A stretch of 61,669 bases of DNA, the filler included, from Sphacelaria rigidula (Eukaryota): assembly GCA_964200075.2 (NCBI GenBank). It is 7 parts of 7 records of this genome, joined end to end, with 100 filler letters (N's around TTAATTAATTAA, not from the genome) between each part and the next. Parts side by side here need not be neighbours in the genome. Positions count along the whole stretch, not along the records: positions 52,947 to 61,669 come from CAXNAA020010272.1; 6 more parts are not named here. The stretch is one strand, 5' to 3'. The notes beneath the pieces are model-generated. The model did no database searches, was not told where the DNA came from, and saw only the letters and a list, made by a program, of their open reading frames with translations. Every line of letters begins with the position of its first letter. The stretch's first letter is position 1. Positions 1 to 61,669 of the stretch are shown piece by piece. A program made the position numbers and the translations under genes.

Positions 1-62
1 CTCCGCCTCGAAAGGGGTGCGTGGTCAATGATCAAACGACTAAGGCAAGCAACAAATGAGTC
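1..62 (-). repeat. Dispersed repeat, Helitron-like 3' terminal region (reverse-strand copy)
   Basis: The reverse complement matches 8833-8893 (ACTCATTTGTTGCTTGCCTTAGTCGTTTGAYCATTGACCACGCAYCCCTTTCGAGRCGGAG). Confidence 0.7.
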
Positions 63-106
63 CCCCCCCCCCCCCTCCCGCGCGCGCGCGTCCACCCTGT
101 CTGTAG

Positions 107-1809
107 GACGCGTTGAACCGATTCCTAGAAGCTAGCAACCCGTTGGTCAGGCTCATGCTGGATGAGGTGGCGCGAATACTTGCCGCCTATCAGGAGCTAC
201 GCGACTCTCGGCTCGACGATGTCCTCGAGGTGAGACAGGTGCCTAGTTTTGTGTTTTTTCTTATCTCGTGCTGTTGTGGCCAAGCAGGGACCCCATAGCG
301 TGTGCGGTGCAACTATGAGAAAATATTATATTTCACATTATTAGCACGTTCTTTTGCTATGAGATTCCGGATACGTGTTTCGGATGCGATGCTCACGTAG
401 TCTATTCACACTTGGCATCAGGAACAGTGTGCACAGCAATGTCTGCTTGGCATCATCCCAAAGCAATCTTGAACGATCTAGTGGCGTGCACGGCAAGATG
501 CCCCTACTTGCATGACGAAGTACGCGCACCGTTGTGACAACAAAATTACTGTGTCAGCACGACCGCTTCTGTCCCCGTTTCTAACTCCCTGCCCGTCACG
601 CTGCCCCCCCCGCCGCCCACATCCATCCGATTCGCAGGCCTTATTCCCTTGCGTATCGAAGGCCATCGCGAACACATTCGGGTCGGCCTCGTACACCCTG
701 GGCGCCTCAGAGTATGAGCTGCGCTCGGCCGACCTCCCCGGCGCCCGTCGCGTGCTGCAGGCGGCGACAGAGGCCATGGTAGGCAGCGGCGACGGCGAAA
801 GCGCAGCCGCGCGGGGGACGGTGGCAGGGACGGACGCTGTGGGGTTGGGGTGTCAAGCAGCGCTTCTTCAAGAGCCGTTTGAAGAACTCGTGCGGAGGTT
901 GGCGGTGAGGGTTGCAGGAGGCGTGGCGACCGCTGCGCGGACGAAGGGCTTGAGGAATACCGGGGGTGGGGGTGGAGGCGGTCGTGGCCACGGGGGGGTG
1001 TTCACGGAGTGGGGGGCGCTGCTGTTGAGAAAGGAAGTCCGAACGTTGCAGCAAGGGTTGGCGGCCATGATGGAGACGGATTCCCTCAACAAGGAGTTTG
1101 GTGAAGTGAACGAGATGGTGAGCAAAACACAAAAGTCGAGAAGATTGAGCGGGTAGGAGCGCGACGGTGTTGTTGTTGTTGTTACATCCGGCAATCGATC
1201 GTCGCTCTTCAATGACAATGCCATGGGACCGCGGTTAGCCGTATGGGTACAAAGTAGTAGCTACACCGTCGCGCGTGGCTTGGACCTGAGAGGCGGTGCC
1301 GCTATCCATAGCAGCAAATTGTTCATCAATCATTTCATGGGGGACACACACACACGCATGTGCTTCATTTGTCTTTTCAATTACCCCCGCGCCTGCGGTC
1401 AGCCGGCAAACCAACAGCCGAGGCAACATGTCTTTTTTGTTGATCATATACGTCTCGAGAGCAATGCCTCGTTCAGCAATTGTCTCGACAACACTTCAGC
1501 CGTAGCCCCTTGCTCTTCTTTCCTTCGCAGGGATGACGGTCAGCCCACCGCCCTTCGCTACCATTTGCTCGTTTCTTACACCAGGACATCGATTACCCTC
1601 GGTTTTTGCCCGCCACTATAACCCAGGTTCATCTCCTTAACTTCGAGAGGCCGTCAGACGTTTATGAGTACCGTTTGCCAGTGATCGGTGCGACCGTAGG
1701 GCCAGATGGTGGGGGAGACAAGGCGCCCTTGCCGCCGGAGCATATGAAAGATATCCTCCGACTGAGGGTCGAATTCCAACGAGAAGCGATAGATGCCCTG
1801 GAGTTGTAG
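107..1809 (+). CDS. COG4: Conserved oligomeric Golgi complex subunit 4, last three coding exons (107-229, 638-1117, 1627-1809)
   Basis: All junctions are GT-AG and phase 0. The spliced C-terminus FTEWGALLLRKEVRTL...KEFGEVNEM|VHLLNFERPSDVYEY...LPPEHMKDILRLRVEFQREAIDALEL* matches the COG4 C-terminal pattern (F..LGGLQFDKELR...LNLE...L...EVR..L.LR.DF....I..L.L). The 5' part is off the contig. Confidence 0.85.
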
Positions 1810-3257
1810 AGTAGTCTACTCGTAATACCCGCACGACAGTGTGCCTTTTTGGCCGTTTAAAATGTGTGGTTCTATATTTCACGTACGATTTAGAAATAGT
1901 ACGTCAAACACTTTACAAATAGTGCCTTTCGGTTGTTGTTGAACTCGGTCGAGAGTTTGAAGTCGTGTTTACTGTGTTGTACTGGTTTTACGATGTTTGT
2001 TGGGAGATATACCTGGGGGTCGATAGTACGAAATGGGGCTCTTTTCGCTTCCTTTTGGCCGGGAAGATGAAACAGATGCAGTCTAATGTGTTTCAAGGTG
2101 AAAGTATAGTATTGCCCTCGCAGACGCTGCCTACGCGTTGGATGGTCATGCAAGCACGAAAAATTCACGTATTTGAAAGATGTTATTCTGGAAGATGTTT
2201 TTTTTTGTGGAATAGGCATGCGCTGCACTACAGCTTGGAAGATCATGATCGCACACACAGGATCATTTATACTTGTATCGTTTATGTGGGGTGCGGGCGT
2301 TGGCTTGGCGTGAGGGACAAACAAGTTGTGAATGTACCAAGTATGCATGACGTATGATCTCACATGAAACCGTCGCTACTGTGCCGTTGCCCCGTAGGCG
2401 GTGGTTTCTGCTGAATAAACGAGTGACAATTGAATGGAACTCAGACGTCTGACCTGATTTTGCTATGCTCGACATGACGGGTGCTCGTGGCTTTCGGTGG
2501 GGCACGCTCACCATGAAACAGAGGATGGTCGCAATTTATCGGATATTTTTTAGCTTTGAATATCCCGCAATATGTTGCACTCGTTGCCTTTTTTGACGCA
2601 CGGTTAGTGTCAAACATTTCTTTATTTTTTTCGGCGTCACTACGGCGTGTCTTGGAACTACAGAAGCCACCGCTTTCTTTTACGCGAACCTAGCTGTCCA
2701 GAAAAAAAAGAAGATTGGGTCGTGAGATGGTTCGCCCATCTGTCGCACAACAGTTCCTCAGAGGTACTTACGCGATCGGCAGACACGTCCTTTTTTCTCC
2801 TCTTTTTTTCCTTCCGGTGGGCTTTTGTTGAGAAGCTGCTATCTCGAAACCACAGAGCCAAACGAATCAAAAACGTGGGGCTTGACACTCCTCTCACGAG
2901 GTGACACCTACGGTTGGTTGTGCACGGTACGAGGTGGATGGTCATGACGAAGTTTGTTGTTCTGGGGCCGAAAAATCTGGCCAAATCTGAAATCTCCCGA
3001 CAGCGAAAACTTCAAAAGTTAGACCAAGAAAATTCTGATCGCGACAAGGGATAATCTCAGGCTCTGCACCGACACAAGATCCCCCTCACTGGAAGAATTT
3101 GACGAGATGATTCTCCGATTGCACAGCTTCTGGTCACGTGGCCGCCATACGCCGAGAGGATACTGTAATAGATTTGTGTTTCCTATTACCCCGGGGTGTA
3201 ATACTGGGATTACTTACGGGTCGTCAATGTATGGTCCTGTATTACTTGCGCATATGT

Positions 3258-4032
3258 ACAGGTCGCCGCGATGGCTTAGTTGGTAACTTCGAAACCGTCT
3301 AACCGTTGGGTCGTGGGTTCCAATCTTGGTGAAGTCACACGACCTGGGATATTTTTCTCACACTGTGCCCAACAGTGGAGAGCGACTATGTCGTGGGTAT
3401 ACAAAATTTGACCTGACGATCGACGAGGGAAGGGGGCAATCAACCCCTCTCGCGATAAAAAATAAGGCAAGCACCGCAGAAGGAGGGTGGAGTACTAAAC
3501 TAAAACAAGAAAAAATCTTGTGTTGGCCTTCCTCTTGTCTGTGTAACCCCGGCTGATGCGCCCACACACACCGAAAGGTAACAGTGGATTTTCGAAAATG
3601 AGGTTCAACTCAAAAGCCGTGCTTTCCCTGACCTAAATTCATGAGAATCACTTTCATACGGACTACCTCATCCTTCTCGACCCCCCAAAAACTATTTCGG
3701 GGAGTTCCTAGCCTTCCCTTCTCCCAAAGGGTATGGGCGAAAGCACTCTTTTGCCTCGATTTTGGGGTGAAAAAAAGACGTTTTTTGGCCCAAAAATCGT
3801 GCTTTCGCAAATATCCTTTGGGGGAACGGAAGGCTAGAAACCCCCCCAAATAGTTTGAGGGTGGTCGGGAGGGGTGAGGTCGTCCATATGAAAGTCATTT
3901 GTCATGAATTTAGGTCAGGGAAAGCACGGCTTTTGAGTCGAACCTCATTTTTTTGTTCAACCCCATTTTCGAAAATCCACTGTTGGGTGTAGATTGGCGC
4001 CCAGATATATATGGGAGGACGAAACACACACA
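3258..4032 (+). mobile_element. tRNA-headed SINE copy 1, split by a MITE at 3580-3985
   Basis: A-box-like TGGCTTAGTTGG and B-box-like GGTTCCAATC at the 5' end. The body is homologous to copies at 6320-6440, 13338-13695 and 24738-25092, and it ends in a CA-rich tail. Confidence 0.8.
3580..3985. mobile_element. Foldback MITE (~405 bp, nearly fully palindromic) inserted in a SINE
   Basis: Terminal inverted repeat AACAGTGGATTTTCGAAAATG / CATTTTCGAAAATCCACTGTT. Inner arms such as TCAAAAGCCGTGCTTTCCCTGACCTAAATTCATGA / TCATGAATTTAGGTCAGGGAAAGCACGGCTTTTGA. The SINE sequence CCGAAAGGT|GTAGATTGG resumes on both sides. Confidence 0.85.
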
Positions 4033-5015
4033 GTCGTGCAATTACATGATGTGTACTTGAGTCTTTTTGCCACTTGATCCCCACTCGCTTGGTAGTCAAA
4101 ATGCGAAGGTCGAGACATGATGGGCTGACTGCTTCCAGCCTGTATTTTCAACACTGACTCATCATGCCTCCTTGTTTATGACGAGGCACCTCTTATTTCT
4201 CTTTGCTAACGGACGCCTCCGTATATCGGGGACGTACGGAGAGATTTTCTTGGGATGTCTCACCAGAACATGATTCGAGTAGTGCGTGGCACAATCTAAA
4301 TTCAAATGAGCTCTGACGTGACCGGTGCTGGTTCCCCGTTTTCTCCTGCCCCCAACATGACGTCCCTTAGCTCAGAGCAGTTTTCCAGTCTCCACAACCG
4401 CCTCATATCCATCCTGTCTGCAGACACAAGTGTGAGTAATTCCTCGTCTCTAGTTCATGGCAACTCTGATCTACTGCACTGTTGTACCATCCGTGTTTCG
4501 ATGGATAATGTTTGAAAAGACCGAAGGCTGCTCGTGGACCTTTAGCCAAAATCTGTTCTGTTGTTTCGTGGGTGCCGTTTGGACGTCGCACATATCATTG
4601 AAATGCTTCTATTGCTATTAGTTCAACTTTTACGTCATGCTAAAGCTTGGAAAGTAAGGCCCTACAGGCTCATGCAGCACGTGCAACCGGACGCCTCGTC
4701 CTGGGTCATGCAAACCTCTGTATGGCAGATACCACCCCCCGTCGAACCGGTTTCGGAGACTGAGTTCATGCGCAGTGTGCCTGCATCGCTCTACACTGCT
4801 CTTCGCGATAGCCAACTAGTATGCTTGCAGCGATTGAGCTTACTCGAAAAGTTGGAAGTCCAATATACCCGACAATTACCGAGAACGAGGACAGTGGCAC
4901 TGCTGCTGGGTCTCTGTTTTTGAACCTCACGTCTCAATCGACCACATCTCCCTTGCTCGCGATGTGTGCAATGCTATGCCGTCTTGCCGCGTCTCTCTTC
5001 ATCTTGTCTTCAAAG

Positions 5016-8000
5016 AATATCGGGGTAAACAGCGAAGTACTTTCGGAAAAATTCGGCGATGACTACCCTTTGCTCGTCGACGTCGTCAACTCGCTGCTCT
5101 TCGATGTGAGTCGCTCGAATTCTGGTGTTGCAAACTGTTACAAGCTGGGTCGGACAAGAACTCGGGATTCGCCAATATCGCGACGCGGAGCTAACCTTCC
5201 GAGTAAGAACCTGAAATTTTTAGTTTTGACGCGCGATTGACAAAGTACTCGCTGACACATGTCTTGACACCCCAAGCTCCCCCCCTCATTTTATTGGTCG
5301 AGATACGACCGACAAGTAGAATTGACCGTTTGCTTGGTCGGTCTTATCTCGCCCCCCCCCCAAGAAAAAACTCGGGGTTTCAAGACATGCGTCGGCGAGG
5401 ACCGGGCCGATCACGGGTCAGAATTCCAGGTCCCAAGTCGACAAGGTTGACTCCTCGTGGTGACTTTTTGGCAATGTAATCTATTGTCCAGGGTGTGGAT
5501 TTTTGCATATATTGTTCCGAAATTGCTCCTGATACAAAACTACATACTCCGAAATATACAACAGGGAATAAAGTATTTCGGCTTTTAGTTTCGAACGACG
5601 ATGAGTCACAGAATGAGACATTCACCGTGAGACATTCACCGTTTGTTTCGCATGGGGATCAATACGCTCAGGAAGTAGTCAAATTCGACATCATTATTTT
5701 TTATCAAGAATTCCAGGAGAGCCAAGACAAGAACCCGATCACGTATAAATTGCGAAAACGGAGACGCGAGTGTAAACACACTATGATATTGCACTGGTAA
5801 CAACAGCTGCAGCCAGTCCATCCACGTTATTCCTCGTCCGTACAATCGACCTTTTCTTCGACAACGATGACTTACCCGCCAGGTATTGGACGGAGGGTAC
5901 CGCGTGTTGCCTGTGCAACGTCGCACACGGTAGACATGGGTCATCAGCAAACTCGAACATACATCGTTGGGGCCTGTATTGTGCGGAGAACTGCCTGCCG
6001 ATTCGTGGGCGCAAAAGGCTGTGTATTGTGTGTAAATACGTGCAACATTTGCTGCACGCACACCAACCCCTTGACCATGAAGCGTCCAGGATCTTCACTG
6101 CAGGAGCAGTCGTTTTTCAAAACTCGAGTCACGACGTTGTGCACTGGTGTATTATTTGGTCTCGAATGGACTGCTTTGCGGTCAAAGGATCTACATGAGG
6201 AGTGATGCAATGATGGTATCGAAATGAAACTAGTTCGGCACTCCCTTCCTTCTCGCGAGCGCACAGTCAATGAAAGTCAGATAGCAGGTTGTCGGGACGA
6301 GAATAGATGGGAACACTGTGAAAAACTACTGTGTTGGCCTTCCTCCTGTGTGACCCCGGCTGGTGCGCCCACGTATACCGAAAGGTGTAGATTGGCGTCC
6401 ATAAAAGATGGGATGACAACACACACACAACACACACACTGTAGGCATCTTTTGTAGGATCTTTTTTCACATATTTTGCTCCGGATCCTCACGATACCAC
6501 GAGATACAGGACGTTGCACCGCTGTCGATATTCCATCGTTTATTTGCTGACGTCGGCCGCTCAGTATCTGAACACACTAGTATCTGTGCATGTTCTCGTG
6601 TGCGCGTTCGTCCCCTTGTACTCTGCAGAATCGATTGCAATTATCCAAGGGAGAGGGGGATACGATGTGGTACAAGCTAGTTCAAGAAGAGAAGGCCAAG
6701 AAGCTCACGGGACTCACGTAAGTCCACAGTCTAAGGAAAGTGAGCACAGACGGCCTAGCTCACTTCTGGGCACCCGAAGGAGTACCCGCATGGGGGCTAG
6801 TTCTGCCAGTGGAAGGCCACCACAGCACGTCAACCTCCTGCTGTCTTCGTGTAGGTATTGGGGAGCAAACTGCACAGTGTGGTGTCCATCATATGGTCGC
6901 ATTTTCCCGTGAAGTAATAAAACAAGTGAACATTGTCCCAACACATTCGTGTCTTCGGGCTGTTGACACATGTCATTATTTATGTTTTCGTTTTTTTCGA
7001 TCTGTCGTTCGACTCTTGCGCCCTCGTGTATGTGTGTGCGAGCGGCAGGCCAGAGCAAATGATGATCTACCAAGTTATTGAAAAGGCTGGAAACACAGGC
7101 ATCTGGACGCGTGACATCAAAACAACCACGAACGTGAACCAGGTATGTCTTTTGCCGCAGGAAGGGATCTCACGCCCGCGTCCGGGTACGAATACTGTAC
7201 GATCAATACACCTCGTGCTACAGTTGCAACAGCTTGCTGGTGAAAATATCGGGAGGTTAAGAATTCCCCCCCCCCGCCCCTCCCCGGTCCTATGGTGAGA
7301 CACCCATAGAGGCCGTCGGTCAACCATGGCTGTCTCTGGAAGTGGCGATACCAGAGAATGAAGCAACTCACTGGAGGCTGCCATCCAAATACAAGATAAT
7401 CAGTACGCTTCGGGTCAAGGGATCGTAGCAGGATGCAGCTTACCCTTCTTACGACACGTCGAACACATCACCGCGCTTCGCGCTTGGTGGCTGATAGCGA
7501 GCCTGGTCCGGCGGAAACCCGACGTGCTCCGTCCCGGCTCTGTAGGGGTGCGAGGTCGATGGTCCTATGACTATGGCATGCAAGATCATGAGTACACCCC
7601 CCCTCCCCGGTCCTCTGTCCTGCTTTTGTTGTGCTTGCACCTTGCAGACTACACTCACCAAGACTCTCAAGTCGTTGGAAGGGCGACATCTGATCAAGCC
7701 TACGAAGTCGGTGGTCAGCAAAAGCAAGAAATTCTACATGCTCTACGAACTAAGTACGTTTTCAGTCCTCCTGCGCTAAGCCGCTGCCACGTTGATCCCC
7801 AAACGGCGGCCTATCACCACAGTGATTGACTCGCTAGCTCCCTACCTCCCGATTCGAATCGTGTTCGTACGAAATATACCCAACACGCAAGTTCAGCCTG
7901 GGATGCGTTTTCAGTGACGTCGTGTTGGGCGTGTTGTTACCGCCAGCCTTTCGAGAGCACTTCCGCCCCGGGTGTTGACGTCTCCAAGCCGACTTCAGGA

Positions 8001-8482
8001 CTGTATCAGCCTTTTTCACGGCAGAGGCGTACGTTGACACGCTGCGGCAATACTCATCAGACCAATTCGCTCGCGCGGAAGTACGCAAGTACAAGACGCT
8101 CTAGTCATAGTCTGGTAGACGACGTGTTTGTCGCGGCTCCTGGCGTTTTGGAAAAATGCAAACGTAGTCACATATCGTTTTTCCTGCCCAGCGCTCGTTT
8201 CCGTGCTTTTGCCGACTAGGGATACTTTTGAATGAGGAAAATCTGCCTGCCTCCATATGTCAGTACTGCCCTACGTTTTTGCGGTCGCTGACTTTCCAGA
8301 CCCAACACGCATGCTCGTCCTCGATTTCCTTCACTGTATAATGCGCGTTTTGCGACAATTTGGCTGGGACGAAAGCACCGACGAAGGAAATGACGGGAGG
8401 CCCGTGGTACACCGATCAGGAATTCGACTACGAGTTCGTCAAGCACCTCTCTAACTATGTTCTCAGCTATGTCAAAGGGCAG
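5016..8482 (+). CDS. POLR3F: DNA-directed RNA polymerase III subunit RPC6/C34, internal exons 5016-5105, 6629-6717, 7049-7142, 7648-7753, 8376-8482
   Basis: GT-AG, phase-compatible splicing gives ...LVDVVNSLLFD|NRLQLSK...AKKLTGLT|PEQMMIYQVIEKAGNTGIWTRDIKTTTNVNQ|TTLTKTLKSLEGRHLIKPTKSVVSKSKKFYMLYEL|TPTKEMTGGPWYTDQEFDYEFV. AGNxGIW, KxYMLY and TGGPWYTDQEFD are RPC34 hallmarks. First exon not located; 3' exons lie beyond the contig end. Confidence 0.92.
6320..6440 (+). mobile_element. 5'-truncated SINE copy (3' body and CA tail) in a POLR3F intron
   Basis: TGTGTTGGCCTTCCTCCTGTGTGACCCCGGCTGGTGCGCCCAC...CCGAAAGGTGTAGATTGGCGTCC...ACACACAC matches the other copies. Confidence 0.75.
7266..7351 (+). 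repeat. Short dispersed repeat, also at 43951-44023
   Basis: Poly-C, then TGGTKAGACACCCAT...CCRTGGCTGTCTCTGGAAGTGGCGATA, shared between contigs 1 and 5. Confidence 0.7.
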
Positions 8483-8726
8483 GTGGGGTGTTCGGCAGAA
8501 ACTGTACTTTCGTTGAATCGGTGCCTGGTTGTTGTTCGAGTGCACCATTTCATATGCGGCTATGCAAACAGAGAAATGGACGTCAAAAGTGCGTAGGAAT
8601 GAGCTTCCCGCCGCCGTATGAGGCATCCGCCCCCCTATGCATGCACCCGCCTCCAACTAACAACAGTGTTTTCGTGATATTGAGAGTAGATGATACGATC
8701 GAGAGTGGCTTTGATCATTCGCTTTA

Positions 8727-8826
8727 NNNNNNNNNNNNNNNNNNNNNNNNNNNNNNNNNNNNNNNNNNNNTTAATTAATTAANNNNNNNNNNNNNNNNNN
8801 NNNNNNNNNNNNNNNNNNNNNNNNNN
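8727..8826. other. Artificial contig spacer (44 N + TTAATTAATTAA + 44 N)
   Basis: An identical 100-nt structure occurs six times; the 12-mer has stops in all six frames. Confidence 0.98.
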
Positions 8827-8903
8827 GGGGGGTACTCATTTGTTGCTTGCCTTAGTCGTTTGACCATTGACCACGCATCCCTTTCGAGACGGAGCAACCT
8901 AGT
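8827..8903 (+). mobile_element. Helitron-like 3' terminus (hairpin + CTAG|T)
   Basis: Imperfect hairpin GCATCCCTTTCGAGACGGAGC, then AAC, CTAG (8899-8902) and T, which is the canonical Helitron 3' end arrangement. Homologous copies at 1-62 and 25632-25705. Confidence 0.6.
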
Positions 8904-9120
8904 AACGTGTGGGGTGAGAGAATGGAAGTGAGACATTATTTACGTCGAAGTGACACGTCCGGCGTATGCCCACGACGAACAAAAACTCCGAACGACAGCA
9001 TTGTGACCATACCGACAGGGAAAAAATTAGAGTCACACACAAGTTAAGACAAGGGGAAACATGGAAGGGACGCGATCAAGCGGCATCACGTACCCGCTTA
9101 TTCCACGATTGGATGCTTAC

Positions 9121-9316
9121 CAGGCCGTCGATTCCGTCCATGCGCCGATCTGCCTCTGCAGCTAGGGTAGAGCATCCTTCCTCGGTAGCCACATCTGCCA
9201 CAACGAAGAAAAACTGACACGCCGGGTACAGTTCGACCAGGCGCGTGGTGGCTTTGGCACCCTTCTCCACATCGCGGGCGCTGGTGGTTACGGCACGAGC
9301 TCCTGCTCTGGCAATG
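9121..9316 (-). CDS. Exon of a short-chain dehydrogenase/reductase (Rossmann fold)
   Basis: Translation IARAGARAVTTSARDVEKGAKATTRL...FFFVVADVATEEGCSTLAAEADRRMDGIDGL resembles the SDR alphaB-betaD segment (GA.V....R...ADV...G.ID.L) and ends at a GTAAGC donor just before the expected VNNAG. The acceptor position is approximate. Confidence 0.6.
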
Positions 9317-12160
9317 CTTTTAGCGCAAGTCAGAGGAGCAGATTACTTGGTCGCCTACGACGTACTCTATAATACAAGTAACAACGGTGTTCGGGCAATA
9401 ACTACCGTCTTCGTTTAATCGAGCGGCAGTGCCCTGATGGATACGCCTACAGCCCAGCTCTGACGAATAGATGCAGATGCAGGTCAGGCAGGTTTGAGAA
9501 TCAGTTTGAGTCGCCTTTGAACCAAAAGCCAGGAGTACAGAAACTCGTAAGGGCTTCAGACCACTTTTTACGGGCACCAGAAGGGCTTTCATCAAACGTG
9601 CCCATTTGAGACCTTCGGCAGCCTTTTTTTTTCGTGAAGAGTCGGCCAGGAAAATCATTCTAGCTCGGAATGATCTTCTCCACTGCGTGAGAAGATTCTG
9701 GCATACTTCGGTGATTTGGGGGAGAGGGGGGGAGGGGGGGAGGTGACACCCAAAAAAATGTCAATATCAAGAATGTGCGAGGATCAAGCAGTTGTTTCTC
9801 TCGGCCAAACCTCAAACCGCGCGCCCCACGAACCGCCAGTGTGCTGGAATTGTCTCACGCAGCGCAGCAAGTCATTGTGAGGTGACATTACCCGCCCGGA
9901 CATATTTTCACGCGAAAAACGCTGCTGGAGGTACACAAAGGCACGTTGATTAAAAAAAAAAAAACGGCTCTCAGCAGACGTGGTATCATGCGGCAAAACA
10001 ATGTCTTCTGGTATTTTTTGTATCGAGAAGCCTCCGGGCTACTTTGGATAAAAAAGCCACGTCGCCGCAAGGGACACCATGATGACTTATATGTAGCAAG
10101 GTATTTTCATCATTGGCCTTACACGGACGACTCAAACGTCGCCTACATAACCCTTTGAGCAACAGCTCCAACTCGCGGTGGCGCAACGGGACATACATAC
10201 CACGGGGGGACCGGCTGCAAAGACCTTGGAACATTTTCAAAAGGCGAGCATTGACGTTCAACAAGCGCGATGCCCCAATTTCGCCTTTGTAACCGTCGTG
10301 GAATCTCTCATCAATGTTGACAAAAGTTTTCACATCTCATCTGTATATCAGACGCACATGATGTTCATAATAACGATGCCAGGGGAATGGTAGACAACAT
10401 GCGCAGACTTCACCGTGCCGTACCGTACTGTTCTGTTTCAATGACTGCACGGCATGGTGCTCACAAAAACCAGCGCATGGTATATGATCCACAATAACTG
10501 GCATGATATTCTGTACTTAGTTCTTGACATTTATGTGGCTGGCGTTGTGTTGATCGCCTCAACTGTTGACACGTGCATTTTGGCCGTTGTGTAAATCAAG
10601 TCACGACAGCGCACACAAGGAAACTCACGCATTTCGCACCAAGACAGGACCGATTGTTTCCGTTTTTTTCGGAACAGCAAACAGCGCGCCGGTTTGGAAA
10701 CCAAAAACGGTTTTTCATGTGCGTTAAACGAAGTAAGTATTTTCATGCACCTCCACTGGGGGACTGATTCGAGACCTTTTTTTCAGTTTTTAGAGCTGCT
10801 TGCACGCCTTGAGCTCTAAACGTCTTCGCTGAAAGCGCCAGTTTTGACTCGCATTCCCGCCGAGAAATATCGAGGCGAAGGAAGAGTACTCTTTGAAAGT
10901 AGCCTACGATGAAGTGTCCATGCAAGAGCATCAGACCTTGCCCGAGGCAGCTGGGACCCCTCCGCCCGTTCACAGCGTCTCAGGCATAAGAAAATATCGA
11001 TGCGACCTTCGGTGCACGGCGTACCATCCGTAGCAAGTCGTTCAACATTTCGAGGGTGCTGTACTGGTGTACATGATGTCGGTTTCGAAGGAGGGATTTT
11101 CCCTCGGGAAAGGGGGTGCGGATTTTTGTGTGAAGAGAAACATGGGTCTCAAACTACTCATGGCGGGCATTCTTCAACGTCGAGCAACGCCGCACAGTAT
11201 ACCAGGCCTGTCCCCAACAGTCACGGCTGATTGATCCGGAAAGAGTGAATGGACATGAGTCATTCCCCAGGCCGGGCAGGATCGCGACGGAAACACCAAG
11301 GCAGGCTCAACCCGGTGCCTGACCTCCTTTCTCCCTGGTTGTCAGAGGCCAGATTCGACTAGTGGAATACAGAGAAGGCGACAAGATCGGGCGATACCGC
11401 AATCTCAAGAATGAGGGGGTCTTTTCCGCGTCATAGCGTGCAACCACACATATTCAACCGCCCAGAGAGTAACCCTCGACCGGCTTACCAGGCAGCGATC
11501 ACCATGCCCATGCCCTGTGTAGCTCCAGTCACCAGGAAAGATTTGCCTGGTAGTTACACACGAGAACACGCCCAACGCAGGGCAGAACAGCAGAGTATGA
11601 GGACGTTTTCCCCAATGGTGTGTGGTATCATCCTTTCACGGCTAGGTTGCATCCACGAAAATGTTGGAATGAGAAACGGAAACATGGGGTTTCGAAATTT
11701 AGAGGTGAGAAAAAAGCTTCCTCACCCCAGCACAGAATTGCAATCAGCCCCGAGAACAAAACAATCCCCGTCGACAAACTCCTTTCTTTGTATGCCTCCG
11801 TACTGCACCACTCGTGCAGCGTTGAATACCGCACAGTGCAGACGTATCGTGGATGGGTAGTGTATCTTATTATTTTGATACCATTCGATTCCGCGGCTAC
11901 CAAAGCGCTGAACGCTATGCCTTAGGCTGAATTTCGACACATATCGATACACGGGTCTTTGTAGAGGGCACCGTATATACCTCGGTAACACAGATTGGCG
12001 TTTCAGATAGGGCAACAGGCAAGAGGGGACAGAGTTCCCAAAAATTTGAAAGAAGGGAGTACGACAAACGCTGGCTGCGAGGAGGCTGAGTTGGTCTATA
12101 TAGGCCTCAAACGTCACCCGCCGTGTGCGAGCGTATCACACCGTGGACTACAGAATACTC

Positions 12161-12252
12161 TGTCAAAAAGTGTACTGTGTACAGAATCGACTATTGCGCC
12201 TATTGCAGCAGACAATAGATTCCATACTGTACGCAGTATATTTTTTTTGACA
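12161..12252. repeat. Imperfect ~90-bp inverted repeat
   Basis: TGTCAAAAAGTGTACTGTGTACAGAATC..CTATTG pairs with CAATAGATTC..CTGTACGCAGTATATTTTTTTTGACA. Confidence 0.6.
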
Positions 12253-13337
12253 ATATAACCCCTTGTTCAGGGTGTACAGCGTATGTTTCTTTGTGTCCAG
12301 CTGTACTCAATGCAAGTAGTGTGGTATACGGTCCTGTGTTTTGCCCTTGCTACGCTTGCACCTACGATGGCAAGCCGCAGCAGTAAACTAGAAAATACCC
12401 ACCTGCTACACGCACACTGCAAGGACGTATCTCACCCCTTCTATCGAAGAGAGCATGCATAGAGAGAGCAGAGGAAGTGCGTACCGTGCACAGAGCGAGC
12501 ATAGCAAAGCACGATGCACCACCACCGCAGCAAGCGGTACAATTTAGTCAGACTGTTGCCCGTTTGGATCTTGATCGTCACAAGCGCATCACCTTCGTTA
12601 CTCATTGTTGGTATCTAGTAACTTACGACTGGCCACGACGGCTAAACAACCACAGCTAGGACACGTGCCCAACGCGCCCGTGCACCGACAGGAGGAGGGA
12701 ACAGACAAGCAAAACGGAGCATTTTCAGACAAGTTTCCATACAAGGGTGTGTAGACCCAACACGTGTGGCGAAAAAGCGGTGCACCCCCACCGCAAAGAG
12801 CAGCGCTGCAGCTTCGTCCAGAGAAGCGCCGTTCGAGGACCCGAGAGGGTTTGAGGGCACATAAAGCGGGAAAATACTGCCGTGCAGCTTTTCAAGGTCG
12901 TGTGCTCACCCCTCCGTCGGTATACATACACCCTTTCGGCCAAACTGTAGGGGTCGCAGCCCTTCTTATCCAATGCCCTTCCCAAAATATTCTCCCCCGA
13001 GGGTATCGCTATACTCTGCGTCGCGTTCTGCACGCCGGACTGGCGTTCATGAACTGTTGTGGATCGCGGCGTAGTGGTGGTAGGGCAGTATGATGATGGG
13101 CCCGTCCATCTGATGGTTAAATGTTCCGGAGGGCTGACTGCGGAAACTGGCGATGTGCCGCAGTCAGGGGTGAGGATGTGTGGATCCGTTCGTGACGGTT
13201 ACATAAACATGCCTCTTTGTATCCAGCTTGAATTCGATTCTTGGCAAATCGCATTTCAGCCGGCACCCTGGTTTCCAGAACTCTGGAAGGAAAAGCCGAG
13301 GCGCTTGTGCCCTGAATGAGCAATCAAAACCACAAAT

Positions 13338-13695
13338 ATGTGTTGTCGTGTGTGCTGTCGTCACATCTATTCTGGGCGTCGATCTGCACCTTTTGGTATG
13401 TGTGGGCGCACCACCCACGGTCACACAGGAGGAATGTCAACACAGGAGTTTTTTTCTTTTTTGTTTGCTTGTAGTACTCCACCTTCCTTCTGCGGTGCTT
13501 TTTTTTTTATCGTGAGAGGGGTACAGCAGTCCCTTCCCCTCGTCGACCGTCAAGTCGAACTGTGTGTACCCACGACATAGTCGCTCTCCATTGTTAGGCA
13601 TGGTGTGAGAAAAAATCCCAGATCGCTTCGAGATTTGAACCCACGACCCATCAGGAGGTTTTGAGGTTACCAACTGAGCCACCGGAGCGACCGGC
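13338..13695 (-). mobile_element. Full-length tRNA-headed SINE copy (~360 bp)
   Basis: The minus strand begins GCCGGTCGCTCCGGTGGCTCAGTTGGTAAC...GTGGGTTCAAATC (A and B boxes), followed by the shared body and CA-rich tail. Confidence 0.85.
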
Positions 13696-16600
13696 TTTAG
13701 AAGAGAAATATCATCGCCTGAAGCTGTGATCAAGATACCCTGACGTTCAGCATGCACCGTTCTCCGTTGGACTTTTCCCTCGTGTCGTGCGTCCGCAGGT
13801 TGGTTATCGAACGAACGGTGAGACGGTACGGATGCTGATTAGGATTAGTACGTGGATGGTGCGAAATATGGTCGACGCAACAGTAACAATGGATTAGTGC
13901 GCAAACAGTACGGTGTGACTCAGGAAGCCACATTTCCAGGAATGGTGGACGTAGTAATGTAGTAAGCACGAGTTTGTATGCGCATAGATTAGCAAAACTC
14001 CGTTACTTGTATGAATAACGAGAGGTGTTGTATCGCTGGTCGCATGGTAGAGACATGCAATGTTGATAACAACCCTGGATAACCCGTCTGTTTGTAACAA
14101 ATCTTCGAGTAAAAATGTCCTGACTTTTGCATACATACCACTAACATCGAACGTAGCCGCTGACATGGGAGGCGCGTTGGACTTGGCAGTAGGGCCGGCT
14201 GACTTTGGAAAGGTGAGAGGGTCTGGCTCGGACCCTGTGGGCTTTTGGTCATGATCATCCTGCGCGGTCGATCGGTACCACAAACAACACAGACGGACGG
14301 GTTCGTAGGAAACGGAATGTGAGGGTGCAGTTGCGAATGACAAAAGGTGAAGAATTATGGTGTAAATCAAGGGTAACCTATAGTTAGCTGTTCATCTACC
14401 AACTGACTGTCATGGCGTTTTACGTGTGCACCATACATAGTGGTTTGTACACAACACCTGACCCTAGTTTGTCGAGTAAACCTCGTGCAGACGCCGGTGT
14501 ATTGAACTCTATGGCAGGCAAATTCAGTACTGGGGCTGGGTCGGAAGCCGCAAACTGTGTTGAGAAACGGACATTTATTTATGCACTATGGAAACCAGAC
14601 TCGCGCCTCTCTGATACGCGTGCCACTTCGTCGCGGGCCGCAACATGCTCTATGATAATAACACCGTAAGGATACAACTCGGTGCACACCAGGCACTAGG
14701 GGGCTACTCATGATACTATTTGTACATGTACCGATCCACTGGTGCCGGTATACAACAGGGACAGGGAAGAGCACGCACGGCACCCAACACCATGGTGTCG
14801 AGAATGTATCCAACTGCGACAAGCCACGCCCCCTACTAATCCATGGTACAGTCGTGAACGCTGCCCCGCAACAAATGCTACCGGGCAGACCGAACGCGGG
14901 GGGGGGGGTCCTCCAGCGCCAGCTGGCCATATCTTGAGAAAGGCAGCTGTCACAGGCGTTTGCGGAGAGAACGAAGCTCCCCGTGTCGGATGCCGGCAGG
15001 CAGTGAAGTGTAATGTGCATTGGGTGTTCCCGCTTGGGCAGAAAAAGCGAGTTCGGGGCTCTGCACACGCTGATTGTGAGGGGTGGCGTGATGGGCTGCA
15101 GCATTTCGCGGAGTGATTTTCGGTTTTGAAGGTCAGTGCGCGCAGGGGGTGCACCGTCGCCTCGCTTAGTCGCGGCCGCAGGTCCGCCGCCCTGCTACGG
15201 GTACGTTAGCAACGCCCTAAAATCGCGTAGCAATCAACATTACCGCAGTATGCCCAAAACATCAGTCCGTGTGGCAGAAAACACAACAGTTATGGGCGCG
15301 CCTGACCTCCCACAACAGGCAAAAAAGTATGACCGACCAAAATCACGAACAGACCGACTTTTGCGGCTTATCCGGGCTAGTGGGGTGAAATGCGCCTTAA
15401 GTAATTGGAAGAGAACGGCATGAATCCAAAATCCACATCGAGAAAAAGCGGACTGCATTCTCGAATCAGAACCCCAACGTGGCTGCACTGGCATTCCAGC
15501 GTATCGCAAGCGTGGACAAAAAACAACGCAGTGGAATGTAATATGTGAGGAATACTAACGGGAATCATCGTGTATGGGAAAAATGAATGGGCCTGGAAAA
15601 CAAGAGCAAACTTGAGGCAGCAGACACCTAGACGTCGTTAGCCCTGTCTTGTGTCGTAGCCCACGTCTCGTCGTCCGAGCGATCTCTGTTGCGCACACAG
15701 CACGCGAAATACTCTACTCAGGTATTGGCGAATGACGGGTATTGCTTTGTCACACTAGGAGCATGTCGGACAACGCCGCTAACTTTGCGCAGTCGTTCCC
15801 GAGGGGTCCGCAAAACCAGGACGCTGAACCATGAGCAGCACCAAGTGCCCCTGCACCTGCCCCAGACGGACTCTCAGATACCCAACCCATATATTTGTAG
15901 TACGTGTGGGTTTTCTTTTGCACATACTGCACATTTCCACCATAAGCGGGTTTGAGAGCGCTTTTTCCATGGGGTCGCGCGGAAGGGATCCTGGCATGAA
16001 TGGGACGACCAGCACATTTTTGCCTTGCTTGATTCATCAGACGGGACATCATCCGAAAGCGATGTCGAGGGATGAGGGTCCAAGGCGTGCTCTTCCGGTT
16101 AAGGGTATGAAGATGCAATAGTTTGTGGTGTGTCCATGCTGCTTGCGTAGAACTTAGACATGACGACAATCCAACACATTGTTTGGGCGCGGATCGAAAT
16201 TGGGCCAAAATGATGTGCTCAACATGCGACAGAGCCATATATACTGATGAACTTCAACGAGAAAGTCCCTTGCACAGACGAGTGGGGTACAAACAGTCGC
16301 CGGGTGTGTGGTGTGGGTTGGGCGGATGTTGGTTGACTACCTCGTCATGTTTTAAGGAGCTTGATTCATCGGATGCCGTCGTTCCGCAGTTTTTCGCGGA
16401 TGAATGACTCGCCTTGTGCAAGTGAATTTGTTATTCCGTGGACACAGCTTTTTATTTTATGAGCATCATACTTAATCGGACTCCAAAGATGCTTGTATTT
16501 TGAGAGGGAATGGAAACAAACCGTCGTCACGTGCGTCATCCACCAGTGCCGATTACAACAGACCCGTGTCTTAGGACGGGTGGGTTCACGGAAAGACACG

Positions 16601-16786
16601 GATGGGGTTTCGGTCCCATGTGGCTTCGGCAAAAGTGTGCCCACGACTTGATGCTGTATTTTGTGCCGTCTTTATGCAGTATAGTTGACCACGTAAGTGG
16701 GAAGTGAGTCCAACTTGGTTTTAGTGTGGACACCAAAATCCGGATCTTGAGTGGGGGCTGTGCTCGTACGGTGCTCCTAGCGTGCT

Positions 16787-16949
16787 CAGAACGCGTTTTT
16801 GTCAAAATCGCCGCTTGCCGCGCCGATTTGAGGTCTGGCAATGCACACTTCGCCTAGGGAATACTTTTCAACCCCCTTGCGCGCGGGTTCTCGGTTTCCC
16901 TTCGCTGGGATTGGGGTTAGGGTCAGGGTTCGGGTTAGGGTTAGTGTTG
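16787..16949 (+). repeat. Dispersed repeat ending in a degenerate TTAGGG telomere-like tract (16913-16949)
   Basis: GGGGTTAGGGTCAGGGTTCGGGTTAGGGTTAGTG, preceded by ~120 bp alignable to 18555-18672. Confidence 0.7.
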
Positions 16950-17551
16950 AAGTTTGTTCGCTTCGCGGCTGTAAGGTCGTGAATATTTTTGTTTTCTTTC
17001 GTGCGACTCATTTAGACGGCTGTTGGAGGGTGTGGCCATTGCGGTCAGAATGCTGCTCGTCTATTTTCTTGCTGATTTTCCGTCTAGCCAGCTTGCTCTG
17101 TGACTTTCTTTTCTCCTTCAGCTTGACCATACTTGCCGCCTGGTAAGATTAGATACTAAGCTACGCTGTCGATGGTGGCCTGGTGATAGCACTGGGTGCA
17201 GAAGAACGAAAACGAACGCTACTCTTGCCACCGACACGAGCGTTGCACAAACGGGGGTGTATGTCTCGCAGACACAGCTTATGGGGGGTCGGTCGGGAGT
17301 TCAAGTTCTACACCTGTCGAATAGTTGCCACAGTCATTTGTACCACTATCAAGAGAGGCATATATGAGTGTCATCTATTCTGAGGTCGATGGACAGGGGT
17401 GTGGTTTTCGCGTGTTGTAAAAACTAGCGAGGGTTGGAGGCGCTTGTTTGCGCTAATAGCCGAAACCATTCCTCAAAGTACCGTAATTGTGCGAGTCATC
17501 GCACACCCCCTGGACCGAATTTCAAAGCTCGACAACTCCATGACGAAGACG

Positions 17552-17651
17552 NNNNNNNNNNNNNNNNNNNNNNNNNNNNNNNNNNNNNNNNNNNNTTAAT
17601 TAATTAANNNNNNNNNNNNNNNNNNNNNNNNNNNNNNNNNNNNNNNNNNNN
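17552..17651. other. Artificial contig spacer
   Basis: 44 N + TTAATTAATTAA + 44 N. Confidence 0.98.
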
Positions 17652-17662
17652 ATCTAGACGAG

Positions 17663-17748
17663 AAGCGTACTGCATAAAGTATAGGCCTATTGTAACTATT
17701 GCCGGCCGACAATAGTTGCAATAGACCTATACTTTACGCAGTACGTTT
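17663..17748. repeat. Near-perfect ~85-bp palindrome
   Basis: AAGCGTACTGCATAAAGTATAGGCCTATTGTAACTATTGCCGG|CCGACAATAGTTGCAATAGACCTATACTTTACGCAGTACGTTT. Confidence 0.9.
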
Positions 17749-18554
17749 TTTGTATATGGCAACTATTGAGCGTATTTTGTCCAAGGTGTGGAAGCATTGT
17801 CGCAGGTCGAAAAGCGGACAGCCTCCCGCACGGGAAAGAGAAGCAGCAATAGCAGTAGCATCAGCAACAGCAGCATCTTCACTGCCAGCACATGTCTACG
17901 ACTGGGCGCGGGTCTAAGTCAGCTGGTGCCGATACTGCTGCTGCTGCTCTTCCTCGTAGACGGTCCGCATGTCAATCGTGCGACAACGCCCACGCACCTT
18001 GCGAGTGATAGTCACCGTGCTGGAAAGCGCTGGTCCGTACTACCCGCCGATGGGTCCATGCCGTGTCACTCGGCGAAGTGCTGGGAGACATCGCTGTGCG
18101 CATTATTCTGTGGGAGTTGTGCACGTCTGAGTGTGTCTCCCGTGCGTGGCTACTGCTGGTGATGGGATTGAAGCCAGCGGGGCTACTGCTAGTGATGGGA
18201 AGCCAACTGCACGCCCCATGAAGAGCCGAACAGCCCACGCCTTGCGACCATGTGACGTTCCTCTTCGCATTCTCAAGCGAATATTCATGCGCTCTCTTAA
18301 AATTGAATTCCCCGAAGGATAATTTTCGTGATAGTGATTTCGGCGGAGATGAGAATCTGGCATCAACTCACAACCAATCGGGATCACCAAAAAAAAATCC
18401 CCAGCCGCCACAATCACTGTCACGATCATGTCCAGTAGACCTTAAGAAATGTTCGTGCACAATGGTTGACAGGGATGACTACTTGAATGTAGACGATTTT
18501 TTTTTTTGAGGAAAATGATGGTTTGGGGCGGGTAAGCAGTGGACCCAGCTCGTC

Positions 18555-18730
18555 CAGAACGTGTTTTGTCGAAATCGGCGCCTGCGGTGTCGATTGGAGA
18601 TCCGCCAACCCACAGCATGTCCAAGGGAATCTATGCATCCTCCTTGCCCGAGGATTTCATGCGCCTTGGGTCGGGGTTAGGGTTAGGGTTAGGGTTAGGG
18701 TTTTAGTGATAGTGTTAGTGTTAGTGTTAG
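18555..18730 (+). repeat. Second copy of the TTAGGG-carrying repeat: (TTAGGG)4 then TTAGTG variants (18673-18730)
   Basis: Upstream CAGAACGTGTTTTGTCGAAATCGGCGCCTGC aligns to CAGAACGCGTTTTTGTCAAAATCGCCGCTTGC at 16787. Confidence 0.75.
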
Positions 18731-18839
18731 TTTGTAATATTAGTATTCCTTGATATTTCCCGTCAACTACTGTGTACGAGCATTTCTTGAGGTCCCCTCA
18801 TCATGTCGCGTTCCCACATTTTTCGACTCGATAACACGG

Positions 18840-19908
18840 GCCCTTGGACCGTGTCGCGTGTAGTCCATCTGGATCACGCATATACTTTTTCAAGTGATAT
18901 TGATGCCGATTCAGCAGGTGGCCTACCCTCGCGGTCAAAGGATTAACCCTCAGACCGCGAGGGTAGTCCACCTGGACCATGCATATCCTCTTCGACTGAA
19001 AATGATGCCGATTCAACGGATGACTTGCTCTCGCCGTGTTAACCCTTGGACAGCGACCCCCTCGCTGGTCGACCGAGATGGACTATGCCATATTTGGGTT
19101 CAGGACAGCTCTTTTCTCGCTACACAAACCGCAGTGTTTCATCGTCATATGTATGCTGGGCATCTTTATAGGAAATGGTTCCGGAGAGCCCCTGACCGGT
19201 TTTGACCGTGCAGTCCATGGCGTACAGAGTCAGTATGTCTGCGATATGTCTCCGCTGGATACAACAGCCAGAAACGGTCAGTGTGTCATCGCTCTCCACT
19301 GAACAAAATTCACTGCATGCTGCTGTTGCCTCTGCTTGGCGTTCAACAACACTGCATACAGTGTGAAGCCATGCTGGCAAAACATAAAGGCATCAAACAA
19401 GTGGCACAGACCTCGAGTAGAGTACAAAACAAGTTGTTTGTACCCATGTCGTCCATGGTTGAACTGCCATGACCAAAATGAGATGTGCCAGTAGACAGCG
19501 AAGTAGTCCACCTGTAGTCCATCCGGAGGGGAACTACGAGCTCATTTTGGCGGCCACGATTGGCCAGAATGGTCATTCCGCGCCTCTCGGGCCTCGTTCC
19601 TGGCTCAGAATATTCCGCGGGAATCCTCCGAACACACATGGTTGGCTTAGTGAGCTTTTTGGCTGCTCTGCGGGCAGACCTCCCCCCCCCCCCCCCCCCC
19701 CAAACAAAAACCACCCCCTCCGGCCACCGGAAACCCCCGAATGCCTCCGGACTGTCTACCTGTGAAACTGTTCCGAGGTGACGCTCGCTGTCCAAGGGTT
19801 AGAGGTTTGACAACCACCAGCATAGGTCATACGTTGAATCAGGGATCAAATTCACTTGAAAAAATAATGCACGGACGAGATAGCCTACCCTCGCAGTCAA
19901 GGGGCTAA
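18840..19908. mobile_element. Chain of piggyBac-like non-autonomous elements separated by TTAA or TTAA-like sites
   Basis: TTAA at 18943 and 19039, TTAG at 19799, CTAA at 19905. The central element 19043-19798 has perfect 14-bp TIRs CCCTTGGACAGCGA / TCGCTGTCCAAGGG. The flanking ~100-bp units are mutually homologous. Confidence 0.6.
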
Positions 19909-20718
19909 GACAAACGGCCTTACCAGTCACGTGCCACAGCGTTGTTGCAGTGCGACATGAACCGGAACACGAAAGGCTAAGACAATCTTCAAACTAGATC
20001 AAACCGACAGAACCCGCCAGTCGGTACGACCTATACCGCAAATATTCGAATGACTGCAACCAGGCTTCGTTTCTCTATTCCAACAACAACGACTCGCCAA
20101 GCTGTAGCAGGTGGGCAGTCTTGTCTAGGGATCTTCTGCATACTTATCTGCATAGGGTGCGCTACTTGTACAAGGGCGGCAAGGCGACGCAAGGGCGGCG
20201 AAAAAAAAGCCCAACATGGATCCGAAAGGAGGAGCGTCATGAGGGCGAATCGCCTTGTCTACAGGCCGGTTCACGCTCTTGACCTAACCTTGTTTCATCA
20301 GCAAATGCTTCCTGCGGTACCCACTTAATTGTCGCATGCATGACACTATACTGACCGCCATGGACAATCGAAGAGGGTTTTGTTCCAAGAGTAAAGTGGT
20401 GGTGCTAGGGGCGAAAGAAAAGCAAACACTTACTTCGACTAATCATGGGCTCTGAAACTGTTCTGCAATTAAAATTGCGAATTCCCGACCCAACTTCCAC
20501 CTGATCTCCACATTCTTCGAATCGGAGTAACTGCTATCAACTCGGGAACCCAACACGAGAATCAAATTGGAAAACGGTTTCCGTGAGATCGAATTATACC
20601 GTCTCGTCTATCTCTCAGAAATAACTGCACTATGCATCCCACTTGCAAGGTGACGTTCCACGGTAGCTTGGCACCACATGCTCCTCGCTGCCCCGCCCAC
20701 CTCCCCGTGACACATTTT

Positions 20719-22456
20719 CAAGGGCAGGTCGAGTGGATAACACTCAATACTCAGTATTTTCGAAGAGTCGTACTTTTCGTACTCAATTTTTTAGTAGAGT
20801 ATTTGAGGCCGTACTCGACCTACACAAAATTTGAGTAGGAGTGTTGACCTTATACCCAAGTGATACTCTATACTCAAGTATGACTGAGAGTGCTTACTCC
20901 ATATTTGAGCAGAGTATCGTCCATATTTGAGCAGAGTATCGGAGGTGGTACTCGATCTACTAAAATTTTGAGTGGAGTATTTGAGGCCGTACTCGACCTA
21001 CTCAAAATTTGAGTAGAGTGCTGAGCTTATACCCAATTGATACTCTATACTCAAGTATGACTGAGAGTGCTTACTCCGTATTTGAGTCGAGTATTGGACG
21101 TGGTACTCGATCTACTAAAAATTTGAGTAGAGTATTTGAGGCCGTACTCGACCTACACAAAATTTGAGCAGAGTGTTGACCTTATACCCAATTGATACTC
21201 TATACTCAAGTATGACTGAGAGCGCTTACTCCGTATTTGAGCAGAGTATCGGTGGTGGTACTCGATCTACTGAAATTTTGAGTGGAGTATTTGAGGCGGT
21301 ACTCGACCTACACAAAAATTGAGTAGAGTGTTGAGCTTATACCCAATTGATACTCTATACTCAAGTATGACTGAGAGTGCTTACTCCGTATTTGAGTAGA
21401 GTATTGGAGGTGGTACTCGATCTACTGAAATTTTGAGTAGAGTATTTGAGGCCGTACTCGACCTACACAAAAATTGAGTAGAGTACTTGAGGTCATATTC
21501 AATCTACTCAAATTTTTAGTAGAGTATTCGAGGTTATACTCCATCTACCCAAAATTTGAGCAGAATGTTCGAGGCCATACTCAATCTACCCGAAAGTTGA
21601 GTAGAGTATCTGAGGCCGGACCAGATGTACCACAGCTGACTCTCCCATGCAGGAGTCACATGTGCGGCCGAGTGTAGTCGCTTATTTTGATAATACCTAC
21701 TCAACAATCCGTCTACTCGACTACTCAATGATGGTGAGTAGCGCTCTGTACTGAAAGTACTGTCGAAGGGGTTGAGAAGTATCAAGTATGTACAGTACTG
21801 CCGTGGGTGGGGGCAGGTGAGCTGGGGCAGGTAGGTACATTCACCTGTACGTTTTCTTGTTTTTTGATGGCCATCATTCGCTCATACTAATTGTAGCCCA
21901 TGACGTACCGCCACTCATCTAATTGATGGCTATCGTTCGTCCATGTACTCAACATCGTCTGTGAAGTGACGTCACGAAGTCGCCGACGGTCACCGACGGT
22001 CACGGTTGCTCACCATACCCGAGTGATACTGCATACTCGAGTATTACTGAGAGAGTTTACTCAACATTTGAGTAGAGTACTGGAGGTCGTACTCCATCTA
22101 CTCAAAATTCGAGTGGAATGTTGAGGCCGTAATCATTCTACTCAAAATTTGAGTAGAGTACTGGAGGTCGTGCTCATCCTACTCAAAATTTGAGTGGAGT
22201 ATTTGAGCCCGTACTCGACCTACTCAAAATTCGAGTAGAGTATTGAGGTCATCCCCAAGTGATACTCTATAATCAAGTATTAATGAGAGTGATTACTCAA
22301 TAAATGAGTAGAGTACTGGAGGTCGTACTCAATATACTCAAACTTTGAGTAGAGTATTTGAGGCCGTACTCGACCTACTCAAAACTTGAGTGGAGTAAGT
22401 ACTCGGATATTTTACTCGAGCACTCAAAAGCGCATACTCTACTCGACCTGCCCTTG
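20719..22456. mobile_element. Non-autonomous TIR DNA transposon (hAT- or P-like) with an internal palindromic tandem array
   Basis: Perfect 16-bp TIR CAAGGGCAGGTCGAGT / ACTCGACCTGCCCTTG, flanked on both sides by the 8-bp direct repeat CACATTTT (TSD). No transposase ORF. Confidence 0.88.
20790..21620. repeat. Higher-order tandem array: 155-bp period built from ~41-bp palindromic monomers; a second block at ~22020-22440
   Basis: ATTTGAGGC recurs at 20801, 20979, 21134, 21289 and 21444 (spacings 178, 155, 155, 155). The monomer TTTGAGTAGAGTATTTGAGGCCGTACTCGACCTACTCAAAA is self-complementary. Confidence 0.92.
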
Positions 22457-22496
22457 CACATTTTCTACCCCCTTCTTCCTCACATCAAATCCTCAC

Positions 22497-23303
22497 CTTC
22501 TATCTAGTCGCTGCTGCTCCGTCATATTCCGTCCACCCTGACGTGGTCGCTTCCCACCAACACGCTTGTCGCCTCCCCCTCTATCCTCTTCATCGTCACC
22601 GTCGTCAAGCCCACTCACGGACAACGATCGCGTCCCTCCGCCGCCCGCCGACGCCGTTATCCCCTTACCTCCTGCTCCTCTCCCCGCCCCCGCTGTTCGA
22701 GATCCTCCTCGACTACCACTACTGCCGGCGCCGACGCCCCTCCCACCGCCGCTGGCGCTCCCTCGTCGCCCCGACAGCACGCCACCGCCGCCAGCCGTTG
22801 CTGCAGAAGCCGCCGCTGCTGCTGTTACCCCGTCCGCGCCCGCGCCAAACGGCGGCAAGCCTACAAGCTGATTGTTATTACTAGTATGTACTTGCTGCTG
22901 CTGCTGCAGCTGTAAAATCCCGCCACCCCCCGGTTGTCCCATCACACCCCCCAGCCCGAGCCCGGTGGCGAACGCCCCAGCACCGGCTGTCCTCATACCC
23001 ATGATATCTTGGTTGGTGACTCCCCCGCCTCCCACTACCCCGCCGGCGCCGCCCCCGAAACCTCCTATTGGCCCTACGGTTGTGCCGTCCCCTACCCCAG
23101 ATTCCCCGCTATCGGCGCCGCCTGGGATGACTGCCGGGGTGGACGATTCCAAGCCTAGCAGGTCATTGCCCTCTCCTTCCATGAAGCAGTCGGCAAAAAT
23201 CTCGTCAATGTTGATGAATTTGCTGTTGTTCAACGCAGAGCCGCCGTCGCCGCCTGCGACGCCGAATATCGGGGCTGGGGGCATCGGATTCATTGCACCT
23301 TGC

Positions 23304-23334
<31 letters not shown>

Positions 23335-23356
23335 GCTGCTGCTGCTGTTGGTCCAT
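22497..23356 (-). CDS. First coding exon of a bZIP transcription factor, probably an aureochrome (bZIP-LOV blue-light receptor)
   Basis: 287-codon ORF with polyQ and a Gly-rich linker, ending RNMTEQQRLDRR at an AG|GTGAG donor. This matches the start of the aureochrome basic region (xTExQxxxRRERNREHAKRSR). The rest of the bZIP and the LOV exons were not found in the contig, so aureochrome identity is inferred. Confidence 0.7.
23300..23350 (-). repeat. (CAG/CAA)n microsatellite encoding a 17-Gln tract
   Basis: TGC/TGT trinucleotide run on the + strand inside the bZIP exon. Confidence 0.9.
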
Positions 23357-24151
23357 ACAGGAAAAGCCCTCAGCTTACGAGAGAAAATTTAGAAAGAAAA
23401 AAAAGAACGGAAGGGCAGGGGGATGGGTAGCAGGGAAAGCAGAGATGGACAACTCTCCTTTGGCACCAGGCGTGGAGTCTGTCGTGCACGCGTGAGTGTC
23501 GCTGTGCGGTGAGGTGATCGCGTCACAGCGCACCCTCACAGTTAATCAAGGGTTCTTGTTAGATGTTGATGTTTATGTGGTTGTTGTCACGATACAGTCT
23601 GCAGCTGCTTTTCGTGAGAACGCCACTTAAAAGGAACGCCTCCGTCAGGTCGAAGATGGGCTGTCTTGACTGCGCGTTTGTTCCAAGATGTATTCCCGGG
23701 GCTTATCGGCTGTTGCTGGTGCTCCTGCTGGAGCTGATTACTATACTCCTTCCTTCTCCCAGTCCCTGCCCTGTCCCTCGGCGAATCAGAAAATCTAGTC
23801 CTTCCTAATCCCGCCGATTAATTCGCCGCCTCGCGGGTAGTGACTCAGTGCTCTTTGCCTTCCTTTGTGTCCTCACTTTTGTCCCGCCCGTATCTGCGTA
23901 GCGTAAGATAGAATGCGAGGAACGAGGAGGGAGGGTTGGGCATTTGTACAGAAGCACTCGTAACACACATTCGGCGAGGGACACTTTTCACAACCGTCTG
24001 CGTGTAGTAACTGCGCCCGCGTGACTGTGGACATATGATACCACCCACGGAATGTTTTACAATGGGGCATCCGGTTTGAACACGGCTGTCACAGGCTTTT
24101 TCTTGGATGCACGATAGGATTTTGGCGTTTGTACTACTGTAAGCATAACAT

Positions 24152-24252
24152 AGCACAGCACAGCACAGCACAGCACTGTGTGCTACTGTTGCTGCTGCCC
24201 GATGCTGATCGCCATATATCAGATTAGATTGGATTAGATTAGATTAGATTAG
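24152..24252 (+). repeat. Pentanucleotide microsatellites (AGCAC)n and (AGATT)n upstream of the bZIP gene
   Basis: Direct reading: AGCACAGCACAGCAC... and AGATTAGATTGGATTAGATT... Confidence 0.85.
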
Positions 24253-24737
24253 GTTGTCGCACTTGACCTGACCCCCCAAGGGTCCAGCCGTGGTCCCATG
24301 ATGACGTACCAAGAAACACGAAACTGAAACACGCTCTGAAGAAAAGAAGAAAAAAAAAACAGTCAAACAGAACGACATAGCAGACGAAGTCGCAAAAAAA
24401 AAAAAAGTCAACATAAATATGCCTATACAACTCAGAACAGAAAAGGAAGGGTAAAGCAATTTTTACAGTGCAGTGGCGAAACAAACACCTCTCGTGTCAT
24501 GCACAGGTACACATGCCACACACAAGAGACGCCCGTGGTCAAGGCCGAAGTCTCGCGGACCCATTTCTGACTTGATTCGAAAAAACTGGAAATTGGTGGA
24601 GACGCCGAATCTGAGGTGGCTGTTGTCGATCATAACCCTCCGTGATCACTGAAAAATTTGTGTTTTGCATTTGATATAACCAATTCCGGGTATCCAAGAC
24701 AGGTTATCAACAAACGAAACATGGATCTGGCTACTTA

Positions 24738-25092
24738 ATGTGTGTCCTGTGTCTTGTCATCCCATCTATTCTGGACGCCAGTCTACACCTGTCGGTATAT
24801 GTGGACACATCAGCCGGGGTCACACAAGAGGAAGGCCAACACAGGAGTTTTTATCAACTCCGCCTTCCTTCTGAGGTGCTTGCCTTCTTTTTCAATCGTG
24901 ATATGGGTTCAGCGGTACCTTCCCTCGTCGAACGTGAAGTCGAATTGTGTGTACCCATGACACAGTCGCTCTCCACTGTTGGGCATGGCGTGAAAAAAAA
25001 TCCCAGAGCGTGTGAATTCACCGAGCTTCGAACCCACGACTCAACCGTCAGAAGGTTTCGACGTTACCAACGGAGCCACCCGGGCCACCGGT
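24738..25092 (-). mobile_element. Full-length tRNA-headed SINE copy
   Basis: Minus strand ACCGGTGGCCCGGGTGGCTCCGTTGGTAAC...GTGGGTTCGAAGC; the body is shared with the other three copies. Confidence 0.85.
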
Positions 25093-25631
25093 TAGTGGAG
25101 CTGAAACAACTTGCGGCCGAATCGGGTGAATACGGGCTTCGCAAATGCCAACTGAAAGTTCACTCACTTGGACCGGCGCGTCCTGACCAATTCATTCGAA
25201 TTTAGCGCAACTTATGGCTCTGATTTTGTTTTGGCGGTTTCAGTACATTCAAGACCTCATCAACAGCTGAAAAAAATGTGCAGGGTATGTACGACTATAA
25301 ATAAAATAACTTCAACGCATGGTGATGTCTCATGTGTAGGCTCGGTCCATTGTTTTTACAACTATGAAAAGTAGCCGTCTCCGGGGTTGGTATCTACCGT
25401 TTCGTCCTGTTGCAAACGAACGGTGGCGCCCCTGACTATGCTGGGGGTACATCAAAATGGTGTCGAGCTCTTGACGATACCTCTCGTGAGTTCAGAAGCA
25501 TCATGCTATCCGCCGGAGGGGGGGGGAGGGGTGGAGACCTTCTAGTGGCCACTCGCGTGTTCAAGGGCATCGCCCTTCGTATTCAACAGACCCTGACGGA
25601 TAGTGATCCCCGCCGGCACCCAAGGAGGGCG

Positions 25632-25705
25632 GGCGGCGTAATCATTTGTTGCTTGCCTCAGCCGTTTGATCATTGACCACGGATCCCTTTAGAGACGGAG
25701 CACCC
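25632..25705 (+). repeat. Diverged copy of the Helitron-like 3' terminal repeat
   Basis: TCATTTGTTGCTTGCCTCAGCCGTTTGATCATTGACCACGGATCCCTTTAGAGACGGAGCA aligns with 8836-8896. Confidence 0.7.
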
Positions 25706-26375
25706 GTTCCTACTCCTGATAGACACCTCCGACATTCCGGCGCTCATTGCGAGTGGATGGAACAATATCTTCGTCAGGGTGTCTGTAGTCCCATTACAGT
25801 AAAAAAAAAGTAACAGTGCTTACGGTAGGTTGTAGGCCATCTATGGGTACCACTCACTTGTTCAGATTGTCTGTTGCCCAGCCGCAAATGGCTCAAATAT
25901 TGGATAACAACCCCCTTCTTGCTGAACTATTTCGGCAAGCAGATGCGTCAAATTTGTCCCTGGGAAGGCTGACAAGACGACGAAGAGGTCATAAAGCAGA
26001 GTAGGGTAGGGTGGCCATTTTTTAACGATACCTCTCGCTCGTCCAGGGGCATCGCCATTCGCGTGTAAATACCTGTAACTGGTCAGAACGGTAGAAAACA
26101 CCCTCACCCTGTAAGATGAGGGGGGTAGAGCGACTCCATCTCCGGGTGGGGAAAAACGGGGAATCGGGGGGAAATCATCACTGTTCACACGTTCTACCGA
26201 TGCGTTCTTGTTTCAAGGTACATCATTATTCGCATGTAACACGCCAGAACGGTAGACACCACCTCCGTGATCATGTATTGGTGTGTGTGTGTGTGTGGGG
26301 GGGGGGGCGGGAGCATTTGTTAGTGGGCTTGGTGGTGCGAGCAGGGGCCGGGGACCCCTTGTGGGAGGGACAGCG

Positions 26376-26475
26376 NNNNNNNNNNNNNNNNNNNNNNNNN
26401 NNNNNNNNNNNNNNNNNNNTTAATTAATTAANNNNNNNNNNNNNNNNNNNNNNNNNNNNNNNNNNNNNNNNNNNN
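26376..26475. other. Artificial contig spacer
   Basis: 44 N + TTAATTAATTAA + 44 N. Confidence 0.98.
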
Positions 26476-27629
26476 GGCACGGCGCCAGCGCTCGCGGTCA
26501 CGGAAAGACACAACCAGCCATCGTGAGATTGGATTATACCGATACACGAGCATCGCAATGACCCACTGTGGCGGCAATGTACCACTCGCTATCTGCTTGT
26601 TTACTTGGAGCTTCGCTTCGCTGCTGCTGTTCTATCCGTCCCGGCGTACACTGCAGGTGTGACTCGAGCCTGCGAGCTTATCACAAGCATTTTTCACTAC
26701 GTAATTCACTGCGGAGTTCGCATTTTATTGGCGCTAGATTCCGCCATTCTCTCACTGAAGAGCCTCTGATCGGTTGATTTTCACATTTCACTTCCAAACT
26801 ATATCCCCTTGTATGGGCGATGTGCCCATTTTTCACCACTTTTGCCGAGTTTTCGCTAGCGGTAAGGCATTTTTTTCCGCACTTTCTTTTGCAACGCACT
26901 AAAAAGGCTCAGCGTTACATTATCGTTCGGGTTTGGGTGTCATCTGATACCTATGGCGCGTGTTGTGGCCACCGAAAGTCGCTCAAGCTGGCCCTTTTTC
27001 GCGGGGTGTAGATCCCGAACCACAAAATCCTTTTTAAGATGGTTGGAAACTTGAAACAGGATTTCTTATGGCGAGCTATTTTTCCCTGTGGTTCTCTTTG
27101 TCGCGTTCTCGTTCATTCGGGAGCACGAACACACCGGTTATGCCGCCAAGATGACGAGAACATGAGAGCAAAGCAATTGAGAACAATTCAATATTGCCTT
27201 GGCCTCAGTCAGTAGCAAACACAAAACCGTGCAATGGGCAGTTGGTGAGTAGAACAAGGCACAGCAGCACTGCAACATAGGAATGTGTTACCGCAAAAAA
27301 CAGACACCCTGTTTCTAAGAAAAACCCGGTGATGTGGAAGCCACAGCGATGTGCAATCGTTTCAGACAAGACCCACCACTCTCATGTCCAGAGAAATGCA
27401 AACTTCCATGTGCAGCGAAAAATGACAGCACTACAAGAACATGCCCGTTGAAAAAAATGGCCGGGTGGAAAAATCAACCGATGAAAAAGGCCCGGTGAAG
27501 AGTTCGGCCGGCTTTTAAAAGAAAGCGTAACTCTCGTGTGCAGAGACAACACGAAGCACTGAAAGACCACACCCGTGAGCTTCCCAAGTGACAAAGAACA
27601 TACCAAAAATGTTCCACGCGCTCCAACGT

Positions 27630-28520
27630 TTTGCCCGTGGTATTACCTTTCACCGCTATCAATTTTCCTTCAGGCTTTGTTACGCCATGACTATAAACAA
27701 GTCTCAGGGTCAAACCTTGAACAAAGTCGGCCTCGACCTGCGGGGGGAGGTGTTTTGTCACGGCCAGCTCTCTGTTGCTTTAAGTAGAACTACCTACGGC
27801 GACAACACCCTCTGCTTCGTCAATGAAGATCGCCTTTTAGGCGGTGTCCCATACGTCCATAACGTTGTGTATTCGGAATTTATCGTTGCTGCCACAGGGC
27901 AACCTCCTCCAGTCTTTGATATTGCTTTGTCTCGTCGCGGTCATGGTAACAACCATACTGCTTCAGGCGACTAGAATAGTGATGGTGATGGAGATAGCGA
28001 TGGCACAGGCTCCAACAGCGATGACGGTGACAGCGGCCGTGGCGGCCACAATGGCGACAACGATGATAACGATGACCAACAACATCCGTCAGGAACTTGG
28101 GAATTAGTCAATGAAATTGGAGACGGAGCTTGCTTGCTACGATGGATTGCCCGACGAGTTTTCAACTACACAAATGCGCACAAATTAGTGAGAATACAAC
28201 TTATCCAACACATTTCCGAACACCTTCATGATCCAGTTCCAGATTCTGGGGGAATTACGCTGCACGCTTCAATCTCGGCTGGAACTCATTTCGAACAGAT
28301 ACTGATTGCTGGTTGTCCCGACCAAACGTACAATAGCGTTCAGCATTACCTTCAGCCCATGTCGCATCCATACACATGTGCCACACATGTCGAAATTATT
28401 GCCGCCAAACAATTGTACAACCTTCACATCCGTGTTAATCAAGTTGGTGAACCTTATCCGGAGCCACCATCCGAGAACACATGCGATGTTTTGTACAGCC
28501 ACGATCAGTACTTAACATAG
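27630..28520 (+). pseudogene. Disrupted RepHel-OTU reading frame
   Basis: ORFs 27588-27974 and 28134-28520 are in the same frame, separated only by an in-frame TAG. The helicase is 5'-truncated. Confidence 0.75.
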
Positions 28521-28605
28521 AGATACAACAGCCTCTCTTGACAATTTAGTTTCGGCTTGCGTCACCCCCGGGAGGCCCGCACCAACCTCCCGAAGGGGAA
28601 CCTTG
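27630..28605 (+). mobile_element. Helitron 3' fragment: Pif1-family helicase C-terminus, D/G/N linker, OTU protease domain, terminal hairpin
   Basis: RYQFSFRLCYAMTINKSQGQTL..VGLDL...VFCHGQLSVALSR corresponds to Pif1/RepHel motifs V-VI. The same frame continues past one TAG (27972) into GDGACLLR...ATHVEIIAAKQLYNLHIRV (OTU). It ends with hairpin CCCCGGGAGG...CCTCCCGAAGGGG and AACCTTG|T (degenerate CTAG). Confidence 0.85.
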
Positions 28606-31600
28606 TGTGTATAAACATTCTTGAGTTAAGGATATTTATGTGCAAAATGGACCTTGTTTTCTGCCCTTAACTCATAGCGCACGAGATCGCAATTGAGCAG
28701 CTCAGTTGAGAGTCGTACTTTGAAATTTGGTGTGGAGAATCGCACTGGCATGGTGAAAATGAAATTGAGACATTCGAAAGTTTCGGAAACTTTTTTTCCC
28801 ACTTCACGACCAGGACGCAAGGGGGAAAATTCGGTAAAGGCACATTTTTCGATCCTGAAGGAAATGTCGAGATTAACTTTTCCGGATGAGAGCCCTGTTT
28901 CGAGACCTTCATCCTGAAGTATGAGGTGCCGATTCAGAACTCAGGATAGTGAAGAGGAACATGAATCGCACTTACCACCACTGTCATAGCCAGTTCAGAA
29001 TAGACATACCCATGACAAGCAACGTGGGACATCAATCACATCCTCATCATAATGGATCAGTCACGAAGTTGCGACACTAGACATCGCAGACAGCCTATTT
29101 TTCACCGCGGCATTCGATTGGTTGTTTGCGTAAAAATGCTCGGTGTGTACACGACGTTGCCTTGGGTACAGCTCCTCGCTGTCGCCAGCCTCATGTCTAT
29201 CCAGCTGGAAGAGAATGACGCGAACGATTCGTCGTCTCCTGTAGCGCGCAGCAGCAGCACTGCACTGCCGTTCTGTTGGAGTTCATGACGTGTCCCACCA
29301 CCGCTGTGGATGGCGTCGTGCAAAATTTTTGCCATGTGTCGTTGATTCTTCTGTGGCTGAGAATACTCTTGTGCTGTATGTATGTGCCACTGTATCGTCC
29401 CGTACCGGAAGATACTGTCGTGTTCTGTTCTGTACTACGTTTGTAGAGATGCTGATCGGACCCCGAAAAGTGTCCGGGCTGTTCGACGACACCATTCCGA
29501 TCATGGACGATTTATTTGGATTTTTTCCTGGGATGCTCCGCCTCGATGCACCTGATTTTTTACTCCATTGTATCATTTTGATAGGTAAGTCGTGCGTTCA
29601 GGCGACGCCCCCCCTGTTCAGACGCTACATACACCTCCACGACGTGGACACGAAGCGGGCAGAACTGGTTTTTTTCTAGTGCTTTCAACGCGTACCCTCA
29701 AAACCTGAAAAGAAATGTCGATTTCCCGTTTTTTCTGCTGACCGCTTGACGCTCCCTGAAATGGCCACCCCAGCGTTCATTCGAATCTGGAGCGCACAAC
29801 TCAAAAAGTCGGTGCTCGAATCGCACACGTTACCGAGGAGGACCGGGCTGGCAAGGTCGACCCCTCGATGGAGTGTCTCGAACAAACCACAGGTAGGGAC
29901 ACTGGATCGGACACGTCGGAGGAGAGATCTGATGCAGAATAAGTTTGTTTCGAGGCGGGTGTGTGTGTTTGCGTGTTAACCATGGATTTCTTACACATTT
30001 TTTCGGCGCATGCGTGCGTGTGCGCGTGTATGTGTTTGCCATCCGGTCCTTGTTATCTGATTGGCCTGCTCGATTTTTCCATCACGAAGATCCGGGACAC
30101 TTCATGAAATAAAATCTTGCATGTTTGGAGCCCGATTCACATCTCTGACTGTAGTGTAATGCAGCGCTCTGTATACTCGACGGCACAGTGCGGTACAACA
30201 ATAACGTACTGTGCTAGAGACTGCCTACTGTGCAGTGCTGTCCTGACTTTCGTGATTTTTTGAGCCGGATGGTTGATCATGCATTTGGTGGGGTAACCTG
30301 CGGCCAATTATTGCGGATAATGAAGCCACGTCACGTCAGCTTCCACCCTGAAGATTTTGCATCCCGATCCTGACAGTTTGTTTGCTTTTCGAGGACATTC
30401 TCCATAGAGTTTCCTTTTTTTTCATTTGTCGAGGACCTTGTTTTGAAAAATGTATCTCGTTCCCCCCTCAACTCGTCGAAAGGGAAAAGATACGACGGCT
30501 CAGCGTACTGTAACTATTTTCATTGTGTCCTTGCGATTCTCCATACCTAACGCCAAAGCATACCTCTCGAATCCGAGCCTCACAATCCCCTGCAACGCTC
30601 AAATTCGTCGTTTAGGCTGGCCCAGGTCGTAGTGGGTTTCAGCGACGAGTACCCTTCTCTGTGGTCACGATAACAACATGAACATGGAGGACCTGGTCGA
30701 TCGACGGCAAGATTTTCCAAATCTGGGGCCGATTTTTGCTGACATATGATGGTATCATCGTATACTTTACTGACTGTTCTGGATACGCTCTCTGATGTAC
30801 GACCCGTACAAGAGCAGAGCAACTGCGCAATTCCAAGTACGCGGTACACGGTACACTCACTGCCCGGTACACCCCGGTACTGTTCTTGTACCAAGTACCG
30901 CGAGCTCGTCGGTAGTTTCAGCCCGCTGTTCGTACCGAGTGTGCTGACTGCAGTGTATACACTGGTGCGGGTGAGCGTGGTTAAACGGGTGTGTGACGTG
31001 ATATAATAACCCTGATGTCACAGACGTACAGTATGACATAATCCTGGCTGTACTGCAGAGCGTACGGCAGTGCTCACTCTTATGACATTGTGCTTTACGT
31101 TTTCCTCTCAGTTTACCGCGCTATACTGTTACGGGTGGGAATGGGAGCCGATGTTGGGTACTATGTTTCGGGAAAATAATTCGCGAGCATTATATGCTTA
31201 ATAACTGAACCGTAATCGGGCGAATCATATCAATCAAAAATACACGCGTCGCCTAAAAACAACGACCTGGTTCATATAAAATGTACTGTAAATGTAGTAC
31301 ATATCTTCAAGCCTGTGAGTGGTCGGTGTTCAAATGATATTGTCCCTCCGGATAACTCGCTCCAGATCAGTAGGTGAAATCTTGTTGCACTAGTGTCCAG
31401 CTGCTGTACTACTAGGAAAGCACACGCCCCCGAGCTGCCACCCCCGCGTTCACCGCCATTGCGAAGATAGCAAAACAAGCACGCGAATAGCAGCAGTTGT
31501 GGCCGCTACACACCAACATAACTGCAGTGAAAGGCGTGCCTGACAGTGTGCTAAAATGAGATGGATACGGAAATTTGGAGATCATGAGCAGCAGCGTCGC

Positions 31601-31904
31601 GCTTGTGGGAATTACTAAGAACGAAGTTGATGTTAACGAGCAAGAAGTTCACACTGTGCAGATTGGCTGCGCGCTGCATGTCTTACACATAGCTGTGACT
31701 GGATAATGATTTTTTCATGGACCCCATGGGGTCAGGGTCATGCCATGAGTGGGAGAAATCCCGTCTTGTCAGTCGCTTGGGCACGGTCTGGTACACTCAG
31801 TCCAGATCAAAATCTTCAACGTCAATTTTCCCGCAATTTCAAAATCATCCTTCCCGCCTGTATAGTGTCCCGTTTCAACAGCAAGTTGGGCAAAGTCGCA
31901 TAGC

Positions 31905-32900
31905 TTACATGTTCTTTGCAGTATGTACAGGCAGCCACGTGAAACATCACCGTGGCTCCGCCGACCCGGTCATACATGGCCAGTGCGTCATCGAAAATAA
32001 AAATCGCTCATCAAGACCCCTTGGGTTTTGTGTCGAAGACGTCTGCCACATTTCATCTGTGAACTCGTCCTCTACAAGTCAAAGGATGAAAGGATATTCG
32101 CTCATGATACGTGAGGTTGTCCTTTGTGCACACTCCCACAGAACAAAGCAGCACATGGCAGACCGCCACCAAAGCAAATGCCATGACATTGGTTACTGCC
32201 AAAAAAACAATTGGTCGAAGATGCGAGTTGGCGCAAATCGCATGTGTACATGTTCTTTGCAGTATGTATGTACTGGTAGTCACTTGAAATTGCGTGGCTC
32301 TCCCGACCTGGTCATCCATGGTCAGTGCGTAGTCGAAAACAAAATCGCTCTTCGCGTCTTGGCTTTTCCGCTGGAACCTTTGGAGACAACAGCCGAAGTT
32401 CATTTGTGACCTCTCCATCTGCAACGCAATACATGAAGGGCACTCGCTGTTGAAAGGCGAATTTGCCCCTTGTGCACAGCCTTACAGAATGAAACAGACC
32501 TGGCGGCATGCCACAACGTGAAACACCTTCATACAGATTGCTCGCTGCAAGAATTAAAACACGCAGCCCAAAATGAAACTTGTCGAACGTCTCATAGTTT
32601 GCATCTCATTCTTATATTGGTGAGAGTATATACAGATACAGACAGTTACTAAATGAACGATCGCTGTCACCAGTAGATGTGAGGCAGTGCACGTACAAAA
32701 ATCGCTCTCGACGCCTTGGCTGCTGCACTGGAGCCCTTTGACACGAAGCAGCCGCCAGCTTTGTCTTTCTTCTGTGAACTCTCCCCCTGCAATTCGACAC
32801 TTGGACGGATACTCGTTGTTGAAAGGCGAAATCGCCCTTTGTGCACAGCCGCACAGAACAAAGCAGCGCCTGGGGGCACGCAACCAAACTGCATGTCGTC
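31905..32900 (-). repeat. Three diverged ~340-370-bp tandem copies of a degenerate Cys/His-rich coding module
   Basis: ACATGTTCTTTGCAGTATGTA at ~31908 and ~32248; AAAATCGCTC at ~32000, 32341 and 32698; CCYTTGTGCACA at ~32121, 32467 and 32836. Confidence 0.7.
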
Positions 32901-35199
32901 ACAACTTGCTTGCGGCAAGAAATAAAGATGCGCATCGTGTTTTTGGAATTTGCCATCTTCAACCTGGAGAGACGCTACTGATCCTCAGCCCAGAAGTTCC
33001 GATCGCGCAACGCTTGGATCTCGGCAACGAAGCGGAGGATTGGACTGCGGTTTCTCGCGTGCGCTTCCCACACACCCAACCTGGGTTAACGAGCTACGCT
33101 TTTGCGTTCGCGCGTGATACTAATCCGCAATAAACCGAAATATACAAAAATAAAGTGTTTTCGGCTTCGAGGGGATTTCCGGTCCGCTGTGGCGACTTGA
33201 GCAAAATGTGCAACCAAATTCCCTAGCTGTTGTGTGTATGCGGGGAGCTGTGAATTGCTGTGGACCGGTTTGCTTCCTGTGTTGAGAACCGCGCGATCTC
33301 AAGTGCCACAGCTGTCCCGTACTAGACCAAGCTGATAAGTGATGAAGCGTGTGTTCTGTTCGTGCGGGCCTCGACATAGGTGCGACAACCTACTGACATG
33401 TTCATTATTCCTCGGCGTTTTGTTTTTAGTTTTAGTTTGCTGAGGATTTTTGGTCCTTAGGCCCGCCATTCCCACCCACAACTGTATACGTACGTCCTGA
33501 GGATGTCGGTCGCAGGCTGAGTAAGGTGTCCAGAGTACAGTATAGTGCTCCCTGTTGTCACCCCTGTTGACTCTGAGAGTGGCTCTTCCAGTCTGCTGTC
33601 GATGTTGGTTTTGTTTCTTTGGAGGCCCTGCTACTGTAAGCTGTACATGCTGATACCTCCCCGTGCATGTTCGCATCGTCTGCTTTTTTGTACGTGCCAT
33701 GAATGGAGAAGATGGTCAGGCGCGGTTACCCGAGGATACCCATGCAGTCGGCGGTGGGACAGATCGTTCTCAGCTGTGTGCGGTGTGTTTGAAATATGAT
33801 CAGGCTGGTCACAGGCAGCGGGATGTGAAACCGGAGACTGCCCACAATAGTACAGAGGTTTGCGCTGGGAGGTCTCGGGAAGATGAAAGCATACCAACCT
33901 CCGGCGATTTTTCTTCGACTCCCATCACATCCTCCGATACACTTTGCGAGCAGTCGGAGTGCCTATACAAGGTGTACATGCGATACTTCCAGAGGCTGAA
34001 GAGCGGAATTGCAATCAAAGCGACGCGGGGAATGGTGTGGAGATCCCAGCAGTCAGTCGGGTGGCACATACGGCGGAAGGTTGAGCGACATGTCAAGTCA
34101 TCGGAAGCTGCGGGATCGTTGCTGGATAAGGTCTCTGTCGATGCGTGTAGCTGATATCTGCGACGGGTGAGACGAGCCCGTGGCGACCGTGCTGTGACGC
34201 TTGTGTGCAGTCACGGCGAACGACATCAGTGCAAGGTGAGCCGCCTGCACGTTTGGCGATTTTGCGCGTTCATACGACGTGAATACTATTCGCATTCGGT
34301 TTCTGCTCTCTTGTGTAGTCTATCCTTTCAGTAACCGCAGGTATATGATCCGGCAGTATAATCCGCTGTGTGGCCTCTACGACTAGTTATATACTTCGTA
34401 TATCACTGTAGTGTCTCGCGCAATAGTGGCGGTAGGTGAGTCAAAGCTACTGCGCAATATTACGCGCATGTTTCTCATTCCGATGAGTTATTTCCATTTC
34501 CGTCACCGTCTGCAACTGGAGACAGGGACGTTGATGTTGGAATCTTGGGTTCTGTATTGTAGCTACAGTAGACTGAATTGGTATCCCTCGCTCTCCTCCT
34601 ACAACTTGCGCTGGATCTGCTTACTACTATGTCAGCGTAACGGCGGAATTCACGCGAGGACGCAAGCGGACAAGATTTCCCCCCCACGATTCCTGGCGCA
34701 AACCTCGCCCGCTCGGCCAGACTAGGTCGTGACAAGCCCTCCGTGCACGGATGCCATCATTGTTCGTCTCAAATATTCTCTCGTTGCGTTCCCAGGGAAT
34801 CGCGATGGAGCTGACGGTGACATTCCTGAAGCGGACTCGTGTCAGGACGGGGTGGCTCGCTGGAAACTCGTCGTCTGTTAGGGTCTTGCTGAAGAGACTT
34901 TGATAGGGTTTCGGCATAGTACCAGTGGATTCGTTTGTTTGTTTGTTTTTTGGGGGGGGGTACAATATTGGCGACCGTCCCTCGGGAGTGCAAAAGTAGT
35001 TTGGGCCGTGACGATTGCAGAAAACAGCAACGGCAGAGTGCGACAAGATTGCAAAATTGTTTTCCCGTTTGTGCTCCATGTTGCCCGTATTATTGGTGGT
35101 GTGCTTCGGTTTCTCAAACGTTTGGCCCCGTGTTTGTCAGGTCTAGTTGGCCAGGGACTGGGGAAAGTCGAGGATTGGGGGGGGAGGGGGTGCACTCAT

Positions 35200-35299
35200 N
35201 NNNNNNNNNNNNNNNNNNNNNNNNNNNNNNNNNNNNNNNNNNNTTAATTAATTAANNNNNNNNNNNNNNNNNNNNNNNNNNNNNNNNNNNNNNNNNNNN
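35200..35299. other. Artificial contig spacer
   Basis: 44 N + TTAATTAATTAA + 44 N. Confidence 0.98.
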
Positions 35300-38200
35300 C
35301 CAAAGCGAAAAATGCGCCACCCTTTTTTGCTCCAAAAACATAAGGGTCTACCCTTTTTTGTATATTGCCCTATCATGTATGTACTGTGTGAGTTCAGCAT
35401 TGCTGCTTCATTTGAGACAACAAGTGGGGGAAACTACCCTTTCGGTACTCGCCGCGTGGCATACGCCTCGCAGGCCAGCATATTCTTGCTTCATTTGAGA
35501 TGGCAAGCGGGGAGAATCACATTGTCGGTGTTTGCCGCATAGCACACGTCCATACGTGTCTCAGATCGACATATTCCTGCTCCATTTGAGACCCGTATGT
35601 GAGAAAAATCGCCTTGTTGTCGGTGCTGGCTATACGTGGTGTGTGCCAGCATTTGTCCTGTGTGGTGCATCTCCTTATCAGAAATGCCGCCAGTGGAATT
35701 ACTAGACAAGCGGCACTGCAAGTAGACAGAAACTTAAACGCGCGCAACACTGCCACCGGCTGCAGCTGATCTAGCGTGGCAGGGTCGTTGGTTGCAGAGA
35801 GAATGGAGTATGACACCAAACCGCCGGTACAAAAGCGGTGAAACCGTTTCTTGTTCACTCGAAATCTTGGTTTTCGACGTGATACCCTCGTTTCGTCGAA
35901 ACATTCAATACCAGAAGCTACAGTAGTGACACCCCCAGAGCAGACTCATATCACACTGCATATTTATGCCCATACACAACACAAAGGGTGTGTGGACTGT
36001 TATCTTCTTACCGAAGAAGACGTCACTGCGACCTTGCTTGTTTTTTGGGCTGGAGAAAAACTTGTGCGCTTTCGGCTATGACGAAACCTCGTCGTCGGTG
36101 CTGGTGTCAAAGGCTTGAGCCGAACACCATTGTTGCCGCCAATCCAAGGTTATTAGGACTATGAGTGTCGAGGAGGGCAGGTACTGAGGTAATCTTGGGA
36201 CGATGGCTGGTCGGACGGCGGCTGCTCGCTATCAGCAGGTGGGATCCCCACTGGACACCTCTTGACGCACTCTCTACCGCGTGATCACTGGTGGCCAGAA
36301 TAGCACAATCAATACCTTGAGGTGCAATGTTCCAGCTTTGATGCAGTCGCCAACATCTGTACGACGTACCAGGACGTTGTCGTGAGGTTGTGTATGTTTC
36401 CACAACGTATTTTGACCTTGCACAGAACCTAGTGACTCGATCACACAGCGTGGGATATTGCAGTGACGCTCAAAGGCACCCGTCTGATGGTCATCAGTAA
36501 TGCAGGCTCGCGCGTCTAAATCGCTCTGTATGTAGACTCGATCCGCCTGTCGAGTTTCATCAAATCAGTCCGACCTTGCGGGATTTATCTGCTGATACAG
36601 GGATGTCCGCACAGTCCGTGTTGGCGGCCGCATCAAGAGATAGAAAATGTGCACCGACAGTGAGTGGACATAGATGGAATGCTTCGGGTGCTTCGAGTGC
36701 TTCTATTGACTGTGCGTGTACTTAAGTTGCTTTCGCACGGGAACTACGTGTATTCCGTCCGAAGACCCCATATTGGAATGGTGGTGGAGTTCAAGATACT
36801 GGCACATTTTCATCGCATCAAACACGTTCAGTGCATAATCATGAACATGTATGTACTGAGTATTACGTGAGATACCGTTGGAGAGCAAAAACTTGAGAAA
36901 GCGATGAAGATATCTCTGGGGTAAGTGTTCGTAATACCTGTGCAATCTTGCGGTTTGCCATGTGCTACCTTCATACAAGTCGCGATTAACGTCAGGCCAC
37001 CCGAATCACATCACTTTCAGATTTTCCATATTTCCGTGCATCCAGTAGACACCTAGGCTCATTTGAAGCCATGTTTTCGGTAGATTCAGAGTCTGACCGC
37101 AGTTTTCCCGCAGATCCAACTTCGGCGCTCCTTTTGAAATCGCTACTCCAGGCTCAGAGTGAAGGCCTTCTGCGGCATTTTTATCACCACATATTGAAAA
37201 ACCGTGATTTCTGTCTGGGCTACGGTCCGCCCCACAATGATAATACAGCGCAATGATGATGCACTCGCTACGACATACTGCTCGAGAACAACCGAGCACC
37301 AAGAAGATCAAGTCCGGCGAGGAGAACGACATCTTGGTCATACCCATACCGCCTCCCCCCACGCCCGACGGCATGGCTGTGCCCGCCCCTCCATCCAACG
37401 CAACAGATTACCAAGAGCAGAGAAGCCTACGAGTCCCAACAAACAGCGTATCTTCATCGCGCGAGCCCAACAGCAGCGTCGTCACGCCGCTCTTGCCCAC
37501 AGTCGGCCGGCCCAAGCAGGGCCAGCAGCAATGATAAAGAATACACCACTGGCTCGGTCAAATATGCCGCACGTGTTCCTCGCTCGGCATCTCCTGGAGG
37601 GAAAGTGGGAGCTGCTGTTGATGGTGATGCCGGTGACATGGGAGGAATAGACAAGGGGATGGACCGGGCCATGCCCAGAAATGGCGATCAACACCGAGGG
37701 CCACCGTTTATCCCTCCGCCGCCGTTTAGCCGTAGAGTGGATGGAGCGACGGGGATGACACCAACAATGACATCAGGTATAGACGTGTTACGTATTCATC
37801 ATCTCACAGGCTAGTTCCACGGCTTGGAGACAAAAGTATTCCCGACAAGTCACTACTCGAAGTTTAAGAATCAGCACCTGAATTTTGAGGAGATATGCTC
37901 ATGAGATGTGCTCATCGAGCATTTATTGAAGGTCCACATTACTGCCGAAAGTTTTCCCACTTTTTTCTCGGAACTTGGTCAAATGTTGTAGGCGCTTCCC
38001 AATTACCTTTCTCCGACATCAGCTTCGAACGACGATGAGCTGGGTGTCGAAAAAGGTTCCGATGTTCTTGTATTGGTGTCCGCGACACGCACACCGTTTC
38101 TGAGACAACCGAGGAAATCAACTTTGTTCTTTTTTGCAGCAACCCATCCCCTAATTGCAGCCAATAGGTAGGTCTCGGATGTGACGGCAAAGTGCAACAT

Positions 38201-41200
38201 GATATGGGTACTCGAAAGATCGATTGAACTGCACGCCAAACGCCGGTTTGTAGGGAACCTGGTTTTTGAGCGGTGTCTTGCTGCTGCTCGGGCTCTTTCC
38301 CCCAGAGGTGTGTACTTCTCAAATAGTTGAACCAGCCTGTGTTTGTGATCTATTTTGCGGGTCAAGCCCACGGTCTACTTGATGTGCCCTTGACCTGGGG
38401 CAACGATACGGTATCTCCTTCATGAGGATTCTCAACGGAGTGTTCCGTTTCAGGCAGTGCACGATTTTGGCTCACCCTCAATGTGGGCCTCTAGGTTGAA
38501 TAGTGTAAGGTGTTTGCCACCGCGGGTATTGGCACTCTTCTGCCGGTGGCGCACGGTAGTAACATCACAGGATCATGACGCGATTATCACACCCCGTCCC
38601 TGGTAGGTCACTCCCGACGTACGTCCAGTAGAAGTGGAGATGCCACCGCCGCCCCGTATCCAGATCCACAAACAACCCGTGCGGCCTATCGAACACAATC
38701 TGCATGATTCACTCAAGTAATCGACTCTTTCTTGGACCGAAAATTGTTGATTTTGTCAATAATCCATAAACAGGCGTCCGCCGTGTTGGCGGTCGCCCTG
38801 GGCGAGCTCGTACGAGAGTGCGTCCGAGCAGTGCAGGCGCTCGAGTTTACGGAAAGCCGGGAACAGGGCGAGGGGTGGGTGGGGAGCCTTGCGACGGGGA
38901 TGTAGGGTCGGGTAGGAGGGCACAGGGGAATGCTCGGCCTCAGGTGTGCGAGTTGTTGCTCGGTAGATGAATATCTTCGAGGGCCGTGGAATGGAACTTA
39001 TAGTTATAAGTAAGGGATAATTGGTGATATAAATTCCGTACGAGATACATTCCGTGGGATACATCTAGTTGAAATGTATCGATGCTTGAAGTAAGTCAAG
39101 CAGTGTTTCACCCTTTCCGTCAATGCAAGCGAAACAGATTATACGGTGAACTTTTCAATACGTGAAACGCAGCAGATGTAATGGTGTTGAGATGCCAGCT
39201 CGTAATACTACACGACCCAGGCGTCAACTTACTGCGGAATGTTTTCGTACTCTGTTCCTACAGAAAATGAAATCATTGCATGAATACTTGCCCACGTACA
39301 CCCCAGAGACCTAGACCTAGATAAAGCTACGTATCAACAACCACGTACTACATTACTTGAGGGACATTGTCAGTAAGTATGACAAGCAGATGGTGTTGAT
39401 TCACGAGTCACCGGGAAATTCCGCTCGCGAGAGGTCTCCGGGTTGAACCGAATCGTACCATTGGGATACCGTAGATCCTAGGTTTGTATTCATCGATGAT
39501 GGCGCAGCCAACACTCAAATCTATTGGCGATCTGTTCTGGAGTAGTGCGCCGCCGTCACGTGAAAACCGCAGACACGAGCTGAGGCCGTAAGTACGAGCC
39601 AAAACAGCCCGCTCTATTGCTGATAAGGGACCCCCATTAGAGGTGCCACTGGAGGTCGGAATAACACGCGTTTTGACTTCATATATCGATAGAATCGGCC
39701 CATTATTCAATCCTACAGGGGCGGGTTCATACGCATAAAGACTTCGTTTTTGCCGAGAAGAATCGTAGATGAAAACGTCGAACGGCAGGTTCTCTTCAGT
39801 GCCGTTCGCGGGTATATATATCGTATATACCTTTAGTCTCCCGCTCGAGATATGCCGCTGACGCTGCAGACAGTAGCTGCTAGTACTACGGTATAGTTTA
39901 ATAACAACAAACTAACAACAACCGCTGGGAAATTAGCATACATTACGCGCGATGGTCGGAAAATGATATATGCGAAACAATGTGGAGGTGCACTGGCGCC
40001 GTCGGTTGTAAAAGTCGAAATGCACATGATGATGCGCGGACATTAACCAGTGCGCGTGAGTCCTGTACACAGCAATATAATCAGCGGCACCACTATACCA
40101 AGTGTATTGCTCCCAGAAGAAGTACCCGCCAATCATCGAGAAGATGCTACTCCATCCCAGCCTCGCATAAACGCTTTCATTTAACTTCTCATCTTGGATT
40201 TTCCTCCTCCCAGCACTACTCGTCGACACCAGCAGCATACTCTCGTGCAGCGGGCACCACATCCCCTTCTCGGCGTCCGAACTCGGCGGTTTACCGCAGA
40301 ACCGAGATATCTCTTTCCCCGCGCCGCCAGACGGTTGGCAGCACCCCAACAATGACATCCGGAGATACTGCGACGACGACAGGCGTAGTCCCCCCTCCGC
40401 GAAGTCAACGGGAGAGTGAAAAACGTCGCTGCGTAGGTGATCCTACCGCAGCAACAGCTACTGCGACGGCCGCAGGAGGTGTGGCGATTGTTGCCGCTGC
40501 AGATGAGGGCACGGAATGTCGACGGGAATACCCTGGATCCGCTCAGTACAATAAGGGACGCACGGTGAGGGTTGGCACGGGGCAGCCTCGGATACGCCCG
40601 CGGTCGGCGGTTGCGCGGGTGGAGACAACGGTTCACCACCAAGCAGAGGTAAGAACCCGAACGCTTTGAAATGGGTGCCGATATGAATTCCATAATTGAT
40701 AGGATATCGGTTTCCTTTTCGTACAACAGTGTCAGGACGGAGGTTACCGGGTTTGTCCGACTAGGCTGCGTTTCAAAATGCTATCAGCTGCTTTTCATCA
40801 TGGTCTTCGTGGAGCAGGGGTGGGGTATTCACGTTATGAATGTTCTCACTACCAGGCCATCGACCACGCGTCCTTGGCAGGATAGAGCATTCGGTCACAG
40901 CATAGCAACGACCGATGGCCAATCGCACCTGCTCGCCCACCTGCGGTCGTGTGGGGGGGGATAGGTTTCGTATCTCTAGTATCAGAACCCATCGCTGCAA
41001 ACTAGTACAACTCGTTGTGAACAAGTGAGCTTCCATAACTAGCGCACAAACTCTACGGCTTGCACGTTTTGTTGAGCAGGTAGAGTGCACTTTGAAATAG
41101 GTCGGTGTGCTTTCGAACAAGGTTTGCGTCGCACACTACTTCGCGGCGGGCGAGCAAATAATAATCACGTGTGGGATGGATTACCCTACCGGCCGCAGTT

Positions 41201-42929
41201 TTTGGTGTAGGGGTTTCCTGAAGAGTGTTGCTTTATCGCGGAAACCACATGATTCAGTAGGTTGATATACGGATCTAAGGTGCCGCTCCGAACCGCAATG
41301 TGTGCTGAAATACTGGGGTCTCGGTATATGGGCATCTACGTCAAATTGCTTGTGCTTATCGTTACTCCTGATGTTCGTCCGGCCGAACCATCCCCTGATA
41401 ATTTGTCGGATAATATATTTCAAGACATCATCACCGGTGTCAAGGACGGAACGAGCGACCGGGGTTGTCTCTGCAACGTTTAAAGCAGCCGAAGCTCTTC
41501 TTGGCGCCGAAAAATACAGAAAGCCCGATGGGGCAGCGGTAGGCGGCGGCTGCAGCCGTGGAGGCGGGGCCATCGGTACGAGCTTTAGGCGGGCACGGCC
41601 TGTCCCTCGCCCTCAGTCCGCGGCGACCAGGAGAAGCCCCACCATGGGAAACGGAGGTCACCGGTAATGACAATTGGGCTTGTCTTAGGGGGGCGGGGGA
41701 GACAAGACCTGAAGATTATCGCCAAATATACACTAAAGTAAAAGAAACCGGAAAATGCGCCCAAAACATAGCGCCTGCGATGGTAACTCGAGAGAGGCCC
41801 AGCAAACGGCGGACAACGTTTGTCAGAGTGGTAGCCACGGTTTGAACTCGGGTTTTCACGAACGAAAACGTAGAGGTACGATGTGTTGACTCAATCGGTC
41901 TCTTGAAGGGCTGTGCAGGTTGACAAAAACGATACTGGGCACTGTGTACACATGATCGTAGATACTTGACAATCACTGAATGTACTCAACGATCCCTAGA
42001 GAGAGGACACCTTCCTCCATCGATCTCCTGTTCGTGTACGACGTCTAGGCCCTCAGAAGATCCGAGGGGCACGGCTGGAACGTCTTCCGTGTTGTTTGAA
42101 ATACTTTTGTTGCGTCTTCGATTCCCACGCAGGAGTCAGCGCGAGAATATGGAGAGAATCATGGCGAGAATATTCCAGCAGCGGAGAACATGGGTCGGCG
42201 AAAAAAAGCCACCATCCTCTCGAAACGGTACTGCGAAAGGAGCACTTGCAGGTACTGTTTCCGTGGGCAAGGTTCCGCATGATCTCTCCTATACCGTTCA
42301 TCATACTGTAGGATATCCCACGCTCGTGTTCTACGTATTCGCAGTTCGTCCCGGCAGTATACTTTCGTTGTAAGTGCAAGCAGAGAGTAACCGAAACGGA
42401 AAACACAATCCGAGGGTGCCGTGTTCAGCCTAGAGCATGGCAGATATCGTTCTATGCCTTACTTCACGACGGACACGATGCCTCCTCTTCATGCAACCAC
42501 ACGTGTGCAGCCACTACCGCCCGTGCCTGGTGCTTTCAGACTATACAGCAGAACACATTACACCCGTGACTGGCCAAATTCCACGGTTCGATGATGTTCT
42601 AAAGCCTCTACGTAAGTTAGACACTGCGTACGGTGACGTTGGGCATTCCCGGTATGCAAGTGCGATGGACAGCCCTAGGATCCATCCCTAGCACACACAA
42701 GGCGATGGTACTGAGCCCCCTTGCCACTCTCACTCAGTCGCACGTGCCAGGTACGAAACTCGGCGTGGTATGACACCCCGAGTATCTATTCTTCACATCA
42801 ATCTTCAAACCCTAGTGCAAGCGCCACGTTTTCCCGGCGCGCTCGGCAGAATACTAGCGATATATCGGCATTGTGACTAGTGATATACATCCATATCCAA
42901 AAGCCTGTCTCTCGCAACTCCATCTGGAA

Positions 42930-43496
42930 CAGGGGAGGAAAAAGATTGGCTTCAGCCTTCATCCCGGAGTCGGCCGCAATCAGCGCGGCTCTTCTCGACA
43001 GCCCCGCTGCACACAGTCCCCGCTACAGTGCCCACAAAAACTTCAAGCGCATCAAGAGCTAACGCCCCCCAGACCGCCAAACCCCACATTTGGAGGCAAG
43101 CGGCACGGCCAAACGCAGTGAACTTCGCAAATTCCGCGGCAGTGGCAGCAGCAGCAGCTGCGGCAAGGCTCGGGCGGGGTAAGCCCCCCGGAACTATCGA
43201 TTGCGATGATCATGGAGGGGCAGGGTCATACTCGCGTCTCTTCGGGTTGAAGCATCCGGGATCGTCTAATCATAGACGGGTGGGGGTTGATCCCCTTGGG
43301 GAATTCAAGAAAGAACATTATCGAGTCTCGATGGCAGGCAGTACATATGGTATTGGGATGGAGAAGACAGGCGACGGAGGGGCGGGGGGCGTGTCAGTAG
43401 AAAATGACGAGGGTGGTGTGAGTGAAGCTGTCGGCAGGGGGGCTGGGGCTGGGGCGATGGGGGTGCTGAAGCCAGGAAAACCTGCAGCGGTCGAGG
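42930..43496 (+). CDS. Possible exon(s) of an uncharacterised low-complexity (Ala/Gly-rich) protein, possibly frameshifted
   Basis: Open frame 43028-43534 with coding-like composition and a GAG|GTAAAC donor. The upstream CAG acceptor opens a different frame. No recognisable domain. Confidence 0.3.
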
Positions 43497-44023
43497 TAAA
43501 CGTACCCGGTCCTCTACACAAGAAATTCTCATGACAGTCGCTCTGGCCGTACTGACAACTCGGTCATTTTCCCGTGTATTTGTCGAAAAGGTTGGAATTG
43601 ATGGCCATTGCAGTCGTGTCGTCTTTCGTTTGTGCAGTTTTGGTCGATGTCAATGCGCTTCTTTTCCTGTGTGAACGGATTCGAATGGCGTGCTTGGGAG
43701 CGCTGGAGATACCTGGTGCCTTAATCTTACCATTATCGTATCCTTGGCGAATATCATTCCTGCGGCATCGATTATCGATTAGCTAGGTGCTTCGACTGAT
43801 TTTTTCGTGTCCCATTACGATAGCAAAAATGTCTGTAATGCACCTGTTTCTATAGCGCCACGATGACAAGAAAACACGAATTGTTCAAAAACGAGGGTCG
43901 AGTTATCAATGTGTTCCCATGCTGCCCAGATTGAAGGATTCGATTGTATGCCCCCCCTCCCCCCCGTGGTTAGACACCCATGAGGCAGTGTACGAGCCGT
44001 GGCTGTCTCTGGAAGTGGCGATA

Positions 44024-44123
44024 NNNNNNNNNNNNNNNNNNNNNNNNNNNNNNNNNNNNNNNNNNNNTTAATTAATTAANNNNNNNNNNNNNNNNNNNNN
44101 NNNNNNNNNNNNNNNNNNNNNNN
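44024..44123. other. Artificial contig spacer
   Basis: 44 N + TTAATTAATTAA + 44 N. Confidence 0.98.
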
Positions 44124-44421
44124 GGGGGGGGGGGGGGGGTTTGGGTGGTGGGGCGGGGGGGGGTGTGTGTGGGGGGGGGTGTTGGTGGTGGGGGGGGGGG
44201 GGGGGGGGGGGAAGGGATACGACAGTACGGGGGTTGAGCTACAAGTCTCATGTGTGGTGGGAGCATCGTGAGGGTACCATCGGTCGTGACAGTATTTAGG
44301 ACGTCTTCAGCAACGGGGTCGTGTTGACTTCTTTTCATCCAACTGCAGAACACAAATATTACCCGAAATAACGAGCTGTCGCGAACAACAGAAAACAACA
44401 ACAACAACAACAACAACGTAC

Positions 44422-46897
44422 CCGCGCGACATTGTGGACCATGCGAGCAGCACCGTACGCCCCTCTGGCAGCCCGGGTAAATCTATCAGGCCTAGGAGCA
44501 TTTCCCGTGAGGATGCCGGGGAGATCTGGGTCAGGCGCTAGCTGCCCTGTAACTCCTGGGGCACGTTGCACTCGCGGAGTTGTAATGTCAGGGCGCTTCA
44601 GCGCAAGACCTAAGTCGTGCCAAAAAGAGGGGGGTAAAAGAAGGAGGGGGAACGGAGGACATTGCGGTGTGTTCAGGCGTTGAACAATTCCATACCTCTG
44701 GGTGACAGAGCACTACATCCATTTCAGTATTGATGGAAGTAAGGTACACACAAGGTCAGTTCGACAAAAGTCCTCGGTATGGGATGGTGTCCGGGTTGTA
44801 TGCGCGCAGCGTCCACGGGTTGCCGCGCGGAGCGGACTAGTTCCGATCGTCATGGAGAATAACCATATGGTTCAGTTTTTGTGTTGGAACTCAAGCTTTT
44901 CAAATCATCACTACAATACACCAGGATAAATTGTGTTTTGGGACTGAAATTCTGTTAATGGCACTCCCCACAAAAACAGGTTACTAACCCCGTATCACCA
45001 TAACAACACAAGGTTGCGGAGAAATGATTATTGTGAATAACATGATTATTTCACCAGTAACCATCATATGAATATGACGAGGAGCCTTTGTAAACAGCCC
45101 TACCGAGTATTTTTTCTGTTTAAACGTCTCCCCTCCCCCCGAAACAACAACTTCCCCTCGCAAACGCGATTTCTTGCACCACTTGCCTGATGAAGGCTGC
45201 CATGGGATGGACGCGCGACAGATGGGACAGAGCAGCGCTGACCCTGAGGAGTTGTTGAGATACTGCTGAAGACAGGCTGCGTGAAAGAAGTGCTCGCACT
45301 CTAGTCTGGTTGTACAAACAAACGGCCGCGGGCACAGACAGCAATACAAGCGGAACACACGAGCTCGCTTTGAAAAAAAGTTCACAGCACATTTTGTGTG
45401 AACAAATGACGAGCGTGCGCATCATACCACATCATACTAGGGGCACATATGCTGTTGTCAAGGCCACATTTTCGAGCTCAACATCGGGGTGCTCATCAAG
45501 AGTTCGGCATTCGATAGATGCACAATTGTACGAAAATCACATTGGTCAACTTGGATTTGGGCGGGGAATGCATGGTAGCGCAGAGGATGAGAAAACAACC
45601 GTCCACGGGGGTGGTTTCTACCGTATATTTGGAAGGGTGGTATTCACCGTTTCGGCCCATAACGTGCGAACGGTAATACTTTTGGACGCCATCAAGGTAT
45701 TTTTAGGATACCTCGAACATGAAGATGAAGATACACAACACAGGTCTCCACCCGGGATTTGATGCACGCATCTCTCACCAAAACCTCATCACACGAGCGG
45801 TATCTAGCGTTTTGGTCCCTCACACACGAAGGGCGATGTACGTAAACACACCAAGCCTTTGACAGAGCGTGTGAAATATCAAGTATTAATCTCCGACCCT
45901 CTGTTTCTCCCCACCCGGGGATGAAACAGCTCAATCCCCTCCCTGAACACGGTCGGAGGTGTTATCCACCGTTGCGGCTGGTTTCATACGCATTTACACA
46001 CGAATGGGAATGCCCCCGAACACGCAGGGGGCATCGTCATCGCGTATCACCCCTACTCTACTGCTTTGTGGCCCCCTCGTCCCCCCATCCCTTTTCCCGG
46101 GGGACGAAATCAACGCATCCCCTCCTCGAACAGTCGCCGCGGGAACCAGGTGTTATCCGGACGTTTTGGTCATTTGCGGCTAGACAATAATCAATCTCAA
46201 CACGTGACTGGTACTCATAGCGAGTCTACAATCTATTCTAACTTATGGTACTTCGCTTTTCCCCCCCCCTTAACGGGACGACAGACCCTCCGGGGGAGAT
46301 GTCGTCGCATACCCCCCCTCGCTCTCCAAGTGTGCTCAGGGGTTACACCCTACCTTCAGGACTTGTCGAACACGAATGACGATGCCCCTGCACACGCGGG
46401 AGACATCGTTACAACGTGTCACCCTACCCTACTGGTGCATGACCTTTCCCGCACCTCACCCTCCGTAGCGGGGATGAAATCAAGGCATCCCCTCCCCGAA
46501 CAATCTCAGCGGGAAAGGCGGTGTCATCCAACGTGTTAGCCATTTGCAGTCGGACAACAACGAGCCTGCAACACTTGACCGGTACCGATTGAACGCCTAC
46601 AGCCCACCCTAATTGATGGCATCTTCCGTTTTCCTGCATGGGACAACACAACCCCCGGGGTAGATAGCATTCCACCCCCTTTGTAAGCGCGCACGGAGAT
46701 AATAGCCTGCCGCCAGCCCAATCCGCATCCCACCTTTTGGCCGAGGTCATGGTCTTGAGACAAATAGCGCATGCCTCATCCTCGGGCATCGCTTTCAGCT
46801 CTTGCTCAGTCGCGTCTGGGAAAGCAATATCCATCTCCTTCGCCAGGACGACCTTGCGCGCCTGCTCACGGCGAAACGCACACACATTCACGCACTC
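44422..46897 (-). CDS. RING-H2 E3 ubiquitin ligase (HRD1/AMFR-like), exons 46734-46897, 45187-45305 and probably 44422-44609
   Basis: Spliced MDIAFPDATEQEL...DEACAICLKTMTSAK|RLECEHFFHAACLQQYL...CPICR is a C3H2C3 RING-H2. The preceding FPDATxxEL motif is typical of the Hrd1/gp78 family. Confidence 0.8.
45905..46562 (+). repeat. Degenerate direct repeats in the RING-gene intron
   Basis: GGGGAYGAAA...ATCCCCTCC..GAACA at ~45917, 46100 and 46470. The latter two extend to GGTGTYATCC..CGT..T.G.CATTTGC.G...GACAA. Confidence 0.65.
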
Positions 46898-49540
46898 CTG
46901 TAAAAGACAACCACCTACTGTTTCGAGATCGTTGACCTAGGTGGGGGGACGTCACAAATCTCCACATCGCACATTTGAATACATCCAAGCAAACCGATGG
47001 TCTGTACGCCCCGCCCTGGTGGTCCAACGGTACAACGTACACCATCAGGTCGGGAAAATACTACTTCAATTCCGGGCAGATGCAAGTAGATTTTTTCTGA
47101 AAAATACCTAATTTCCTGAGGACATTAGTAAACAAATATATATATATATATATATCATCATTTGACGAGAGCTAACGCAGAGCGGAAGTGCAAATCCGAT
47201 CCGTGATACCAAAACGTTGGGCTTGTACAGGGGGTGAGACAGGTTCGTCTCTGAAGACCACGGACTCGTCCAAAAGACTGGGACAGGGTGAAAAAGTGCC
47301 AAGAGACATAAAAAACGTCTCGAATGTCGCTGCTTCGGTAATCCCCCACATCGAACCCGTGCAACACAGGCAGCATACGCAATACAGGTAGTCTAACCAC
47401 GCTGGACCACCGACTCATATTTCAGGTCATGCCACGAAATCTTGAAGCGCTCCATCAAGCTTTAGGGACGGGTTGAATCTGAAATCTCGTTGATCTTGAA
47501 GACTGGGCAATTTCTGGATGATGGCAATCACAATAGTACGCGCGTGGACAAGCTAGTCGCTGTGCAGTTACAATTCTGGATGAGTTCCTCGCGATGGCGT
47601 AAACGTATATTTGGATTGTTATCTGGATGTTTACGGCGGACTGAATTTGCAGCGGGATAGAATGTACTCGGTAACTTCCAATCAGATTGCTCCATTCTAC
47701 TCGGGAGACAGCCGGAGAGTAGTCTAAAACGTAGTGTTCGTGCGGTCTAATCTCACGGCCAATAGCGCCCGCACTCACATGTTCCATCACGGCACAGTAC
47801 AGTACACTACAGTACACTGTCAAACACAGTGCCGCACAGCACTAGCCAAACACGACGCCGCAGCAGCGGGCAGCGCCTTGTTTTACGTAAGACGAAACAG
47901 CCAATACCCCCATGAGGTTTTCAACAGTGTGTAGACAGCACGGCGTGCCGACTGACATCATTTTCTGCAATGACGGACACAACGGCAATATCGCAGCTCA
48001 GGCAACCCAAACCACGTTCGCAATGGGTAAACACACCACAGTACAGTGACAACTCCAGCGAATGTGAGAGCGTGAGTGTCTTGTTGCTGCGGTACAGTGA
48101 AACAGGACATGCCCCACGCTTTACTCTTCCCACTGATTTTGAAGTGACCCTCAATTTTGGGTGGGTGCCGAGTCGAACGTTCAGTCATGATCGCGATTTT
48201 TTTTTTCCTGCATTGAGTTACCCCTCTTTGTGCGTGGGAGGTCTGGCTTGTGTTGTGGGCTTCGTCTGCCAACATAATCAAGTAAATTCTGTCCCGGTAC
48301 ATCTTCAATTCGCCATATGTTTTCACGGATCTCGGCGGCACGTTGTGGAGGATGACCAAAATATTCACAGCACAGGTCATAGAATACATTGCAGGCAACA
48401 AACCGGGTGACACTCCTCGCTGTTGTTAGGGAGAGCCCATGATCTCCGTGTCTGGGTATACTCGCTGTGCGCGCACGGGCGCAAGAAAGGGTATCCTATT
48501 CCCAGGTGAAGAACGGGAGACAAAGTCCAAAGACTTGGATTCGTACTGCAGTGGTGGTGGTTAGAACATCGGTTTCTCACCGAACCTTGGGTTTCTCGGA
48601 ATGGGGTCCAGCGTGGGCGCACTATTTTCAAGTGACAACATATCGATATCAACATGTAAGAGTTGACCTGAAAACATAACCCCGGTTTCAGTCTCGAGCC
48701 GCAAACGTGACACACCCCATACTCCCTCCATGATAGCTCCCATTCGCAGATAATTCGCTTCGGATGACCAAGTGCCAGGTCACCGACTTCGTGGTCACCG
48801 CCGGGTATCATCATGGTTTGTGTTTGGAGAAAACGTATTCCGGAACAGAAGAAGAAAAAAAAACAGTTTCGAGCAGTGTGTGCGCATCATCCAGCGGCAT
48901 CGCGCCTATCGCTTCCCGGCTCCAATATTTACACGAGAGTCGTGCGCCATTCAAACATGGCCAAGACAGAGTCGTACCGGGTGCGAAGGCGGTCATTCGA
49001 AAGGTTGGCTTGTACAGTAAAAGCCTCGGTTTCTACCCATAGAAAATGTACAGCGACGGAGACAGTGCGGGAGAAGTATTTCGCGGTTTGCTGCTCGTAC
49101 TTTGGACACATGTCGAGGTCTATGCCGGCTTCGCAATCAACAATGTGGCATGACTGTCAGGCTAGGTGTTGTTTTCCTGCCCTGTTGGAACACATCCCGA
49201 GGTTTCCACCCTACTGGCATCACCATCGTCACCTCACCTCGTCTCCATCTTCGATACCAGACCAAATCGAACAACCCTCTACCGTTGACCAAGTCTCCTC
49301 ACCAACCCAGACTCATCAAGAGGCAGACACCCAGGCCCCACACATCCACGGGAAGCTGTAGCCCTTACTGCGCATGGTTTCGTCAACAAGCTCGGGGGCC
49401 TGATACAGTGACGAGCCACAAGAGGTTCGGGACGGTGCCAAGGAAACGACGACATACTTCATGTACTCATGTACTTGATGAAGTATGTCATATTTTCCCT
49501 AGTACCCTCCTGAACCCCTTGTTGCTCGCCATTGTATCAG

Positions 49541-49634
49541 GCTCCCGAAATTGTTGATGGAACCATGCGCGGTAAGGGCTACGGCTTCCCCGTCGACGTA
49601 TGGAGCATGGGCATATGTCTATTCATAATGCTCG
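49541..49634 (+). CDS. Ser/Thr protein kinase exon (subdomains VIII-IX, CAMK-like), possibly a pseudogene relic
   Basis: CAG|APEIVDGTMRGKGYGFPVDVWSMGICLFIML|GT contains the APE and DVWSxG motifs. No intact neighbouring kinase exons were recognised. Confidence 0.7.
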
Positions 49635-49975
49635 GTCCGTGGGAAGAGTTGCTCAGTGCTAGTGGTCTCAGCGTTTCCTTGTGCAGGACAATCGAAATAT
49701 TCACGACCCGTATACTAGAATACATTGCAGATAGCACACAGCAGCAACAAACCGTGTGACATTCCTTGTTGCTGTTGAGGAGGTCCGAATGTCTTCCATG
49801 TCTACATGTGGTCACTGTACCCACATCGGGGCAAGAGAAAGCATACTGTTTCCAAGAAGAAAAATGGGGAACAAAACATGAATACTTGGATTCACTGTCG
49901 TGGGCGCCAGGACATCCAATCCTTACCCAAGTTTCCAACCTTGCGTTCTGCAGGGTATACCAGTGAGAAAAGGGT

Positions 49976-52846
49976 GGGGGGGCATTGGTCGGCATATTAC
50001 ACCATACCGAAATGTGTAACCAACAGTCCGGTGGAGTTGGGAAGGATATCGAGCCCTATTCCCAACACTCCCGTATGGTCCGGTCGGGTATTACCCGTTA
50101 TATACTTGTGAGAAACCGGAAATCGGAAGTTCAGCACTTCCCTTCCTCCTGGCTTGCTCCCTGTGGGGGTAGGCCGAGGACCGCTAGTGATCTTAAACCA
50201 CACACAAAGACCACCAAACCAACGAAGGCGGAGCAGGGAAAGGTAAGGGACACGAGCCCGAGCATCGTGTCGACGTGGACTCTGAGTTTGGGGCGACAGA
50301 AGATGCAGGGGTCGTGAGACACAGCGTAACTCATATCGCACTAAATTTTCCAGATACCACCCCCTTCCCCCGATTGCCCATACTGGGGTGGGCAGAGTCC
50401 ACCTGTGATCTTAGACCACAATCCAAAGATCATTCAACGACGGTGGAGATACGAGTCCGAACCTCGTATCGACGGGGAGACCAAGTTAGGAAGATAAGAG
50501 GCACCACGATCACGAGAGTGGCGTGTGCTTCGTTTCGGAACAACTTAGCGGCGGCATGCAGCTGAACGCTAAAGCACCGGTCTGGACACCGGGGCTATGC
50601 AGCAGCGGAGAGCGCAGTGGGGACAGATGGAGGGGCTGCACATCGCGTGGGTACGCACACCAGGAGCAAGGAAGGAGTAGAGTCGGAAAGAGCAGGAGAG
50701 TTGCACCTGCCTGTGAAAAAAGACAGGCACCGGGTTGGCAATAGCCAGAGAGTCCAAAACGCGATAAAAATCAAGCAAATAAACAAGAGCAGGAAAAAGA
50801 GGAGGAGGGACCGGGCGAGGCGGAGGCGTGCTAGGAAAGCAGCACGAGTAGCCCGGGCGAGACAGCGGAGTCGACTTGTCAAGGTAGTCACTTACAATGT
50901 CAGAACTCTAGCTGTGAAAGGGGCCAATGGATGGGGGCGAGACTACAGCGTCTTGTACGAGGCCGCGAGACCTAACATCTCGGTGGTAGGACTACAGGAG
51001 ACACGAAGGGCGGGGCGAACAGACCGCACAGCAGCAGGGTTCAGAGTCTTCTGCTGTGGGAGCGAGTCAGGTGGGCAACACGGTGTGGGTATAGCCGTGA
51101 AAGAGTCGATTTGCAATAACGCCACCTATACCACCGAGTACGTTGACGAGCGCCTCATGACAATGCGGTTTGAAATATCGGGACAGAGCGGAGCGATCAA
51201 TTTCGTAGCTGCGTATGCACCAACTGAAGTCGCCAAGAACGAAACGAAACAAGCGTTCTGGGATGGGCTTGGCGATCTGGTACAGCGAATCCCGTCGAAG
51301 GAATGTGTGTATGTTTTGATCGATGCCAACGCGCGGACGGGGGACAAAGTAGGAGAGGTCTTAGAGGACGACGGGGTCCTAGGCGCCTATGGACGTGATA
51401 AGCTGAACGATAACGGCAAACTTCTGCTAACTTTCGCAATCGAGAACAAACTAGCCATCACGAACACCTTCTTCAGCACGCGCAAAGGCGGATTCTCGCA
51501 CACATACAACGGTGTGGTGGGGAATCGCATGAGCGACTTCAAGCGCAAGACTACATTCTTACCCAGCAGGCACACCGAGGTAGAGTGCGCAACGTAGTCG
51601 TACACCCCCAACCCGCACCCCCGACTGAAGCGGACTCGGACCACAACATGGTGATGGCCACTGTCGACCTCGGTAGCCGCATTGCCCACAACCGCCAAGT
51701 ACGCACCAAGTCGAAGCAGCGGCAATTCAGTCGACAGCAGCTGCAGTGGCAAGGTGGCACGTGACCGAGAGGTTCCTACAAAACCTCGCCGAGCAAAAAT
51801 ATCAACCAACCACCACCGCACCGGCGGCCGCGAAGGTGTTTACCGAAGCTATCCTCGAAGCAGCGCAGACAGTTTTCCCGGAAGAAGCACGGATACCACG
51901 TATGCCGGAATGGTGTGAAAACCCCGGCACGAGAGCAACAGTGGAAGGAGCCCTCGCCAAACGACGGGAGGCACGCCAACTGATGAAGCATCACCGGACC
52001 CCAGCATCGTGGAAAGCACTCATGGCCGCGTGTAAAAACGTGCGTACAGCAATCGATGACGGCATATATGCAAATCTGGAGAGGTATATGGCAAGGCTAG
52101 AGGTTATCTACAAGGATCGCGACATGAGAGGCCTGTACAAACACCTCAAGAGATCGGTGGGTCTTGGTGGAAGACAATCCGGGGGGCAGCACTTCATAAA
52201 GGACGAGAACGGCGTCCTACTGAGGAACAAAATTGCCATCCTTGAACGGTGGGCGAAATTTTTCCGCACCCTGCTCAACGCCAAATTGCCCACGCTGAAC
52301 CCAGCCATCATCGAGGAGGTGAAGCAGCGACCGGCAGCGTCAACCACCGGGGATTCAGTTCCGCTCAGGGCAGCACCAACACTGGAGGAAACTAGACGAG
52401 CAGTCCGGGGGATGGACAACTGGAAAGCGCCAGGACACGACTCCCTCCCTGTGGAACTACTCAAGATCGATGGCCGCGATGAACTCATCGTCCTCGAACG
52501 CTTCCATACCATTCTCGTCGAGGTGTGGGACGGAGGGGAGGTTCTGCAGGAGTGGAAAGATGCAACCATCAAGGTGCTGTACAAGAAATTGGACCGGTCC
52601 AGCTGCAATAACTACAGGGGCACCTCTCTGGTATCGCACGCAGGGAAAGTGCTCGTGAAGATAGTGGCTAACCGCCTCAGCGACTACTGCGAAACGCACG
52701 GGACATTACCGGAGGAACAATGCGGCTTCCGACCTAACCGATCCACCGTCGACATGCTGTTCGTAGTGCGCCGACTCCAGGAGCTGGGACGGCGGCGAAA
52801 AATACCGCTGTACATGTTTTTCGTCGACCTCCAGAAGGCATATGAC
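49976..52846 (+). mobile_element. Non-LTR retrotransposon (RTE-like LINE): 5' region, AP endonuclease and N-terminal reverse transcriptase, cut by the contig end
   Basis: APE motifs TYNVRTL, GLQETR, DANAR, NDNG, TNTFF and SDHNMV. RT motifs KAPGxD, NYRGx[14 protein letters not shown] and FVDLQKAYD. No separate ORF1 is seen. The 5' boundary is approximate. Confidence 0.92.
50617..52846 (+). pseudogene. Frameshifted APE-RT polyprotein ORF
   Basis: The frame breaks near 51550 (KR|DYILT expected) and near 51730-51745, where a linker segment also appears to be missing. Confidence 0.8.
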
Positions 52847-52946
52847 NNNNNNNNNNNNNNNNNNNNNNNNNNNNNNNNNNNNNNNNNNNNTTAATTAATT
52901 AANNNNNNNNNNNNNNNNNNNNNNNNNNNNNNNNNNNNNNNNNNNN
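52847..52946. other. Artificial contig spacer
   Basis: 44 N + TTAATTAATTAA + 44 N. Confidence 0.98.
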
Positions 52947-52974
52947 ACGGACTCTACGGTCGAGCGACACTCAC

Positions 52975-55900
52975 GTTGCTGTGTTACTCCTCGTGCCAGC
53001 GCGGATGTCGGCCCATGTCAACGAGTAGGTTCCGTTACATGACATGGTGACTGCCACACCTAGCTCCGTCATCACACAGTCATTGGGTACCGCAGGGTCC
53101 TGTACAGTCACCTGGGTGAGGTCTACATTCCCGCTGTTTGCAACCTGATCGTTCATACGCCATTGACGAGACCGCCGTCGTAAGTTGACGTGACGGGCTT
53201 GGCAAAGGGTGCGATACGGGTTAGAGAGATGGCATGTTGATCGAATATTGGAACGATGGGTGAAGTAGATGCTGAGCACGTCGGTGCTCTCGTTGTCAGG
53301 GTTCTAAGACTCTTCAGTGCAAACGAAAAGGCGTGGCGAGTAAGCGCGGCGTCAATACTTGAGGAGATGTTTTCGTCTAGTGTGACCAATCCGCCGCGTA
53401 CTGGACGACGGCTTAGACGTTGAATGGCGGTGTATTGTGCCGTTAAAGACGGTGATTTTTAGTGTCTCCCTTGAAAACTGAACATTCGGAGACTCTGCAC
53501 ATGACTGTTCAGGAATCCTCCGAGCACGGGGCCCACCGGTACCTGGATTTCGTACAGAATTTTCTCCGATTTGTCCGCGTAGTCCGCCATCCCGTTCTCC
53601 CCGTCCTCCCACTCGCTGTCATACACTGGCAAACGGCCGCACACAAAAGTCTTGAGTTCAAGAAATAAACAAGAGGCCGAAGAGTCAGCTGGGGGCGGCG
53701 CTGCTCATAAAATCTCGCGTTCTACCCTGGCATTTCATTGTAAACGAATGACGAGTGGTATCGATCCGATCGCATTCGACAGCGCGCTGTTCTGTAGGTG
53801 ACGAAAATGATTCACGGATAAGCGCCCACCGAGGTGACTGTATACTTACATGCACCTACTTCGTTGCTCACTTCCTGTCCATTAGCATGCGCTTCGATAG
53901 TAGAGTTCAATATTCCCCCAGTGCTCTTCGATCGACGGGTCTGTATTCCCCCCGCATTGTCGTTTGTGCCATTATAGAGGTGACTGTTGGGGTAGACCAC
54001 TGCAACTTACCTATTTCGATCTGCGGATTCCGCGCCAAATCGTTCATGCATGTGCTTGACTCGATAAGAAGTTCACCAGTCCCCGCGGTAGCATTTGCTG
54101 TAGCGGTGCTGGACACAGACCCCGCATTGATTTCCGCTTGAGTCAGCTGCAACGTGAGACACGGAAACACCAACGAAACAACGCAGAGTCCGCACACGAT
54201 CAGATGTGGTCGAATCAGCGTTGGGAAAAACCCACCTCGGGCCCGCTACCCGACGAAACCGTCATACTCAGCGAAAACACCGCTCGTATGATCTGCCTCT
54301 TCACCTGTCGAGAGGCCGTGCATGTGTGTATTTCCCCCACAGCCAGCACCAATGATAACGCCACATCCTCGCACGTGACAGCGCTGCTTGTATCCGACAC
54401 ACCGATGGCGTGAAGCGTCACCGTACCTTCGTTGGTTACTACTATAGTGTAGTCAACGACTTCTCCTTTGTCCGGAAACGTGCTCGAATCTGAGTCCACC
54501 CACACTCCTGTTTCGACTGCACACACGAATCGACGCACGGGTACGGGAGTGAGTGGACACACGCCAGGGATTCCCAGCCCTTGGGCATGCGGACGAGCAC
54601 GAGGGGCCAATACACGGTGCTATCTACTGAAGTAGTTCCCTACCTATGCCCATCAAGACCTCACGAGGGAGGTCAACCGAAGATGCTGCTACATCTCCGG
54701 TGGCCTCGACGCCAGCAAGAGAGCGGGATGTCACGTTCGCCGACAGGTCCATCTCGCCGAGATCAATATCATCTTGATCGATCTGTCGTCGGCGGTACAA
54801 ATAAAGGTCCAAACACTCTACTAGTAAGTGCGACTCAAAAGGCAACTCTTGTTAGGTAAAGTGAAAGTGAGTGCTGAGCCCATTTCCACTACCTTTGACG
54901 TTGTCGACCTGAAACATTCGATTTGTTTTTTCACCGCCCCTGCAAAAGCACGCGTTCCCCATACGCTTTTGTGGGCGCCAGTGATCACAGAGCAGACTTC
55001 GTAGCCCAAGGGAAACGAGGGTACTCGAAGATGGCACATGCTAGAGTTACCCTGTATATGACCCTCAAATACTACATAGCCACGCTCGCAGGGGTGTTAT
55101 GCATGAATGTGAGCAGTAGTAGTTAACTAGTACCCCTCTCCCGGTGGGATCGCTACTGTACGCTTAGACCCAACAGCCATCATCTGTGATTGCATGACAA
55201 TATTGAGTAGGTGAGCAAACGCACAGAAGATTGCAACAGCTGAGCGATCAGCTACGAAGGTGACCAGTTGGTCTCTTAGTAGCACCCTGACCTGGTCATT
55301 GAGAGAGTGTCCTCACCGCCACCACATGGACGCGGTCACCACAAAAGCCTCTTCGAAAAGACCAGAGTCACACTCCATGGGGAAGGAGGGTTGGCGGTAC
55401 TGTGGAGGTAGCCTGCTGAATGAATGAGCCTCACCAAATGTCTAGAGATGACGAATATTGAATTCTCTGTTCCACAAACTAACACAAGCAACAACGCAGG
55501 TGTACACTCAGAACAAGGATTGGAGCTCACCAGAGTAGTAACTTCACATCTGGCCTCGGCACCGGGCGCGAGTTCATCACTGCAGTTCACGCACTGGTTG
55601 TCCATCTCTTCGTCGATGATGCAAATGCTGTAGAGGGTTGTCGTTCCATCATTCAAAATGCTGTATGTACGACGGATCGTCTCTCCAACGTTCACCAAGC
55701 CGTCCCCTTCCGTACCATCAATCCACGTCCCAGATATACCTGTCGCACACATTGCACAGTAGTGATAAACAAAGGTTGTTCAGATATGAACTGGAGACTC
55801 TCGAAAGCACTTCGCGAGGTTGTTCCACATACTCATCATGTATCGCCAATATACTACTGCAGGGACTGCATATCCGTTGCTCGAAACACAACTAACTTCG

Positions 55901-58900
55901 AAGCACGCCACATGCCTCGCGGAAGCGGTAGATATTCTCAATGGCCGATCCAGGTATATCTCCTCACCAAGAGTGATGCTTGCAGTGCCAGTAAGCAGTA
56001 CTCTATCCTCACTCGTGTCACCCACAGAGACACCCGTGGGGCTCAATGAGGTCACAATGCCCGTGTTGCTCTTGCTGCCACTGTCCATATCGGCTTGATC
56101 GACTGTGTACGTGCCAGTACACGTCATGATCGGTTCTTGTGGGCATAGCTCTGCCGAAGGAAAATGCAACCGGGCATCAAAGGCCATAGTGACCAAGCGA
56201 AGCACATGTTGATTCCCGGGCTGTGCTACAATACATACATGAGACGAGATTCGTCGTAAGTCTAGTGTATGCCAAACGTACAGGAAGCATAGACAAACAA
56301 AGGATACATGGAATCGATTGCACCCCCGAGTAGTTACGTTCCGACCCCCAACAGCATACACTTAACGGTGCAAACACCCGACGTATACCTGTGGCGACGC
56401 ATGTAGACCCGCTGATTGTGTCCGTGACTTCCACATCCCTGAGACAGGTGTTTCCTGTGTTTCTAACCACCATCTCGTACGAGATCTCGTCTCCCGCGTT
56501 GCAGATGCCATCGGCGCCCGTGTCTAGCGCTCCAGTGGTCTCTGCATCCACATCGACGAACAAAACACATGTGTGCACGTGTGTGTGTTGGTATCATCGA
56601 AGCATACGGTCGGAACTTGCGCAATATACCTACGGTGTACTCTACTACCAGGATCGGGGAACTGTATGTGGGAGCGCGAGGATCTTCTGCAGTGGTGCAG
56701 TCGGGCAGATCCGCACAAAACCTCACCCATCGTCATCGTTGATACGGGCTCCAGCACTTGCCAAACGGTGGCGTCGCCGGAGACGTCGCCAAGCGGACTG
56801 ATTGCCCCAGCTACCACGGAGTTGCTCACACCGGCGGCGTCGAGGTCGTCCTGTTGCACCTGGGTTAAGGAAATAATCATCGTAACACAAATCTTAGGGA
56901 TTTAGCGGCAGCCTCAGATGGATGTGGGCTGCAGTTAAACTCTTGAATACTACCACGAATATGAAATGTTGACCGTGGAACCGTGTCGTGACCCTTCTCG
57001 TCATCCGGCAGGCCAAACAATCGCGACAGCGTGCTTCACGGCCAGCACGAAGCGCGCACAAGGCCATCGGACAAATATCGAGTAGGTCAAGCAGGTGACA
57101 CGGAAAAAGAACAAGTGGGTCCTGCGAGGCGAAGTGGAGGTGTAAGAGCCGGCCTCCACCACACGACTTGCAAGCCCCGCCTGCCTACATCCAACAAGGT
57201 AAGCACGGGATGAACCTATGTCTATTGGTCCAACGATCAAGTGTCGTCTACTTTGATCATTAATGTTTCAATAGCCCACTCTGAGGTAACGAGGAAAACT
57301 TTCCGCCGGTGCATACCCATGGCGGGGGGGCACGAGGTACGAAGGGCACGTACTCGTACTTTGTCAACAACGTGCCTCGCCCTCGTGCTCGCTCACCTCG
57401 TACACGGCCAAACATCTCGTTGTTGCTTCAGGGAAAAGTTTCAGTCCCTCCAGGATAGGGTCGCAGAAAATCACCGCTTCATCGTACGAGCTGCGGGTGT
57501 GGAAAGAGCAAGGAAACATACCGTCATATTTCGTACCCTGGCGACCTCTGGTCGTGGCGACACTATGACGGGTTACCCCCAACAAGCAACTGCCATGCTC
57601 AGAGTCGAACTTCCTCCCGGATTAACACACGAAAAAGGCCTGGCCCACAAGCCAACCATGGTGACAGGGACAAACAGCACACCCCGTGAGTGCCTGTCGG
57701 TAGCTCGAATACCAACATCGGGGAACAGGAGACTACGATACGCGAAGTGAAAAGCCCGAGGGAAGCCGGCGACCCAATACCTGGCTTCCTGGGCCATCAA
57801 GAGAGCACTAGATACGTTGATACCCGTCAGCGTTGTGGTGCCCTCGTTGATGAGCTTGATGATGTACTGGATTGTGTCGCCGGCAGAGTCACCCGCGACA
57901 GAATCCGAGTCTCGCATCGTCGCATTCACTGACGTAGCAACACCCGCCGTTCGGTGGAGTGTTTGCGTGGCTGTGGAGGAGGTCGTGACCGCGTCTCCCA
58001 AAGGCAGGTAACCATCCACCCTTCGACAACAAATAAATGCCAGTGGGGGAAGCATTTTCGAAGTCGTAGGTACGTCAAGTATGTGAGCACGACTACTAAC
58101 CCGAGCTCCCACAGCGGGTGACCGAACCAGTAAGGGCTTGTAACGGCACAACTTAGATCATTCCCATCGGTGTACGAAAGATGACGGCGACGACCGGATT
58201 CCACGAGTAGCAGCTTTGTCTCAGAACAACAACATTTCTTGTAGGTTACCGCAATCGCGATTGGACGCGGGAATCACATGCCGATTCATAGCGGTACCTA
58301 AACCAACCGATTCCCGTGTCCGTGGCAGAACAACCAAGCTTTGAGAAGCCGCAGAGCCTCGATATCAACAAGCGTGCAGGCTGAAAGTTCCGCACATACC
58401 CCCAATCATCATACGGACTTGGTTTAGCTAGGATCCGGCGCCTATTGTCCGCGAACAGCAGATGACGTTCATCGGTAGGGTCTACATACAGAGAGTCAAA
58501 CCCGGTACGACTTTTATCGCGGGTCTCAGCCAATGAGGTGGTAATCGATATGAGAAGAACAATGGAGCAACATCGCAAAGACGGATCCGGAGATGACGTT
58601 AGAGCTTGTGGCATGGCGACCCAACACCGAGTGAACCGTGGGCCTCGAGATATCAATGTCGGTGGGCGCGGATCATGGCCTCCAAGCTGGTTGCGCCATC
58701 AATCTGTCACCAAACTAAGGCGAAGGCAGACATCTACACAGTGCTTCTACGCCCACTAGACGTGGAACGCGCGTCCTACCTCGTCGTGCTGCTGACCGAG
58801 CCGGCGTCGATATCGTCCTGAGATATCGTATAATCAGGAGTGCAGGTAAAGGTCTTGCCAACAAGCCACGGGTCGGGAATACTCTCGGGACATCCCATGC

Positions 58901-61118
58901 CGTAGGTCCCTGACGTTCGCAAAAGAGTCAGACAAACAACGTAGGGACCCGTCGGAAACGCTACCCGGTACCCCAGTGGGATCTCAGCTGTCGCGTCGCA
59001 AAACATCAGCAACTGAAGCCGCGATGGGTGCGGCGAGTTTGTTCCTCTGAGAGATCCACAAAATATCTGACAACAGCACCGTCGAACCGCGCCGGCGACG
59101 TCCACTCAATGGGCCCCATGATCTCAATCCTAGAACACCGTCGTCATCAAGGCGTTGTCGAATCCCGCCAGGCGCAAGACAAATAGGTACTCCGTCACTC
59201 AGATGGAGCATGTTGACTCACCGTCATCATGCCTGAACAGTTCGTTGGATATGCTGCCACCCGTGATCTCCACATTCCCAGTGTTTTTCGAAGTCATATT
59301 GAACTGGATCGTCTCACCCATTGCGGCCAGGCCACTCACATCGTCGACCGGATGATGACTCGAGCTTTGCGTCACCTCGACCCCGGATTCCTGAAGGCGC
59401 AGTCGCGGGCACACGAGTTATGCTCCACGCTACAACAAGAGCCCATATAACCTGCTCGTCACTAGACTGCCAAGAGAATGCCTATGGTCTAGTTGTTCGT
59501 AAGGCACCCGGTATGTGTTCGCATCGCTTGCAGGGAGGAACATGCTATCGGAAAAGGTACGCCGTCAACCGAACACACTCCTCTACTCAAACCTTGCTCG
59601 ATATACTCGACCCCGTTGAACGTCGCTCCCTCGCCTGCCACACGATATTTGACATCCCAAGCAAATACTACATCAGTACTGCATAGCCCACGGACAGCAA
59701 GCAACATGCTACCGTGTCCATTCCCGACCACACACGCCGCAGATGACCCCAGTCTGCCCGTGACAGTCGAGATGCCCTCCACTCGTGTCGCAACATACGC
59801 ACTGTCACCTGATTCAGAGGAACGCTAGAGTCTGCGTCATCAACAACGGGCTCGTTGCTCAACTCATCGACATCGCTCTCGTGAAATGCTTTCACTACAG
59901 CTGAATTTGTCTTCACTCCAGCATTAATCTGAGTCAAACGCAAGCATCGATCGGCACGGTGGTGAGAACGAATGGGCAGCGCTTATTGTACGCCTTCCAT
60001 ACGCCGCCAAGTGCCTGCACATATGATCAGAAACATACATCGAACATCACAAGTCTGCGCTGAAAGGAAAAACAAGTACGTCGAGAGATACACTTCCCGA
60101 GTGTGCGCCTCGCGGTCACTGCGCTTGTCCAAAGGCGTATTTATCGGTGCTCCAGGTTTCCACTGCCGAAAGACATCTCACCTCTGCTTGAGACACTTTG
60201 CCCGTCGCTATGCACGTAAGAGATGCGGCAGGGGATAGACCCTCGTCAGGATAAGCGGCTAGCCCCGAGACACTCCCGGAGACCTCGCCAACAACAAAAT
60301 CGCCCCCGACGTCGCCACAGGTGACGGATACCCCGTTCGCTGCCAGACTTTCCACCGCTATCTCGATACCGTACAGGCTCAACAGGCCGTTGTTGGTGAT
60401 AGTATAAGTGTAGCCGACCTCGTCGTCGGTCGTAGACGCAGTGTCTCCAGCGTAGGTCGGCGTCACCGAGAGCCGAACGCTGCCGACCTGAAATCAACAC
60501 AATGGGGAAACGGGAAGAGCATGACCATCGGCAGAGCCTGGGGTGTAAGGAGCGGCTGTCTCACACACGACTGCATTGCAGTTTACACGTGCACACTCTA
60601 CCCTACAAGCGGAACTTGTCGCGGTATGCGATTGTCTTGCGGGATCGCTACCCATCACGGACTTGACAATGACAAGCGTGTGGAACAGAAATATGCACGC
60701 CTTGTCTCCTCCGATGCACGTTTCTTGCCTCGGGTGTGCACACCCCTGGCCGTCACAAAACACCCCCGTCGGTATTGAGTGATACCCTTTCTACACATCA
60801 TCAACCATATACCACGAACCCCCAGCCTGGTGGCCTTCGCAAGGTGCACAATGTGTTCAGATCATGCTTCTTTGTATTTTACCTGGTGCAAATCCACCAC
60901 CTCCGCATCTGAGTCCGACACCTCATAGCCGTACACGTCCTTGGCGGAAGCGGTCACAGTGCTGTCTCGCTCGAGGTTGTTGACGTCGTCGGCTGTGACG
61001 GCGTAGACGGCGGAGCAAGTGAAACCATCGTCGGCGACCAGGGCCTCATCCAACACAACCGCGTTCCCGGATACAGTTGCGTCCACGTTGCATTGCAGAG
61101 TCGACTCGCCGCTGTCAC
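52975..61118 (-). CDS. Large repeat protein with tandem DUF11/DUF7507-like Ig-fold domains; 16 internal exons, ~904 aa, both ends off the contig
   Basis: Exons in transcript order: 60883-61118, 60182-60487, 59809-59928, 59222-59390, 58780-58909, 57781-58020, 57397-57490, 56727-56859, 56389-56541, 55968-56150, 55531-55739, 54644-54782, 54305-54516, 54011-54146, 53543-53625, 52975-53144. All are GT-AG, phase-compatible and stop-free. Repeat consensus: G[DE]xIxYxIxxxNxGxxxLxxIxVxD...C...L.......C...YxVxQxDxDxGxxxNxAxV. Confidence 0.88.
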
Positions 61119-61669
61119 CTGAACGCGTGTTGGATGGGAACAAGCGGGAGAGTGCACATTGATGGTCGAGCTTGCTTGAGTTACAGAATCAAGTGAAGAT
61201 ATCTTGGTTTGACTGCTGCACCAGCAGTGCTTCGCCTATCATAAGGCACTTCCGCGGTATTCCAGGCCGCGGTTTCGCGGGCCCAATCCAGCCCTCATCG
61301 AGAGTCACAAAATTTGTTGCCGGACATTTGGTGGAGACGCCAAAACGGAGATTGTCTTTGCGAAATAACCGCCCTTTCACCTGCGAATACATAATTCACA
61401 TCCAACATTGTCAATCAGGGGTATTCATAACAGTTGAAAAAAGGCAACCTGGAAACCGCATCTACGCTGTCGAATTCGTGAGGGTAGGCATGACGTTCAT
61501 CAAATCTTGTGCCAAGTCAGGCTCCCCAAACGCAAAGTTTTGAAGAAGAGGTACAATCACCTTATCGCCATCAAGAGTTGGGGGGGGGGGGGGGGGGTCG
61601 CTTGTTTTTTTTTCTTTGTTAGTTTTACCCTGTCCCACCCACCCCTTTCGAAAACCGCCACCTTCCCAC

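Follow-up and report, generated by a model that had tools for sequence, protein, structure and literature searches.

DUF11 and DUF7507 have been described as isopeptide-crosslinked stalk domains of the fibrillar surface adhesins of bacteria and archaea, and in the accessible text of this 2025 survey, eukaryotic hits were set aside as probable contamination (10.1101/2025.04.25.650565). In the Pfam example of DUF7507, the isopeptide triad is formed by Lys 72, Asp 112, and Asn 152 (PMC12617251 Table 1). For the related DUF11 family, the accessible text of the survey states that the triad is not universal (10.1101/2025.04.25.650565).

The locus analyzed here is probably a fragment of an algal nuclear gene that encodes a tandem DUF7507 rod of prokaryotic ancestry, which would lack isopeptide bonds and have an extracellular role. 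A description of this family in algae was not found in the literature.

Results

A truncated, intron-rich gene on the minus strand

The window, i.e. the whole stretch of 61,669 nucleotides that was analyzed, consists of seven contigs of about 8.72 kb that are joined by six linkers of the format N44-TTAATTAATTAA-N44. One linker (52847-52946) joins the contig carrying the gene to an unrelated contig, and the sequence upstream of 52847 is not a physical neighbor of the gene. The gene is located on the minus strand (52975-61118) and runs off both ends of its contig. Because it is cut on both sides, the fragment lacks its start and its stop, as well as whatever signal peptide or anchor the full gene may have. 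The first-pass annotation had described the gene as intact; as the window is made of joined contigs and the gene is truncated at both contig ends, it has to be regarded as a fragment. No rRNA or other marker was found in the window, the repeat HMMs gave no domain match in 61189-61669, and an HMM derived largely from 500 bacterial domains detected no DUF7507-type domains elsewhere in the window.

Joining of 16 exons across 15 introns yielded a single open frame of 903 aa without a stop codon (Table 1). The exon coordinates are identical to those of the first-pass annotation, which had counted about 904 aa for this uninterrupted frame, and the two peptides quoted there were found in repeats R4 and R6. 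All introns have GT..AG borders and lengths of 127-759 nt. Read-through would encounter an in-frame stop codon in 14 of the 15, and the remaining intron (185 nt) shifts the frame. The exon upstream of exon 1 lies beyond the contig end. For exon 13, a second acceptor in the same phase, located 9 nt downstream, would serve equally well, and exon 15 is the least certain exon of the model.

Table 1. Coordinates of the contig and of the exons of the gene model
Feature	Coordinates	Strand	Description
Gene-bearing contig	52947..61669		Separate 8723-base piece, bounded by linker
Exon 1	60883..61118	-	236 nt; C-terminal half of R0; starts directly after a CAG acceptor ending 61119, phase 1; Pfam DUF7507 E 0.0031, profile positions 60-104
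Exon 2	60182..60487	-	306 nt, 102 aa; covers most of R1; both ends in phase 0; Pfam DUF7507 28.8 bits
Exon 3	59809..59928	-	120 nt; last strands of R1 and acidic linker; own-repeat HMM i-E 4.7e-5; no Pfam match
Exon 4	59222..59390	-	169 nt; N-terminal half of R2; Pfam DUF7507 E 6.1e-5
Exon 5	58780..58909	-	130 nt; C-terminal half of R2; Pfam DUF7507 E 2.7e-5
Exon 6	57781..58020	-	240 nt; linker and N-terminal half of R3; Pfam DUF7507 E 3.2e-4
Exon 7	57397..57490	-	94 nt; central part of R3, including its Cys pair; weak own-repeat HMM match, i-E 0.0038
Exon 8	56727..56859	-	133 nt; last strands of R3 and linker; bacterial-weighted HMM i-E 9e-4; no Pfam DUF7507 match
Exon 9	56389..56541	-	153 nt; N-terminal half of R4; Pfam DUF7507 35.1 bits
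Exon 10	55968..56150	-	183 nt; C-terminal half of R4 and linker; Pfam DUF7507 27.2 bits
Exon 11	55531..55739	-	209 nt; R5 as far as the conserved intron (domain column 79/80); Pfam DUF7507 E 7.4e-5
Exon 12	54644..54782	-	139 nt; last strands of R5 and linker; bacterial-weighted HMM i-E 0.0028; no Pfam match
Exon 13	54305..54516	-	212 nt; R6 as far as column 79/80; highest-scoring exon for Pfam DUF7507 (43.1 bits, E 4.5e-11)
Exon 14	54011..54146	-	136 nt; last strands of R6 and linker; Pfam DUF7507 E 0.0026
Exon 15	53543..53625	-	83 nt; start of R7 (first strands); matched by own-repeat HMM (i-E 6.5e-5) but not by bacterial-weighted HMM
Exon 16	52975..53144	-	170 nt; rest of R7; Pfam DUF7507 33.6 bits; ends directly before a GTGAGT donor in phase 2, at 28 bases from the contig end

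The repeats belong to the DUF7507 family

The spliced product contains seven full tandem repeats and the C-terminal half of an eighth, with anchors at residues 104, 250, 372, 497, 611, 726, and 844. The tandem units expected from the first pass (about eight, of about 110-140 aa) were recovered with a period of 114-146 aa, but one of the eight is a half. The earlier assignment to the DUF7507/DUF11 type was borne out by Pfam, by a profile search, and by the Atlas neighbors. Pfam DUF7507 (PF24346) matched 11 of 14 exon-bearing ORFs, which represent all exons but 7 and 15, at E <= 0.0031 (best 4.5e-11). Its 27-bit gathering score was reached singly by 5 of the 14 ORFs (27.2-43.1 bits), each of which contains a partial domain. 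The ORFs of exons 3, 8, and 12, which gave no Pfam DUF7507 match, encode last strands only. Weak co-matches to Pfam DUF11 occurred on 5 of the 14 ORFs, with scores below the DUF11 cut-off. In the spliced product, eight domains of 26-95 bits were detected with the HMM built mostly from bacterial domains.

A profile of seven exon translations matched 1025 proteins at E <= 0.001 among 8000 candidates scored, with up to 782 bits. Among the matches listed (the best 120 of the 1025), all contain PF24346 and every organism-named one is bacterial. The Atlas neighbors are DUF7507 clusters, and those with recorded taxa are 100% Bacteria; one match of the single-exon search was archaeal. Within the gene, the repeats are mutually 13-33% identical. 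When single algal repeats are compared with bacterial domains, identity reaches 34-51%, the top values being 47-51% over 83-98 aa; this is about equal to the similarity between repeats. The protein has a pI of 4.05, with 12 Lys versus 142 Asp and Glu, is rich in Thr, Ser, and Val, and contains 7 NxS/T sequons.

DUF7507 domains are compact Ig-like (CnaA-like) beta-sandwiches of about seven strands. An AF2 model of exon 2, in which the domain is without its last strands, predicted a beta-sandwich of seven strands (pLDDT 82.2). Foldseek returned nothing for this model at E <= 0.001. With VIA-align, the CLIPPER crystal structure 9ifr_A was in second place, with 87 residues aligned at an rmsd of 2.9 and a Z of 6.3, a score tied with those of generic beta-sandwiches. 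Values of Z >= 5 were obtained for 74 chains and none reached Z 8, so that the fold match is not discriminating.

The closest named relative is from a brown alga

The closest named relative is CAM9848254.1, a partial protein of 1185 aa from Discosporangium mesarthrocarpum (Phaeophyceae), for which Pfam reports nine DUF7507 stretches (E 8.7e-120, 392.5 bits) and one DUF11. Residues 7-666 of the model are collinear with its residues 495-1183, with 38.3% identity over 694 columns; off-register alignments gave 25-29%. Both proteins have the same repeat order, shared motifs such as PDPWLVG (exon 5), and the conserved Cys throughout, and neither has a complete triad. They come from different species and have diverged deeply, and CAM9848254.1 reaches about 494 aa farther upstream and stops about 237 aa earlier. 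Its record carries no annotation; compared as a protein only, CAM9848254.1 was shown at this level to be a collinear orthologue of the window gene. Taken together, the two fragments point to a minimum of about 13 repeats. With the same repeats in the same order in Discosporangium, the gene is, judged by its sequence, old and conserved. This relative fits the guess of a brown alga made in the first pass, and the region most likely derives from a brown alga or a close relative. The evidence for this placement is the one named homologue, at 38% identity, and the label 'algae metagenome' of one of the runs that contain this DNA.

A phmmer search with exon 2 against 1.84 billion representatives yielded 144 matches. 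In public assemblies, 63 short exon-sized ORFs align to exon 2, and the match ends at the exon-2 splice sites. The exon is preceded by Q in 24 of 24 cases and followed by V in 60 of 61. Across the 63 ORFs, exon 2 is 30-83% identical, whereas the flanking intron sequence is not conserved.

Another ochrophyte nuclear gene, Phatr3_J48356 of the diatom Phaeodactylum tricornutum, has the sister-domain annotation 'DUF11 domain-containing' in the accessible part of its source (PMC12113381). The likeness is one of the annotation line alone, and it suggests that the family may be wider in ochrophytes than brown algae.

The isopeptide triad is lost and a Cys pair is retained

In the seven full repeats of the window, the Lys of the triad is present in none, the Asp in four, and the Asn in four. 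The triad is complete in none of the 7 repeats here and in none of the 8 in CAM9848254.1, versus 1974 of 2235 domains (88%) of other long proteins, which are mostly without a name and were assumed to be prokaryotic from their long uninterrupted ORFs. Because the triad is not universal in DUF11, the gene was read as a triad-less variant of DUF7507 and not excluded from the family. With the Lys lost, the algal domains would be unable to form the intramolecular isopeptide bond. Isopeptide bonds in eukaryotes are not supported by this locus; if anything, the evidence points the opposite way.

In contrast, a Cys is present at the conserved column in all 15 algal repeats (7/7 here, 8/8 in Discosporangium), versus 1577 of 2235 other domains. 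A second Cys is located 10-35 residues upstream in every algal unit, in agreement with the earlier observation of at least two Cys at equivalent positions per unit. From this conserved pair, we infer one disulfide per domain.

Shared introns and repeat phylogeny

Several repeats share intron sites, namely at column 9/10 in phase 1 (R4-R7), at 79/80 in phase 0 (R3, R5, R6), and at 3/4 in phase 0 (R1, R2). In a domain tree based on 119 columns, 13 of the 15 algal repeats were grouped in one clade with an SH-like support of 0.94, which takes in one unnamed tip. The 15 algal repeats are not strictly monophyletic, as their common ancestor also spans 167 other tips. The first-pass proposal that the repeats were amplified in an alga is partly supported, by the shared intron positions and phases and by the grouping of 13 repeats, but not by the single repeats, which are equally close to bacterial domains. 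Because the repeats are as close to bacterial domains (47-51%) as to each other, the array may have arrived already repeated. No conspicuous donor was found among prokaryotes; at the nearest genome loci, the match is only 36-58% over stretches of 31-57 residues.

Discussion

The explanation that we favor is that the protein would be the middle of a long, very acidic, Thr/Ser/Val-rich chain of tandem DUF7507 (CLIPPER_2) beta-sandwich domains. The module would most likely be of prokaryotic ancestry and would then have gained spliceosomal introns, after which the array would have been duplicated at least in part. The Lys of the triad would have been lost and the Cys pair kept, with one putative disulfide per domain. 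Secretion is suggested by the family, the Cys pairs, and the composition only; a secreted protein might act in the extracellular matrix, in the cell wall, or in adhesion, where it would be a rigid spacer or a structural rod.

Contamination from bacteria or a chimeric assembly might be suspected for a domain family that is overwhelmingly prokaryotic. However, the domains are broken by 15 GT-AG introns, each with a stop or a frameshift, the same DNA is present in five runs from two studies, and the splice sites are common to homologues. The introns, together with the exon-2 splice sites conserved in 63 ORFs, mark a eukaryotic gene, as the first pass had argued from the introns; contamination is already refuted by the intron structure and has virtually no probability left. 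A decaying pseudogene or unexpressed relic is very improbable: the triad residues have decayed, but the 903-aa frame is open across 16 exons, exon 2 has been conserved while its flanking introns have not, and the Cys pair and core motifs are kept in all repeats. The gene could also belong to an old, vertically inherited Ig-like family of eukaryotes (ochrophytes or wider) without any transfer from prokaryotes. The annotation of the Phaeodactylum gene in the accessible part of its source (PMC12113381) and the deep divergence and many old introns of the algal gene would fit such a history. Yet the organism-named profile matches among those listed and the Atlas clusters with recorded taxa are all bacterial, one single-exon match is archaeal, and the survey, in its accessible text, placed DUF7507 in bacteria and archaea and discounted matches from eukaryotes as contamination (10.1101/2025.04.25.650565), which makes vertical descent improbable.

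If the module came from prokaryotes, the array may have been taken up whole, with its repeats already diverged and without amplification in the alga, and the shared introns would then be parallel insertions at similar contexts. The low identity of the repeats within the gene, the higher values that single repeats reach with bacterial domains, and a repeat order already fixed in the Discosporangium orthologue speak for this course of events. We consider it unlikely, as an identical intron position and phase is common to four, three, and two repeats and 13 of 15 algal repeats form one well-supported clade. It is conceivable, though short of probable, that the array forms only the stalk in a larger adhesin or receptor anchored in the membrane, with its functional head and anchor on the missing flanks and a role in recognition or adhesion instead of a purely structural one in the matrix. 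According to the accessible text of the survey, prokaryotic DUF11/DUF7507 arrays are located mid-protein, with adhesive and sorting domains, whereas archaeal proteins often contain such repeats only (10.1101/2025.04.25.650565). The window gene and CAM9848254.1 are both partial, and the latter has about four additional repeats upstream as well as a DUF11 domain; however, no other domain type occurs in about 1400 aa of combined non-overlapping sequence.

Tentatively, brown algae may keep an old, diversified family derived from a prokaryotic adhesin stalk module, which would have been taken up before their radiation, intronised, partly re-amplified, and switched from autocatalytic isopeptide to disulfide bonds, and would form rods of the matrix or of adhesion. 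If true, CLIPPER_2 would have its first bona fide eukaryotic family here, in an independently multicellular lineage. To our knowledge, few protein components of the brown-algal extracellular matrix are known, and the locus nominates a candidate family of matrix or adhesion proteins. The locus and its relatives show that genuine eukaryotic members of DUF7507 exist; their introns are conserved, and one orthologue comes from a named brown alga.

Compared with DUF11/CLIPPER (PF01345; 9IFR), the gene has a related CnaA-like E-set domain, and its Discosporangium orthologue contains one DUF11, but the window exons stay below the DUF11 cut-off, lack the isopeptide triad, and have a fold match not above that of generic beta-sandwiches. 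With DUF7507/CLIPPER_2, it shares the sequence family, the core motifs, the conserved Cys, the tandem arrangement, and the predicted beta-sandwich, whereas it differs in being intron-rich, eukaryotic, very acidic, Lys-poor, and without the triad. This offers a natural comparison within one fold, with the triad in 88% of other domains versus 0 of 15 algal domains and the Cys pair retained, by which the contribution of the isopeptide bond to stability becomes testable.

Gene model and its sequence context

The minus-strand gene was rebuilt with 16 exons and 15 introns, and the spliced frame of 903 amino acids was free of stop codons. The exon ends coincided with those of the first-pass annotation at 61118 and 52975, confirming its observation of a 16-exon open frame. 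The introns were between 127 and 759 nt long, and all 15 had GT..AG borders, mostly with GTGAG or GTAAG. When introns were read through, an in-frame stop codon was encountered in 14 of 15, and the remaining one, of 185 nt, shifted the frame. The G+C content was 55.9% in exons (63.9% at third codon positions) and 52.3% in introns. The gene had been called intact; however, exon 1 starts at a phase-1 acceptor and exon 16 ends at a GTGAGT donor only 28 bases short of the contig end, so that the model represents a fragment. Upstream of exon 1, the remaining 550 bases showed no sign of an earlier exon. For exon 13, another in-phase acceptor exists 9 nt downstream, and the basis for exon 15 (83 nt) was the frame, the splice signals and a match to the HMM of the gene's own repeats only.

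Sequencing reads were also compared with the gene. No spliced joint was seen in three runs presumed to be RNA (X8 to X10). X8 yielded one 151-letter piece with 90% identity within exon 1, X9 yielded no piece, and X10 yielded two pieces on the gene, one of which ran on into the intron-like sequence of a similar copy. A high-depth contig of X10 touched only the C tract near the contig end (see table), a repeat of low complexity, and so does not represent a match to the gene itself. The DNA run X1 gave 278 pieces on the contig, 104 with at least 99% identity, 66 with 95–99% and 108 with 90–95%. The depth of exon bins was several times that of intron bins, and 174 of the 278 pieces were only 90–99% alike. 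This pattern suggests several versions of the gene in the sample, be they similar copies, alleles or related strains.

Seven pieces, each about 8.72 kb long, make up the 61,669-base window; they are separated by six identical linkers, and features on separate pieces are not genomic neighbours. The repeat gene lies on the last piece (52947–61669; 8,723 bases), and the sequence before 52847 is not physically adjacent to it. Two exon-sized matches on other contigs, to the RNA polymerase III subunit Rpc34 and to a RING-H2 finger, fit a eukaryotic nuclear source. The sixth contig ends in a retrotransposon fragment with two ORFs: the first weakly resembles the endonuclease/exonuclease/phosphatase family (E 4e-4), and the second, downstream of it, encodes a reverse transcriptase (RVT_1, E 9.1e-9) and runs into the linker. 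An Rfam search of the whole window found no match, and hence no RNA taxonomic marker.

Linkers and additional features of the window
Feature	Positions	Strand	Remark
Linker	8727-8826		N44-TTAATTAATTAA-N44
Linker	17552-17651		N44-TTAATTAATTAA-N44
Linker	26376-26475		N44-TTAATTAATTAA-N44
Linker	35200-35299		N44-TTAATTAATTAA-N44
Linker	44024-44123		N44-TTAATTAATTAA-N44
Linker	52847-52946		N44-TTAATTAATTAA-N44
Rpc34 match	6930-7295	+	E 3e-8
RING-H2 finger match	44987-45421	-	E 4.7e-6
Non-LTR (LINE-type) retrotransposon fragment	50566-52846	+	end of sixth contig
Run of about 21 C	61580-61600	-	G on the plus strand; near contig end

Conserved splice sites and an algal orthologue

When exon 2 was compared exhaustively with 1.84 billion representatives by phmmer, 144 matches were obtained at E <= 0.001. 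These were of two kinds, namely giant multi-repeat proteins and short single-stretch ORFs that span the whole exon with 30–83% identity. For 63 short proteins aligned to exon 2, the residues at the exon edges were counted. The residue preceding the exon start was Q in 24 of the 24 proteins that contained it, as expected for a read-through CAG acceptor, and V came directly after the exon end in 60 of 61, mostly with R or S as the next residue, representing a read-through GT[AG]AG donor. The similarity of the short ORFs to exon 2 ended at both splice points. Together, these edges indicate that both splice sites of exon 2 are common to many distinct homologues. The gene model, as well as purifying selection on exon 2, thereby receives strong support from independent sequences. 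An exon-2 alignment scan of metagenomes found a sole locus (36% identity), whose ORFs are long and uninterrupted and look bacterial.

One named long match was CAM9848254.1 (P0178), an 'unnamed protein product, partial' of the brown alga Discosporangium mesarthrocarpum, in which nine stretches match DUF7507 (E 8.7e-120) and one matches DUF11. Over 694 columns, residues 7–666 of our model aligned with its residues 495–1183 with an identity of 38.3% (E 3e-120), whereas off-register alignments reached only 25–29%. The order of the repeats was thus fixed before the two species diverged, and the two fragments combined imply at least about 13 repeats.

Domain family and fold

The N-x-G anchor of the repeats recurs at residues 104, 250, 372, 497, 611, 726 and 844, and the product comprises seven full repeats (R1–R7) and an eighth, R0, of which the C-terminal half is present. 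A Pfam search corroborated the DUF7507/DUF11-type identity that had been proposed from the sequence alone: DUF7507 (PF24346) was found in 11 of 14 exon-bearing ORFs at E <= 0.0031 (best E 4.5e-11), with DUF11 as a weaker co-match on five. Five of the 14 reached the gathering score, although each contains only a partial domain, and the three ORFs without a match correspond to exons 3, 8 and 12, which encode last strands only. A search with a profile (A1) made from seven exon translations retrieved 1025 proteins at E <= 0.001 among 8000 candidates scored; PF24346 was present in all 120 matches listed, and every organism-named one of these was bacterial, mostly from Actinomycetota. One DUF7507 protein of Methanosarcina was matched in a single-exon search, and the ESM Atlas neighbours of the repeats were DUF7507 clusters recorded as bacterial. 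An HMM built from 500 bacterial domains and eight algal units identified eight domains in the spliced product, with 26–95 bits.

A sequence search of the PDB with the exon profile gave no match at E <= 1. For exon 2, which encodes a domain minus its last strands, AlphaFold predicted a seven-strand beta-sandwich (pLDDT 82.2). Foldseek found nothing at E <= 0.001 with this model; in VIA-align, 9ifr_A, a CLIPPER (DUF11) crystal structure, came second, with Z 6.3 and an rmsd of 2.9 over 87 aligned residues, on a par with generic beta-sandwiches. The predicted structure is therefore consistent with the expected fold, and the match is not discriminating. The product is extremely acidic (pI 4.05, with 142 Asp and Glu versus 12 Lys); Thr, Ser and Val are abundant in it, and it contains seven NxS/T sequons.

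Isopeptide triad and cysteine pair

DUF7507 domains contain a triad that forms an intramolecular isopeptide bond, given as Lys 72, Asp 112 and Asn 152 for an example in Table 1 of a survey (PMC12617251). Near-full domains were aligned to a common HMM and the residues at the triad columns were counted; for a complete triad, the catalytic column could hold Asp or Glu, and the third column Asn or Asp.

Residues at the triad columns and the conserved Cys in near-full domains
Proteins	Domains	Lys	Asp	Asn/Asp	Complete triad	Conserved Cys
Other long proteins	2235	1999	1958	2172	1974	1577
Window model	7	0	4	4	0	7
Discosporangium P0178 (one domain cut before the Asn column)	8	3	6	2	0	8

What is new here is the complete loss of the isopeptide triad in the algal repeats. 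The Cys pair noticed previously was recovered as well: a second Cys lies upstream of the conserved one in 15 of 15 algal domains, and the pair is an inherited feature of the family. In P0264, a protein of 1592 amino acids encoded on a 72-kb contig, the triad is partly kept (Lys in 5, Asp in 6 and Asn/Asp in 6 of 9 domains), and one domain nests inside the clade of algal repeats. P0264 may be a close relative from a prokaryote, or a eukaryotic one with few introns.

Evolutionary history

A FastTree phylogeny was calculated from 412 domains and 119 columns. Every near-full algal domain was included, along with two near-full domains drawn at random from each other protein, and matches that were not near-full were excluded. 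One clade (SH-like support 0.94) contained 13 of the 15 algal repeats, with P0264 as the single other tip, and the two outliers were the DUF11-like and the truncated Discosporangium domains. Strict monophyly of the 15 repeats was not found in this tree, their common ancestor spanning 167 other tips. A scan of prokaryote genomes revealed four weak short matches (36–58% identity over 31–57 residues), and neither a donor candidate nor a close relative. Because the family is otherwise bacterial and archaeal, a prokaryotic origin of the algal gene would be the most economical reading of these sequences.

The first-pass annotation had proposed that an acquired module was amplified within the alga, and the amplification was borne out in part. 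An intron at domain column 9/10 (phase 1) is common to R4, R5, R6 and R7, another at 79/80 (phase 0) to R3, R5 and R6, and a third at 3/4 (phase 0) to R1 and R2, while six further positions occur in one repeat each. Common positions and phases favour duplication of units that already carried introns. However, single repeats share 34–51% identity with their best bacterial domains and only 13–33% with each other, which argues against amplification of the whole array within the alga.

Putative function and relation to known proteins

DUF11 and DUF7507 domains build the stalks of fibrillar surface adhesins, to which isopeptide bonds confer thermal and proteolytic stability, according to the survey that defined CLIPPER_2, i.e. 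DUF7507 (10.1101/2025.04.25.650565). Algal domains lacking the triad would be unable to form this bond. The protein keeps one Cys pair per domain, together with acidity and glycosylation sequons, which are features of secreted eukaryotic proteins. From this combination and the stalk-forming family, the protein may be read as a rod of the extracellular matrix, the cell wall or the adhesion apparatus, secreted and stabilised by disulfides. In the main alternative, the array would form the stalk within a larger adhesin or receptor that is anchored and whose ends are missing from the fragment.

The DUF7507 family as such is known, and the algal orthologue CAM9848254.1 is public but unannotated. 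Literature searches on the DUF11, DUF7507 and CLIPPER domains, also in brown algae and diatoms, retrieved only the isopeptide survey and a table line in which one diatom gene, Phatr3_J48356, is annotated as 'DUF11 domain-containing' (PMC12113381); other matches were DUF111x look-alikes. No account of the family from a brown alga or another eukaryote was found in the literature searched. The main text of a brown-algal genome preprint (10.1101/2024.02.19.579948) contains neither 'DUF' nor 'adhesin', and its supplements may list transfer-derived families. The survey defining CLIPPER_2 judged eukaryotic matches to be probable contamination (10.1101/2025.04.25.650565). The algal repeat gene is a eukaryotic, intron-bearing and triad-less variant of the DUF7507 family.
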